DNA from: an uncultured Methanosarcinaceae archaeon | GTDB taxonomy: Archaea > Halobacteriota > Methanosarcinia > Methanosarcinales > Methanosarcinaceae | Direction of reading: 5' to 3' | Length of the DNA stretch: 64,000 nucleotides | NCBI GenBank assembly: GCA_963727895.1 | Contig: CAVSHT010000011.1 | Location: forward strand, 32,001-96,000 | Shown here: positions 1 through 64,000 of the stretch, piece after piece | Layout: every line of letters starts with the position of its first letter | How positions within the stretch are numbered: the first letter of the stretch is position 1 | Program-made: the position numbers and the translations under genes | Notes under the pieces: generated by a model | Told to the model about the DNA's origin: nothing | Databases searched by the model: none | The model's input: the letters and a program-made list of their open reading frames with translations, nothing else

Positions 1-6
1 ATATGT

Positions 7-378
7 TTATTTTAAAGCTAGTTCCCCTTTTTCTCCAGTCCTGACCCTAACAACGTTGTCAAGAGACTCCACAAAAATTTTTCCATCACCAATCTGGGCA
101 GTCTGATTGACTTCAATGATGGTTTTAATTACCTGATCCATATCTTCATCATTCACAACTACGCTCAGAAGTCTTTTTGGTATGTATTTCATACCTGTAC
201 TGTACCTTTTTGCGAGCAACCTTGGTTGTATGTAAAAATTGAGCTCTCCTGAAATTCCTCTTTGCTTACCCTTACCTAATACCGGAATTGCCGTCATAGA
301 GGGAAAGCCAATTTTATCCAGTGCGTCTTTTGTAGCCGACATCTTGTTGGGTCTGATAATCGTGGTAATTTCTTTCAT
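7..378 (-). CDS. nifI2: PII-family nitrogenase regulator NifI2 (GlnB-like)
   Basis: PII motifs IIRP, GKGKQRG and GDGKIFV; long T-loop; second PII gene after nifH. Confidence 0.9.
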   Translation of the reverse strand: MKEITTIIRPNKMSATKDALDKIGFPSMTAIPVLGKGKQRGISGELNFYIQPRLLAKRYSTGMKYIPKRLLSVVVNDEDMDQVIKTIIEVNQTAQIGDGKIFVESLDNVVRVRTGEKGELALK

Positions 379-424
379 ATGAAAACATCCCGGTTTTCAA
401 AATTTTTAGCTTCCAGATTATTGC

Positions 425-742
425 TCATAATCCTCTTTCACCCGAGCTAATTGTGTATGCATCGTCGATAGTATTCACAAATATTTTTCCGTCTCCCATA
501 TTACCGGTGTATGCTTTTCCGGAAATTATTTTTATTATCTCGTCAACAGATTCGTCTTCTACAGCCATCATGATCATTGTTTTTGCGAGTTCATCGTAAT
601 GCACATCACCAACAGTGATCCCTTTTTGTTTCCCTCTTCCAAAAACGTTTATTTTTGTGAGGGAATAGTATCCAGCTTCTGCTAGTCCATCGGTTACTTC
701 TTCGGTCCATTCAGGACGTAGTATTGCACGGATCATTTTCAT
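425..742 (-). CDS. nifI1: PII-family nitrogenase regulator NifI1
   Basis: GRGKQKG and GDGKIFV motifs; directly downstream of nifH. Confidence 0.9.
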   Translation of the reverse strand: MKMIRAILRPEWTEEVTDGLAEAGYYSLTKINVFGRGKQKGITVGDVHYDELAKTMIMMAVEDESVDEIIKIISGKAYTGNMGDGKIFVNTIDDAYTISSGERGL

Positions 743-760
743 TTCTCATCTCTCCTTTAA

Positions 761-1639
<879 letters not shown>

Positions 1640-1748
1640 TTACTTGAACTTCACATTTTTTAAGACAAATGAAATTTCTAAACAAAACTACAATTTTTCT
1701 CATTTATTGTCTACTCTAGTTTGTGTATTCCACATTATTTTTTTCTGT

Positions 1749-2207
1749 GATATGCTAGTCCAAACATAACACTTATTTAGGTAAGCGGAATACAGACACC
1801 TATTTCCGTCTTAATAGTATATAATTATTTCGCAGATTATGTTTGAATACCAAAAAATTAAAAGAGAAAAACTCTATAAAAATTAAATATAGGTATTGTA
1901 CAAAAAACAACTTATATTGCCTTTTTTTTAATATAAAGGAACAATTACTCCTAAACTTAATATTAATTTATTGTTATGTAATTATAAGCACAACATTTTC
2001 CTTGTATGAATGATTTATGGGCCTATAAAGTGAGTTTCACCAATAGAATTTGTCAAACCGTTATGCTTAAATAACCATAACATAAAAACTAAAACATAAA
2101 CATTTGACATCTTTAAGGTAAAAAATAAGAAAACCTTAAACTTCATATCTTGTGATATACCAGTTTTAATTAAATCCATAATATCATTATGTTAAAGTAA
2201 ACATAAC
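1749..2207. promoter_or_regulatory. Four palindromic GTTATG-N10-CATAAC boxes (ModE-like operators)
   Basis: GATATG-N10-CATAAC 1749-1770; GTTATG-N10-CACAAC 1973-1994; GTTATG-N10-CATAAC 2060-2081; ATTATG-N10-CATAAC 2186-2207. Confidence 0.7.
1786..1830 (-). promoter_or_regulatory. Putative nifH promoter (TATA) with an imperfect palindrome near the start site
   Basis: Minus-strand AAATAATTATATAC at about 1817-1830; CGGAATA...TATTTCCG at 1786-1808. Confidence 0.45.
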
Positions 2208-2433
2208 AAATATTTCCTCTAAAACATGATTTAGATAGTGGTTTTCTTCCAAAATTGTCAAAATTACATATTTATATAAAAATAAATACAGTATTCTCTG
2301 AATGGCATATTAGTTCAAAAATGCCTAATTCGGAAAACTTCAAATTATACATGAAGCTGGAAGGCAAAAAATTCTCTGCCATGTACTTTAGGGCAATTCT
2401 GGCTTTATTGTGATATTGTTTGAGGGAGGTCAA

Positions 2434-4338
2434 ATGCAATGCAATATATGCGAAGTCGGATGTGAAATCAATAGATATGAAAGGGGCAGGTGTGGAACTT
2501 ATGTATGCACTGATGATAATACTATAATCCAGGACCCTGATATAGGATACCTTAGAGCAGATCCGATTTCAATAGAAGAAGTTCCTTTACTCCATTTTTA
2601 TCCTTCAGGAAAGTTCCTGCAAGTGTTCAGTACAGGATGTAACTTACAGTGCCCTGGTTGTGTGTCACGGATGCAAGCGTCAAGTAGACATTCGACTCAT
2701 CAAGCTTCACTTAGTCCATCTGATGTAGTAAAAAAAGCCTTACAGCAAGAGTGTCTGGGTATAGTTTCAACACTGAATGATCCTGTTGCTAATTATCACC
2801 TTTTTAGGGAGCTTGCAGTACAGGCACAAGAAAATAATTTGCTCGTAGGTTGTTCAACCAACTGCTATTTCACAAGTAAAATTTTAGAAGAATTTGGGCA
2901 GCTTGTAGACTTCGTGAACGTGGGAATTAAAGGTTATTCTGACAGGAGCTATAGAAATTGTGGAGCTCTTTCATCAGCCCCTGTTTTTCGAAATATTTCC
3001 AGACTTTATGATATCGGAGTGCATATTGAAGCTTCAGTTGTTTATTCTAAAGGGAATGAAAATGATGTAATAAATGTCGCAGAGGCAGTGTCCAATATTT
3101 CTTCTAGTATCCCATTGCACGTCATGAGATTCATTCCCTTAGGCTACGCTCCGATAGAACTAGAACCATCAATCGGAGAAGCAGAACAAATGTGTCCTTC
3201 TCTACACAAATATTTAGACTTTGTCTATCTCTTTAATTCGCCAGGTACTGACTTCCTGAATACCTACTGTCCTGAATGCGGCAGTCTCCTAATAGAACGG
3301 GAATTTAACAGACCTATTGGATCTCAGCTTGTAAAACCCTGGATGAATCATAAATGTAGTTGCGGTTACACCCTTCCAGTTAAGGAAAAAACCAACATTG
3401 AGAGTTTCATAAAAGCAGATTTCATAGACGATTACACTACAGGTCAAGCTTTCAGTATGGTTCATGCAGTGCTTACGTGTCTGGGAGTACTGGATGACTA
3501 CAAGTTGATGGATATATGGGGCGAAGATATACTAATGGATGTCTGGAATCAGGTCTCAGACCCCGAAACACTTACTCAAATTGATAATATGATAAGGCAG
3601 CCCTATTCTTATTTGGAGTTTATCAAATTTATTGCTGAAAAAGCGAATATGCCAGAAAAAGGGGAAGAACTTGTTTCTTTTATTCATGAGCGTTTGAAAA
3701 TTGTCCAGAATCTATCAGCAGGAAGAAGTAGTTATAATGTTTATTATTGCATGGGATCTCCTCTTTTTGCCCTGAATGCTGGAAGAATGGAAAATAACCT
3801 TGTTACATTTTCTGGAGGAGTGAGCATAAATAAGCAGCTTCAAAAGGAGGGGAAACTGGGTATAAATATTTCTCCTTCCTATATCAATGAGCACAATCCT
3901 GGGGTAATTTTTGTCTCAGGATTCCTTTCTCGTCCTCTCAATGAGTTTTATAGTTTATGCAAGGAATATGATATACATGCAGATGCTGTGACACAGCGAC
4001 GAATCTATGAAGTTTCACCTTCATGGGATTTCGGAAGCCCTCGCTGGATATTAGGACTAATGTACATAGCAGACAAGTTGCATCCAGGAAAACTTGGAGT
4101 TGACTTAATACAGGAAGCGGAAAATTTCTATTTGCAGTTTTATGGCATGCGATTTAAGGAAGCAAGGCCTAACAGGTCTTTACATAGGCCTTCATCTGGA
4201 ATTTGGTCACACACCCAGACACTCTATCACCCCTTCGAAATGGAGATGCCAAGGAATAATTATACTAAAAATATTAACAATGATATACTTCAACCTTTTA
4301 GCATCTTGCCAAATTATAATGTCAAGTTAAAAGGATGA
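2434..4338 (+). CDS. Radical SAM protein (AmmeMemoRadiSam/PFL-activase-like) fused to a C-terminal periplasmic-binding-like domain
   Basis: N-terminal CxxC..C..GxCG, CNLQCPGC radical SAM motif, TYCPECG; C-terminus (NPGVIF, AVTQRRIY, WDFGSPRWILGL..IA..LHP, FYxxFYG) resembles Fe/B12 substrate-binding proteins; ATG 2434 follows GGAGG. Confidence 0.8.
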   Translation: MQCNICEVGCEINRYERGRCGTYVCTDDNTIIQDPDIGYLRADPISIEEVPLLHFYPSGKFLQVFSTGCNLQCPGCVSRMQASSRHSTHQASLSPSDVVKKALQQECLGIVSTLNDPVANYHLFRELAVQAQENNLLVGCSTNCYFTSKILEEFGQLVDFVNVGIKGYSDRSYRNCGALSSAPVFRNISRLYDIGVHIEASVVYSKGNENDVINVAEAVSNISSSIPLHVMRFIPLGYAPIELEPSIGEAEQMCPSLHKYLDFVYLFNSPGTDFLNTYCPECGSLLIEREFNRPIGSQLVKPWMNHKCSCGYTLPVKEKTNIESFIKADFIDDYTTGQAFSMVHAVLTCLGVLDDYKLMDIWGEDILMDVWNQVSDPETLTQIDNMIRQPYSYLEFIKFIAEKANMPEKGEELVSFIHERLKIVQNLSAGRSSYNVYYCMGSPLFALNAGRMENNLVTFSGGVSINKQLQKEGKLGINISPSYINEHNPGVIFVSGFLSRPLNEFYSLCKEYDIHADAVTQRRIYEVSPSWDFGSPRWILGLMYIADKLHPGKLGVDLIQEAENFYLQFYGMRFKEARPNRSLHRPSSGIWSHTQTLYHPFEMEMPRNNYTKNINNDILQPFSILPNYNVKLKG

Positions 4339-4505
4339 TTGGAAAAGTAAAGAGCTGCAAGAATCCCATATATCTGGCTGATTATAGCAAAAAAATAATT
4401 AATAAATCAATAATAATAAAACAGTAAATAGTTTAAATTGAGTACAAGCCATCCGCAGCTTTACATATTTTTGTAATAAAATATTTTTTTAATTAAAATA
4501 TTTTT

Positions 4506-4636
4506 GACATTGTTAATTAAATATATCTAGTTCTTTATTTCTGTATTTCATCAATAAAAGAACCGAGTACTTTAGCATTTCAGTACTTTAGCATTTCTAG
4601 ATTCTTTGTGTAACACTTTGTTTTTCTTTTCAATCT
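4506..4636 (-). mobile_element. IS1-family right-end remnant
   Basis: Degenerate match to 9030-9165; internal 16-bp tandem duplication AGTACTTTAGCATTTC. Confidence 0.8.
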
Positions 4637-4910
4637 TTACGTAGGTTGTAACTCCAAAGTAATAGCTTTCATTTTTTGTATCCAGAGAAACTTTCCTGTA
4701 CCTCAAAACTTTCATTTTTTAATACGGTGACGTGTAAAAATATAAAGTTTAAAATGTATTGATGTGAGATGTACAGAGAGCAAAAAGACACCCAATATAA
4801 AGGAGATAGAAATAAAACAATAAAAAGATCCAGAAAGATAAAAATAGGCAATTAAAGAAAAAATTGCCGAATAAAAATGAAATAAATTAAAAGAAGAGGT
4901 AGGCAGAAGC

Positions 4911-5411
4911 ATGGAAGCAAAACTTGAACAGCGCTTAACTGAGCTCATAGCAGAGTACGAATCAGGACAAAAAATCCTCAAAGACATTGAGTTAAAGCTT
5001 GTTGAACTTGAAGACCGGAAAAAAAACCTGAAAGAAACCATCCTTCGCATTAGCGGAGCAATTGACCTGTTAGAAGAAATGCTGGAAGGAAAAAAGGATG
5101 CAAAGGAGCCAGAACTCGGAACAAGGAACAGAATTACTATAGAAATAATAGATGTGCCTAATGTTATAAAACAGCCCCTTAAAAAAGCTATTAAAATTCT
5201 AGAAGAAGCAGGGTTTACAGCAGGAGAGATCGTTGAGCAAAAAACGGTTTTACCTATAGGAGTTATGGCCGGAGATATTATCAGGCAGGACCCAAAACCA
5301 GGCACTAGTTCCCAAGTTGGATCAGCCGTAAAGCTCGTAGTTGCGGTAAAAGGCAAGTTTTTGCCAACTGATAAAAACTCGTTGTGTGACTCATTTTCAG
5401 ACAACATCTGA
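4911..5411 (+). CDS. Coiled-coil plus PASTA-domain protein
   Basis: VPNVI...LKKAIKILEEAGF...GDIIRQDPKPGT...GSAVKLVV fits the PASTA pattern; heptad-rich N-terminus. Confidence 0.75.
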   Translation: MEAKLEQRLTELIAEYESGQKILKDIELKLVELEDRKKNLKETILRISGAIDLLEEMLEGKKDAKEPELGTRNRITIEIIDVPNVIKQPLKKAIKILEEAGFTAGEIVEQKTVLPIGVMAGDIIRQDPKPGTSSQVGSAVKLVVAVKGKFLPTDKNSLCDSFSDNI

Positions 5412-6588
5412 ACAATATAAAGAAGGGATTAAAACGGAGTATCATTCTTCCATAATAAAAAGTTCTCTGAATGAACTTCAGGAACACTGTAGGGCAGCAA
5501 TTTCAGCCTTTACCGCACTTGAGCATTCTGAGAATCAGATATCTCAAAAACTTTGTCTGAGAAAATTTCTCAATGAGTGTCAGGAAACTTCAGTGGTCTT
5601 ATGGCACAATAATGATAGAAAACTAGGAAAACATCTCAGATCCATACTCTCAATTTCTGGAAATTCTCCTCTATCCCCAGCAGCTTTTTCAGAACTGAAA
5701 TCAGCAATAGGTAAACCAGAAGAAAGTGCTGATCCAGTAGAATTGGAAGCTTTCTCATATAATATAAAAACAAAATCACTTACTATTCGTGGGAAAAATT
5801 ATGAAATTCTGCCTATTTTCCTGGCCGTAAGAGACCTTTACGCTTCGCTGCCGTTCTTCGAAGAATTTCAGGCATGCACCGAACGGCTTGAAAAGGGTCA
5901 TCAGGATTCCACAGCACTCTTTCAGAAAGCTGTGCTTATGTATAAGTCCAGAAGATTTGAAACTGCTCTGCAAATTACTGCACAAGTTCTGAAAATTATT
6001 CCTGATGACTACAGAGTCTGGTACAACAGAGGTGTTATTCTATCTGAATTAGGCCGACTTGAAGAAGCAATTGAAGCTTATAACAGAACAATTGAACTTG
6101 AACCAGCTTTTGAAGTCGTATGGGACAATAAAGGAGTTGTTCTTGCCAAACTTGGCAGATTTGAAGAAGCTTTTGATACTTATAATAAAATCCTTTTAAG
6201 ATATCCAGAATATGCTGAAGCGTGGGCTGGAAAAGGCTCCATACTTTCGATCCTTGACAGAAAAGAAGAAGCTCTTGAAGCATATAATTCCGCCCTCCGA
6301 ATCAGACCCGATTATTATGAAGCCCTTAAAGCGACCGGAAACCTGCTTTCAGGACTTAGCAGATTCAAAGAATCCCTGAAGGTTTACGATAAAACGCTTC
6401 AGCTAGCTCCAACAGATCCTCTCCTCTGGACAGCACAGAGTTTTGTCCTTTCGGAAATTGGTAAACAGGAGGAAGCACTGCAAAATTGTAATCGAGCTCT
6501 TGAATTGAAACCTGGATTTGTTCCTGCACTTGAAACCAAGATGAAAATCCTTTCAGAAATCCGCAGACAGAAAACTAGAAACTCCTAA
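5386..6588 (+). CDS. TPR-repeat protein
   Basis: About six 34-aa TPR repeats (WYNRGVIL..LGR.EEA). Confidence 0.85.
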   Translation: MTHFQTTSEQYKEGIKTEYHSSIIKSSLNELQEHCRAAISAFTALEHSENQISQKLCLRKFLNECQETSVVLWHNNDRKLGKHLRSILSISGNSPLSPAAFSELKSAIGKPEESADPVELEAFSYNIKTKSLTIRGKNYEILPIFLAVRDLYASLPFFEEFQACTERLEKGHQDSTALFQKAVLMYKSRRFETALQITAQVLKIIPDDYRVWYNRGVILSELGRLEEAIEAYNRTIELEPAFEVVWDNKGVVLAKLGRFEEAFDTYNKILLRYPEYAEAWAGKGSILSILDRKEEALEAYNSALRIRPDYYEALKATGNLLSGLSRFKESLKVYDKTLQLAPTDPLLWTAQSFVLSEIGKQEEALQNCNRALELKPGFVPALETKMKILSEIRRQKTRNS

Positions 6589-6634
6589 TAATTTTTTAAT
6601 TATTTTTGTGTATAACATTTTCTATATAACATTT

Positions 6635-6680
6635 TTGAGCTTAGGTATTTTCCTATCTTGAGCTTAGGTATTTTCCTATC
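6635..6680. repeat. 23-bp tandem duplication
   Basis: TTGAGCTTAGGTATTTTCCTATC twice. Confidence 0.9.
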
Positions 6681-6837
6681 CGTATTTGGATTAAAAAATA
6701 GAACTATATTTTAATTACAAAGCAGTTTTTATATTCGATAAAATTCGAATTGAAAAAATATATCTCATTGAAAACAAAAAGTGTAAAATACCAGTTTTAG
6801 CTCTGGTTCCATGCTTTATATTTAAAAATGGCCAAGT

Positions 6838-7473
6838 GTGGCAAAAACCCTGAAGGGGTCCAGAATGAGCTTTCACTGGAAAAGCGAGGATTCCGATATG
6901 ACAGAAGAAAATACGAGTGAGAAAATAAGTAAGGTGAAGCAAAAGAAGTCAGAAACAGTAGAAAGGTCCATAGAACCAGAGGATGCCAGGAAGCTCCTTA
7001 AGAAGGCTGGAGAGACTGATAACTACGAAGAAAAGCAAAAACTGTATGATAAAGCCTTAACTTTGGACCCTTTACATCTTGATGCATGGATCCAGAAAGG
7101 TTTCGCCCTAGGCAGGATGGGAAAATCGAGAGAAGCTCTTGACTGTTATGAAAAAGCTCTTGAAATAGATCCCGAAAACCTGGGGGTCAAATGCCTAAAA
7201 GGTTTTGCTTTCAATAACTTGAAGGAGTTTGAAAAGTCGATAGAATCTTATGATGAAGTTCTAAAAGTAAAACCAGATGATGTATTTTCATTATATCAGA
7301 AAGGCTCAGTTCTGGAAAGTCTAGGTAGATATGGAGAAGCTATGAAGTGTTACGAGAAAGCACTTGAAATTGATCCGACTGACGCTCTTATTAGAGAGAA
7401 GCAATTAAGACTTCTTGGAGTTATTTATAAAAAAGGAACTTTAACAGACTCTCCAGACAGTAGTTTCAATTGA
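6838..7473 (+). CDS. TPR-repeat protein (true start may be downstream, e.g. 6898)
   Basis: TPR repeats (A..CYEKALEIDP). Confidence 0.85.
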   Translation: MAKTLKGSRMSFHWKSEDSDMTEENTSEKISKVKQKKSETVERSIEPEDARKLLKKAGETDNYEEKQKLYDKALTLDPLHLDAWIQKGFALGRMGKSREALDCYEKALEIDPENLGVKCLKGFAFNNLKEFEKSIESYDEVLKVKPDDVFSLYQKGSVLESLGRYGEAMKCYEKALEIDPTDALIREKQLRLLGVIYKKGTLTDSPDSSFN

Positions 7474-7656
7474 ATCAGAAATTTTAGAGATATTAACAAA
7501 ATTCTAATTAGATAAAATTTGTAACAAAGATAACGAAACAATTAAAGAAACAATAAGAGTTATCAAAAATGTAAATTGTAGTAAAACATCAAAAATGAAA
7601 TGTTCTCGAAAAATAAGAATAGTCTGATAAGAAAGTGTAAAGCCGGAAACCGGCCT

Positions 7657-8445
7657 TTACTTTTTGTTCTTGTTAGCTTCCTCTTCTATTCTGATCTCTT
7701 CAACGATTTCCATCAATTTTTCCTTAATTTTTACAATGGAATCCACAGCTTCGCCGCCTACTTCAATCGGAGCTTTTTTCTCCAGGTCAGCCTGCATTAG
7801 TTTAGTGTCAAATGGAATTTCTCCAAGAACCTGGATACCAAGCTCTTCAAGCCTATCATTGACTTTTCCAGAGCCTCCTTTATTAATTACGGCAGCAAGA
7901 TGTTTTATCCCTATTTCAGAAGACAGCTTTTTTATTCTCTCAGCCGTTTCGAGCGATCTCGCCCCTGGCTCAACTACCACTATCATGAGGTCCATTCCTC
8001 GTGTGGTACCCCTTCCGAGATGTTCAATTCCTGCTTCCATATCAAGGATCACTGCACTTTTGTCCTTAAGCATAAGGTGCCTGATAAGCGCTCGCAGAAA
8101 AGCTGAAGCAGGACACATGCACCCACTTCCACCACGGTCTACGGTACCCATGACAAGCATTCTTACTCCGTCAGGCCCTATAACTCCGTATTTACTCGCA
8201 ATATCATCGACTTTAGGGTTGTAAATGAAAGCTCCACCTTCGGCACCTGCTCTTTCCTGTATCAGATCTTTAAAATCTGTCAGGGGCTTTGGGGGATTTT
8301 CTACTCCAAGTGAAGATGCCAGATTCATATCTGGATCTGCATCTATTGCCAGTACTTCGTATCCGTCCCTTGCAAGTAATCTGGCCAGAGTGCCTGAGAG
8401 AGTTGTTTTTCCAACGCCGCCTTTTCCGGTAATTGCTATTTTTAT
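7657..8445 (-). CDS. cooC: CooC/AcsF-type nickel-insertion ATPase with apparent ATA start
   Basis: Frame extends upstream to (I)KIAITGKGGVGKTT...AIDADPDMNL; GSGCMCP and DMEAGIEHLGRG motifs. Confidence 0.85.
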   Translation of the reverse strand: MKIAITGKGGVGKTTLSGTLARLLARDGYEVLAIDADPDMNLASSLGVENPPKPLTDFKDLIQERAGAEGGAFIYNPKVDDIASKYGVIGPDGVRMLVMGTVDRGGSGCMCPASAFLRALIRHLMLKDKSAVILDMEAGIEHLGRGTTRGMDLMIVVVEPGARSLETAERIKKLSSEIGIKHLAAVINKGGSGKVNDRLEELGIQVLGEIPFDTKLMQADLEKKAPIEVGGEAVDSIVKIKEKLMEIVEEIRIEEEANKNKK

Positions 8446-9004
8446 GAGGATTCCCCCTGAACATTGATTCAGATTAATTATACTGATTTATAAGCAGGGA
8501 TATAACCATCAAGCTGTTTATAGTTATTCATTTATCTCTGCCTTCATCTAATTATTTCTTGGATAATATTTTTTAAAATATTTTGTTTTATGAAAATTGT
8601 ATTTATTCACTCATATGTTATCTCTGCCAATTTCTTTATCTAATAAAATAATAAATAGAAAGCACTCTTTTTAAAATTGTACACGTTCTTTTTCATATAT
8701 TTGAATCTCAGTTGGGACATTAAATCCTATGTATTATTCTTTCTGTGTAAACAGTCAAACAATGCAGGTTTAAAAAGAAATTTCAAACCCAACATAATAT
8801 AAGAATAGAATAATTTTTTTAGTTTTCACATAAATTTTATAAAGAATCAATAATAAGTAGATTAAGAAGTTCAATCTTACTCTCCAGATAGCCTAAACTC
8901 TACAACATATGCCTTAAGAGACATGGTCGTGTTAACTTTGCGCATATTTGAGTATTGGCTTACATGACCCTGCATCCTAGGAAAAATAGCTAGGAGTAAT
9001 ATAA

Positions 9005-10969
9005 ATGATGTTAAAGAGAATAAAAATTGGGCATTGTTACTTAAATATATCTCATTGTTACTTAAATATATCTAGTTCTTTATTTCTGTATTTCATCAAT
9101 AGAATAACCGAGTACTTTAGCATTTCAAGACTCTTCGTATAACACTTTGTTTTTCTTCTCAACCTTGCCAGAAAGTGCCTCAATATGCTGTTATATCTCC
9201 TTCAACAGTATACGTTTCTGCTTTTGATTGAGTATGACTCTTTTCTGGAAGAAACTCTGCATATGCTCTCCAGTGATCTGTCATCACTTCTCCAATCTCT
9301 TTTTTCTTCAATTTTTCCCAGAGTAGTTTTCCAGTTTCCGTTCCTCTGCTGCCAAAAGAGCAGTTGATGAACTTTTTCCCAACTCTATCAACAGCAATCC
9401 AGATCCAGCAATATTTTTTTTGTTACCGATGTAAGTGTGCATCTCATCCATTTCAACAATAGATATCTCATTTTCACTTTTTAGGTTCTCTAACTCTTGA
9501 CCAAATTTCTTGATCCATCTTTGGACAGAAACATGACTCACCCCTAAAACTCTTCCTATTTAGCGAAAGCCCAATCCTTCAAGGTAAAGTTGTAAAGCCT
9601 GTTTTTTAACAGAGGCGGAAAAAGCAGTTGATTTTAGCTCTACTGTATAGTTATAGCCACAATCATGGCATTTGTAGCGTTGACGCCCGCCAACTATACC
9701 ATTCTTTTTGTGACTGGAGCTATTGCATCTGGGGCAGTTCATGAAGAAATATACTTTCTAATAATATATAACTATGTTTAAGTATCAAAGCCCAAAATTG
9801 AAATAGAAATACTTGTTTTGATGATACTGTTTATTGGAGTAATATGTGTAGCCTCAGCATCTGCTGACAGTAATCAAGATACACAGTCAAAGGGTACGAT
9901 TTCTGAATTCAACGATTCAAATTCACAGAGTGACCTGTTACCCGATTTTAGTCCTCTGACTTTTCAGAATTTGAAAAATGATCCTAATGTTTTAGCTACA
10001 AAAGGGCAAATTCCACAGTATGCTACTCAAGCAGAAAGACAAAATTGGCTTGATAAACTTGATATAACATATAAATTAACAGGGGATGAGATGAGCCCAT
10101 ACGCGTACCCAAAAGGACCATTATTAGCGCACGGGTTTAACTTCGATGGATATATTGAAGTTGTGTTCTATAAAGGAATGAATGTCTCAGATTCTCAAAT
10201 TAATGAAATATATAACGTAATAAATAAAAAAGTAAATGAGGCATCTGTACAGGATGTTCTTGTTGTTTTCAAAAAAAGCGATTTTTTCCAAGATGCTATC
10301 GCAACTGAAGACGTAGGAACAGCTAATGAAACATCAAATTTGTCAGTATCTGAAGAAAAAAACGTTAAAATATTCAATAATTCAAGCACTAATAATTCTG
10401 ATAGTGCAGACAACATTCCACAACGTTTACCACTTACCTTTGGTCCGGAGACTCTTGATAAACTGAAAAGTGATCCAAATTTTATTGCTGCTTATGGAAG
10501 TATACCCTCTTTTTCAGCGTTGGAAGAAAGAAAACAGTGGCTTGATAAACTGAATAATGTATATCAAGGAGCTATATCGGAAATATCAAAATATGAGTAT
10601 CCAAATGGCCCTGTTACATCTTTTGGTTATACCATTGATGGTGTTATTCAGGTAGGGATTAATAGGAGTAGGACAGTTGATAAGCCTTTTATGGATGAAA
10701 TCTATCAGATTCTTGACTCAAACGCAAATAGGATGGAGATTAAGGAAATCCCTGTGGTTTTCGTGCATGAAGATAATCCTGTGCCAACAGTTAAAATTGA
10801 TCCAATCATTAAAACCGCGAATTCATCGGTATATGGAGAAAAAAACTCTGTAGAATTAAATAATAACTCAAGTGGAAATAAATCGAGCAAAAATAACTCT
10901 ATTCCAGATATTGGGGTATTGGGAAGCTTGATATGCCTGTGTAGTGGATGGAGACTCAGAAAAATGTAA
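9005..10969 (+). pseudogene. Secreted/surface protein with two internal repeats, signal peptide interrupted by IS1
   Basis: ATG 9005 after AGGAG joins in frame across the IS to give MMLKRIKIEIEILVLMILFIG; duplicated domain (LKxDPN...WLDKL...YPxGP...DG); PGF-CTERM-like tail. Confidence 0.75.
9030..9792 (-). mobile_element. IS1-family insertion sequence, defective
   Basis: GGCATTG/CAAAGCC ends; 8-bp TSD AAAAATTG/CAAAATTG; InsA Zn-finger CPRC...CHDC; internal TAA and a 2-bp insertion. Confidence 0.9.
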
Positions 10970-11129
10970 GAACAAGAGAGGAAAATTGTGTAGCCTTTAT
11001 AAAGCTAATTCAATAGTTACTAAAAGTTAAAAGAACACTTGATAAATGTTTAAGTGAATATTAAAAGAATTAAAAAATACATTTACCAAGTAAGAAATTA
11101 ATTATCTTTCTATTGAGTATAAAGTTCTT

Positions 11130-12596
11130 TTACCTAGCTACAAAATCAAACCCATTTTCTGCAGCGACCTGTTTAAAGTACTTTTCAATATGATTTCCTT
11201 CCTTTTTTGAAAAACCTGCGTCACGAGCTAGTTTATCAAGTACCTTTTGAACTCCTGTCCCATACTGAATTGCTTTCTTTTCTTTCCAGAGAAGTTCCGA
11301 TGAAAGCAAGTCTTCTGCAGCTTTTCTCAGAATGTATTTTCTTATATAGAGGTCATTTCTTTTAAGGACCTTAAGTTCAGGTCTGATTGCAAGCGCTGTT
11401 TTTATTACATTTTTATCCAGAAAAGGAACCCTGAGCTCTACGGAGTTAGCCATGGTAACCATGTCATCCCTTTCAAGATTTACCGTTGAGATCTTTTTAA
11501 GGTCTGAGTAGATCTCTCTATCAAGTACCTCTGGACCCTGCTCAAAAAAGCCTTCATGCCTGCTGTAACCGCCAAATAGTTCGTCTGCACCCTGCCCTGT
11601 AAGAAGGACTCTTTTCCCGTCTTCTTTTGCAGTTTTTGCAACAAAGTATAAAGGAAGCCCGATTGCAATTTTCGTTGGGTCCGTTGATTCAGTAGCATAA
11701 ATCACGCTCTGAACTGCAGCTTCAATCTCTTCAGGTGAAAGGAGATGAATCTTGAGAGAATCGCTCATTCCAGCAGTTTCAGCCGCATATTGTGCCTGGA
11801 TAAGATCATGAGAATCTGGAAGTCCAACTGAATAAAGGGAAATCGAATCGTCAATATTTTTTGCAAGGGCAGCTAAAAATGTACTGTCAATGCCTCCTGA
11901 AAATGCAATTCCTGAATTTTTTGTAAGCCTTATTTTTACAGCTTTTTCAAGAGCCGCCTTCAGGCAGGAAGCTGCTTCGTATTCTTCCGAGATCATTTTT
12001 TCAGGAAACTCAATTTTAAGGGATTTTTCTTCAAGCTTCCCGTTTTGAGTTTTGAAATTTATTATGCTACCAGGTGGGAAAGGCTTGATATCAGTATCCA
12101 GACTGGAAAAAGCTTTTTTTTCCGAAGCAAAATTAATTTTTGGTTTTCCAGCATCCATTTTGAGAGAATAAAAAAGAGGTTTAACTCCTACAGAGTCTCT
12201 GGCTAATACAAGTTCATCATCTAATATATAGGCTAAAGCGTAATCTCCGTTTACTCTGGAAAGAGTAGAAAAGACCGCATTTAGAAGGTTTTCTCCTTCC
12301 TTTATTTTCGTTTCTATGAGGTTAAAAAGTACTTCAGTATCGGAATCGGTCTTTATTTCCTGTTCGGTAGCAAGTTCCCTGAAATTGAAGATTTCTCCAT
12401 TGAATACAAAAGCCCCTTCTCCAATTAGAGGCTGAGACATGTTGCCTGTGATTTTAAGTAAAGTGTTTCCTATACTAAGTCCTTCAGCCTGATAGGTTCC
12501 GCAAGCATCAGGTCCTCTGTGCTCGAGAGTTTCCAGCATTCTTTGTACTTTTTCGTTTGTATCAGGAGTTCCTGCTGCTCCTGCTATTCCGCACAT
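11130..12596 (-). CDS. asnB: Asparagine synthase (glutamine-hydrolysing)
   Basis: MCGIAG, HRGPD, NGEIFN, SGGIDS, TGQGADELFGGY, ELRVPFLD. Confidence 0.92.
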   Translation of the reverse strand: MCGIAGAAGTPDTNEKVQRMLETLEHRGPDACGTYQAEGLSIGNTLLKITGNMSQPLIGEGAFVFNGEIFNFRELATEQEIKTDSDTEVLFNLIETKIKEGENLLNAVFSTLSRVNGDYALAYILDDELVLARDSVGVKPLFYSLKMDAGKPKINFASEKKAFSSLDTDIKPFPPGSIINFKTQNGKLEEKSLKIEFPEKMISEEYEAASCLKAALEKAVKIRLTKNSGIAFSGGIDSTFLAALAKNIDDSISLYSVGLPDSHDLIQAQYAAETAGMSDSLKIHLLSPEEIEAAVQSVIYATESTDPTKIAIGLPLYFVAKTAKEDGKRVLLTGQGADELFGGYSRHEGFFEQGPEVLDREIYSDLKKISTVNLERDDMVTMANSVELRVPFLDKNVIKTALAIRPELKVLKRNDLYIRKYILRKAAEDLLSSELLWKEKKAIQYGTGVQKVLDKLARDAGFSKKEGNHIEKYFKQVAAENGFDFVAR

Positions 12597-13160
12597 GTTT
12601 GCTCCTTTTTCTTTATTCGGTGTATACACGCACTCTATCTCTATATATTATTTTTCCAATTAAAAAGAAAATACTAAATCTGGAACAGTAAAGACTGTAA
12701 ATTTATGAATATTAAAAAGTATAAACTTAAGAATATACTTGGGATTACTGATTCGAAAGTTGTGAAAATTAATTATTTAAAACTCGCCAGAATTACGAAT
12801 TCTAAAAGAAAAAACCATTTTTGTCAAATTTGGGTTCTGGCTTTTGTCATTCCTTCATCTGGAGATTTTTCCATTACTATTTCTATTGCATATAATGGAT
12901 CTCCTTTCAGGGCAGCAGATTTATTGCACTTTTTTCGTCTCCTATCCAGACTGAGTTTGCGCAGTAAATACAACAGCAACGAGTTAGATATAGTTTATTT
13001 TTAGGTTTATAGTCGCTGCAACAGTTACTTCCTCGGAGAACTCCGTGTCTGCAGAGAACAAGTTGCCTTGTAAGATGCAACTCATATTCAAGGCTTTTCT
13101 GGCTATAGCTCTGGCTGTTCGGCTCATTAAAATCCAGAATTTCACCCCATAATATAATTG

Positions 13161-13903
13161 GGCATTGGTAATTAAAAATAGATATATATGCTTATAACAT
13201 ATATTTCTTCATGAACTGCCCCCAGATGCAATAGTTCTAATTACAAAAAGAATGGTATAGTTGGCGGGCGTCAACGGTACAAATGCTCTGATTGTGGCTA
13301 TAACTATATAGTAGAGCTAAAATCAACTGCTTTTTCCGTCTCTGTTAAAAAACAGGCTTTACAACTTTACCTTGAAGGATTGGGCTTTCGCTAAATAGGA
13401 AGAGTTTTAGGGGTGAGTCATGTTTCTGTCCAAAAATGGATACAGAAATTTGGTCAGGAGTTAGAGGACCTAAAAAGCGAAAATGAGATATCTATTGTTG
13501 AAATGGATGAGATGCACACTTACATCGGTAACAAAAAAAATATTGCTGGATCTGGATTGCTGTTGATAGAGTTGGGAAAAAGTTTATCAACTGCTCTTTT
13601 GATAGCAGAGGAACGGAAACTGGAAAACTACTCTGGGAAAAATTGAAGAAAAAAGAGATTGGAGAAGTGATGACAGATCACTGGAGAGCATATGCAGAGT
13701 TTCTTCCAGAAAAGAGTCATACTCAATCAAAAGCAGAAACGTATACTGTTGAAGGAGATATAACAGCATATTGAGGCACTTTCTGGCAAGGTTGAGAAGA
13801 AAAACAAAGTGTTATACGAAGAGTCTTGAAATGCTAAAGTACTCGGTTATTCTATTGATGAAATAAAGAAATAAAGAACTAGATATATTTAAGTAACAAT
13901 GCC
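13161..13903 (+). mobile_element. IS1-family insertion sequence, defective
   Basis: GGCATTG...CAATGCC ends; perfect 8-bp TSD TATAATTG; near-identical to 9030-9792. Confidence 0.92.
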
Positions 13904-14161
13904 TATAATTGCATTATATACTATTAAAATTTTCTAAATTTACATTTTAATAACAAAAACATATTTCTGAATATAACAATTCAGGACCAGAATAAACGAG
14001 GAGAAAAAGATCCAGAGATGACTTAAAAAAGACTAGATAATAATATCTGGATTGCTACAGGAGAATGTAAACTAAAGACTACAGAATAATGTAAACTAAA
14101 TAACCTGAGAAAACCGAAAAAAGAGAAATAGGAAAGTCTGAAAATTTATCTATTCTTGTTT

Positions 14162-14317
14162 TTACTCCGGTTTTTCATCTGTCATATAGCACCCGAAATA
14201 AGTATTTTGTTCTACTTTTTTCAGAATATTATTAATGTTTTCAAGCGAGATTTCTATGTTTTCCATTCTCTTTTCTATATTCTCAATTTTAGCAAGAATT
14301 TCTTGTTCAGTTGTCAA
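14162..14317 (-). CDS. Small 51-aa coiled-coil protein (below the ORF-track cut-off)
   Basis: GGAGATGA SD then TTG; MTTEQEILAKIENIEKRMENIEISLENINNILKKVEQNTYFGCYMTDEKPE. Confidence 0.6.
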   Translation of the reverse strand: MTTEQEILAKIENIEKRMENIEISLENINNILKKVEQNTYFGCYMTDEKPE

Positions 14318-14531
14318 ACTTTCATCTCCATATAGAGATAATAGTGGTTAATAAACAGTTCATAAAGCAGTGAAAATGTATTGCTTTATATATTATTCAC
14401 AATTCATATAGACATCGGAAGACACATAAAGCTTAAACAGAAAGCAGCCAGGACTCAAATATAATATCGGAAGTGGAAATGAATAAATAATGATATTAAT
14501 AAAAAATAAAATAAAGTTATAAAACAAGTAA

Positions 14532-14810
14532 TTACTTATTTTCCCAAAATTCTTTGGCTTCTTCTTCCATTTCTTCCAGCCTGTCATAATAATCCGGGAA
14601 CTCGTTCAGATGAGCCAGGGTAATTTTTCCTGTCATAATAGGATCGTCATTAGTAACGTTTGTCAAAGGGTCCTGAGTCCCATGTTCTAACTCTACATCC
14701 ATACCTCTGCGAAACTGGTCAACATCGAATTTACCCCATTTTATCCCAAGCTGTTCTCCAACTGCTTTTGCCTCTTCAGCTGTAAATTGCTTTTTTTCCA
14801 AAATACTCAC
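14532..14810 (-). CDS. Conserved hypothetical protein (DUF5661-like)
   Basis: GMDVELEHG...LAHLNEFPDYYDRL motif. Confidence 0.7.
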   Translation of the reverse strand: MSILEKKQFTAEEAKAVGEQLGIKWGKFDVDQFRRGMDVELEHGTQDPLTNVTNDDPIMTGKITLAHLNEFPDYYDRLEEMEEEAKEFWENK

Positions 14811-14974
14811 TCCAACTAATTATTTAATCTATAACAATTATATTGTTAATATATATGTACTTAAGATTTTCCTTTAAAACCAGGCTATATATTATTGGCT
14901 ATGCACAGAGGGGCATCAGATTCAGAGCAAAATGTTTTGATTAATAGAGATCTATGCATAAAAAAGAGTCAGAT

Positions 14975-15448
14975 ATGTCAAATAAAGATCAGTTATTTAT
15001 GAGAAGAGCAATCGAGCTTTCCTTTGAGAATGTAAAAAACGGTGGAGGCCCTTTTGGGGCATTAATAGTCAGAAATAGGAAAATCCTTGCAGAGAGCTAT
15101 AATCTGGTAACTGTACTTAATGATCCTACAGCCCATGCCGAGATAAACGTAATAAGAGAAGCATCAAGGAAACTCAAAACCTTTGACCTCAGTGGATGTG
15201 TTATCTATTCTTCCTGTGAGCCCTGTCCAATGTGTCTTGGAGCTATCTATTGGGCCAGGATTGACAAAGTCTTTTTTGCCAACACGAAGTTCGATGCTCA
15301 AAAGATAGGCTTTGCAGATTGTCGAATTTATAAAGAGATTTCACTTCCACCTCAGGAAAGAAATATAGAATTCAAACAACTACTAAGAGAAGAAGCGCTA
15401 AAGGCTTTTAAAGAATGGGAAAAGTCAGAAAATAAGATTGAATACTGA
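14975..15448 (+). CDS. Guanine/nucleoside deaminase, Zn-dependent (CDA fold)
   Basis: GGPFGA, DPTAHAE, CEPCPMC. Confidence 0.88.
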   Translation: MSNKDQLFMRRAIELSFENVKNGGGPFGALIVRNRKILAESYNLVTVLNDPTAHAEINVIREASRKLKTFDLSGCVIYSSCEPCPMCLGAIYWARIDKVFFANTKFDAQKIGFADCRIYKEISLPPQERNIEFKQLLREEALKAFKEWEKSENKIEY

Positions 15449-15581
15449 GAATAATCAAAAAATACGCATAAACGAAGACAGAGCCAGATTTATCGCAATT
15501 AAAAACTTTATATCTAAATTAAGATTTCTTTTTCTCTGAAATACTGGATAACTATTTACCTGCTATGATCCTATTTTTCTC

Positions 15582-16679
15582 ATGATTTTTGACCCTATTA
15601 AAGTCTGCAATTTAGAACTCCAGAACCGCTTTGTAAGGTCCGCAACACACGAATTTCTAGCTAAAGAAGATGGAACGCCCACTTCCAGACTCGGAGACCT
15701 ATATGAAGAACTTGCAAAAAATGAAGTGGGGCTGATCATAACAGGCTATTCCTATGTTCTTCCAGGCGGGCAGAGTGATATCTACCAGCAGGGAATCTAT
15801 GATGATCGTTTTATTGAACCCTATCGGAAGATAACTGAAAGAGTGCACAGGTATAAAAGCAAAATTGTGCTCCAGATTGTGCATGCAGGTCGGCAGGCAA
15901 GTATTTCAGAAGAATATCTTGTTCCTATGGCTCCTTCAGAGGTAAAAGACAGCCATTCGGCAGTTGTGCCCAGAGAAATGACCGAAGAAGAAATCCTGAA
16001 GGTAATTGAAGCTTTTACAAAAGCAGCTGTCAGGGCGAAAAAAGCAGGTTTTGATGGGGTACAGCTCCACTGTGCTCACGGCTTTCTCTTAAGTAATTTT
16101 ATTTCTCCTTATACCAACAGGCGGACTGACCATTGGGGAGGATCAGTAGAAAACCGGACAAGAATAATCACGGAAATTGTCAAGCGCATAAAAGAAGAAA
16201 CAAGAGATTCTTTTCCAGTTCTGGTCAAACTGAATTCAACAGATGGTTTTCAGCCCTGTTGCTCAAAGGCTGAACTTGGACTTGACATTTTCCAGGCAGT
16301 GGAAATTGCAAAGTTTCTGGAGAAAGCTGGAGTCTGTGCAATTGAGGTTAGTGGAGGGATAAGTGAAGCCGGTGGGGTTACTATAAGGACTGCAATTAAC
16401 TCTCCTGCCAAAGAAGCTTATTTTAAAGACTGCTCTAAAGCGATAAAAAATGCAGTGAATATTCCAGTTATTCTTGTAGGTGGCATCAGATCACTTTCGG
16501 TTATTAATGACCTGCTTAAAAACGAAGTTGCAGATTTGGTTTCAATGAGCAGGACATTTATCAGTGAACCTGATATTGTCTTGAAATTCAAATCAGGGGA
16601 GGTTAAAAAGACAAGATGCGTATCCTGTAATCTCTGTTTTGATCCTGAAGGAATCAGGTGTAATTTCCAGTTTGATTAA
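15582..16679 (+). CDS. NADH:flavin oxidoreductase (Old Yellow Enzyme family)
   Basis: NRFVRSATHE, AGFDGVQLHCAHGFLL, NRRTD.WGGS; C-terminal CVSCNLC. Confidence 0.9.
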   Translation: MIFDPIKVCNLELQNRFVRSATHEFLAKEDGTPTSRLGDLYEELAKNEVGLIITGYSYVLPGGQSDIYQQGIYDDRFIEPYRKITERVHRYKSKIVLQIVHAGRQASISEEYLVPMAPSEVKDSHSAVVPREMTEEEILKVIEAFTKAAVRAKKAGFDGVQLHCAHGFLLSNFISPYTNRRTDHWGGSVENRTRIITEIVKRIKEETRDSFPVLVKLNSTDGFQPCCSKAELGLDIFQAVEIAKFLEKAGVCAIEVSGGISEAGGVTIRTAINSPAKEAYFKDCSKAIKNAVNIPVILVGGIRSLSVINDLLKNEVADLVSMSRTFISEPDIVLKFKSGEVKKTRCVSCNLCFDPEGIRCNFQFD

Positions 16680-16994
16680 GGATTTTATTAAACTTCCATT
16701 TTAAATAAAGATTGAACTTTACTTTTTTTGGTTAAAAACTGGAGTTTCTACTTTTTTCCTACCAATTTAGCCTCCGGAGATAATTAAGTAGATTTTCGAT
16801 AAAACCTGCAATAGCAGTAGTCATAATAAGATCTATACTAAGTAATGGGGGGCCATACTGAGTTCCGTTAATAAGCCAACTTTTTTATAATAGATAGATG
16901 CAAAAGAGATAAGCTTTCAAGGCTATCAATAGGATTCGGGTTTATGTTTTTTTGCCGGATCTGCTACCCTTATAATTTGAGAGGAAATCAAAAA

Positions 16995-17573
16995 ATGCCA
17001 GAAGAGAACCGTATCGGTAGTAAGATACGCCAGCTTAGAGAAGCCAGAGAAATGACCGTTGAAGAACTGGCTGAAGCTAGTCAAAGCAGCGAGGAATTAA
17101 TTCAGCAGTTGGAAAACGGAGCTCTTGTTCCATCTTTAACGCCTCTTTTGAAGATTGCGCGGGCTTTAGGTGTCCGTCTCGGTACTTTTTTGGATGATAT
17201 GCCTCAGAGCGGACCTGTAATTGTCAAATCAGGACAATCAGAGGATGTAGTCCGTTTTTCAGGAAAAACTGAAAGACCTAAAAAGAGTGCTCTTGAATTT
17301 TATTCTCTTGCCCCAGATAAAGCAGATCGCCATATGGAACCTTTTGTTATTGATATCCATCCTTCTCCTAAAGAAAGCCACAAGCTCTCTTCTCACGAAG
17401 GAGAGGAGTTTATCTATGTCCTTTCAGGAGATATTGAGATTTTCTACGGGAAGGATGTTATTAAATTGAATTCAGGAGACAGCATATATTATGATTCCAT
17501 TGTTCCTCATGATGTTCATACGGAAGGGGAAAGTGATGCAAGAATCCTGGCTGTAATCTATGCTCCTGTGTAA
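16995..17573 (+). CDS. XRE-family HTH plus cupin transcriptional regulator
   Basis: N-terminal [15 protein letters not shown]...[10 protein letters not shown]. Confidence 0.9.
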
Positions 17574-17674
17574 AACCGCAATGCGTAGATAAAAGAGTGA
17601 GAACTTTAGCTTAAAACGGAAAGTTCTGGATTTAAAAATTAGATACAAGTATTTCAGAGTTAAGGTAATCCAAA

Positions 17675-18118
17675 ATGTTTAGTACAATTGTTAGTCCACG
17701 CTTTGGGGACATAGACGGGCTTGGACATGTGAATAACACTGTTCTCCCTGTCTGGTTCGAAACTGGAAGAAACTCCGTATTCAGGCTTTTTTCACCAGAC
17801 CTTGATCTCAGCCCTGATGTATGGCACCTTATTCTGGTCAGGACTGAATTTGATTTTCTGCACCAGATGTACTTCAGGTCTGACGTAGAGATCAGGACTT
17901 ATATTGCAAAAATAGGAAATACTTCCTTTACCGTTGGGCATGAAGCATGGCAAGAAGGAGAGCTTAAGGTCAAAGGCCAGGCAGTTCTTGTCTATTACGA
18001 CTTCAAGCTTCAGAAAGCAATTCCACTTCCTGATTCGATCCGGAATATTCTGAAAGCTCACATGCTTCCTGCGATGGATACAAAAGAAACAGATGCAGAT
18101 TCACCCTGTTCAATCTGA
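17675..18118 (+). CDS. Acyl-CoA thioesterase (4HBT/YbgC hot-dog fold)
   Basis: RFGDIDGLGHVNN motif. Confidence 0.88.
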   Translation: MFSTIVSPRFGDIDGLGHVNNTVLPVWFETGRNSVFRLFSPDLDLSPDVWHLILVRTEFDFLHQMYFRSDVEIRTYIAKIGNTSFTVGHEAWQEGELKVKGQAVLVYYDFKLQKAIPLPDSIRNILKAHMLPAMDTKETDADSPCSI

Positions 18119-18684
18119 ACATACTTGCCTCCTGCGGGAAAGCAAGAAGTAGAAAAGTGAAGTTTTTGGGAACGGCTAGTGCATTGAATTTATAGATATC
18201 GCTGTTTTCGTGGCTAAAGTGTTATAACAGGTATGATTGTTAGCCGTTCCTAATTGATTTTTTACAATCAGCCATGTATATTTTTGCGTATTTTATTTGA
18301 GATGGGTACATTTACCCTTCCCTTGGAAAAATAGTTCAAATTAATTTTTTTCTATGTCATGATATGGACTTCTGCTTCAAAATTCCGAATTACTGTAGTT
18401 GATTCATTGGGTTTTGAGATATTAAAGAATTTTTCTCCGATTAGAAAAGCCATGCATGAGGATGCATTTTTATATTTGTTGGGATATAGAATGAAAGTTG
18501 AGTCCACCTGACTTTTATAGTCGAACTAGAAAAGAATAATGCGATTAATATATCGAAATATAGTATTAACAACAAATTTGTAGTATTGTGAAATATCTAT
18601 TTTATTCCTAAGATGCGCAGTCCCTAAAACACATATACTAAAGACCTTAAGTTATTTAAGAAAACAAAAAAATGAGGTAATTCA

Positions 18685-18990
18685 ATGCTAGGCGCAGAGG
18701 AACTTATACCGATTTTCATACTAGTTGTGCTCCTTTTTGGGGCAAATAAACTTCCTGAATTAGCTCGATCCATGGGGAGTGCGATGGGAGAATTCAAAAA
18801 AGCTCAGATGGAATCTGAACAAAATCTGAGAGAGTTTGAAAAATCCATAAAAGAACCCACCGTTGTAAAGAGCAAGATACAGGAAACAGCTGAAAAAATT
18901 GGAATTGATATAAGGGGCAAGACCGACGACCAGCTTCTCGATGCAATACAGAAATCAACTGACAAGCAAAATGAAGTTTCACAGCCATGA
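18685..18990 (+). CDS. tatA: Twin-arginine translocase TatA/E subunit
   Basis: TM helix, LLFGANKLPELARSMGSAMGEFKK. Confidence 0.9.
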   Translation: MLGAEELIPIFILVVLLFGANKLPELARSMGSAMGEFKKAQMESEQNLREFEKSIKEPTVVKSKIQETAEKIGIDIRGKTDDQLLDAIQKSTDKQNEVSQP

Positions 18991-19694
18991 AAGGCGCTTG
19001 AGATTAGAAATATGAAAAAATTTAGATGTTTAAAGCATACATAGTTCTATTTAAAAAATAGGTTGTTTTTATCTCCTATTTATCAGTGTGATCTAAAATA
19101 GAGAATTGATTTTATCTTAAGGGTCAGTTGACGGCTTTATCAAAGTGTCAACTGAACGATTGAATTTTGAACAATTTACTGAAAAAGTCTGATTTTTTGA
19201 TGTTTTTTAGGACAAACTTTAGTTTCCAGTATACAATTCTATTAATTTTATGAATTATTTCAATTAATTGTCAACTTATTGTACATACAATATCAGGAAT
19301 TTATCATAATAGGATCCATTAGACATTGTTCCATAATTTATTAAGTAACTAAGCAATAGTGTTCAAAAAGACTCAGCGATCTAAAACGTTGGGATTTTTG
19401 TGCAGAGAAAAAAGGTTCTTTTTTTAGAAGTTCACAACACATAATCTTTGGTCATCAAAACCATGTATTACGTCGTATCTTTTAATCAATTTACCACTGG
19501 AATTATAGAATGATCTGTTTATATAGTATGATATAAGAAAAAGGAAAGATATTTCTGGTTAATATAATATAAATATTTCATATATCATATTTACTATTTA
19601 CTAACCAAATGAGAAACTTCACTGCAAGTGTTTTATGAAATCGTCGTATAATTTCTTAATAGCAAACTGTTATTCATTTTCTGAGGTGTTCATA

Positions 19695-20711
19695 TTGAGA
19701 AAATTAAATGTCGATATCGAATAGTTCAAAAGACTCTATAATAATGGAATGAACGATAAAGAAATCGCTAATATTCTCGACTTTTCTCAATCTACTGCAC
19801 GCAACATACGCTGCAATTTAGGGTTGCCGTCACTAGTGAGTAGTCGCAAACCCACCGTACCAGTAGTTATAGACCATAAAGAACTCAAAAGGCTTTTCGA
19901 AAAAGGTCTTAGTGACAATGAAATTAGTGAATTTTTTGGTGTAAGTGAGAATACAATCTTGAAACATCGCCAAATTCTAGGTTTATTAAGATGGAAAAAG
20001 TGGGAAAGAACAGCTGATAACATCGAAAAATTCAAGCATCTTTATTATGAAGGTTTAAGTGACAGAAAGATCGGAAATATTCTTGGTATATGTATTGACA
20101 CAGCAAGGAAAACTCGTCACGACCTAAGGTTAACTCCACAGCCATTAAGTAGGAAATATGTTAACATTGAGGAATTAAAACATTACATGGCTATAGGACT
20201 TACTGATAAAGAAATTGGCGCTATTTTCGGTGTTAGTGATCGTACTATTTATGAAAGACGCTGTGATATAGGTTTATTCCTACGCAAGAAACAAACTTTG
20301 TTTGAGAACATAAACATAGATGATTTCAAAAAGCTATATACAGAAGGCATGAGTGATGTAAGGATCGCAAAAGCACTTGGTGTACAAGATCAAGTATTAA
20401 TAAGAGAAATACGCAATAATCTCGGACTTGCACCGAATAATGGGAAAAAACACTTGAAAATGCGTGAACTATATGACTTAGAGTTGTCTGATAATAAAAT
20501 TGCCGAAACACTCTAAGTTAGGAAACACGATGTCACTACATGGCGTCAAAGCCACGAATTGCCTGCAAATAATTATGGTGATGAGGTCACAGACGCTCAA
20601 AATGTTAAGTTATCAAACCCCATAAAAGAAAAGTCGATTCGAATTGATTTGGAATCGCTTTTTTATGATACAGAATTTCTTGAGAACTATCTTCAAAAAG
20701 AGATTACGTAA
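19695..20711 (+). pseudogene. Multi-HTH-repeat protein with in-frame TAG (19722) and TAA (20514)
   Basis: About six repeats of FKxLYxxGxSDxxIAxxLGV; repeat pattern continues in frame before the TAG and after the TAA. Confidence 0.7.
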
Positions 20712-20843
20712 TGATTTAGTATTATGATCCATCTAAAGTCTTGAATAAAAACCGGAAAATGGGTTAATCAAAGCATCGGTTTCGAATCTTAAAAACGCTT
20801 AGGCTCAATATTGCGCGTCTTATTCTCTTATTTGAGAGGTTAG

Positions 20844-21377
20844 TCATCGAACTGTTCTTGTGTTGCTGCCCCGATTCTTTTCAGAGGTCTTATTGCGAGC
20901 GCAACGAGAATGACGGGCACTACGATCTCTAAGACATTTCTCCGGTTCGATTCGTATTGCTTTCTTAAATGCTTGCATAGCTTCATTGTACTTCTTAAGG
21001 ATTCCTAAAATAATTCCTTTATTATGCCATGCCTATGCATTCTCCGGTTCGGTTTCTAGCACTTTCTCAAATACTTGCAGAGCCTCATCATACTTTTTAA
21101 TATTTCTCAAAGTAATTCCTTTATCAATCAAAGCGTCAATGTCATCTAACTTACGTTTAGATAGCTTTAGGGCATTGTCTTTAATCAATGTATCAGGATT
21201 CTCTGGTTCCATTTTGATCTCTTTAACGAAGACCCTCAAATCATATCGTGTTTTACCGTTTTTAGGAATGTAATCCCGTCCAATGTAGCAATTACCAGTA
21301 GCGCCTATTACCCTATCTGGAATCTCAATCCAAACATCGGCATTAAGGCAATGAAATCTGTCAGGAGGTTCAGACAT
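20844..21377 (-). pseudogene. TPR protein interrupted by in-frame TAG at 21033-21035 (or amber read-through)
   Basis: EPENA*AWHNKGIILGILKKYNEAMQAFKKAIRIEP continues the TPR pattern in frame. Confidence 0.65.
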
Positions 21378-21832
21378 ATTTTTGCATCTCCATATTACCT
21401 ACATATTTTAATTATATTTAAATGCTTGAATCATCTTATATAAATGATTAAAACAAAATATTCATGAAAAGTAGACACTCAAATTAACAGACAAAAAACA
21501 AAGTTAAGAAGACGTATTAATATCTCAACGAGGAATTTCAAAATATTTCATTATATTACTATTAAATATTTCTAAGCCATTTATTTCCAAATTAAGTGAT
21601 TAATATAAGAAGTAATTACATGGATAAATTGATCAGATTTCTGCTATATTTCATAGTACTATGTTTATATTGTTATCATCGGTTTCATACTTTAGGCAGG
21701 TAATGTTTTAAATCATATTTTATAACGAAACTGGACAGAAGATTACAGCATACATACACAAACTCTTGAAACATTAATTTTCATTAGAAAATATCCAATT
21801 ATAAAAGAAATAGGACATAGATAAACTCCCCT

Positions 21833-22885
21833 TTATGTAAAAGCTTCAATGCATTCAATATTACCAGGACCACGCCATTTCATGATATATGCTCCGCTTT
21901 CATCTATGTATAGAAAACGTATTTGTATAACACATTATTCCATTGTATTCTATGTCTTTCCCAATCCAGCACCCAGTATTAAGAAATAATTTCGTTCCTG
22001 CTTTTGTTATTAGCTCATAAGAACTTGCAAAATGGGTATGACCAAAAACAATAACATCTGAATCTATAGTTTCCTTATTTTTCTGGTAATATCTATGTTT
22101 AATGACCTGTTCTGCAGTCTTGTCCATAGGTCTCGTGGAGTTGTAAATAATTCCTTGGGTATTGGCAACAATACCAGGAATAGAACTTAATGCAAAAAAA
22201 CCAATAATCATAGCCCAAGATAGATTATCAAAGAAACTCGGTTGTGGAAAATCTCTCATTAAAAAATATTTTTCACAAATTAACAGGAATAAAAATATAA
22301 CAAAGTTTGCTTTCCAGTATTTTTTAGTAAATTTCACATTGAAAAGATCTTGAAACCAGTTAATAGGATTCCATAATTTATTGATATGCTTTAAAATAGC
22401 TTGATTTTTATCGAACTGATGACCATGTAGAAAAAAATATGACCTGTTTCCAATTTTAATACCATGTGCTTTACCAGATTTCTTGTCTTTTTTAGGATAA
22501 TACCTATTGTAAATAACAAATCTTTTTCCATTATTTAAAATATCAAAATTGTCCTTTCCTTCAAGCTCACCCAAAGAGTCATCATGGTTACCAACTACAT
22601 ATATCTTGTCGCAATTAATGGTAGAAAGTAAATAAAAAGGTCTCGCAAAATCTTTGATAATGTTGTTTCTGTCACCATTCTTTGGATTCCATAAATCCAA
22701 GATATCTCCTAAGAGAATTATTTTGTCAGGTTTTTTAATTGTGACCTCTTCTTTATCCTTGTATTTTATAATCTAGGTTGGTTTTCCAAATCATGCATCC
22801 ACTTAAGGAAATCACAAAAATCTTTATGATTACACTCTTCATTGCCTAAATGGACATCTGAGATAACTATATAAGATTGCTTCAT
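21833..22885 (-). pseudogene. Calcineurin-like metallophosphoesterase (LpxH-like) with two TM helices, two frameshifts
   Basis: ISDVHLG, LLGDILDLW, GNHD, HGH, FGHTH, NTGCW spread over three segments; shifts near 22775 and 21914. Confidence 0.8.
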
Positions 22886-23134
22886 TTGAGAACCCATTAT
22901 ATTACTGAAAATAAATAATAATTTCCAGAGAACTTCTTGACTCTAAATTATTATTTAGTTAGTATCAAGTCTTGTTTCGGATGGAAAATATAAAATCCTT
23001 GATTGACTTTTTATCTTGAGCGCAAATGCTTGAGCTTTGGAGTCTGTTTAAAGCCGCATTCAATTTTTTTGCAGTGCAGGTTATATCACCGATTTCCCCC
23101 GGCTCAGCCATATGCAGTTGGAGGTATATTAATT

Positions 23135-24787
23135 ATGATATTGAACTCCGTCGGTGAATACTTTGAAAAACAGATGGCTGTAGACCCTGACCATGAATTT
23201 ATAATTTACCCGGATAGGAATCTTCGTTTTACTTATGGGCAATTCAATGAAAGGGTCAATAACCTTGCAAAAGGACTGCTGGCTATCGGAATAGAAAAAG
23301 GGTGACCATGTAGGAATCTGGGCAAAGAATGTTCCTGACTGGCTTACCTTCATGTTTGCCACGGCAAAGATCGGGGCAGTGCTTGTTACTGTAAATACTG
23401 CTTACAAGAGCCATGAAGTAGAATATGTGTTAAAACAGTCTGATATGAGAGCTCTGGCTCTTATTGATAGCTTCAGGGATGTTGATTACCTTGAAATAAT
23501 CAATGAGCTAATCCCTGAACTCAAAACTTCTGAAAGAGGGAGATTGAAAAGTAAAAACTTTCCCTATCTTAAGAGCATAATTTACGTAGGACAGGAAAAG
23601 CACCGGGGTATGTATAACACAAGTGAGCTTTTGCTCCTTGGCAGTCATTATCTTGATGACGAACTCCACGAAATTATGGTCTAGCGTCGACTGTGACGAT
23701 GTTGTCAATATGCAGTATACCTCAGGAACAACGGGATTTCCTAAAGGAGTCATGCTGACCCATAAAAATATATTGAACAATGGACTTTCTATCAGGAGAT
23801 CGCCAGAAGTTCACCATGTAGATAGACTCTGTTTTCCTGTGCCACTTTTTCACTGTTTCGGGATAGTACTCGGAGTCATGGCTATTCTGACTCATAGAGC
23901 AACACTTGTTATGCTCGAAATTTTTGACCCTTTAATGGTACTTGCTGCGGTACATAAAGAGAAATGTACGGCTCTTTACGGCGTGCCAACGATGTTTATT
24001 GCAGAGTATACGCATCCGATGTTTGATTTGTTTGACCTATCGTCTCTCAGAACAGGGATTATGGCAGGTTCGACCTGCCCTGTGGAAGCCATGAAAAAGG
24101 TCGTAAATGATATGCATTGCCATCAGATTACCAGTGTTTACGGACTTACGGAAGCATCTCCTGGTATGACTCAAACTACTGTGGATGATCCTCTAGAACT
24201 TAGAGTCGAAACTGTTGGCAAATGTTTTCCTGAGCGTAGAGGTAAGAGTTGTTGATCCTGATACCAATGAGCCAGTGCCCGTAAATGCTGCAGGAGAGAT
24301 ATGCTGTCGCGGGTATAATGTGATGAAAGGCTACTATAAGATGCCTGAAGAAACTAAAAAAGTTATAGATGAAGACGGCTGGCTTCACAGCGGAGATCTT
24401 GGAACCTGTGACGAAAAGGGTTATTACAGAATCACAGGCAGGATTAAGGACATGATTATCCGGGGAGGAGAAAACATATATCCAAGAGAGATTGAGGAAC
24501 TCCTTCTTACTATGTCCAGAGTTACAGATGTCCAGGTTGTAGGTATCCCTAACAAAAAATACGGGGAAATTGTAGGTGCCTTTGTGATTCTCGAAAAAAG
24601 TGTAGATATTACAGAAGCCGATATAAGGGATTATGCCTTAAGCAAGATCGCTCGCTATAAAGTTCCAAAGTATGTATTTATTGTAGAAGAATTTCCATTG
24701 ACAGCGAGTGGAAAGATTCAAAAATATAGGTTAAGGGAAATGGCTGTGGAACTTTGTAATAAGCAGAATGAAATAGCAGTTGATTAA
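23135..24787 (+). pseudogene. AMP-dependent acyl-CoA synthetase, multiply frameshifted
   Basis: [42 protein letters not shown] in consecutive frames; shifts near 23300, 23680 and 24233. Confidence 0.88.
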
Positions 24788-25074
24788 AGGCAGCATCTGT
24801 TAAAATAGCAGTTGATCAAAAATAATTAACCATAAAGGCAAGTATCAGCCATTTAGATTAATTATTTTTTCGCAAAACCTACTTTGACAATTTTGTTGCT
24901 TTAAGTTTTAAAGCCATTAAAAAATTGAATACTAGCAAATATTATCTAGTGATTATATTTTTTAAGCAGATTGTAAATTGTTTTGCCTATTAGAATTTTT
25001 ACGATAATACAAAAATGATAGGTAATTGAATATTTGACGTAATTTATTATATATACAATTTCAGCATTAGTTGA

Positions 25075-25332
25075 TGTAGTTGCAAGAGAAATGCAAGTGC
25101 ATCTTTGTGTATAGCATATAGGGTTTTTGTAGGGGTTTTTCGATTGAGAGTTCAGGAATCATATAAGGAGCTCTCAATCAATAACAAATAAATTAAATAC
25201 TTGCACTGATTCTCTTACAACTATAGGGAGAATATGGGGGAGTATTCTTCAAGGGGGTTTCACCGATTGAGAGCCTAGGGTCATCAAATAAGGCTCTCAA
25301 TCAATCACCAATCTTTAACTTAATACTTTTTT
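25075..25332 (+). ncRNA. Candidate structured small RNA(s) with a duplicated GATTGAGAG/CTCTCAATC hairpin
   Basis: TATA at about 25047-25055; long outer stem 25077-25098 with 25199-25223; two 12-bp hairpins; T-tract at about 25326. Confidence 0.55.
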
Positions 25333-26017
25333 AACTAACTATCAGAACAATTATAAACTTCACAAGCCTCTAAAGTTTGTTACAGCTTATTAGCCCGGTA
25401 GAATGTATAAAAACCCAAACTGTTCTTGTAATCAAACTCAAATTTTAGAATTGTCCCCATCCATATCTTTAATAAATCTTTCAACGATTTAATTACTGCA
25501 CTATCCTATATAAGTCCTTTGATGAGTCACTTTTGTTAGTGTTTTTACTAACAAATAAAATATATTCATAACAAAACTTCTTCATATTTTATCTCTTGCG
25601 AGAACATATTAATACCGAAAAATTTGAAATTAGTAATTTGTGTCGAGCCTGAGGAGATCAAGGGAGATTCAAGTATTAAAGGCTCAATTTAAAAATAAGG
25701 ATTCTGTTTTGTCTTCAGTTACGAGATAACAATATATCTATTACTTTAAAAAAAGTAAAAGTAGCGATTGAAAATCTAAATATTTGATGGAGACGAGTAT
25801 TAAATAAAAGAAGTTTATTAAAAACTAAAAAAGATATATTTATGTTTATATTTCTGAGTAGATTTTGGCAGGCATTTTATATCAAAACAAAATTTAATAT
25901 TTCTCATTCAAAAAGGGCATTTCACTATTGAATTACAAAAAATTTTGGATCAGGCAGTTAGTAGACATTATACTAAAATTAGTAAAATAAGGACATTGAT
26001 AAGGACATTGAGCAAAG

Positions 26018-28006
26018 ATGAAAACAGAAAAACAAAAATTAATAACTCTACTTTTTTTATTTATATTAATAGGACAGATACTCCCCTTTGTAGAAGCAGC
26101 TCCTGTAGGGACATCTGAATCTACAGTTGTAGCAGCTGCAAAGAGTTGGCTTGGAGTTAAATCTGTTCATGGTGGCAACGACAGATCTGGCATTGATTGT
26201 TCTCACTTAGTATATCAAATATATAAAGAAGCTGGGGCTAAAGATATAATTTTCCAGAAGGTCCCCAGTATGAACAAAAATGCAGATTATGTTAAGACGA
26301 TTTCCCCCACTCCTGGAGATGTAATTTTTTGGCAAAAGGACGTAACCCAAAACGATAAAACATATTGGCTTGCCGCTCATGTGGGAATATACATAGGAAA
26401 CAATCAGTTTATAGACACGTCTTTTGATACAAAAAATGTCGCTATAGAAAGTATTAGTGGAATCTATAAAGATGGAATGCCATACTATGCAAGATGGACC
26501 CCTGCTGGAAGTGCTAATACACCTACACAGACATCCGATGCAATTGACAATAATGATGAAAGTGCTAATTCATCTACACAGATATCTGATGTAACTGACA
26601 ATAATGATGCCAATACACCTGCACAGACACCCGATGTAACTGCTGATAATAACGGTTCAAACCTACCAGTAGCTTCATTCTCTGCAACTCCCAATTCCGG
26701 AAATGCACCATTGAAGGTATCATTTACTGATAGCAGTACCGATGAAACTTCCTGGTTTTGGAAATTTGGAGACGGAAATACCTCAAATGAAAGAAATCCA
26801 ACACATAATTACTCTGAGGCAGGAAACTATACCGTTGTCCTGACAGTAAATAATGGAAATAACGCGAACTCAACAACTCTAAATATAATTGTGCAGCAGG
26901 CTCAGGATCAGGAAACTATTATTCCAGTAACTGATTTTAATGCAAATACAACTAGCGGGTATGCTCCTCTTTCCGTACAATATACAGATATCTCACAAAA
27001 TGAAAATGGATGGAATTGGGACTTTGGAGATGGAAATAACTCAACAGAGCAGAATCCAGTTCATACTTACTCTACAACAGGAACTTATACCGTTACCTTA
27101 ACTGCAACAAATGAAAACGGTACTTCATCAACAAAAAATGCTACAATAATTGTCACACAGCAAGACAGTTCAGACAGTTCAGACAGTGATAGTAGCAGTA
27201 GCAGTAGCAGTAGCAGTAGCAGTAGCAGTAGCAGTAGCAGTAGCAGTAGCAGTAGCAGTAGTGGCAGCAGTAGCAGCAGTGGTGGCGGTGTAGGTGGTTC
27301 CCCTGAGCCTGCAAGTAATGTTCAGGTAAAAGAGATTTCGCAGACTTTTATCCCCAGTGATAAGGAAATAACTTTTAATTTTACACAGAACACAACTTGT
27401 GTTGAATCAATAATATTCAAATTATCAAAAACCGTTGGAAAGACTACTACAATAGTAGAGGAACTGAAAAATAAGTCGACTCTGGTTTCTAAATTACCAG
27501 AAGGTATTGTTTACAAATCATTCAATATATGGGTTGGAAACGGCGGTTATGGTAATTCAAATAATATTGAAAATTCATCGGTCAATTTTAAGGTCAATAC
27601 CTCATGGATACAAGAAAATAATATAAACAAATCATCTATTACACTTAATATATACGATAGTATGAAAAAAGAATGGATAAGGCTTCCAACAAATATAACA
27701 GGTGAAGATAACAAATTTTTGCATTTCACAGCAAATGTTCCTGGATATTCCTTCTTCGCAATAACATGTACAAACAGCGAACATAATGCAATAACTACGA
27801 AACTTCCTCAAACAACCACAAACAATACTGAAAATAGTAATAAAAGCAAAAGAATTAGTACAGATTCTGCTACAGAAAATAATACAAGCACTATTGCAAG
27901 TAAAATAGCTGAAGAAAACAAAAAGACTTCAGGATTTAGTGTAATTAGTGGCATTATCTGTTTACTCTGTACTTTTTGTATAAAACTAAGGAAAGATAAA
28001 AAGTGA
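26018..28006 (+). CDS. Surface protein: NlpC/P60 domain, 2 PKD, Ser linker, PGF-pre-PGF domain, C-terminal anchor
   Basis: Signal peptide; GIDCS, PGDVIF, HVGIYIGNNQFI; WxFGDG twice; GGGVGGSPEP; SGF..TM-KK tail. Confidence 0.88.
   Translation: MKTEKQKLITLLFLFILIGQILPFVEAAPVGTSESTVVAAAKSWLGVKSVHGGNDRSGIDCSHLVYQIYKEAGAKDIIFQKVPSMNKNADYVKTISPTPGDVIFWQKDVTQNDKTYWLAAHVGIYIGNNQFIDTSFDTKNVAIESISGIYKDGMPYYARWTPAGSANTPTQTSDAIDNNDESANSSTQISDVTDNNDANTPAQTPDVTADNNGSNLPVASFSATPNSGNAPLKVSFTDSSTDETSWFWKFGDGNTSNERNPTHNYSEAGNYTVVLTVNNGNNANSTTLNIIVQQAQDQETIIPVTDFNANTTSGYAPLSVQYTDISQNENGWNWDFGDGNNSTEQNPVHTYSTTGTYTVTLTATNENGTSSTKNATIIVTQQDSSDSSDSDSSSSSSSSSSSSSSSSSSSSSSSSGSSSSSGGGVGGSPEPASNVQVKEISQTFIPSDKEITFNFTQNTTCVESIIFKLSKTVGKTTTIVEELKNKSTLVSKLPEGIVYKSFNIWVGNGGYGNSNNIENSSVNFKVNTSWIQENNINKSSITLNIYDSMKKEWIRLPTNITGEDNKFLHFTANVPGYSFFAITCTNSEHNAITTKLPQTTTNNTENSNKSKRISTDSATENNTSTIASKIAEENKKTSGFSVISGIICLLCTFCIKLRKDKK
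27191..27259 (+). repeat. (AGTAGC)n coding repeat giving a poly-Ser linker
   Basis: About 11.5 perfect hexamer units. Confidence 0.95.
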
Positions 28007-28590
28007 AATTTATTTAAGGCATTGAGGGTTATGGATCTTGTCTGGAAATTAAATGGTTTTGGTCCATATTGTCAGATAGGGAACTACCCTCTTGCTTACG
28101 ATTTTATAACTGATATAACAATATTTATAAAAATAATTATTTTAATAGCTAAAATTACTATTTTCCTAAAAGCTTTTGAATTTATTATACTCATTATTCG
28201 CCCTATTTATTCTCGAAAATTCCTGGTAAAAGTTTCATTCTTAATTTGCTGTTTTCTGAAAATAATCAAAACTTACAACAGAGTAAGTTCTCAAGTTTTT
28301 CCAAGCGTATTCTGGAGAATCAACTTATGAATAAGGAAGTAATCATTTACTCGGCTTTGAATTTTTATCTCTGTTGGCTTTATCGACTGCTTCATCAAAT
28401 TTTTAAAGTTAAATACTAGAGTGAGGATACTCTGTATCACAAAACACTAAAGTTGATATAAAAGTCTACTTAAAAATAGAGATATATTTTTTTTTAATTT
28501 AATGGTTTTCTTTATATAGAAAAGCATTGAGTAATGTTACTTTTAGATTATATTTCATAAAATTAAAAAAATAACTTCCTGAGGATTGGA

Positions 28591-30177
28591 ATGATAAATA
28601 TGAAATGCGATGAAACACGAAAAATTTGTGCTCTCACTGGAGTTTTAGGAATAATGATCTTGGTGCTTTTTATGCTGTCAAATATTGCAGGAGCATCTCC
28701 ATTTGCATATATTACAAACCAAGGCGACAACACTGTCTCTGTAATTGATACTGCAACTAACACTGTTACAGCTACTATACCAGTAGGAAGTGGCCCCCTT
28801 GCAATTGCAGTATCTCCAAATGAGACAAAGCTATATGTCGCAAATGCTTACGGCACCGCCACGACATCTGTGATTGATACAGCAAGTAATACTGTTACAG
28901 ATACTATACCTATAGGAGGAACTTGGCCTTATGGAGTTGCAGTTTCTCCAGATGGAACAAAATTGTATATTGCAAAAACCGATAGTAATACTGTCTCTAT
29001 AATCGATATTGCAACAAACACTGTTACAGCTACAGTAAACGTAGATGGTAGTCCTAGAGGAATTGTAGTTTCTCCAGATGGAAAAAAGTTATACGTAACA
29101 AATTATGACAGTAACTGTGTTTCTGTAATCGATACTGCAACAGACACTGTTACAGCCACAGTGAATGTAGGAAATTATCCCTGTGGAATTGCAGTCAGTC
29201 CAGATGGAAAAAAGGTATATGTAACTAATGCCTTCGATGATGACACTGTATATGTCATTGATACAGCGACTAACAGTGTTACAGCTACTGTACCTGTAGG
29301 GTATAGACCCCTTGGAGTTGCAGTCAGTCCAGATGGAAAAGAGGTATACGTAGCTAACAACGGCAACAATACAATCTCAATAATTGACGCAGAAACTAAT
29401 ACTGTTACAGCTACAGTAAACGTAGGATATGCACCTGAAGGAGTTGCAGTTACTCCAGATGATTCAAAAGTATATGTGGCGAATTACGGAAGCAATAATG
29501 TCTCTGTAATCGACACAGTTACAAATAATGTCTCATCCTTGAATGTGGGAAATCGTCCTATTGCCATTGGAAAATTTATAGGGTCACTCTCAGTACAACC
29601 AGTGCTTCCTATTGCAAATTTCAGTACTAATCTAACCAGCGATTATGCTTCCCTAACTGTACAGTTTACAGATACCTCTCAAAATGCAACTTCATGGAAC
29701 TGGGACTTTGGAGATGGAACAAACTCAACTGAACAGAATCCTGTTCATGCTTACTCTACAACAGGAAACTATACGGTTAATCTGACAGTATCCAATGCAA
29801 ACGGTACAAGCTCAACATCAAGTACAATTAATGTTTCAACAAAACCTGTACTTCCTGTTGCTGACTTCAGTGCTAATATAACTAGTGGCTATGCACCTAT
29901 GACAGTTTCATATACTGATACAAGCACGGGAACGCCTAATTCATGGAAATGGAATTTTGGAGATGGATCTCCTCTGGTAACTAAGTATAATCCAACGTAC
30001 ACATATTCAAAAGCTGGCACTTATACAGTAAAAGAAACCGTGAGTAATGCAGCTGGCAAGGATACGGAGATAAATACAAATTATATAACTGTTACTGCTC
30101 CTCTGCAAACTCCAGTTGCTATTATCAGTATCCACAACTCTAGGAAAAGCTCCACTGAAAGTACAGTTCAACTGTAA
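28591..30177 (+). CDS. YVTN beta-propeller plus PKD surface protein, C-terminus degraded
   Basis: Seven YVTN/VSVIDTATN repeats, two PKD domains, frameshifted start of a third PKD. Confidence 0.88.
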   Translation: MINMKCDETRKICALTGVLGIMILVLFMLSNIAGASPFAYITNQGDNTVSVIDTATNTVTATIPVGSGPLAIAVSPNETKLYVANAYGTATTSVIDTASNTVTDTIPIGGTWPYGVAVSPDGTKLYIAKTDSNTVSIIDIATNTVTATVNVDGSPRGIVVSPDGKKLYVTNYDSNCVSVIDTATDTVTATVNVGNYPCGIAVSPDGKKVYVTNAFDDDTVYVIDTATNSVTATVPVGYRPLGVAVSPDGKEVYVANNGNNTISIIDAETNTVTATVNVGYAPEGVAVTPDDSKVYVANYGSNNVSVIDTVTNNVSSLNVGNRPIAIGKFIGSLSVQPVLPIANFSTNLTSDYASLTVQFTDTSQNATSWNWDFGDGTNSTEQNPVHAYSTTGNYTVNLTVSNANGTSSTSSTINVSTKPVLPVADFSANITSGYAPMTVSYTDTSTGTPNSWKWNFGDGSPLVTKYNPTYTYSKAGTYTVKETVSNAAGKDTEINTNYITVTAPLQTPVAIISIHNSRKSSTESTVQL

Positions 30178-30563
30178 AAATTCAGTATGTAGTAATATTG
30201 GGAATAAATAATTATAGAAGTGAAAAAAATGATTTCAAAAAAATCAATAATTATCTACGAGAAAATAATTCAAAAGATTAAGTTTTAAAGGTTTTAAGAG
30301 GATTGGGGGATTTATTTATAAACCACTCTATGAATCAATTTATATAACTGTTCAATGTACAAAATAGAGCTATTGATAACGGATCAATTTAGCTGATCTG
30401 TGAAAATATCAATGGACAAAAAGGAGAAGTAAATTTCCGCAGTTGATGCCATAATCTCAAACATATCTATTATTTGAATTTCATACAAATGTTTATAATT
30501 TTTTGATTTTAGACTCAAATTTGTTCAAAATATGTTCTGAGTAAAAATCAGGAGAGACATTTC

Positions 30564-32462
30564 ATGAAAAATTCAAAAACTATCATGGTAATATGTATCC
30601 TCATTCTTTTTTTTCTTGTGTTAAGTAGCTCTACCGCTTTGGCGGCGAATATCGTAATTGACAAGCAAGCTGGATCAGATGGATCAAACGTTTTTCACAC
30701 GCCCAATTATGCAAATGATGCAGCTTGCATTCAAGTGGCACTAGATCAATCAAAAAGTGGAGATACGATTACTATACGCAAAGGAGATTATTATATCACA
30801 AAAGGAATTTCTCAAAAAAATAAAAATCTGAATCTAATAGGCGAAGGGAAAGTAACTCTTCACATTAAGACTTCTAGTAAAGAAATTAACGATATTTATT
30901 TTGGCGGTTCACTAATCACAAGCAAAATCCTCTCTACTAATGTTAAAAAAGACTCTTCTAAAGTGATTTTAACTGATGCTTTTAAAGTCCGCAAAAATGA
31001 CTTGATTAAAATTTGGAAAAATATTCAGTGGTGTCCTTTAAATTATCCTGATAATTACCCCAATCAAATGACAGGGGAAATATATGCTGTTAAAAGTGTA
31101 GATGGAAATGTCGTTACCTTAAATCAACCAATTCTTAGGAACTACAACTTATCTGAGACTGTAAAGGTTGAAGTGTATAGGCCTGTTGAAATAAATATAA
31201 AGAATATAAGGCTAGAGGATACAGGCGCGACGATGTTACATCATGGACTGGCTATGCAATATTGTAAAGACAGCTCAGCCACTAACTCCTGGTTCAATAA
31301 TAACGGATTTGGTGCTATTTGTTTATATTCCTGTTTTAATGTAAGTGTTAATAATAATAAAATTTACAATTCGGTTCGTCCCAATTGTGGATACGGTGTC
31401 GACGTAAGTAGCGGTTCAGCTTTTGTAAATATTGAAAATAATCACATAGAAAATTGCAGGCATGCTATAACAGGTAATTCAGCTGAACTTAAATCTCTAA
31501 ATCGAGATGTCTTTATCGCTTATAACACCTTGATCGGCGCTAAGATCACTGGTTCCAATGTTGTTGATGCTCACGTAGATACCATTAATTTTGTTGTAAC
31601 TAAAAATAAGATCTACCCACAAATAGCAGCTGATACCCCCAAGTATTATGCATCTGCAAATTATCGGCGCATACAAGAACTTCCATACTATTTTGCATTT
31701 GCAGATGGGACACAACAATCCACTTTTTCTAACAATTATGTTTATGGAGGATTTGGAGGTATATTTAAACGTGGAACCTTAAATGGTGGAGTACACATTT
31801 ACGAAAATAATACATTTACTGACATATCAAGTAATATGTATGAGGGAGGAAATGGAACAGATAATACACTTATTATAAGAAATAATACTCAAAACAGTGG
31901 AATGCATGGAATTATTTTCCCATTCCATGGAAGTTTCAAGAATATATTAATAAGTGGAAACACTTTTAGCAATCTCTCATATCAAGGAATGTATCAGAAG
32001 TTTCTAATAAACGGAGTAAACTTAAATGTCTCTAAAAACACTTTTAGAAATTTAAAAAGAGAAGGAATCTATGTAGATGGAAACTCTTTCAAAAATGGCG
32101 TTGTAAAAATCCAAAATAATACTTTCGTAAATGTGAGTACATCGAATTCATCTTCAGGAATCACAATCAAAAATATTAAAAATCCCGTAATTAGTGGAAA
32201 CAAGATATTCAAAACTCCAGTTGCTGCTTTTTCTGCATCCAAAACTACAGGAAATGCACCTTTGAAAGTACAGTTTACTGACAAGAGCACAGGAACACCA
32301 ACTTCATGGAAATGGAGTTTTGGCGATGGAACATATTCAACCCAGAAAAACCCTGTACATAAGTACAGTAAAGCTGGAAACTATACTGTTAGTTTAACTA
32401 TAAAAAATGCAGCAGATAGTAACATTAAGAAAATCTCGAATTATATCAAAGTGAAAAAATGA
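30564..32462 (+). CDS. Secreted right-handed beta-helix protein with C-terminal PKD domain
   Basis: Signal peptide, IQVALD..KSGDTI..KGDY, Asn-ladder repeats, WKWSFGDG. Confidence 0.82.
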   Translation: MKNSKTIMVICILILFFLVLSSSTALAANIVIDKQAGSDGSNVFHTPNYANDAACIQVALDQSKSGDTITIRKGDYYITKGISQKNKNLNLIGEGKVTLHIKTSSKEINDIYFGGSLITSKILSTNVKKDSSKVILTDAFKVRKNDLIKIWKNIQWCPLNYPDNYPNQMTGEIYAVKSVDGNVVTLNQPILRNYNLSETVKVEVYRPVEINIKNIRLEDTGATMLHHGLAMQYCKDSSATNSWFNNNGFGAICLYSCFNVSVNNNKIYNSVRPNCGYGVDVSSGSAFVNIENNHIENCRHAITGNSAELKSLNRDVFIAYNTLIGAKITGSNVVDAHVDTINFVVTKNKIYPQIAADTPKYYASANYRRIQELPYYFAFADGTQQSTFSNNYVYGGFGGIFKRGTLNGGVHIYENNTFTDISSNMYEGGNGTDNTLIIRNNTQNSGMHGIIFPFHGSFKNILISGNTFSNLSYQGMYQKFLINGVNLNVSKNTFRNLKREGIYVDGNSFKNGVVKIQNNTFVNVSTSNSSSGITIKNIKNPVISGNKIFKTPVAAFSASKTTGNAPLKVQFTDKSTGTPTSWKWSFGDGTYSTQKNPVHKYSKAGNYTVSLTIKNAADSNIKKISNYIKVKK

Positions 32463-32698
32463 TCTCAAAAAATCAATGATTCTCTGAAGGAAAAATAAAG
32501 AATATTAAATTAAGAGGAGTGGGGTTTATTTATAAATTATTTTAAGAATAAATTTTATTAAAGACTTTTTCTGCTAGATTCTCGCAACTGAAGAAGATAC
32601 AGTATACATAATTTAATAGAGTTATATACTTTATTCCATATGCTTCTATTTTGAATAACTTAAAGATTCTTTTCCGCTTTCAGTTTAAGAATCTACTT

Positions 32699-33231
32699 TT
32701 ATCGTTCTATCTTGCCTAAATCTGTTATTAACCAATATAAGGCCAAAACAACTATTACTCCCATTCCCAGAGCATTTCAGGGATTGAAGAAGACGAGAAA
32801 TGAAATGTAAAAGAATTTTTGAACATTTCTATAATACGTTCCATCCCATTTGCCTCCATGTGGTCTTTAGGGAACTTCAATCCAAAAAGAGGCCAGAATA
32901 GAGTTTTAGGACTTTCCCACATCTGATCTTCCATAAGATGGAAGAAAAAGCCAAAAGCAAGGGTAAGAACCCGGACATCTTTTCTCTTTTTGTATATGTG
33001 TAAACCCACAATGAAGAGAGAAAGAGAGAACAATAAAATGTGACCTATAATACGTCCGCTTGCAAAAGTAGAAGCAAATATAACCATTCCTACCGGTTTG
33101 TCTATTAAATCGGGCAGAAGGGCTCCAATAGCTAAGTACTTTGGATCTATAATATTCCTCAGTCGAGGTATTAGGAGTTCAAGTCCAAAAAATATACCTA
33201 ATGTGACACCGATGTGTCCAAAAAGAAGCAC
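32699..33231 (-). CDS. Membrane-bound metal-dependent hydrolase (YdjM-like); last TM helix frameshifted
   Basis: GH, LPDLIDKP, GH, HL..D motifs; alternate frame continues LGMGVIVVLALYW. Confidence 0.7.
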
Positions 33232-34026
33232 TGAAAAACCTCACTAGAACATAAAATTATTAAATGATCTTTCCCGACTTATGTATTTGAGAAGTAAAAT
33301 AAAGCACGGGTGAATCTATAATTATAAGCACAATTCTTAGAAGTCTCATAATATTTGATTTCAGTTTAAGAATGTCAGTCAGATCAAACCCCCATAGTAA
33401 ATTAGTTGAGAAAGTTTAAAAACTTATTTTAAAATTCGATGCAGTTTATTTTTTTTTGTATTATAGACTTGTGAGTTTATTTGTAATGATCTTTGTAGCT
33501 ACACATGTACACACCATATTCATTGTCGACTATATGCACTTCTTGTTGACTCACTATCAACGATTGTAAAATAAAAAACGTAAAATATAAGCTTTCTTAT
33601 ATATAAAAAATTTTTTAGAGTTACCGTTAAAAAAGAAGCTTTTTTTACAATTTAATACACATTAGATTAGAATATAATAACTTTAATACTTATTAAAACC
33701 AAAATAAAAGCTTTTTACTAAAAAGAGCCCTATTTGTACTTTTATTATTGAATTTACAACCTGCAGGACCCAAATATAAAAAAGAAATTATAAAGACCAC
33801 AAATAAGGTGGTAAAATAAAGCTGTCGATAAGCCTTTTAAATTTGTTTATGTGTTTCTTATTAATTTGCGTTTATGGCATAATCCAATAGACTATTGCTC
33901 CTACAGACTCATTGATAAAGTTTATAATTCTGAATAGTGACCAAATATTTGTTTTAATCGGAAGGCTAATCTTGGAGTTAGGGCATAGGATTAACAAAGA
34001 CTATTGAGGGGTCTGGTGCATAGTCA

Positions 34027-34929
34027 GTGAATGAAAATGAACTTGATGAAGTAAGGACTATTGAAGAAGGATTCAAGAAAGCGTATAGTGAAGATATAAG
34101 GGGAACAATACAGGCTGTTAACAAACTCAAAGATTTTGCTTTCCAGTTAATTCACCAGGATGCAAATGCTGAAAATGAAATGGACATAAAAGCACTCGTG
34201 ATCTCAATCGGAGATATAGCAAAGGTAGCTGCTGAAAAAGGAATGGAACAAGCATGTATGGCTTCAGGTCGTGCTCTTGGAGATATAGTTCTTGAGGCTG
34301 CCAGCCAGAAAAAAGAGCCAATTGCTATAAAGACTTTGTCCATTGTTGGGAGTCTTGCTTTGGATTTTGCTGAAAAAAGACTCAATGCAGCAACCAAAGT
34401 TACATCCCGAGCACTTGGGAAGTGTGGAAAACAGTCTTCCATGATGAAAATGGAAACCCTGACAAGTCTTTCTGAGATTTACCTCATGCAGGTATCCTTG
34501 AAATCCTTAGATAAAAACCTTCCTGACACAGGAATTGTTTCTATAGGTTTTCTTGGTGAGATCGGAGTTTTTTCGGCTGATCAGTCAATAGAAACGAGTC
34601 CGCTGGAAACTACAATCATCCTTGAAGATATAAGCAATATCGCTATAAGGGAAAATAACGAGTTATATGTAAAAGCAGTAATTGAAGCACTCGAAAAACT
34701 TAGCACTGCGACCTCTTATCATGGCTTGAAAAAGGTACTTATCCAGATAGCGTGGTCTCTGGAAACTATCCGGCTGCTCACTTTAGAACGTGGAATGAAA
34801 GAAGCTTGCTTTGCTGCAAATTCTGCTCTTGAATCCGTTAATACTACAGGATTGCTTGATGAAGAACAGAACCTGGAAAAAATAAGGGAAATAAAAAAAT
34901 TTCATTCTTTTGTCCTGAAAAAGGGTTAA
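34027..34929 (+). CDS. Hypothetical alpha-helical repeat protein
   Basis: 300-aa ORF with helical repeats. Confidence 0.7.
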   Translation: MNENELDEVRTIEEGFKKAYSEDIRGTIQAVNKLKDFAFQLIHQDANAENEMDIKALVISIGDIAKVAAEKGMEQACMASGRALGDIVLEAASQKKEPIAIKTLSIVGSLALDFAEKRLNAATKVTSRALGKCGKQSSMMKMETLTSLSEIYLMQVSLKSLDKNLPDTGIVSIGFLGEIGVFSADQSIETSPLETTIILEDISNIAIRENNELYVKAVIEALEKLSTATSYHGLKKVLIQIAWSLETIRLLTLERGMKEACFAANSALESVNTTGLLDEEQNLEKIREIKKFHSFVLKKG

Positions 34930-35113
34930 ATAAGCAATTAGCACGACATAAACACTTGATAAACGTAATTAAAACCTTTACAGGCTGAAATACGTTTCTT
35001 AAATATAGCCTAAAAAAGAAGAATCATCATATAGAAATAACAAAAACTCGTTATAAAAACATTATAAAAATAGATATTTATAGAAAAGAAGTTCGATGTA
35101 AAAAAATTGGATT

Positions 35114-35191
35114 TGGTGCTCCGGCCGGGATTCGAACCCGAGTCTTCGGCTCGAAAGGCCGGAATGATTGGCCGGACTACACTACCGGAGC
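35114..35191 (-). tRNA. tRNA-Glu(TTC)
   Basis: Cloverleaf GCTCCGG...CT-TTC-GA...GGTTCGAATCC...CCGGAGCACCA with encoded CCA. Confidence 0.97.
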
Positions 35192-35495
35192 ACATTGCAT
35201 CTCACAGCGAGACCTTCAATATACTCTAGTAATATATATATCTGTCCCTTGTTAAACTCTTATAGCTTAATAACTATCTATAAAACTTATAAAAATAATA
35301 CCAAAATTAATGTAATTTTCTTTTGTTTTAATTTTCTTTTGTATAAGATTCAACTTTTTAAAAATGAACATATCTTAACAGATTTTTAAGTTAGAGTAAA
35401 AAGCTGGAAATAACGAATCGAAAAATATAAACATCAGAAAGGAATTTAAAAATAATTAACTAAATCATTAAGAAAAAAGTTCATCCAAAAATGTA

Positions 35496-35573
35496 TGGTG
35501 CTCCGGCCGGGATTCGAACCCGAGTCTTCGGCTCGAAAGGCCGGAATGATTGGCCGGACTACACTACCGGAGC
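35496..35573 (-). tRNA. tRNA-Glu(TTC), identical second copy
   Basis: Identical 78-nt sequence. Confidence 0.97.
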
Positions 35574-35796
35574 TTTATTGTACATTATTTCCCCTTATTG
35601 GAGAGGTTCTTCAATAAGGGGTTTTTCTATATATAATTAGCGGTTGCCAGTGTTTTTGAAAATGTTATTTGATTGTTAAATGAAAAACTTCACAAACTTT
35701 TTAAGAAAAAACTTAACTGCAAATTTTAACTCAAAATGTTTAAATTGAAACAGATTTTTGAGAACTTTGTTAGAATTAAATTCACAAATCTCTTTT

Positions 35797-36198
35797 TCAG
35801 ATTTCTTCTTGAACTTCTTCCTCATCTTCCAGATCAGTTTCAATTCCGCTAGTTTCTTCTGATCTTTCAGCCTCTTGGATGAGGCTGCCAATCCATTCAC
35901 TGAGTCTCCCGCAATATTCGGGTTGACAGTCACCGGTACAGCCTGTACAGGCAGAAAACAATTCTCCTGCAAGAAGGAGATCATATTTCTCCTTAACCTC
36001 TTCCTTTGCCTTCAGCAGGTATGTCCTTGCTCCATTTGAGACTCCAACCTCGCGTAAAATGAGGTCTTTATCCAGAAGCTTTTTTATGATTCTGGAACAT
36101 TTTCGACTGTCGATATTCAGCTCTTTCCAGATAACATTCTGAAAAACGCCTTCTTTATGACTCTTTATTATGTTATATGCTTCTTCTTCAAGATCCAT
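35797..36198 (-). CDS. Winged-helix protein with C-terminal Cys cluster (RPC34/TFE-beta-like)
   Basis: GVFQNVIWKELNIDSRKCSRII..L HTH; CTGC.GDC.PEYC; adjacent to Lsm. Confidence 0.7.
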   Translation of the reverse strand: MDLEEEAYNIIKSHKEGVFQNVIWKELNIDSRKCSRIIKKLLDKDLILREVGVSNGARTYLLKAKEEVKEKYDLLLAGELFSACTGCTGDCQPEYCGRLSEWIGSLIQEAERSEETSGIETDLEDEEEVQEEI

Positions 36199-36230
36199 GA
36201 TTCCACACTAATAAGGTTCCTTATGAAGTT

Positions 36231-36455
36231 TTATTCTTCTACAGGAGTGATCAGTATGATGTTATTACCACGAAGAACTACTGAACCAAGAGAACGTACT
36301 TTATCGCCTTTTACAATTTCCATCGTGTCAACAAGATGAAGGTTCATATAGTCATCTACACTTTTAAGAGTGCCTTCAAGCAGATTAAGGTCACCTTTCA
36401 TTTCTACCTGGATCCTTGATCCAACGATTTTTTGAACTTTTTTATTTGGGAACAA
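36231..36455 (-). CDS. Sm-like (Lsm/SmAP) protein
   Basis: Sm1 GTLKSVDDYMNLHL and Sm2 VVLRGNNI. Confidence 0.92.
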   Translation of the reverse strand: MFPNKKVQKIVGSRIQVEMKGDLNLLEGTLKSVDDYMNLHLVDTMEIVKGDKVRSLGSVVLRGNNIILITPVEE

Positions 36456-36900
36456 ATTTAAACCCTCGCTGATTTATTCTCAATTTCCCCGTACTCCCGG
36501 GTTTGCATTTTCTATATCCCAAGCCGATGCCGGACAAGCCGCATCAGAACCACATTCACATATGCAGTCTGCCTATGGCCTTGTATTAGTCGCTTACTCC
36601 CAGTAACCGAAAAATCCTTCTATATTGTCACTCCACCGGCTTTTAAGAAAACTGAAAATTACATAACCCTTTACAGAGATATATAACCATCGATCTTAGA
36701 GATCTCAAAAGAATTCCAAGATCAAATAGTTCCTACCAAAATATATTTGACCAAATTGTTTTTAAAAGATTTGTGAGCGTTCTATTTCTCTTTTTTGCTC
36801 GAGCCTTTTTTGAAAAAGCTTGCAAAACTTTTCTGTTAACATTTTGTGCATCTGACAGGATATTTTGTATGAATAGGATCTAAGGGCTGGATATAAACTA

Positions 36901-37299
36901 TTAGATATAACCCTGTATGTCCATACTTTCGTCAACAGCCTTTACAGTCCCTTTTTTTGGCCTTGGGACTGCTCTTGCAATAGGCCCGAAAACGGATTCG
37001 TATTCATTTATATGCTGGATTAGCCAGTGAGAAAGCTCAAGAGCAGCAACCGGAGAGAGTATTATTTCGGTTTCGATATGTCTTTGGACAATCCTTGACT
37101 CTGAAGCTTCCCCGAACATCTTTGGAGTATCATTGTAAAAACCTATCCTGAAATCATAGGGACTGTGCCCCCCTGCAGCTCCAATAGCATATATTTGCCT
37201 GAAATCTTCGGACTTCATAAACTCTATTGTAATACCATTTTTAATCTTTTTAGGAACTGAACTTTCGATATTTTCCCTAGATTCAACATCCTCAGTCAT
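36901..37299 (-). CDS. DUF3467-like hypothetical protein
   Basis: IYA.GA.GGHSPYDFRIGF...I.LSP..A..L. Confidence 0.65.
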   Translation of the reverse strand: MTEDVESRENIESSVPKKIKNGITIEFMKSEDFRQIYAIGAAGGHSPYDFRIGFYNDTPKMFGEASESRIVQRHIETEIILSPVAALELSHWLIQHINEYESVFGPIARAVPRPKKGTVKAVDESMDIQGYI

Positions 37300-37487
37300 G
37301 AAATTACCTCTGTATTTAATCTCAGATATCCCGTACTTTATATGGTTAGACTCTATATGATTCTAATACATTGACAAGTTTTTAAAAAAAACCTGACAGT
37401 CTTGATCATATAAAAGATGCATTCCCACGCATACAGGAACATTTTTATTCATAATATCATGTCATCTGCAAAAACTTTTTTGATAAT

Positions 37488-39962
37488 TTAGCCCTGAACT
37501 TTCTTTTTCAGTTTCTTTGCTTCTTCCGCGACTCCTTTCTTAGAATGTACCTTTGCTATAAGTTCTACAGCATCAAGATTACGAACTGCATTGTCCAGAT
37601 ATCCGAAAACATCGCCTTGGTATGCCGAGATCCCATACTTATCTTCAAGTTTCTTTATGATCTTTACAGGATCAAGTGCTTCTGTACGCAATTTGATAAT
37701 TTTTTCCGAAAATTTCTGTTCTGCACAGCCACAGTAAGGCGAATCCTTACATGCACAAGTTAAAAAATCTGAAGCAAAGTTTAACATAAGCTCACGGATT
37801 TTTGCATCAAGCTGGGAAAAAGATTCACCATCAAAAATTATATCAAGGGTTGCCCCCTGAAAGACTCTTGAAGGCATATTAACATGCAGAGAACTTCCGA
37901 TCTGGTTTGCATACTTGAAATATGCCGCATCGAAAAACTCCAAGTTTGTTGCTATTTTTATGGGTTCGTTTTCTTCTAGCACTGCATCTCTAATAAGGAA
38001 AGCTTTTGATACTGGAAGGAAATGAGCTGAAATAATTTTTCCAAAACGCGTAAGTGTTATTCGGTTTCCTTTTCTTTCCACAAAGCGATATTTATGAAGG
38101 CGCAAAATTATTTTGTCCATGTCGTAGCTTCCAAACATCAAGTTATGGATCATCCGGAGGTCCTGAACCGATGAAGTAACTGCAACCGAGGCAAGCACTT
38201 CCTCAAGCTGCTCGGCTTCTCCATATTGTATATTTGTTGAAATCATTTCTCCCTGGAGTAATTTGATCGCAACCTCTTCTTCGGTATCAGACTGAGAACC
38301 TGAATAGGACTTTCCAGGCACGGGCATAAGTACAACAACACCCCTGTCGTGATAATCAGGCCTGCCTGCCCTTCCGCTCATCTGTACAAAATCCTGGACT
38401 GAAATCCAGTCTATTCCCATTGCAAGGGATTCAAAGATAACCTGAGAAGCCGGAAAATCCACGCCTGCCGCGAGAGCAGCCGTGGTCACAATTACTGGAA
38501 GCTCTCCTTTTGCAAAGCGGGTCTCAGTCTTCTTTCTCTCATACTGGGAAAGCCCGGCATGATAAGGAGCCGCCTGGATTGAAAGGGATCCTGAAAGCTT
38601 ATGACAGTTTCTTCGGGAGTTTGTAAAAACAATCGTCTGTCCCCTATGGTTTTTGGAAGAGAACATTGCGTATTCGTCTTTTGCAAGTTGGGAAATCAGT
38701 TTTGCCTTTTCGTTATCCTGGCAGAAAAGTAGATGTCTGTCAAGTGGAACCGGTCTGTGTTCATAAAGGACAAGACTGGCTCCAAGTTTCTTTGAATAGC
38801 CTGCAGGATTTGCAACGGTTGCGGAAAGGTAGATGAATTGAGCTTCGGGTGCAACATACCTTAGCCTTCCTATTAGCCCATCCAGTCTGTGACCTCTTTC
38901 CTGGTCTTCAAGAGTATGGACTTCATCAACAACCACAGTTCCGATCTTGCCCAGAAAATCAGCATTTCCCGACCGAAGCATATGGTCTATTCCCTCGTAA
39001 GTCCCTACAATTATATCTGCATTAGGGCTGGTCTGCATTTTCACACGCTGAGAAGTTTTTATTAAAATTGCGCCAATCTTTATGGAAGTAGTGAGCCCTA
39101 ATTTTGAATAGCGTTCTTTGAACTGGTCGTACTTCTGGTTTGCAAGTGCGACTAAGGGAACGAGATAAAGCATTTTTCCTTTTTTGTTAAGCAAATTTTG
39201 GATTCCTGCCATCTCCCCTATAAGTGTCTTTCCAGTTGCTGTCGCCGAGACCACAAATTGGTTTTTTCCCTTAAGAAGTCCAGCTTCTATCGATAAAGCC
39301 TGGACAGGCAATAAGGTTTCGGATTTTTCGAGCAACAGTTCCTTAAATTTTGTGTGAATGCGTAGACTATTTACCTTGACTGTATTACTGACAGGATTTG
39401 TTCGTATAGTATCGTAGCGTGTAAATTCAGGATCCAGCCTTTCAGGAGTCAACATCCTTATAGTCCTATCCAGGTCTCTGGTTTTCGATAGGACCTGTTC
39501 TAAGAACTCTATGGATTTATCTCCATATTGAACACCAGCCGAACGGACTGCACGCAAGAGTTCTTCTTTTGCACAGTTAAGGCAGATTAGTTCATTATTG
39601 TATTTGATTGATTTACTGTTTACAAAATTGAAACGTTCATTTATCCAGCAGTGTTTGCAGATTTTAACTTTGTCCGCACTAAGCTGAAAAGCTTTCAGCA
39701 TTTCCAAAAAAGCAGCTTCATTTTCAGGATTTCCCCCTTCTGTAAACATTATTCGGTTTGCACTGCGTAAAAGCTCTATAAACTGCTGGGGAGGAATGAA
39801 TTCTTCTTTCTTGCCGGTGAGAAGCCTAATTTTAAGAGGGCGAGGCCCTTTGTAACTATCTTTTATATGGAGTTCGGCCATATAAATCGGCTGTTTCATC
39901 CGGTCCTTTATACCCATAATTCTTATTTTTGATTTTTCAGCGTGGACTAGGACCCAGAGCAT
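37488..39962 (-). CDS. Archaea-specific Ski2-like DEAD/DEAH helicase
   Basis: ATATGKT, DEVH, SAT, QMSGRAGR; N- and C-terminal Cys motifs. Confidence 0.88.
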   Translation of the reverse strand: MLWVLVHAEKSKIRIMGIKDRMKQPIYMAELHIKDSYKGPRPLKIRLLTGKKEEFIPPQQFIELLRSANRIMFTEGGNPENEAAFLEMLKAFQLSADKVKICKHCWINERFNFVNSKSIKYNNELICLNCAKEELLRAVRSAGVQYGDKSIEFLEQVLSKTRDLDRTIRMLTPERLDPEFTRYDTIRTNPVSNTVKVNSLRIHTKFKELLLEKSETLLPVQALSIEAGLLKGKNQFVVSATATGKTLIGEMAGIQNLLNKKGKMLYLVPLVALANQKYDQFKERYSKLGLTTSIKIGAILIKTSQRVKMQTSPNADIIVGTYEGIDHMLRSGNADFLGKIGTVVVDEVHTLEDQERGHRLDGLIGRLRYVAPEAQFIYLSATVANPAGYSKKLGASLVLYEHRPVPLDRHLLFCQDNEKAKLISQLAKDEYAMFSSKNHRGQTIVFTNSRRNCHKLSGSLSIQAAPYHAGLSQYERKKTETRFAKGELPVIVTTAALAAGVDFPASQVIFESLAMGIDWISVQDFVQMSGRAGRPDYHDRGVVVLMPVPGKSYSGSQSDTEEEVAIKLLQGEMISTNIQYGEAEQLEEVLASVAVTSSVQDLRMIHNLMFGSYDMDKIILRLHKYRFVERKGNRITLTRFGKIISAHFLPVSKAFLIRDAVLEENEPIKIATNLEFFDAAYFKYANQIGSSLHVNMPSRVFQGATLDIIFDGESFSQLDAKIRELMLNFASDFLTCACKDSPYCGCAEQKFSEKIIKLRTEALDPVKIIKKLEDKYGISAYQGDVFGYLDNAVRNLDAVELIAKVHSKKGVAEEAKKLKKKVQG

Positions 39963-40516
39963 GATTGTTTATCCTGATATATGAATGATATAAGTAAGCT
40001 TCTTCTCAAAACCTGTAAATTTCCTTCAAAGTCTACCTTCGAAGACTGAAAAACCAACATTCTGCTATCTTCTTACTTTAGAAGCAAAATTTATATTTAC
40101 AAGTAAAAGTTTATTTGGGGATATTATTTACATTTTCAGTGCTTTCTAAAGAGTGTACTATTTTATACTTCCTTCGCAAGCTTCTAGGATCTCTATCTTC
40201 TCATCTCATTTGTAGCTCCACTTTATATGTAACTATTATATAAATATATATAAACATTTTATTACTTTAATATTATATATATGCACCATGTATTAATTAC
40301 ACTCAGATTTTCAATATCCAAAATACCCTCATAAAAGAATTATTTATAATTAATGTTAAGAACTTAGTTTAAGATCTCAATTTAAAGAAACAAAAAATAG
40401 ATAGTAAGTATTTAAATATATCATCAGGTAAAGCAATAAAATCAATACTATAAAAATACTAGCGTAAAAACGAATTATATAGAAACTGCGATTCTATGTT
40501 TTTTAGAACACTTTTT

Positions 40517-41332
40517 TTATAAACAAGCTCCTTCCTTTGCAAATCTGCACCTGCAATTTCGAGTTTTTGGAATATTTCCTATTGTATCTGAAATAATCTC
40601 AAAAATTGCATCCTGAGATTTTCCTACTACTTCAGTTACTTCATCGGCAGTCAATTTCTGGGTGGTCATTCCACATGCCTGATTTGTAACTATAGCAAGA
40701 GAAGAATAACAAAGACTGAGTTCTTTTGCAAGAGTTACTTCAGGTACACCGGTCATTCCCACAATATCTGCAAACTGACTCATCATACGAATTTCGGCTC
40801 TGGTTTCAAAACGTGGGCCTTCTGTGCAGGCATAAATTCCTTCGGTATAAGAAAACCCCTGTTTTTCCAGAGAATCTCTAAGAGCCATTCTGATCTCCGG
40901 GCAATAGGGCTCAGAAACATCAACATGTACAGTCCTATCATCATAAAAAGTAGAAGGCCTGTTACGGGTAAAATCTATGAAATCATCGAGCACTACAAAA
41001 CTACCCACCGGATGTCCTCTCATTGACCCCACGGAATTTGTGGAAATTACGCGTTTTACCCCGATAGAATACACAGCCCAGATATTAGCTCTATAATTGA
41101 TCCTGTGAGGTGGAATATGGTTTTCTCCGGCATGTCTGGGGATTAAAGCAACTTTTCTGCCTTTTATATCAGTAAAGTAGACAGTAACATCTCCATAAGG
41201 AGTATTTACTAAGTGACTTTCAAAGTCTTTATACGAGTTAAAACCTACACCACCGAGCACTGCAATTTCAACGTCTTCAGATACATTTTCCATTTTTATC
41301 TTCCTTGGTGTTTTACTGTAACTCCTATTCAT
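40517..41332 (-). CDS. Methylthioadenosine/methylthioinosine phosphorylase
   Basis: PRHA..H..PPH.INYRANI, EGPRFETRAE, VGMT..PE. Confidence 0.88.
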   Translation of the reverse strand: MNRSYSKTPRKIKMENVSEDVEIAVLGGVGFNSYKDFESHLVNTPYGDVTVYFTDIKGRKVALIPRHAGENHIPPHRINYRANIWAVYSIGVKRVISTNSVGSMRGHPVGSFVVLDDFIDFTRNRPSTFYDDRTVHVDVSEPYCPEIRMALRDSLEKQGFSYTEGIYACTEGPRFETRAEIRMMSQFADIVGMTGVPEVTLAKELSLCYSSLAIVTNQACGMTTQKLTADEVTEVVGKSQDAIFEIISDTIGNIPKTRNCRCRFAKEGACL

Positions 41333-41377
41333 GCTTTCGCCCTAGCTTTATTATTCCTCTTGAGTAAGAATCTGAAA

Positions 41378-42514
41378 TCAGGCAAGTTTTTTCTTTTTAC
41401 TAGCTCTTCCGTTCTCTTCTTTTTTGGAAGTTTGGTTTGATACACTGTATTTTATGCCTGCAAGGGCAATAAGAATCGCAATTGCAACCGAATACACAAA
41501 GTACTGGAGGGCAAGAGCCGCATTATTTGTAATTCCTGCCGAAAGGGAAGCTGTCGCGAGAATGTATGTGCTTGCACCCCAGAACAGCAGTCCGGTTGCG
41601 ATTATAAACAGAGAAATCGCAACGTTTTTGTAAATAGGCTTATTTTCCATCCTTAAATCAAAGATTTTTCCCAGATCAGCAAGCAGTAAAGCTCCTGCAT
41701 ACCACCAGACTGAAGCATTAATGAATACTGAAACAAGCGTAAGGATTCCTTGATACCATACTCCTTCTGCCGAATAAAGCTTCCATACCTCCGTGACTCC
41801 GTACACAGTAGCTATAAGACATATAATCAGGGCAGCTGTATAGCTGATAAACACCATTCTTTGTTCCAGAAAAGCATCCCATAACCTTTCCTTTTCAAGG
41901 GCAACAAGGTCATCGAGCCCAAAGCCTCTATACAACATGTAAAGCCCTACAGCTGCAAGAATTCCCACAATTGCGCCTTCTGGATAACGGGCAAGCAGGA
42001 ATATTGCATAAATGAGAAAAGCAAGCCCTAAAGGTACGAAGAAAGTTTGAGATATTTTTGGGTCGCTGAATACATGTTTCAAAATATAATAAGTGCTTTC
42101 CAGATTTTCACTCTGCATTACTACAATTCGTTTCACTGAGTCAATTTTCAGACGGGATTGGACAATAGGCACAAGTGTTTCGTCTTCTGCTCCGTCTGAG
42201 ACAAAGATCGCCCTCTGAACATCAGTCTTATTGAGGAAAATTTCAAGCTCCTCAGCAATTTTCTGGTCTGAGATTATTCCAACATTTTTGTCTCCTGCAA
42301 AAGAAACTATCTCAGCATCGACACCTTTTTCCCTTAACTCATCAAGGATCTTGATGCCACCGAAAATCGTATTTGTATCAGAGTCTTCAGGATCTGCGAT
42401 CCCAAGTGCGACAGCAGCCTGAACATTTGCCTCCCGTCCTACTATTGGGGTTTCTAGTCTTGCTTTTTCACCCAGATCGTTATCTCTGTCTATGCATATA
42501 ACTAATGTCTGCAT
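41378..42514 (-). CDS. DUF373 family membrane protein
   Basis: LVICIDRDNDLG, DPEDSD.N, SDGAEDE, then multiple TM helices. Confidence 0.82.
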   Translation of the reverse strand: MQTLVICIDRDNDLGEKARLETPIVGREANVQAAVALGIADPEDSDTNTIFGGIKILDELREKGVDAEIVSFAGDKNVGIISDQKIAEELEIFLNKTDVQRAIFVSDGAEDETLVPIVQSRLKIDSVKRIVVMQSENLESTYYILKHVFSDPKISQTFFVPLGLAFLIYAIFLLARYPEGAIVGILAAVGLYMLYRGFGLDDLVALEKERLWDAFLEQRMVFISYTAALIICLIATVYGVTEVWKLYSAEGVWYQGILTLVSVFINASVWWYAGALLLADLGKIFDLRMENKPIYKNVAISLFIIATGLLFWGASTYILATASLSAGITNNAALALQYFVYSVAIAILIALAGIKYSVSNQTSKKEENGRASKKKKLA

Positions 42515-42997
42515 ATATCCTCATAGCCTTAATGGATTACTCTAACACAGAAAGCTAATTATTCCTGTACATTATTCGGATCCGGCTCTTATATCTTTCC
42601 TGCCGGAATATTCTACAAACTCTTTTAATCAGTTAACGTGTCTTACTTTTTACAATCATATTATTTTAATTTATACATTATAAGTTGTAACGTAATAAAT
42701 TTTATTTTTACGCACAAAAATATTCTCAAAACCGACTTTGACACTTGAAGATTTTTATTGACTACCTGAAAGCAAGGAGCCTTAACCTTAAAAAAGTATA
42801 TTTTCTATTCTTCGAGAAGGCCAGTCTACAAAAATAATACTGTTTTATTCATTTTCTTGCGATATATATAAGCGATTCATAATCAAACTTTGGCAGATAA
42901 TTTTTTAAGTATAGAAGTTCATAAGGAGATATCTAAAAGAATACATATTTTTTAGAAGAGAAAGTAACCATTTTGATAACTAACAAAAGGGGTTTAT

Positions 42998-43342
42998 ATG
43001 ACACAAGAATCGGAAAGCAAAAGTGAAGAAACCGAAACTGGAAAAAAGAGTTCTAAAATACAGGAAAAAGTCGGAAAGCTTGGAAATGATATTGATTCTC
43101 TTGCAAAGAAAACAGGAGAGGAAGCTTCAAAACTTGCAAAAAATATAAATTCTGAGATTAAATCGATTTCAGGAGAAATAAAATCAATTGATGTAAAGGA
43201 TGAAGTAAAGAGTATCACTACCAGAGTTGAAAAACTAGTTGATGCTACAGGTGATAGTGCAAAAAAACTTGCCTCAGATATAAAGAGCGATATAAAGAAA
43301 CTGGTAGACAAAATCGAAAGCCCGATTTCAAAGAAAAAATGA
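42998..43342 (+). CDS. Hypothetical K/E/S-rich helical protein
   Basis: 114-aa ORF with SD and an internal repeat (A.KLA..I.S.IK). Confidence 0.65.
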   Translation: MTQESESKSEETETGKKSSKIQEKVGKLGNDIDSLAKKTGEEASKLAKNINSEIKSISGEIKSIDVKDEVKSITTRVEKLVDATGDSAKKLASDIKSDIKKLVDKIESPISKKK

Positions 43343-43653
43343 AAGCGATAACATGATGATGAAGAAGTAGAATCTTTCAGCGAGGAGATCAATATTTATT
43401 CCAAGTTTCATTTTTCAATTATATTCTCTGCTTTTTAAGATGTACTTTGAGAAAATTAGCCTTGTTATACTATGAATTATGCCATGAAGTTGTTTAGATT
43501 CATTTGAACTTGAATTCAACTCTGTCATGAAGTTATTCATATTGATTTGAGCTAAAATTCAATTTGTAGAAGAGAGATTAAAATTATTGTATTTAATTTG
43601 AAATTATTTCTGTTATTCATTGCTGTTTATGTTAGAGAATTTAGAGGGATAGA

Positions 43654-44043
43654 ATGCAATCATACTGCGGGTTTTTCAGAAGGTTTATAGCCTCAATAAT
43701 TGATATTTTCGTAGTTATTTTGCTTTTTGTGTTTATCGGTTTCATAACAGAAACCCAGGATGAAACCTTCTGTATTATATTCGTTCTGACATTATGGATT
43801 TATTTTGCTTATCAAGAGAGTTCTACCCTGAAAGGAACGGTAGGCAAGCAGGCTTTGAATCTCATTGTTACCGACCTAAATGGAAATCAGATTTCTTTTA
43901 AGCAGGCAACAAAACGATTTATTATGAAAATTCTTACTGCGATTCCCCTTTTTATGGGATTTTTATTAATTTATATTACTTCAAAAAAACAAGCCTTTCA
44001 TGATCTGTTTGCGAAGACTGTAGTTTATCTTCATGAGGATTGA
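43654..44043 (+). CDS. RDD family membrane protein
   Basis: GFFRRFIASIID, TVGK...L.V, QAFHD..AKT.V. Confidence 0.88.
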   Translation: MQSYCGFFRRFIASIIDIFVVILLFVFIGFITETQDETFCIIFVLTLWIYFAYQESSTLKGTVGKQALNLIVTDLNGNQISFKQATKRFIMKILTAIPLFMGFLLIYITSKKQAFHDLFAKTVVYLHED

Positions 44044-44186
44044 TCTTAACTAAATTTATTCTTCACTCTTTGTCATATTTAATCCATTTATCTTTTCCAT
44101 TAATGCTTTCATTGAAAAAATATTTTTACAATGATTACTTTCTTTAATTATGATATCTTTATGATTAATGGGAAGTCATTTGTCAC

Positions 44187-44837
44187 TTGTCACCAGAACA
44201 AAAAAGGGAGTTTATTATGCCTAGTTCTTTCAATCAACTTAATTCTATCCAGAACCATTCGGTAAAATTTGAGAAATTTCTCTCAAGCCATCTGTTTGAT
44301 GTTTCTTATTCTCCTGAACCCTTAAAAGAAATAAAACTTTTTCTAGATATGGACGGAGTTCTTACAGATTTCACAGCCGCCTGTGAAAAACTAAGTGACA
44401 ATATGATGCTTTGGTACAGAAACGATAAAGGACTCTTTTGGAAAAAGATTACATCTGCAGGGATCGAATTCTGGTCGGAGATGTCGTGGATGCCTGGAGG
44501 AAGAGAACTACACGGATTCCTGACAGGATCTGGGGTTTGTCCCACAATCCTTTCTGCTCTTCCTGGCCCTGAAAGAAGAAAGGCGTTAAGCAATGCAAGA
44601 AAAGGAAAAATCAAATGGCTCAGAAAAGAACTCGGTCCTTCTTATGCAGAAACTGCAATTCTTTGTTACCGCCCTGAAAAAGCCTTACAATCAGGAGCTT
44701 CAAAGGTTCTTATTGATGATAACTCTGAAAACATCCATGAATGGGAAGAAGCGGGAGGTATCGGAATTCTGCATAAGAACAGCAGCCGGACAATCCGATG
44801 TTTTAATAAGATTCTTGAAGTTGAACAACAGTCCTGA
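44187..44837 (+). CDS. HAD-superfamily hydrolase (5'(3')-nucleotidase-like)
   Basis: FLDMDGVLTDF, K..WL, LIDD. Confidence 0.8.
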   Translation: MSPEQKREFIMPSSFNQLNSIQNHSVKFEKFLSSHLFDVSYSPEPLKEIKLFLDMDGVLTDFTAACEKLSDNMMLWYRNDKGLFWKKITSAGIEFWSEMSWMPGGRELHGFLTGSGVCPTILSALPGPERRKALSNARKGKIKWLRKELGPSYAETAILCYRPEKALQSGASKVLIDDNSENIHEWEEAGGIGILHKNSSRTIRCFNKILEVEQQS

Positions 44838-44886
44838 TGCAAACTTTTCCATAAATTAAATAACTCGTACACTCAATATGAAAAAT

Positions 44887-45711
44887 TTATATTTTTTGAT
44901 TACAGGCTACAATAAGGGCCACAAAATTTTCCCTGTGATTATTTATGTTTTCTGCTCCGGCATCCTTTAACCACTTTTTCCCTCCATGGATCGCATGATC
45001 TCCGCAAATAAAAAAAATCGTTCCTCTCTCTGCATTCCGGAAAATCTTTCCAAGATTCTCATCCACGACTTTTGCAGCTCTTTCAATTTCTTTCCAGCTT
45101 TCTGCCCTATGGGAAAAACGGTCAAGAGTCCTGAGGTGAACCGCCAGAACATCGGGATTTTCTTTGAGGGCATTTACCGCATAATTAGTTATTTGAAGGT
45201 CATAATCAAGGATATCTTCGGAATTTGGGACTCCATAAAAGTCTTTTATTCTCCCTCTAAAGCTTTCCGCACCTTCGGATTCTATGACTACTGATGATTT
45301 CATGCCTGCTCTATAAGCCCATTCCATAATGCTTTTAAGTTTCGGGTTTTCAGAGTCTTTTGTCCGTTCTGCATAAATATCCGCGGTTGAATAGATGTTA
45401 TGCTCCTCTGGCAGGTCTCCTGTAAAAATTGATGCAATAGCAGGAGACGTGATGGTCGCAGCAGATTTACACCTGAACAGAAGACCTGTCCTGGAAATTT
45501 CACTCAAATTCTTCATAATCGGAGAAAAATAGTTATAAAGAGAATAACCAAGACTGTCAACCACAATAATTACTGCTTTTTTACAGCCTCTTTCTTTTGC
45601 GTAGCTCTCTACTTCAGGAATCGTCTTGCCGGTAGGTGGCACCATAGGAATTTTCAGCAATTTCGAAATAGTAGGAGCAATATCAATTGTGTTGCACTCT
45701 AATACTTTCAT
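44887..45711 (-). CDS. Alkaline phosphatase superfamily protein
   Basis: VVDSLGY, TITSPA.ASI.TG..P.EH, D..SH, GDH. Confidence 0.75.
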   Translation of the reverse strand: MKVLECNTIDIAPTISKLLKIPMVPPTGKTIPEVESYAKERGCKKAVIIVVDSLGYSLYNYFSPIMKNLSEISRTGLLFRCKSAATITSPAIASIFTGDLPEEHNIYSTADIYAERTKDSENPKLKSIMEWAYRAGMKSSVVIESEGAESFRGRIKDFYGVPNSEDILDYDLQITNYAVNALKENPDVLAVHLRTLDRFSHRAESWKEIERAAKVVDENLGKIFRNAERGTIFFICGDHAIHGGKKWLKDAGAENINNHRENFVALIVACNQKI

Positions 45712-45958
45712 ATGTTCTCTAATATATTATCTGGAAAGCAAGCTTATATGTGTTTCCTGTATTCCTGTTTAAAACCCAGATAACTGTAAATAATTATATG
45801 GAATCAGTATGAGTGTCCGATAAGTAGAATTACAGATCCGGAAGCTATTTTTCAAACTTTTGCTCGAGACCAATACTTGTAGAGAAGGTGAAGGGAAAAG
45901 TACTGCTAAATTTCTGTTCAAGCAAACAGCACATGCCATAAGTTATATCCCATTATGC

Positions 45959-46006
45959 AAGCTACATATGTAACATAAAAGCTACATATGTAGGAGTAAC
46001 ATATGT
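45959..46006. promoter_or_regulatory. Three ACATATGT palindromes, candidate operator
   Basis: AAGCTACATATGTA at 45959 and 45979; ACATATGT at 45999. Confidence 0.45.
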
Positions 46007-46036
46007 TTACAGTTAATTGCAGTACAATAAAAAGAA

Positions 46037-46799
46037 GGCATTGTTACTTAAATAGATCTAATTATTTATTGGGCATTGTTAACTAAACATAGTTAACTCT
46101 TTATTTCTTTATTTCATCAATAGAATAACCTAGTACTTTAGCATTTCAAGACTCTTCGTATAACACTTTGTCTTTCTTCTCAACCTTGCTAAAAAATGCC
46201 TCAATATGCTGTTATATCCTTCAACAGTATACGTTTTTGCTTTGGATTGAGTATGACTCTTTTCAGGAAGAAACTCTGCATATGCCCTCCAGTGATCTGT
46301 CATCACTTCTCCAATCTCTTTTTTCTTCAATTTTTCCCAGAGTAGTTTTCCAGTTTATGTTCCTCTGCTACCAAAAGAGCAGTTGATGAACTTTTTCCCA
46401 ACTCTATCAACAGCAATCCAGATACAGCAATATTTTTTTTGTTACCGATGTAAGTGTGCATCTCATCCATTTCAACAATAGATATCTCATTTTCACTTTT
46501 TAGGTTCTCTCACTCTTGACCAAATTTCTTTATCAATTTTTGGACAGAAACATGACTTACCCCTAAAACTCGTCCTATTGAGCGAAAGCCCAATCCTTCA
46601 AGATAGAGTTGTAAAGCCTGTCTTTTTACAGAAGCGGAAAAAGCAGTTGATTTTAGCTCTACTATATAGTTATATCCACAATCAGAGCATTTGTACCGTT
46701 GACGCCTGCCAACTATACCATTCTTTTTGTGATTAGAACTATTGCATCTGGGGCAGTTAATGAAGAAATATACTTTCTCTATGTTTAAGTATCAATGCC
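46037..46799 (-). mobile_element. IS1-family insertion sequence, defective, with doubled right end
   Basis: GGCATTG ends; TSD AAAAAGAA; start ATG changed to ATT; premature TAG; second inner IR at about 46072. Confidence 0.9.
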
Positions 46800-46829
46800 A
46801 AAAAGAATAATATATATAAAGGTGCAGAA

Positions 46830-47294
46830 ATGAAAAAAGCAATTATAGCAACTCTTCTGGGAATATTGTTGATAGGTGCTTCCGGAGTAGCTGTTGTCAA
46901 CGCAGTTGCTTCGGATAATGCAGGGACAAATTATGGTTTTGGTCCAATGAACAGATGGGCCGCAAGATACATTAATTCGAGCTCGTCTGATGGCAACTTC
47001 TCCTATTGTCCTTATTTCAACTCAAACGGAACCTCAAAACTTAAGGTCAAAACTGCTGATGAAGCGCTTGAAATTGCAAAGAAGGAAATTAATACCAAAG
47101 TGTCAATAGAAGACATTTCTCAGATGCGCCGATGGTGGATTGTCGCCTATCATGACAAAGATGGAACTTACAGGCAGGCAAGAATTGATGCCTTCAGCGG
47201 TCAAGTTTTTACCAATTTTCCTGTTTGCACAGGAGCTCAGGCTGGTCACAGGAACGGTATGGGTCAAGGCTACTGCAAAGCATATACTTCTTGA
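46830..47294 (+). CDS. Exported protein with PepSY-like domain
   Basis: Signal peptide; DEALEIAK...ARIDAFSGQV. Confidence 0.7.
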   Translation: MKKAIIATLLGILLIGASGVAVVNAVASDNAGTNYGFGPMNRWAARYINSSSSDGNFSYCPYFNSNGTSKLKVKTADEALEIAKKEINTKVSIEDISQMRRWWIVAYHDKDGTYRQARIDAFSGQVFTNFPVCTGAQAGHRNGMGQGYCKAYTS

Positions 47295-47341
47295 GATCAA
47301 TGATATTCATTGAATACTGAAACCATCCCTAAACCATCCTC

Positions 47342-47441
<100 letters not shown>

Positions 47442-47604
47442 GGTTAAATATTTAAGTTATCGATTAAGTCTTCGATTTATTATCCTTTTAAAATATCTTA
47501 TTAATGCCTTATGTTTGCACTTGCCTTTTACTGGATATTCTTTTATATTTATTGTTAGCAATATCAAAAAGAAGTAGAATAAGAAAAACGTATAGATCAA
47601 AAAC

Positions 47605-47841
47605 TTGTTTTTAGAGGTGGACAGCTTGAACGGTATGGGATACAGCATGACTGGCTCTTTCTGGGGATTTCTCCTTATTCTTTTAATCATTTTTGTGATA
47701 GTTGGTGCAGTGGTAATACTGCTTAATAGATCAGAATACGCAGCCCCTAGGGACAATGAACGAATAGTGAAAATGGAAAAAGATATAGAAGAAATCAAAA
47801 AAGCAGTAGAAGATATAAAGTCCAAACTGGAAGAAATTTAA
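47605..47841 (+). CDS. Small membrane protein (TM plus coiled coil); true start probably slightly downstream
   Basis: GMG...FWGFLL TM followed by heptads. Confidence 0.65.
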   Translation: MFLEVDSLNGMGYSMTGSFWGFLLILLIIFVIVGAVVILLNRSEYAAPRDNERIVKMEKDIEEIKKAVEDIKSKLEEI

Positions 47842-47939
47842 AGTTTTATACTTGTTTCAGACTCTGGAACCTCCAAAGTCAGATGAAACAAAAAGTATGG
47901 GAGAACATTTTAGATGACAAAATCACTTCAACAAATCAT

Positions 47940-49524
47940 GAGACTTTTTATTATTTTCTGGTCTACCTCTTTTTTCTCAATCGTGCAAAACAATAAAATT
48001 TTAATTTCATTGAGATAAATTCGTTTTAATGGGAAGAGGAAATAAATCAATCGAGAATTCAATGGTAAAAACGATATTTGAAGGCAATGTATTAATTCCT
48101 TTGCCGAAATTGCTAGTTGAAAATCGCTTTCATTCTCTGTTCTCTTTAATATCTCCTACTCATTGTGATTTTTGTGGCGCTAAATTAAATGTGAACTCTC
48201 ACTATACTCGTTCAATTCTCACAAGTTATGGCACCATAACTTGCAATACTACATACTGGATTTGTCCTACTTGTAAAAAGCATTTTCATGATCAGATCGT
48301 TGGTGTTTCTGGATCCGCAAATTACAGTGATGAGTTCTATGACAAACAAATGCTTGTCAGATACGATAGCAGATGCAGTCTTCACAATTCCTGTAGAGTA
48401 AGCGAAACATATACAGAAGGTTTGACTGATATATGCGGCAGAGCTCCTTGTGCCTCTTCATTATGGTTGCATGAGCAAAAACAATCTGTGTTTTCTAAGC
48501 AAGAACTTTTAGATCAAAATCCTGATTTTGATGGAACTTTGTATATTGATGGAGATCGGGTCAAGAAAGGATGGAAAAAGAAGTTTGAGACTCTGATAGG
48601 ACGAGAGATTACATTAAAAGAATGGAAAAAGATGCGATATCAATCCGTTTACGTTATCGCTACAAAAGAAAAGGTAATTTTGGATTTTGAGGTAACTGAC
48701 AGGTTACCAACAATTGAAGCTCTAATTTCTCTTATCCTACGAATAAAAAACCGATTTCCAGAAGGCAAAATACAAAAAATCGTTTCTGATGAAGATAAAG
48801 CAATCATTGGAGCTGTAAAAAGCGTCTTTCCTGAAGTGGTTCATTCTTTTTGTGTGTTTCATCAATTGAAAAGCGTGAACAAGAGATATAGTGATGATTT
48901 TGGATCTGTAAAAAGTATTCCAGACAATGATAAACTTGTGTACAATGAAATCTGTCAATTAATACAGTCTGATACGGTCATTAATTCTGTCGTGTGTTTT
49001 CAAAATATCCTAAACCTGGCATCTAATCTTGAACTTTCAAAAGCATCTCAAAAAGCGATTTCTTATGCAAAAGAAATTTTCATGAAGAACATAAACTTTT
49101 TGAAAAAAGGATTTACACCTGAGACGGATAATACAATGGAACAGATATTTTCTTTGATAGGAGACATCGTAGACAAGACAAGATCATTCAAAACTGATAG
49201 TGGTCTAACTAATTTTTGCTACAATTTGTTTGCTTATTTCAACAAAAGGTGTTTCCGCACTGGAAAATGGGCAGGATTTTCGCCCTTGATGAGGGCGAGA
49301 TTCCAGTATGGATAATAAAGGGTGAATGGAAACTTCCACTATAAACATGCAACTTTACAGCGGTAGCTATCGAATGATTTTGAAAAAAATCAGAAATATG
49401 TATAAAAAAGTTAAAAATAAGTGGATCAACTTTTCCAAAATGAGGAAATGAGTTTAATGAATTTGGATAGAATTCCATTGTTATTATAGAATCGCAGAAA
49501 AACCGGAAAAAATTAAAAAGACTC
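47940..49524 (+). mobile_element. IS256/Mutator-like (ISH6-like) insertion sequence
   Basis: Imperfect ~22-bp TIRs GAGACTTTTT.../...AAAAAGACTC; 8-bp TSD CAAATCAT. Confidence 0.88.
48029..49315 (+). CDS. DDE transposase, apparently intact
   Basis: N-terminal CxxC...CxxC; YIDG, VSDED, CVFH, TDNTME. Confidence 0.85.
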   Translation: MGRGNKSIENSMVKTIFEGNVLIPLPKLLVENRFHSLFSLISPTHCDFCGAKLNVNSHYTRSILTSYGTITCNTTYWICPTCKKHFHDQIVGVSGSANYSDEFYDKQMLVRYDSRCSLHNSCRVSETYTEGLTDICGRAPCASSLWLHEQKQSVFSKQELLDQNPDFDGTLYIDGDRVKKGWKKKFETLIGREITLKEWKKMRYQSVYVIATKEKVILDFEVTDRLPTIEALISLILRIKNRFPEGKIQKIVSDEDKAIIGAVKSVFPEVVHSFCVFHQLKSVNKRYSDDFGSVKSIPDNDKLVYNEICQLIQSDTVINSVVCFQNILNLASNLELSKASQKAISYAKEIFMKNINFLKKGFTPETDNTMEQIFSLIGDIVDKTRSFKTDSGLTNFCYNLFAYFNKRCFRTGKWAGFSPLMRARFQYG

Positions 49525-50247
49525 CAAATCATAGATATTGGCGAAGCTCTCTCTCATCCAGTAAGGCTAAAGTTGTTATACTTGCTGGCCGAAAGAGAAA
49601 GATACGTGTATGAACTCGCCAAAGACCTCAATCTCTCAAGGCAGGTAGTAAATCTGCATTTAAAACGCCTGGAAAAAGCAGGATTTGTTGAAAGTGATCT
49701 CAGGCTTGAAGATGATGATATGAGAGCCAAGAAGTTTTATCGGTTAAAAGAGTTTGAGATTTCCCTTGGAATGGAAGACCTGAAGCAGATTTTCAAATGA
49801 GTTGGGACTTTCATATAATCTGAACTAAAAGAAGATAATAAAAAAGGAAATAGAAAACAAATGCATATAGCTTTTAACAAAATTACGGCTTTGGAGAAAA
49901 TTTATATAAATCAGTTTTAAGAAACTGAAATGAAATGGGCCAGTGTATCAGGCTATTTGTACCTAATAGCGTTCGTTATTTTAGAGGATTTCTACAGAGC
50001 CAAAAAGATAAAACTAAAAATAAGAAAATAAAACTTGATAAGTTAAAAAGCTTGAAATCCTATCTTTTTTTAAAAATGAATAAACAAAATCGGAGTGAAT
50101 CCGAAGGTATTTATTCTTTAGTTGAAGTATAAAAAGGTGAATATCAACAATAAACAAATTTACTTGAGTTATGGATTAAAAAGAAAGACAAAGGTCAATT
50201 TTTTAAAATTATAAAATTAAGTCCTAAAAAATGTTTGAGCAGAAGGT

Positions 50248-51714
50248 GTGGTAAAAATGGAAAAGAAAAGCGTCTTGATCCTGGGGACCGCCTCCCATGT
50301 TGGGAAAAGTTCAGTTGTGACCGCCATATGCAGGATCCTGTCAAGGAAATACAGGGTTGCCCCCTTCAAGGCTCAAAATATGAGTTTGAATTCCTGGATT
50401 ACAAAAGACGGAAAAGAGATAGGAATTGCCCAGGCAATCCAGGCAAAAGCTGCAGGCATTGAGCCTACTGCAGATATGAACCCTGTTCTTCTAAAACCCA
50501 AAGGAGATTGTGTTTCTCAGATAATCCTGCTAGGGGAACCTTATGCTGACAGAAGTGCAGGTCAGTATTATGATTCCATTGAAGAAATGAACGAAGTCCT
50601 TGAAGGAGCTCTTGAAAGGCTTTGCAAAGAGCATGATGTTATTGTTATGGAAGGAGCTGGCGGAGCTGCTGAAATTAACCTGTATGAAAGAGATATTGTA
50701 AATATTGGTACTGCAAGACTTACACAAGCCCCCATAATCCTTGTTGGAGATATAGAAAGAGGAGGCGTTTTTGCAAGCCTTTATGGTACAGTTGAACTCC
50801 TTCCTGAGGATGTACGGAAAAAAGTCAAAGGATTCATAATCAATAAATTCAGAGGCGATCTGGAAATTCTGAAGCCAGGGCTGAAGCAACTTGAAGAAAA
50901 AACAGGAATTCCAGTCCTTGGAGTCCTTCCTTACTTCAAGCTCAACATCCCTTCAGAGGATTCAGTCTCACTTGAAGATAAAGAAAATGTAAAAAACGAA
51001 AAAGATATAGAAATTGCAGTAATTCGCCTGCCGAGGATTTCGAATTTCACAGACTTTGAACCCCTAGAAAAAACTGCTAAAATTCGATATGTAGACCTTG
51101 AAGAGAACCTTGGAAATCCGGATGCAATAATGATCCCAGGTACAAAGAATACGGTTAACGACCTGCTTGACCTTCAGGCAAGCGGTATGGCCGAAAAAAT
51201 TCAGGCATTTAAAGGAAAAATTCCTATTTTTGGGATCTGCGGTGGTTACCAGATGCTCGGCAAGACAATTTACGATTCTGGGATCGAAAATGGGACAAAA
51301 GCCGCATTTGAAGGTTTAGGCCTCCTGAATATAGGAACAAAATTTGAAGAATACACAAAGAGAACTGTCCAGGTTACGAAAAAAGTGAATGCATATGGCC
51401 CGATACTTGCTCCCATAGATGGAGAAGAAATAAAAGGATATGAAATCCATATGGGAATTACCGATTCTCATCGTAACATATTTGGAAACGAAGGTGCAAT
51501 CGATGAAACCGGTCTGATAATTGGAACATACCTTCACGGCCTCTTTGAAAACAAGAACATAAGAGATGCTCTCATGCAGTATCTCTGTGAGAAAAAAGGA
51601 CTTACATACAGTCCTGAAAACGTTATGACCGAAAACGAGGCTTATGAAGAACTCGCAAATGTAGTTGAGCAGAACCTTGACATGAAAAAAGTCTACGAAA
51701 TCATTGGGATCTAA
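50248..51714 (+). CDS. cobQ: Cobyric acid synthase
   Basis: GTASHVGKS, PFKAQNM, EGAG, SNFTDF, GICGGYQMLG, GTYLHG. Confidence 0.95.
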   Translation: MVKMEKKSVLILGTASHVGKSSVVTAICRILSRKYRVAPFKAQNMSLNSWITKDGKEIGIAQAIQAKAAGIEPTADMNPVLLKPKGDCVSQIILLGEPYADRSAGQYYDSIEEMNEVLEGALERLCKEHDVIVMEGAGGAAEINLYERDIVNIGTARLTQAPIILVGDIERGGVFASLYGTVELLPEDVRKKVKGFIINKFRGDLEILKPGLKQLEEKTGIPVLGVLPYFKLNIPSEDSVSLEDKENVKNEKDIEIAVIRLPRISNFTDFEPLEKTAKIRYVDLEENLGNPDAIMIPGTKNTVNDLLDLQASGMAEKIQAFKGKIPIFGICGGYQMLGKTIYDSGIENGTKAAFEGLGLLNIGTKFEEYTKRTVQVTKKVNAYGPILAPIDGEEIKGYEIHMGITDSHRNIFGNEGAIDETGLIIGTYLHGLFENKNIRDALMQYLCEKKGLTYSPENVMTENEAYEELANVVEQNLDMKKVYEIIGI

Positions 51715-52089
51715 GATAAATACCTGAACACTGAAAACATAAGAATATTCAGGTGCAGCTAAGCAGAAAATATGATAAAACTTAACTTTAAGAATTAACA
51801 TAAAGAAAGAATATTTGGCATAAAAAAGATGTTGAGTGGCTTCGAGAGAGTATTGTAAGTAGTCAGAATAAAAATCAATATTATTGGTCTATTGGGGGGC
51901 AAAGTGCAGTACTCGTGGAGGGTATATCCAACCTCCAGAAACCACTCAATAATAAATAATCAATTGACAATTATTTATGCATACTGAAATTATTCTATTT
52001 TAGTGTCTAATTTTATTATTTATATTAATCTTGTATTATATGTAGATAGGAAATAATAACTGTACTTTGTAATTATTTTTTCCCAAATC

Positions 52090-52260
52090 AGCTCTCTTGA
52101 GCGGAGCGAAAAGAGCTTCGCGCTGTTGCGACTACATCGCAACTTCCAGTAAATTGGATATTTTCTATGATCCCGAAGCGAAACTCGGGTAGCGAAAAAA
52201 GGTCACCGTCTTCCCGAGACGGGACTCGGGTGACGGAACTCGGGCGAAGAGACTCGAGTT
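52090..52260. repeat. GC-rich multi-hairpin intergenic element
   Basis: Hairpins AGCTCT/AGAGCT, GTTGCGA/TCGCAAC, CCCGA/TCGGG twice; ACTCGRG four times. Confidence 0.6.
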
Positions 52261-53241
52261 TCAGAACATAAGAACTTTCTTGCCAAGCCCTTTACTAACA
52301 GCCCTCTCATAAACCAGGTGTGCACTTGCAATATCCTGAATAGCAAGGCCTGTTGAATCAAAAATTGTAATTTCTTCTTCACTCGTCCTGCCTGGTTTCG
52401 AGCCGACAATTACTTCACCAAGCTCGGCATGAATGTCGTTTTCTGAAATGTAATTTTTGGAAAGAGGAACGTTTACTTCTCCAGAGTGAAGTGCCTGAAC
52501 AACGTCGTCCACAATTACCTTGGACCGGATTAAAAGTTCGGGGTCAAGCTCTTCTTTTCCTACTGCATCAGCTCCTATTGCATTTATGTGAGTACCTTCT
52601 TTGATCCATTGAGCCTTTACTATAGGTTTTCTGGAAGGAGTGGTTGTGACAAGTATGTCGCAGTCACAGACCTTCTCAATGCTTTCCTCATAACAGATTT
52701 CACAGGGAGTAATATTTGCCATTTCCTGAATAAACCGTTCAGAACTCTCTTTTGTCCGAGAGGTAATTTTTACAATTTCGGGATCAAAAACCTTGCAAAG
52801 AGCTTCTAACTGAGTCCTTGCCTGGTTTCCTGTCCCAACAAGGCCTATAACTTTTGAATCTTTTCTTGCAAGGTATTTCGCAGCAATACCTCCTGCAGCT
52901 CCAGTCCGAATATCGGTCAGGTAGGTACCATCCATAATTGCTATGGGAGCGCCAGTCTCTGGAGAAATAAGTACAATAAGAGCCATTACTGTTGGAAGTC
53001 CGTGAGTAGGATTTCCTGGGTGAACGTTTACAATTTTCACACCAGTAATATTTTCGTCTTCAAGATATGCAGGCATTGTCCTAAGATCCCCATTATAAGC
53101 TGTGTAGTAAAGATAGGATTTGGGAGGCATCTGGACCTTACCAAGTCCATGCTGCTTGAAAGCTCTCTCAACAACCTGCATATCAGAACTCATATCCATA
53201 ACACTTTTTACTTCTTCCTGAGCCAGCCATAGTACTTCCAT
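52261..53241 (-). CDS. ala: Alanine dehydrogenase (ornithine cyclodeaminase/mu-crystallin family)
   Basis: GDLRTMPAY, KIVNVHP, RTGAAG, GTHINAIGAD, FDSTGLAIQD. Confidence 0.85.
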   Translation of the reverse strand: MEVLWLAQEEVKSVMDMSSDMQVVERAFKQHGLGKVQMPPKSYLYYTAYNGDLRTMPAYLEDENITGVKIVNVHPGNPTHGLPTVMALIVLISPETGAPIAIMDGTYLTDIRTGAAGGIAAKYLARKDSKVIGLVGTGNQARTQLEALCKVFDPEIVKITSRTKESSERFIQEMANITPCEICYEESIEKVCDCDILVTTTPSRKPIVKAQWIKEGTHINAIGADAVGKEELDPELLIRSKVIVDDVVQALHSGEVNVPLSKNYISENDIHAELGEVIVGSKPGRTSEEEITIFDSTGLAIQDIASAHLVYERAVSKGLGKKVLMF

Positions 53242-53432
53242 AGTATAACCCCCAGCCGGAACCGTGAGCTGGATCGCAGCTGAAAAAACAAATTAAACAG
53301 TACTGAAATAAAAATAAAGAGGCAAACCAACAACCTGAAATTACATTGTTTATTCTTATTTCCGCAAATAAGTATATATAACATATATCTTCACTGATTT
53401 AAAGAACTCCCTTTCTAAAAGGAGATATATTA

Positions 53433-54158
53433 ATGAGAGATCTGCATGAAAGTTCAGATGATTTTTCCAGTCTCTTTCAGAGAGAAAAATTACTCAAAGA
53501 AAAATTACTCAAGCCTGCGCAAGATACTCGAAGTATACTTCGATGGGGCTATCCAAAGTTTTCTACTATTCGTTTCGTGGCTGACCACTTCCAGCTCAGC
53601 ACTGAAGAAAGGCAGATTCTCACAAGAGTTATTATGCCTCCTAATAAGATAATTTCCAGAATTAATAAAAAAGTTGCCTGCAATGGAATAAAAGATAGAA
53701 ACCTTCTCCTTGACGGGTACAATGTCCTTTTAAGTGTAGACAGCCTACTAAAGGAAGAACCTATGTGGTTCTGTGATGATGGATACATAAGAGACAGCCG
53801 CTACTATTTCAGTAAAGCTAAACAGGCAGAAGACATAGAGGAAGCCGTCGATGTAGTTCTCAGATTTTTTTTGGAAGCAGGCCCAAAATCAGTTATTTTT
53901 CTCCTTGATGCCCAAATAAGCCGGAGTGGAGAACTTGCAGGATTTATCCGTCACAAAATGAGAGAATACGAAATTTCAGGTGAAACAAAAACCTCAAAAC
54001 TCGCAGATTTCGAGCTGAAATCTGAGGGAGCAAACTTAGAAAAGAATGTAATCTTAGCGACTTCTGATGGGATTATTATAGATTCAGTCCAAGAAGTACT
54101 CGATATTCCTGCCTGCCTTATGGAAAAAATGGGAATTGAATCGGTCAGGTTGTGTTAA
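53433..54158 (+). CDS. DUF434 family (PIN-like) protein
   Basis: DGYNVL, DDG..RD, LDAQISRSG, ATSD. Confidence 0.8.
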   Translation: MRDLHESSDDFSSLFQREKLLKEKLLKPAQDTRSILRWGYPKFSTIRFVADHFQLSTEERQILTRVIMPPNKIISRINKKVACNGIKDRNLLLDGYNVLLSVDSLLKEEPMWFCDDGYIRDSRYYFSKAKQAEDIEEAVDVVLRFFLEAGPKSVIFLLDAQISRSGELAGFIRHKMREYEISGETKTSKLADFELKSEGANLEKNVILATSDGIIIDSVQEVLDIPACLMEKMGIESVRLC

Positions 54159-54304
54159 AAGACAGTAAAAATCTTATCCTTAAATTATATATTTAATATG
54201 CTTTAGTGAGTCTGAATTTAAAAAAGTCTGAATTTAAAATGATAGGAATCGGGGGTAAAAAATCCCCGGATCTTCTCACGCTATATAGAATAGTTAGATA
54301 AGAA

Positions 54305-54439
54305 TTATTTTTTCTTCTTTTCCTTTGCAAGCTTCTTTTTTGCGTCTTTACTGCCTGCAGAAGCCAGCTTCTCCAGCTCTTCCACCTTTTCTCTCTTAGC
54401 GATCTTCTTCTTATCCATATCTTTTTTAGACATTGCCAT
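54305..54439 (-). CDS. Small Lys-rich protein
   Basis: MAMSKKDMDKKK...AKEKKKK after GAAGGT. Confidence 0.6.
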   Translation of the reverse strand: MAMSKKDMDKKKIAKREKVEELEKLASAGSKDAKKKLAKEKKKK

Positions 54440-54696
54440 AGTGAGTACCTTCATATATTTTAGTGAAGTTACAATATCTTTACAGGCATTACTGATATGA
54501 AGTGCCTTAACAGATATCACATAATTGATTATTCTCAGTTTTAAGAGTATTTATCAGTTTCCACCAAATATAAATTTTCTAATATTGTTAGAGATAAGAT
54601 ATAACCCTTAACGGCTTTATTTTATATGATATAAGATTAATAAATTGTAAAAAAGGAATTAAAGCGAAAATATTCCTTTAAAATAACTTTATTTTG

Positions 54697-56301
54697 TTAC
54701 TTGCCTTCTTTTTCCTTTATGTATTTGCACATTGCCTCAACTAGACTATTAAATGGAGGAGATGGTCTTCCAGGTCTTGAACGGAATTCAGGATGGAACT
54801 GAGAGCCAAAGAAGAAACGTTTGCCAGGAATTTCCGCAATCTCCATTCTATTCTTGTTTTTTCCGGAAAATAGGATACCAAAAGACTCAAGTCTGTCCAC
54901 AAACTCTGGATTTACCTCATATCTATGGCGGTGGCGCTCTACAATGTAATTGGTTCCATAAATATTAGCAGCAATTGAACCTTCTTTAAGGATAGCTTCA
55001 TAGTCTCCAAGGCGCATGGTTCCACCCATGTCCGCAACACCAGTTTGCTCAGGCAAAATATCAATCACAGGATAAGGAGTATCTTCGTCAAATTCTGTAC
55101 TGTTTGCCCCTTCAAGTTTAGCCATATTTCTGGCAAACTCAATTACTGCAAGCTGCATCCCCAGGCAAATTCCAAGAAATGGAATATCGTTTTCTCTGGC
55201 AAACTTTATTGCCATCATTTTCCCTTCAGTGCCACGTTCTCCAAAACCACCCGGAATAAGAATTCCGTCATACTGTATTAAATTCTCAACATCTGTCGGA
55301 TTTTCTTCCAGTATTTCGGCTTCAACCATGTGGACATCAACCTTACATCCATTATCGATTCCACCGTGTTTGAGAGCTTCAAGAATGCTGAGATAAGAGT
55401 CCTCAAGATTGGTATATTTTCCGACGATTGCCAATTTGACGGTATTGGTTGTGGATTTCATCTTTGCAACCATTTCTTTCCATCCACCGTTTTCGACATC
55501 AGATTCAAGTTGCAGATGTTTCATTAGCTGGGAAGTTAAACCCTGCTTTTCTATATTAATAGGCACTTCATAAATATCGTCGGCATCATAAGCGCTAATG
55601 ACCAACTCCTGAGGAACGTCACAAAAGAGAGCGATTTTCTCTTTGGCACTATCCTGAAGAGGTGTTTTTGACCTCACAACTATCACTTCAGGGCTGAGAC
55701 CAAGGGCTCGAAGTTCTTTTACGGAATGCTGAGAAGGCTTGGTTTTTTGCTCACCTTGAAGATCTTCCATAGCTAAAGTCACATGAATAAATACAATGTT
55801 TTCTGAAGGTTCTTCCCTGTGCATCTGGCGTACAGCTTCAAGGAAAGGCATGCTTTCAATGTCACCAACAGTTCCTCCGATTTCGATAAGACATATATCA
55901 GCTCCACTTCTGGCAGCAACTTTTCTGATCCTGCTTTTTATCTCGTTTGTAACATGGGGAATTATCTGGACTGTTTTTCCGAGATACTCTCCTCTCCTCT
56001 CTTTGGAAATTACTTCCTGGTAAACCTTACCTGTAGTAAGATTATGATCTCTGGTAAGTTCCGTATCAAGGAATCTCTCGTAATTTCCAAGATCCAGGTC
56101 AACCTCCCCTCCATCCTTGAGCACAAAGACTTCCCCATGCTGGTAGGGGCTCATGGTACCTGCATCAATATTGATGTAAGGATCGATCTTAATAGCTGTA
56201 ACTTTATAACCTTTATTTTTAAGATTTCTGCCAATGGATGCGATGGTAATGCCTTTTCCAAGCCCACTCATCACCCCACCGGTAACTACTATATACTTCA
56301 T
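54697..56301 (-). CDS. pyrG: CTP synthase
   Basis: [29 protein letters not shown]. Confidence 0.97.
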
Positions 56302-56934
56302 GGGTAAGCTCCCTCAATAGTTTTCCGAATAGTGATTTTAGACTAAAGGATATTGTATGGAGTTAGACAGGGAAATAATCAAAGTTACTATTTTATAAGA
56401 AATATGTCATTAATTCTCTGGTACGAACACAATACCAATATCTTCATGATATAAAAAATACTCTCTACTTTTAAAAAGAGGATGTATTAAATATATTAGT
56501 AAGTAGTGATGAAACTGGATTAAAAAAGTTTTGTAGAAAAACTATCAAAACCAGCTTAAATAATCTGATTAAATATGAAAAACGGAGTTAAGTCATTTAA
56601 TTCAAATAAATAGAGATTAGTTACTTATTCGATTGTCTACAAAACCAAAAAATGTGAATATATAAGGCAATGGTTAAAATTTCAGCTACTTTAAAACATG
56701 GAATAGGAAAGAAAAGGTCAGAAAAGTATAATTTATCTAACCATAAAGTGACTCCTTAATCGCAAAAATATTCTGAATAATTTTTTCATGCTTTTCTTGC
56801 TATGAACCTGAAATTTATGAACTTGAATTAATTCTCATTTATAACCTAAAACGCACATGCTTTTCTTCGAATAACAAGCACAACTAATGAAAGTACTCTC
56901 CGTTCTTTTTTTTGACTATTAAGTCCTCATTACC

Positions 56935-57068
56935 TTGGGCAGTAAGGTTGTCTTGATTTTGGTTTTTCAAAACCGTCCTAAAACTAATCAGTGAATTGCC
57001 ATCGAAGGCTCAAGTGTGACTTTGATCACGGATGCTAAATTGGCCTTTTAGGCAATTCCACTGCCCAA
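56935..57068 (+). ncRNA. Candidate bridge/seek RNA in the IS110 5' non-coding region
   Basis: Closing stem TTGGGCAGT/ACTGCCCAA enclosing two stem-internal-loop-hairpin arms. Confidence 0.6.
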
Positions 57069-57087
57069 ATAAATTTGGTGATCTAAT

Positions 57088-58352
57088 TTGATTGAAGTCA
57101 TAAACAAAGCTTGTGGTTTAGACATTCACAAACTCTTTTTCATTGCTACAATTTTCAGTAGATCTGGTGAAAAACAACAGCAACGTTTCAACAGAGATGA
57201 TGAAGGAATTTTAGCCCTTAAAAATTGGGTAATATCAGAAAAATGTGATGTTGTTGCATGTGAATCAACCAGCTACTTTTGGGTTCCGATTCATGATTCA
57301 TTGGTAAAGCATCTAACTGTGATAGTTGGAAATGCGCGAGATATGAAGGTATTTACCCATACAAAAACATATAAGATTGACTCAGAAGTCATTGCACAAC
57401 TTGCACTTAATAATATGATTCAGCCATCAAGAGTTTTTCCAAAGGATCATATAGATTTTAGATCATATGTTCGACTTCGGTTAACACTTGTACAAAAAAG
57501 AACAGATTTAAAAAATAAAGCTCACTCAATTCTTGCATCTGAAATTCAATTTTTGCATCTGAAATGCTACACCTGAATAATGTGCTGACAGACGTTTTTG
57601 GCAAGAATGGCAGAATGATCTTATTAGGAATCTCTTCAGGTAAGAGTGTTGGTCAGATTATTGCAAGCCTCTCTCCAAATGTTCGGAAAAAAGCTGCTCA
57701 GATAAGAGAAATTCTTGATCGAGAAATTTCTCAAAGTGCTGCATTCAGACTTCAGATCTGTCTGAAACTCATAAAAAGTCTTGATGATGAACTCGAAGCT
57801 TTAGAAACAGAAATTTTCAATTATGCTTCTCGAAATCATAAGCGAGAAATGGAGATTTTAATGTCAGTTCCAGGTATAGGGGAACTTGGTGCGGCAATTT
57901 TACTTGCTGAAATAGGCAACTTTAAGGATTTTTCTTCTGGAAATAAGCTTGCTTCTTGGCTTGGTCTAGTTCCTAATGTGTATCAATCTACAGATAAATA
58001 CTATAACGGCAGAATCACAAAGAGGGGATCAAAAGTAGCAAGGTGGATTCTGACACAGATTGCTCAAGCAGCAGCAAGAAAGAAGAATAGCAGGTTAAAA
58101 GAGTTTTTTAACAGAAAAAAGAAGTCGATTGGACATGCAAAAGCAATTATTGTCTTAGCAAGGAAAATTGCAACGATACTATGGCATCTTATTACAAACG
58201 ATGAGATGGACGAAGATGAAACCGGATATCAAAAGGGAGAAATCCAAAAGAGAAAGATTATTGAAACTGAGATTTTTTAGGTTGATGAACGGATTAAAAT
58301 AATTAGTGGAATATTTGCGATTATGGGGAAAAAGGATCAAGAGAGCACGTGA
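57088..58352 (+). pseudogene. IS110 DEDD transposase/recombinase, inactivated
   Basis: GLDIHK, CEST, KTYKID (D to Y), SVPGIG, YQS; 20-bp tandem duplication 57526-57565 shifts the frame; likely premature TAG at 58278. Confidence 0.9.
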
Positions 58353-58439
58353 GGATAATCTCCTCATGTACTTTCATGCTAAACTGATGTAGATAGGATT
58401 AAAAGATATAATATTTTCAAATATACAATTTCCCAAAGT

Positions 58440-59183
58440 TTAACTTTCCTCTGCAATCTTTAGCAGAATATATATCATGCAGACCATAAAAAGTATTGAA
58501 AACAAAAGGGACTGGACAAAGCTGACTTTAAACTGCAGGCTTGAAGGTAGTATGAAATAGAGGAAAAATAAACATATAAGTAGTAAAAAACCTCCAAAAG
58601 CTAAATTCAAAGAATATTTATCATTTCCAGGTACATTGCGGCTTTTCTTTCCTGCGAAATCCAAAGAACCTTTTTTAAATTTATTACATACAGATGAAAA
58701 CCAATTAAGCCTTTTTCCTGACTTTGGACGAGAAGTCCTATTTATAGATAGTGAAATTGAAGGCTTTTGAAAGATAAATTCTTCGTTTCTATCCTCTACA
58801 TAGGACTCATCTTTTGATTGAGCCTGAGGCTGTGGATCAATTTTTCCAAGCTTTACTGGAAAACCTTTTTTTCTTGAGCCATAACCCGCCGTGATATAGA
58901 TCTGCCCTTCTATGAACACATTTCCTTCTAGAGGAATTCTTGCAACTGCGGAAATATATTCTTTTTGAAGCACATACGGGTTATCTCTCAAAAAAGTGAT
59001 TCTGCCTTTCAATTCTTCACTTACTGAGAGATGAATATGGGTAGGAGACCCGTAGTTTGTGATAAGAATCTCAAAGGTTTCTTCTTCGCCGGGAGAAAGA
59101 GGAATCTCGACATGTTCTTTTTCAAATTCAATTGAGTCTATTTCCTGTCGGTTGAGAACAACATTCTGGAATATCTGCTGCAA
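58440..59183 (-). CDS. Hypothetical protein with two C-terminal TM helices
   Basis: 247-aa ORF directly following trm112. Confidence 0.7.
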   Translation of the reverse strand: MQQIFQNVVLNRQEIDSIEFEKEHVEIPLSPGEEETFEILITNYGSPTHIHLSVSEELKGRITFLRDNPYVLQKEYISAVARIPLEGNVFIEGQIYITAGYGSRKKGFPVKLGKIDPQPQAQSKDESYVEDRNEEFIFQKPSISLSINRTSRPKSGKRLNWFSSVCNKFKKGSLDFAGKKSRNVPGNDKYSLNLAFGGFLLLICLFFLYFILPSSLQFKVSFVQSLLFSILFMVCMIYILLKIAEES

Positions 59184-59197
59184 GTCTAACCCTCACA

Positions 59198-59380
59198 TCA
59201 GTTTCTGAGGTCAGGAGGAAGTAAATTTGGAATTCCCTCATCTATTGGATAATGTTCTTTGCATACAGGACAATAGAGGGTTCCAGATATGACCTCTTCT
59301 TTATTTTCTTCAACAACGTTCAAAACCAGGTCGCTCTTACATATAGGGCAAGCCAGAATATCCATAAGATTTGTCTTCAC
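59198..59380 (-). CDS. trm112: Trm112-like methyltransferase activator
   Basis: ILACPICK..L...G.LYCP.C...YPI.EGIPNLL. Confidence 0.88.
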   Translation of the reverse strand: MKTNLMDILACPICKSDLVLNVVEENKEEVISGTLYCPVCKEHYPIDEGIPNLLPPDLRN

Positions 59381-59964
59381 TTAGATTCACCGTTAAAGCT
59401 ACTTTTCCGATAGAGAAGAAAGTATTTTACTCTTGTTTGGATTATTAATTGTTTTCTCACTGCTCTTATTCCTATGAGTATCAAACTTTATCCTACTATT
59501 TACCGTATTCAATTCATCTTCCTATTTTAATGTAATCTATATAAAAGACACTTATGATTTGACCTTTTATCGATTTTTATATAATGCATTAATACATTTT
59601 ATAGAACACTTAAAATAATCTTTTCAGAAAATTTATAAAATATTAGTGATAATTCCCGCATATTTTGAGAATTCAACTTGTAAAAACCTTATGAGTTAGG
59701 AATCTTCAAATACTTATTACCAGGGTACAAAGTTTAGATATCAGAGATAGAATAAAGAATTGTATAGAGACAATTTGATTTTCAAATTATATATAATTCA
59801 GTATCAAGAATTGAGAAATCAATATCATAAAACGGAGAACCAACGAGATATTGCTTCACAATCAGACTTGAGAATTCATTTAAAAATTAAAAATTCATAC
59901 TTATATGGTAAAATGTGGAAAATCTGCACAGTTTAAAAAATTAAAATGAATTCGTGTGATACAG

Positions 59965-61839
59965 ATGAAACAGGAAATAAATGATAAAAGCATTGATTCT
60001 GCAACCCGAATAATGTTACAGGAAGCCGAGAAAACAAATATTGAAACTGTCTGGGACAGATATGAGAAGCAACTGCCTCAGTGCAGTTTTGGACAACTTG
60101 GAATTTGTTGCCGAAATTGTAATATGGGTCCCTGCAGGATAGATCCTTTTGGAGAGGGAGCTAATAGAGGAATTTGTGGTGCTACCGCAGATATCATAGT
60201 TGCAAGAAACCTCCTTAGAACAATAGCTGCAGGTGCAGCAGCTCATTCAGATCATGCAAGAGATGCAGTACTAACATTTAAAAAAATGAGTGAAGGAGAG
60301 GCTGGAAGCTATAAGATAAAAGATGAAGCAAAACTGTTGTCCCTTGCTTCAGAATATGGAATTTATATGGAAGGAAAAAGCCGCGAAGAAATTGCAGCCA
60401 AGCTCGCCGATGTACTGCTTCTTGAATTTGGAAAACAAACCGGAAGCCTCCTGTGTACCAGAAGAGCCCCCAAATCAAGGTTAAAACTCTGGACTGAACT
60501 TGGAATAAATCCCAGGGGAATTGACAGGGAAATTGTAGAATGCATGCATAGGACCCATACGGGTGTGGACAACAATGCAGTCAATATACTGTTACAGGGA
60601 CTGCGCACAGGGCTTTCTGACGGCTGGGGAGGCTCAATGATTGCAACTGATATTCAGGATGTACTCTTTGGAACTCCACAGCCAAGAAAAAGTACAGTTA
60701 ATCTGGGTGTACTATCCAGGGATAAAGTAAATGTAATCGTCCATGGACATGAACCAATTCTTTCAGAAATGATTGTGGAAGCTGCAGAAGATCCTGAGCT
60801 TCTTAAACTTGCAGAAGAAAAGGGTGCAGCAGGTATTAATGTAGCCGGAATCTGCTGTACTGGTAACGAGACTCTGATGCGACATGGAACCCCTATAGCA
60901 GGCAATTTTCTCCAGCAGGAATTGGCAGTAATTACTGGTGCTGTAGAAGCTATGGTAGTGGATGTTCAGTGTATCATGCCTTCCCTTGGAGAACTTACAG
61001 GCTGCTACCATACAAAATTTATATCTACATCCCAAAAAGCTGATTTTCCTAACACTGTAAGAATGGAATTCCATGAAGACAGAGCTTATGAAACTGCAAA
61101 AGAAATCGTTAGGATAGCCGTTGAAAATTTCCCTAATAGGGTCCCAGAAAAGGTTGTTATACCTGAAGAAAAGCAAGAATGCATGGTCGGTTTTAGTGCT
61201 GAAGCAATCCTCAATGCTCTTGGCGGAAGCCCCGATCCTCTAATTGAAGCTATAAAAGACGGAGCAGTTCGAGGAATAGGCGCGGTTGTAGGCTGCAATA
61301 ACGTAAAAGTAACTCACAACTACGGTCATGTTAATCTTGTTAAAGAACTGATCAAGAACAATGTACTTGTGGTAACAACCGGCTGCAATGCAATCGCCTG
61401 TGCCGAAGCAGGGCTGCTTTTGCCTGAAGCTTCTGAATTTGCAGGGGATGGTTTGAAAGCTGTCTGTAAAGCACTGGGAATACCCCCTGTCTTGCATATG
61501 GGTTCCTGTGTTGACATCAGCCGTATCCTCGTGCTTTCATCAGCGATTGCTAATCGTCTGGGTGTAGACATAAGCGATCTTCCAGCAGCAGGAGCAGCAC
61601 CTGAATGGATGAGTGAAAAAGCAGTTAGTATCGGAACTTATGTCGTTTCATCAGGAGTATTTACCGTGCTTGGGACTATTCCGGCTGTTCTTGGAAGCCA
61701 GGCTGTTACGTCTCTTTTGACAGAGGGTTTAAACAGTGTTGTCGGAGCAAGCTTTGCGGTTGAACCTGATCCCTTTAAAGCAGCAGACCTGATGCTTGAA
61801 CACATTGACGGAAAAAGAAAGGCACTGGGTTTGGCATAA
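59965..61839 (+). CDS. cooS: Anaerobic Ni-CO dehydrogenase catalytic subunit
   Basis: C.FG..GICCRNCNMGPCRI, HSDH, HGH, GICCTG, GCNN, GSCVD, WMSEKA. Confidence 0.95.
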   Translation: MKQEINDKSIDSATRIMLQEAEKTNIETVWDRYEKQLPQCSFGQLGICCRNCNMGPCRIDPFGEGANRGICGATADIIVARNLLRTIAAGAAAHSDHARDAVLTFKKMSEGEAGSYKIKDEAKLLSLASEYGIYMEGKSREEIAAKLADVLLLEFGKQTGSLLCTRRAPKSRLKLWTELGINPRGIDREIVECMHRTHTGVDNNAVNILLQGLRTGLSDGWGGSMIATDIQDVLFGTPQPRKSTVNLGVLSRDKVNVIVHGHEPILSEMIVEAAEDPELLKLAEEKGAAGINVAGICCTGNETLMRHGTPIAGNFLQQELAVITGAVEAMVVDVQCIMPSLGELTGCYHTKFISTSQKADFPNTVRMEFHEDRAYETAKEIVRIAVENFPNRVPEKVVIPEEKQECMVGFSAEAILNALGGSPDPLIEAIKDGAVRGIGAVVGCNNVKVTHNYGHVNLVKELIKNNVLVVTTGCNAIACAEAGLLLPEASEFAGDGLKAVCKALGIPPVLHMGSCVDISRILVLSSAIANRLGVDISDLPAAGAAPEWMSEKAVSIGTYVVSSGVFTVLGTIPAVLGSQAVTSLLTEGLNSVVGASFAVEPDPFKAADLMLEHIDGKRKALGLA

Positions 61840-61852
61840 GAGAGATGATATA

Positions 61853-62362
61853 ATGAAAGACTTAACGATTCGGCCCGAACGCTGCTTGGGCTGCCGTTCC
61901 TGTGAGATTGCCTGTGCCGTTGCACATTCTAAAAGCAAGAACCTCTTTTCAGCTATAGGAGAAAAACCATTTCCAAAAAACCGTATCTGTTTAGAGCATA
62001 TCCATGACTTTGGAGTATCACTTCCTATCACCTGCAGGCACTGTAAAGATGCACCCTGTGTTTCGGTTTGTCCTACAAAATCTCTCTCTCAAGATGAAAT
62101 TACAGGCACGGTAAGTCATAAACCTGAACTTTGCGTAGACTGTTGGATCTGTTCTATGGTATGTCCTCGTTTTATTTCTCTATATCAAATGATTCTCGTT
62201 ATGGGATGCTGGACCAGTTCTATGAACTACAATCGTGGAGTAATTGACAGAAAAGCTGAAGCAGGGCTAAAATGTGATCTTTGTGAAGGGAGGGATTTAC
62301 CTGCATGTGTTGAGGCATGCCCAACACAAGCCCTTATTTTCTCAGACATTGTCGAAATTTAG
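61853..62362 (+). CDS. cooF: CooF-like 4Fe-4S protein
   Basis: Four Cys clusters; directly follows cooS. Confidence 0.85.
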   Translation: MKDLTIRPERCLGCRSCEIACAVAHSKSKNLFSAIGEKPFPKNRICLEHIHDFGVSLPITCRHCKDAPCVSVCPTKSLSQDEITGTVSHKPELCVDCWICSMVCPRFISLYQMILVMGCWTSSMNYNRGVIDRKAEAGLKCDLCEGRDLPACVEACPTQALIFSDIVEI

Positions 62363-62549
62363 AGAAAATGCATAATAAACTTGTAGAGTTTGAGATAAAT
62401 AGATAGAAGATAGTATATTCGGTTGCAATTAATAGAGATTATCTGCGCCTCCACTATCTCCTTTGATGAGAGTCATAAAAACTCATTGTTATATTAACAT
62501 AAGTTGTCATATATTATAATGAACTTAAAAAGAAAATAGGGAATTCGCT

Positions 62550-63011
62550 ATGAGTGATAATATTTATAAAAAGATAATGATTGCAACTGACGGATCTGAA
62601 CTTGTAAGAAAAGCGATTGAAACAGCGGTTGAAATCGCAAAAATAAGCGGAGCAAAACTATATGCCGTTTATGTCATTCCTTATGGAGGACTTTTAGTAC
62701 CCTACCCAAGCGATATACGATGGGAAAAATCCACTTTAGAATATTTCAAGAATGAAGGTAGGGAAGCAACGGCTTATGTTGAAAACTCTACGAAAGCTGA
62801 AAATATTGAGGTAGAAAGCGTAATCCTGGAAGGAATCCCTGCAAATGAAATTGTCGATTTTGCAGAAAAAAATGATATTGACCTTATCGTTATGGGAACA
62901 CTTGGAAAAACCGGGATCCAGAGATTCCTGCTAGGAAGCGTAGCAGAAAATGTAGTAAGGCACTCAAAAAAAGCAGTAATTATTGTAAGAGGAAAACTGA
63001 ATAAAAAATAA
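62550..63011 (+). CDS. Universal stress protein
   Basis: IMIATDGS...IVMGTLG...LGSVAENVVR. Confidence 0.92.
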   Translation: MSDNIYKKIMIATDGSELVRKAIETAVEIAKISGAKLYAVYVIPYGGLLVPYPSDIRWEKSTLEYFKNEGREATAYVENSTKAENIEVESVILEGIPANEIVDFAEKNDIDLIVMGTLGKTGIQRFLLGSVAENVVRHSKKAVIIVRGKLNKK

Positions 63012-63716
63012 GAAGGGCACATAATTATCAAAATTTATCGAAATATATACTGTAAGTAATAAACTCTTTCAGACGGTTAATGTCCTAAAAATTAAAAATG
63101 ATAAGCTGAAAGGAAAGAAAAATAGAGATAAAATAGATAAAAACTACTTGTATAAACTTAAGAAAAATATAAAAAATACAGTTGATGAACGGGATTTTTG
63201 GAGGAGGTTAAAATATGTTGGATATAATTATTGTCAATAATATTTGATTTTGAGCATTACCCGTTCACTAATCCTTCTTGACGATTATTTGATATATAAG
63301 TATGTTGGTACACGAAAAATAAAAGGTCTTTTTGTGCAAGAAATATCAAAAAAATATTATAAATTAGCATATTTCTGTCCGTATAGAGACAATATGAAAT
63401 GTGTGAATAATATTAATTAAATAGAATCATACAAAAAAACAATTTAATATTAATTAGTAGACATAAATAAACTTAAAAAAAACATAGAATTGAAAAAGAT
63501 CAACATAGGGATATAGAAACTGAATTTTGCAATTAAGTTTGAACAAATAAAGATAAACATACACAACAAAAAGTCTTTATTTATGGAATAAAAGACCTAT
63601 AAATAAGAAGTTACAAAATAATACGATCAAGATCATAAGGCAAAAATTACAATATAAGAGTAGTATAAAAAAGATAATGCATAAATTTTGTGGTATTAAA
63701 GCTTGGAGATATTAAT

Positions 63717-64000
63717 TTGGAAGGCAAAAATTACGAAAAGATAATGATTGCAACCGACGGTTCTAAACAAGTAGAAAAGGCAGTTCAGGAAGGAATTAAG
63801 CTTGCTAAGCTTACTGGAGCAAATCTCTATGCTGTATATGTAATTGCCCCTACTGGCTATTCTTCGAGAGATTTCGGGTGGGAGGAATCACTAAGAGAAT
63901 TGCTTGAAACTGAAGCAAAAAAAGCTGTTAATCACGTTGAAGAGATCGGAAAAGTTTCAGGCGTTAATGTAGAATCTGTGATTCTTGAGGGGCATCCTGC
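63717..64000 (+). CDS. Universal stress protein (partial, runs off the window)
   Basis: GGAGAT SD, TTG start; KIMIATDGS...ESVILEGHP. Confidence 0.85.
   Translation, partial: MEGKNYEKIMIATDGSKQVEKAVQEGIKLAKLTGANLYAVYVIAPTGYSSRDFGWEESLRELLETEAKKAVNHVEEIGKVSGVNVESVILEGHP

Follow-up and report, generated by a model that had tools for sequence, protein, structure and literature searches.

Bridge RNAs are a recently discovered means of programming DNA recombination, and to our knowledge nearly all experimental work on them concerns bacterial elements. The stretch analysed here (the window, 64,000 nucleotides from an uncultured Methanosarcinaceae archaeon) contains an insertion sequence with a long, apparently non-coding region ahead of its recombinase gene, which raises the question of what this region encodes. 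We predict, with a probability of roughly 88%, that it is the left end of a Methanosarcina IS110-family element and that its + strand specifies a bridge RNA, upstream of the recombinase gene and in the same direction.

A preliminary description of the locus, made from the sequence alone, placed the left end of the element at 56884 and proposed collecting copies and empty sites. About 20 copies in the same genome and 165 empty sites now fix both the ends and the target. A BLAST search of the region against its own genome shows that the ~20 copies start at 56845-56847, not at 56884, and end at 58383. The core dinucleotides were placed by comparing empty with occupied sites and by a fixed-register table of 27 elements.

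about 56849..58382, + strand: IS110-family insertion sequence, ~1.53 kb from left core AA to right core AA
56849..56850, + strand: left core dinucleotide AA (TT on the other strand)
56851..57087, + strand: left non-coding end holding the predicted bridge RNA gene, 237 nt, conserved in homologues
58281..58380, + strand: short right non-coding end, 100 nt, finishing in TTCATGCT
58381..58382, + strand: right core dinucleotide AA

In the table the junctions read LT-AA-RD and LD-AA-RT, and most of the 27 elements carry the core AA at both of them. The junctions and empty sites indicate that only the core is repeated at both junctions, that insertion is site-specific, and that long terminal inverted repeats are absent; the core is flanked by an ATGC/GCAY repeat of only 3-4 bp in the close clade and of ~6 bp in some distant elements. 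Because the left core lies at 56849-50 and the end is not at 56884, the circle junction first predicted (...GCTAAACTAATGAAAG...) is wrong, and we predict ...TTCATGCT-AA-ACGCACATG... in its place. Relatives of the element occur in named Methanosarcina and other methanogens. An intact sister copy scores 261 bits (cut-off 140) against NCBIfam NF033542, "IS110 family RNA-guided transposase". The element is a member of an already known type of RNA-guided recombination system, here in an archaeon.

Comparison of homologues shows that the RNA folds into a closing stem enclosing two stem-loop modules, referred to below as arm 1 and arm 2.

56935..56943, + strand: P1 closing stem, 5' arm, pairs with 57060-57068; compensatory changes in 5/8 pairs (37 sequences)
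57060..57068, + strand: P1 closing stem, 3' arm; TTGGGCAGT/ACTGCCCAA, a perfect 9-bp inverted repeat
56946..56950, + strand: P2, base stem of the predicted target-binding loop (arm 1), GGUUG, pairs with UAAUC at 56985-56989
56985..56989, + strand: P2, 3' arm, UAAUC, pairs with 56946-56950
56961..56974, + strand: P3, hairpin of the predicted target-binding loop, GGUUUU UC AAAACC; compensatory changes in 4/5 pairs (37 sequences)
56993..57000, + strand: P4, outer stem of the predicted donor-binding loop (arm 2), GAAUUGCC, pairs with 57051-57058
57051..57058, + strand: P4, 3' arm, pairs with 56993-57000
57005..57009, + strand: P5, AAGGC, pairs with 57043-57047; 98.6% of cells paired (14 close homologues)
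57043..57047, + strand: P5, 3' arm, pairs with 57005-57009
57015..57030, + strand: terminal hairpin of the predicted donor-binding loop, UGUGA CUUUGA UCACG; compensatory changes in 3/4 pairs (37 sequences)

The closing stem had been recognized from the outset, as had GGTTTT/AAAACC, GAATTGCC/GGCAATTC, AAGGC/GCCTT, and GTGA/TCAC, all of which are present and recovered in the minimum-free-energy fold (-49.8 kcal/mol, z = -2.48; 4/200 shuffles were as stable). An outer stem TGATT/AATCA assigned to arm 1 fared differently, being paired in only 59% of cells in the 14 close homologues. TGATT sits within a hypervariable guide segment, and the conserved base stem is P2, formed by GGTTG (56946-50) and TAATC (56985-89). 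It is paired in 100% of cells in the same homologues and has compensatory changes in 3/4 pairs, with, for example, C-G in 18 and U-A in 15 of 37 sequences. One homologue, G129, has a ~90-nt insertion inside the P3 loop.

Across the 37 homologues there are compensatory changes in 15/21 stem pairs. The paired cells amount to 95.4%, compared with 81.2% in shuffles (0/500) and 31-49% with slid partners, in an alignment that favours structure because it was fitted to the covariance model. P4 is paired in 97% of cells in the 14 close homologues, and covariation is absent from P4 and P5 in this close clade, the sole clade in which these arm-2 stems were aligned. The conserved G·U pairs (14/14 close homologues at two positions, 35/37 sequences at another) would be A·C on the opposite strand, which identifies the + strand as the one that folds. 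The covariance model matches the window at 56932-57070 with 118.8 bits and finds the RNA in 12/151 sampled genomes of the phylum. A permissive Rfam search of 56400-58800 returned no relevant family, only snoRNA and miRNA noise with E values of at least 1.4.

Arm 1 contains two segments, one on either side of P3, that correspond to the DNA outside the element.

56951..56960, + strand: predicted target guide 1, UCUUGAUUUU, reverse complement of core plus right flank
56977..56984, + strand: predicted target guide 2, CCUAAAAC, same sense as left flank plus core

From these orientations, guide 1 would pair with the target's top strand and guide 2 with the bottom strand. Guide 1, which is UCUCGAUUUU in most sister copies, is hypervariable among homologues and tracks the right flank of each element. 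The last two bases of guide 2, AC, are also the first two of the donor left end, an arrangement that resembles a handshake guide. We compared guides and junctions in 27 related archaeal elements with 42-100% protein identity. The right flank agreed with the arm-1 5' strand at 4.45/7 positions in cognate and 2.21/7 in non-cognate pairings (20 elements; 0/20,000 permutations), the left flank with the 3' strand at 3.54/5 and 1.52/5 (26 elements; 0/20,000), and the handshake dinucleotide with the donor at 1.96/2 and 0.37/2 (26 elements; 4/20,000), in tests that overstate independence because the elements are related to one another. Loop-to-target covariation, which the preliminary description had named together with a covariance model as a way to check its proposal, is present for both flanks.

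The handshake bases equal the first two donor bases in 25/26 elements, with 1 of 2 in the remaining one, and the dinucleotide becomes GA (L049, L050) or AA (L056) exactly where the donor does. The donor-loop counterpart of the handshake gives a partial match only. Many natural insertions match the guide imperfectly on the right flank, among them the window copy (4/8). Left-flank and right-end matches recur in further families found by the model and in a complete Methanospirillum genome with five identical copies. The guide that would pair with the top strand comes first in 27/27 tabulated elements. From this comparison, arm 1 is the predicted target-binding loop, with strands that read opposite target strands on either side of the AA core. 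The guide assignment that the preliminary description left open comes out otherwise than it hinted, with arm 1 as the predicted target-binding loop and not a match to the circle junction. The supposed junction matches in arm 1, AAACTAAT and ATCAG, lie in the guide end plus the constant stem/linker UAAYCAG, and they are meaningless since this segment is unchanged in homologues with different flanks.

Arm 2 carries a segment that corresponds to the element's own right end.

57032..57040, + strand: predicted donor guide, AUGCUAAAU, same sense as right end ATGCT plus core AA

The loop strand ATGCTAAATTG (57032-42) and the right end ATGCTAAACTG (58376-86) agree at 10/11 positions, as first reported. 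The consensus ATGCTAAAYTG has only those two matches in the window, where 0.15 would be expected, and 1/100 shuffles reached two. Among the close homologues with a located right end (11; the end of G129 was unaligned), the loop sequence AUGCC or AUGCU agrees with a right end of ATGCC or ATGCT in 11/11, four of them with the C variant. Distant elements have the right-end variants ATGGG, ATGTG, and ATAGG, in ends that were located using the guide itself. We assign arm 2, on this covariation, as the predicted donor-binding loop, in which the 3' strand reads the right end (LD) plus the core. With the arm-1 strands covarying with the flanks and the arm-2 3' strand with the right end, the original idea of an archaeal IS110 element whose bridge RNA loops read its junctions is supported.

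We found no consistent covariation in the arm-2 5' strand or hairpin that would mark a donor guide on the left-end (RD) side. The candidate GUGUG(AC)UUU could pair with AAACGCAC given two bulged bases; this segment is part of the conserved hairpin, and its single variable position covaries in only about 7/13 close homologues.

In four runs, RNA-library contigs from relatives span the non-coding end and cover 29/30 bins, weak evidence that gives neither the strand nor the ends of a transcript; in 24 RNA runs, only 7-8% of sampled words were present. One separate contig over about 56927-57082 has a word depth above that of the neighbouring reading-frame contig in one sample, a depth that cannot rank parts of the gene. 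Another contig joins the non-coding end to the reading frame. Given that contig and a structure directly upstream of the start codon, the fold might be a mere 5' leader that regulates translation or stability of the recombinase, with coincidental matches. This appears exceedingly improbable, as the tracking of flanks (0/20,000 permutations) is beyond chance, the T/C position covaries with the right end, and the handshake dinucleotide switches together with the donor.

The loop matches could also act as DNA, either as internal copies of the ends to which protein binds or as single-stranded DNA guides of the kind in IS200/IS605. The RNA evidence consists of contigs only, and the donor-side match taken alone might repeat the right end inside the element. 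We regard this as very improbable: the arm-1 strands track flanks that lie outside the element (26 and 20 elements), the stems stay paired by compensatory changes and by conserved G·U pairs workable only in a + strand RNA, and RNA guidance has been shown experimentally for the protein family (PMC11208160, PMC11187229). A bridge RNA remains our preferred reading.

The predicted guides point to another mobile element. The best-matching and preferred target, defined by the 165 empty sites, is within the transposase gene carried by an IS1-family element with ~240 copies and reads ...CCCCTA-AA-AATCGTCC.... IS1 sites with AAATC are occupied in 10/60 cases and those with AAAACTC in 3/107 (Fisher p = 0.002); restricted to insertions flanked by IS1 on both sides, the difference is not significant (6/56 vs 3/107, p = 0.064). 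The window copy sits at a non-IS1 site with a poor guide match.

The recombinase gene of the window copy is broken.

57088..57576, + strand: N-terminal piece of the recombinase, DEDD_Tnp_IS110 domain (Pfam PF01548, E = 1e-17)
57370..57372, + strand: TAT (Tyr) codon at the motif KKTDKIDSE, GAT (Asp) in all homologues; third residue of the DEDD catalytic set
57533..57552, + strand: frame-shifting 20-nt insertion repeating TTGCATCTGAAAT, with placement ambiguous within about 57524-57552
57564..58280, + strand: C-terminal piece of the recombinase, Transposase_20 domain (Pfam PF02371, E = 1.4e-26)

The Ser in the C-terminal piece aligns with the catalytic Ser of IS621 (chain 8wt6_A, E = 3.6e-9), a protein that is only distantly similar and aligns over the C-terminal domain only. 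The motif reads KTYKID in the window copy and KTDKID in 26/26 other loci that cover it, and position 57370 is G in the relatives' contigs. The set of catalytic D, E, D, D, and Ser is incomplete here and retained in full by relatives of the family. The 20 nt are omitted from the relatives' contigs at 57524 or 57533 and are missing from 1519-nt copies. The 20-nt insertion and the catalytic Asp-to-Tyr change predict an inactive enzyme for the window copy, which had been called dead from the start. Open frames of 416 codons persist in relatives from other Methanosarcina species, and two Methanosarcina genomes with open copies contain 9 and 6 copies.

No copy that is both open and catalytically intact was found in the assembly (84% complete), which indicates that the family is decaying in this genome; at this completeness an active copy might be absent from the data. 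In this genome the family may have spread chiefly through homologous recombination, gene conversion, or a recombinase provided in trans instead of by the element's own enzyme, leaving the bridge RNA gene as a relic. We consider this possible, on balance unlikely. The same 20-nt insertion is common to 16/20 genome copies, the Asp-to-Tyr change occurs in 5 of 20 in a mosaic pattern, the sole open frame in the assembly carries the Tyr, and in 8/20 copies the IS1 target lies on just one side. Against this, the broken copies at guide-matching sites keep intact RNA genes (24 model matches, 106-120 bits), which fits RNA-guided insertion with protein provided in trans, and an active copy may be among the unassembled sequence.

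The predicted bridge RNA can be compared with those described for IS621 and the IS110 group (Durrant et al. 2024, PMC11208160; Hiraizumi et al. 2024, PMC11208158). As in the IS621 descriptions, the long non-coding left end, upstream of the gene for a DEDD/Ser recombinase, encodes the RNA, a closing stem encloses first the target-binding and then the donor-binding loop, and guide strands flank a hairpin in each loop. Also shared are the 2-nt core at the 3' ends of both target guides, two bases past the 3'-strand guide that match the other DNA (the handshake guide), and the use of a repeated genomic element as the target. On the gene-sense strand the core is AA here (TT on the other), whereas it is CT in IS621, and unlike in IS621 the RD-side donor guide was not found. 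The guide order is reversed. In the Methanosarcina element the 5' strand would read the right flank by pairing to the top strand, and the 3' strand the left flank by pairing to the bottom strand, whereas in IS621 the LTG (nt 50-58, bottom-strand pairing) is first and the RTG (nt 77-80, top-strand pairing) second (PMC11208158, PMC11187229). If the IS621 model applies, the element would leave as a circle with the junction given above, a recombinase tetramer with the RNA would join the donor to the target ...CCTA-AA-AATCG..., and strand exchange would take place at the AA/TT core. Because the host is archaeal, it cannot be taken for granted that the circle junction rebuilds a sigma-70 promoter.

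The guide polarity is that of the IS1111-type seekRNA as described by Siddiquee et al. (2024, PMC11187229), in which a top-strand-complementary segment precedes a bottom-strand-matching segment. That account also includes overlap of the two footprints in the target and natural reprogramming among relatives, both as here. In IS1111, however, the non-coding region is downstream of the transposase gene, while the RNA here is upstream, and the subterminal inverted repeats are 7-17 bp, compared with only the 4-bp ATGC/GCAY around the core. We tentatively suggest, and hold it doubtful, that this methanogen lineage has an undescribed bridge arrangement with the IS110-type position of the RNA, upstream in the left end, and the guide polarity of the IS1111 seekRNA. 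Caballeronia plasmid copies, the nearest bacterial relatives (33% identity), were considered as a control for guide order and dropped; their ends are undefinable because all are nested in the same IS3 element.

IS110 recombinases from the same archaeal genus are already in the family survey, where the ISfinder Methanosarcina entries ISMac14, ISMba7, ISMba20, and ISMma5 fall in one Euryarchaeota cluster (supplementary table of PMC11208160). Their motifs, CGIDVHKK... and GKKTDVEDSE, differ from CGLDIHK... and KKTDKIDSE here, and the motifs of the present family have no direct match in the searched parts of that supplement. Among the papers searched, none mentions both bridge RNA and Methanosarcina.

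The bridge RNA assignment would explain the "non-coding" left end and corrects the element boundaries for annotation. New here are a guide map for an archaeal lineage backed by covariation (the target and donor loops, the AA core, and the handshake bases), a covariance model for the RNA, and evidence of a guide order unlike the IS621 model. The element also appears to be an insertion sequence that RNA directs to the transposase gene of a second, highly abundant insertion sequence. If the proposed arrangement is true, the antisense strand of the element (core TT) would be exchanged first, and the RNA would presumably come from an archaeal promoter within the left end instead of one rebuilt at the circle junction. 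The RNA module would have turned relative to the recombination site during evolution. Defective copies with intact RNA genes may move by protein supplied in trans, and such compact systems would naturally suggest themselves for programmable recombination in methanogens.

The recombinase of the window copy is split over two overlapping reading frames, which together hold both Pfam domains of IS110 recombinases. The main features of the element are as follows.

56849-50 and 58381-82: core AA, left and right, from the comparison of empty and occupied sites
56951-56960 and 56977-56984: predicted guides of arm 1, the target-binding loop
57032-57040: predicted donor guide of arm 2, the donor-binding loop
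57088-57576: recombinase reading frame 1, DEDD_Tnp_IS110 (Pfam, E = 1e-17)
57564-58280: recombinase reading frame 2, Transposase_20 (Pfam, E = 1.4e-26)

The window's assembly (G000; 3.67 Mb, 19 contigs, 84% complete) contains about 20 full-length copies, which align from 56845-56847 to 58383 in a BLAST search of the region, plus fragments. The left end proposed in the preliminary description, 56884, is thus about 35 nt too far inward, and the circle junction built on it is wrong because the true left end lies further out. A common left sequence occurs in 13 of 20 copies and a common right sequence also in 13, both flanks coming from one repeat. Searching for the repeat without the element yielded 165 insert-free sites, 95 of them reading ...GACTTA CCCCTAAAACTCTT CCTATTGAGCG..., 37 reading ...CCCCTAAAAATCGT... 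and 33 being minor variants. Comparison of empty and occupied sites gives the target as LT-AA-RT (left and right target flanks around the core) and the donor as ...TTCATGCT-AA-ACGCACATG...; the window copy sits outside the repeat, in ...TTATAACCTA-AA-ACTGATG....

The fold proposed for the non-coding end is largely borne out. Folded at minimum free energy, 56884-57087 (-49.8 kcal/mol, z = -2.48, with 4 of 200 shuffles as stable) contains all of the stems 56935-43/57060-68, GGTTTT/AAAACC, GAATTGCC/GGCAATTC, AAGGC/GCCTT and GTGA/TCAC; we found no matching Rfam family. Among 14 close homologues the stems are near-invariant, with 95.8% of cells paired and one compensatory pair. GGUUG/UAAYC is paired in 100% of cells, and the proposed TGATT/AATCA stem in just 59%, because TGATT falls in a variable guide. 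Including distant elements reveals compensatory changes in 10 of 21 pairs. In 37 sequences aligned by a covariance model of the predicted RNA, both-sided changes affect 15 of 21 pairs, and 95.4% of cells are paired versus 81.2% when shuffled (0 of 500) and 31-49% with partners slid, figures biased towards structure since the alignment was fitted to that model. Conserved G·U pairs (14/14 close homologues at two positions, 35/37 sequences at another) identify the plus strand as the folding strand, because the other strand would have A·C in their place. In one relative (L042, in genome G129) about 90 nt are inserted into the target-loop hairpin at its terminal loop (alignment columns 42-130), the remaining RNA being conserved.

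Aligning non-coding ends with junctions places short hypervariable segments between constant stems, and these segments track the DNA flanking each element. We set 27 elements in a fixed register, with left-side anchors independent of the guides; across the table the left junction is LT-AA-RD and the right junction LD-AA-RT, where RD and LD are the element's left and right ends. In arm 1, the 3' strand has the form LT(4-6 nt)-AA-XX, matching left-flank words that include CAGAAAAC, GAAAAAAC and CTGCGGAAAC; XX is the first two RD bases (mostly AC, but GA in L049 and L050 and AA in L056, the donor start being identical each time). The reverse complement of the arm-1 5' strand is AA-RT (about 7 nt), as in genomes G031 (ACUUAUUUU; right junction GCTAA-AATAAGT), G183 (CCGAUUUUU; AAATCGG) and G034 (CUUCGUGACUU; AAGGCACGAAG, a 10/11 match). 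In arm 2, the 3' strand consists of LD(5 nt)-AA and two further bases, and within the close clade the loop is AUGCC in the four elements that end in ATGCC on the right, and AUGCU where the right end is ATGCT. The word ATGCTAAAYTG has two matches in the window (57032 and 58376) against 0.15 expected.

Cognate against non-cognate matching, with guide-to-element assignment shuffled in 20,000 permutations; the elements are kin, so the permutation figures overstate independence
Left flank: cognate 3.54/5, non-cognate 1.52/5; 0/20,000; 26 elements
Right flank: cognate 4.45/7, non-cognate 2.21/7; 0/20,000; 20 elements (7 omitted for which no right end was found, at contig ends or in degenerate copies)
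Two-base extension: cognate 1.96/2, non-cognate 0.37/2; 4/20,000; 26 elements

Permutation within clades also holds (0, 22, 0 and 13 of 20,000). The same left-flank and right-end matches recur at nine further loci found by the covariance model and at the five identical copies of a complete Methanospirillum genome, and the right-flank matches of these loci and copies are weaker.

The order of the guides differs from that of IS621. In IS621, the 5' strand of each loop carries the left guide (LTG 50-58 or LDG 123-130), which binds the bottom strand, and the 3' strand carries the right guide (RTG 77-80 or RDG 157-165), which binds the top strand and is followed by handshake bases (PMC11208158). 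Here the top-strand-pairing guide comes first, the bottom-strand-pairing guide second, and then handshake-like bases. This is exactly the order that Siddiquee et al. report for IS1111-family seekRNAs, the IS110-type ISEc21 having the opposite order (PMC11187229). Despite the IS1111-like order, the position of the RNA, upstream of the gene, is that of the IS110 group. On the antisense strand, the archaeal element would fit the IS621 scheme throughout: its 5' guide, about 7+2 nt long, would end in the core, its 3' guide would start there and be followed by handshake bases, and the core would be TT, with the second-position T that IS621 prefers.

The common flank is a 740-bp IS1-family element, whose two frames match NF033558 at 126 and 103 bits. 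It is present in about 240 copies (about 5% of the assembly; for example G000:C8:63747-64486, L078), and the IS110 site falls in the part of its transposase gene encoding the helix-turn-helix region (Pfam HTH_23). On the right-hand side of that example copy, at a distance of about 400-1000 nt, is another repeat family of about 65-75 copies. Three IS1-family copies in the window each have an empty CCTAAAAC IS110 target site:

9543-9550, plus strand
13404-13411, minus strand
46562-46569, plus strand

AAATC-type sites, the better match to the 5'-strand guide, are occupied in 10 of 60 cases, versus 3 of 107 for AAAACTC sites (Fisher p = 0.002; p = 0.064 when limited to insertions with IS1 on both sides). 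IS1 flanks nine of the 20 copies on both sides, four on the left only, four on the right only and three, the window copy included, on neither; the eight one-sided cases suggest rearrangements between copies, or insertions matching just a half-site.

Only one full-length, stop-free IS110 recombinase frame is present in the assembly, and a family search of this 84%-complete sequence found no second IS110 recombinase lineage above the cut-off. The sole uninterrupted sister copy (L015) encodes a 390-aa protein that matches NF033542, "IS110 family RNA-guided transposase" (261 bits), and the IS621 transposase structure 8wt6 (E = 3.6e-9), with a serine aligned to the catalytic serine region. A frame-breaking 20-nt insertion is found in 16 of the 20 copies. 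The third catalytic acidic codon is GAT in 10 and TAT in 5 (the remaining 5 were missed by the pattern); TAT is the codon of the only open frame and also of the window copy, and all 26 other loci covering the motif (KTDKID or a close variant) have Asp. The insertion and the Asp-to-Tyr codon form a mosaic with all four combinations present, and one copy (C5_291652, 1578 nt) has the repeat motif four times, which suggests gene conversion between copies. The predicted RNA gene is well preserved in the assembly, with 24 model matches of 106-120 bits.

Inside an IS6-like transposase gene lies what is left of another IS110 left end, of the distant type (G000:C3:19146-19291, plus strand; 58.9 bits with the covariance model). 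Its guide agrees with the left flank (CCTGAAAC); it is truncated by another IS6-like copy and no recombinase gene adjoins it.

Recombinase matches at E <= 1e-20 occur in 80 of 201 genomes of the class and 17 of 34 genera, with named records from Methanosarcina, Methanosarcinaceae metagenome assemblies, Methanospirillum, Methanoculleus and Methanoperedens. Protein identity is 81-85% within the genus, 72% and 65% for intermediates and 42-47% for another family. Four short contigs binned as bacterial (Oricola, Deltaproteobacteria, Cloacimonadota; L100, L121, L122 and L128) carry copies 54-84% identical to the archaeal recombinase, L121 and L122 also with a predicted RNA; mis-binning or transfer could account for them. 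The nearest plasmid-borne bacterial homologue, on Caballeronia plasmids (L079-L081), has 33% identity; each of the three copies examined lies within an element of the IS3 family, also an IS110 nested in another insertion sequence.

Of the words sampled from the element, RNA runs contain only small shares, and the four runs compared at 80% likeness consist of contigs of relatives. These span the non-coding end, are free of the 20-nt insertion and have G at 57370. In one sample, 56927-57082 is covered by a separate contig whose word depth exceeds that of the adjoining reading-frame contig, a measure that cannot rank the parts.

The preliminary description was right to propose an archaeal IS110 bridge RNA, as the tracking of loops with flanks and ends and the compensatory stem changes indicate; two of its four sequence matches fell with the boundary and the one stem, and the other stems stand. 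Published surveys already include archaeal IS110 recombinases, and we found no paper in the searchable literature that joins "bridge RNA" with "Methanosarcina". Judged from sequence, the element is a new, well-supported predicted archaeal member of the bridge-RNA systems, with a guide order unlike the IS621 model.
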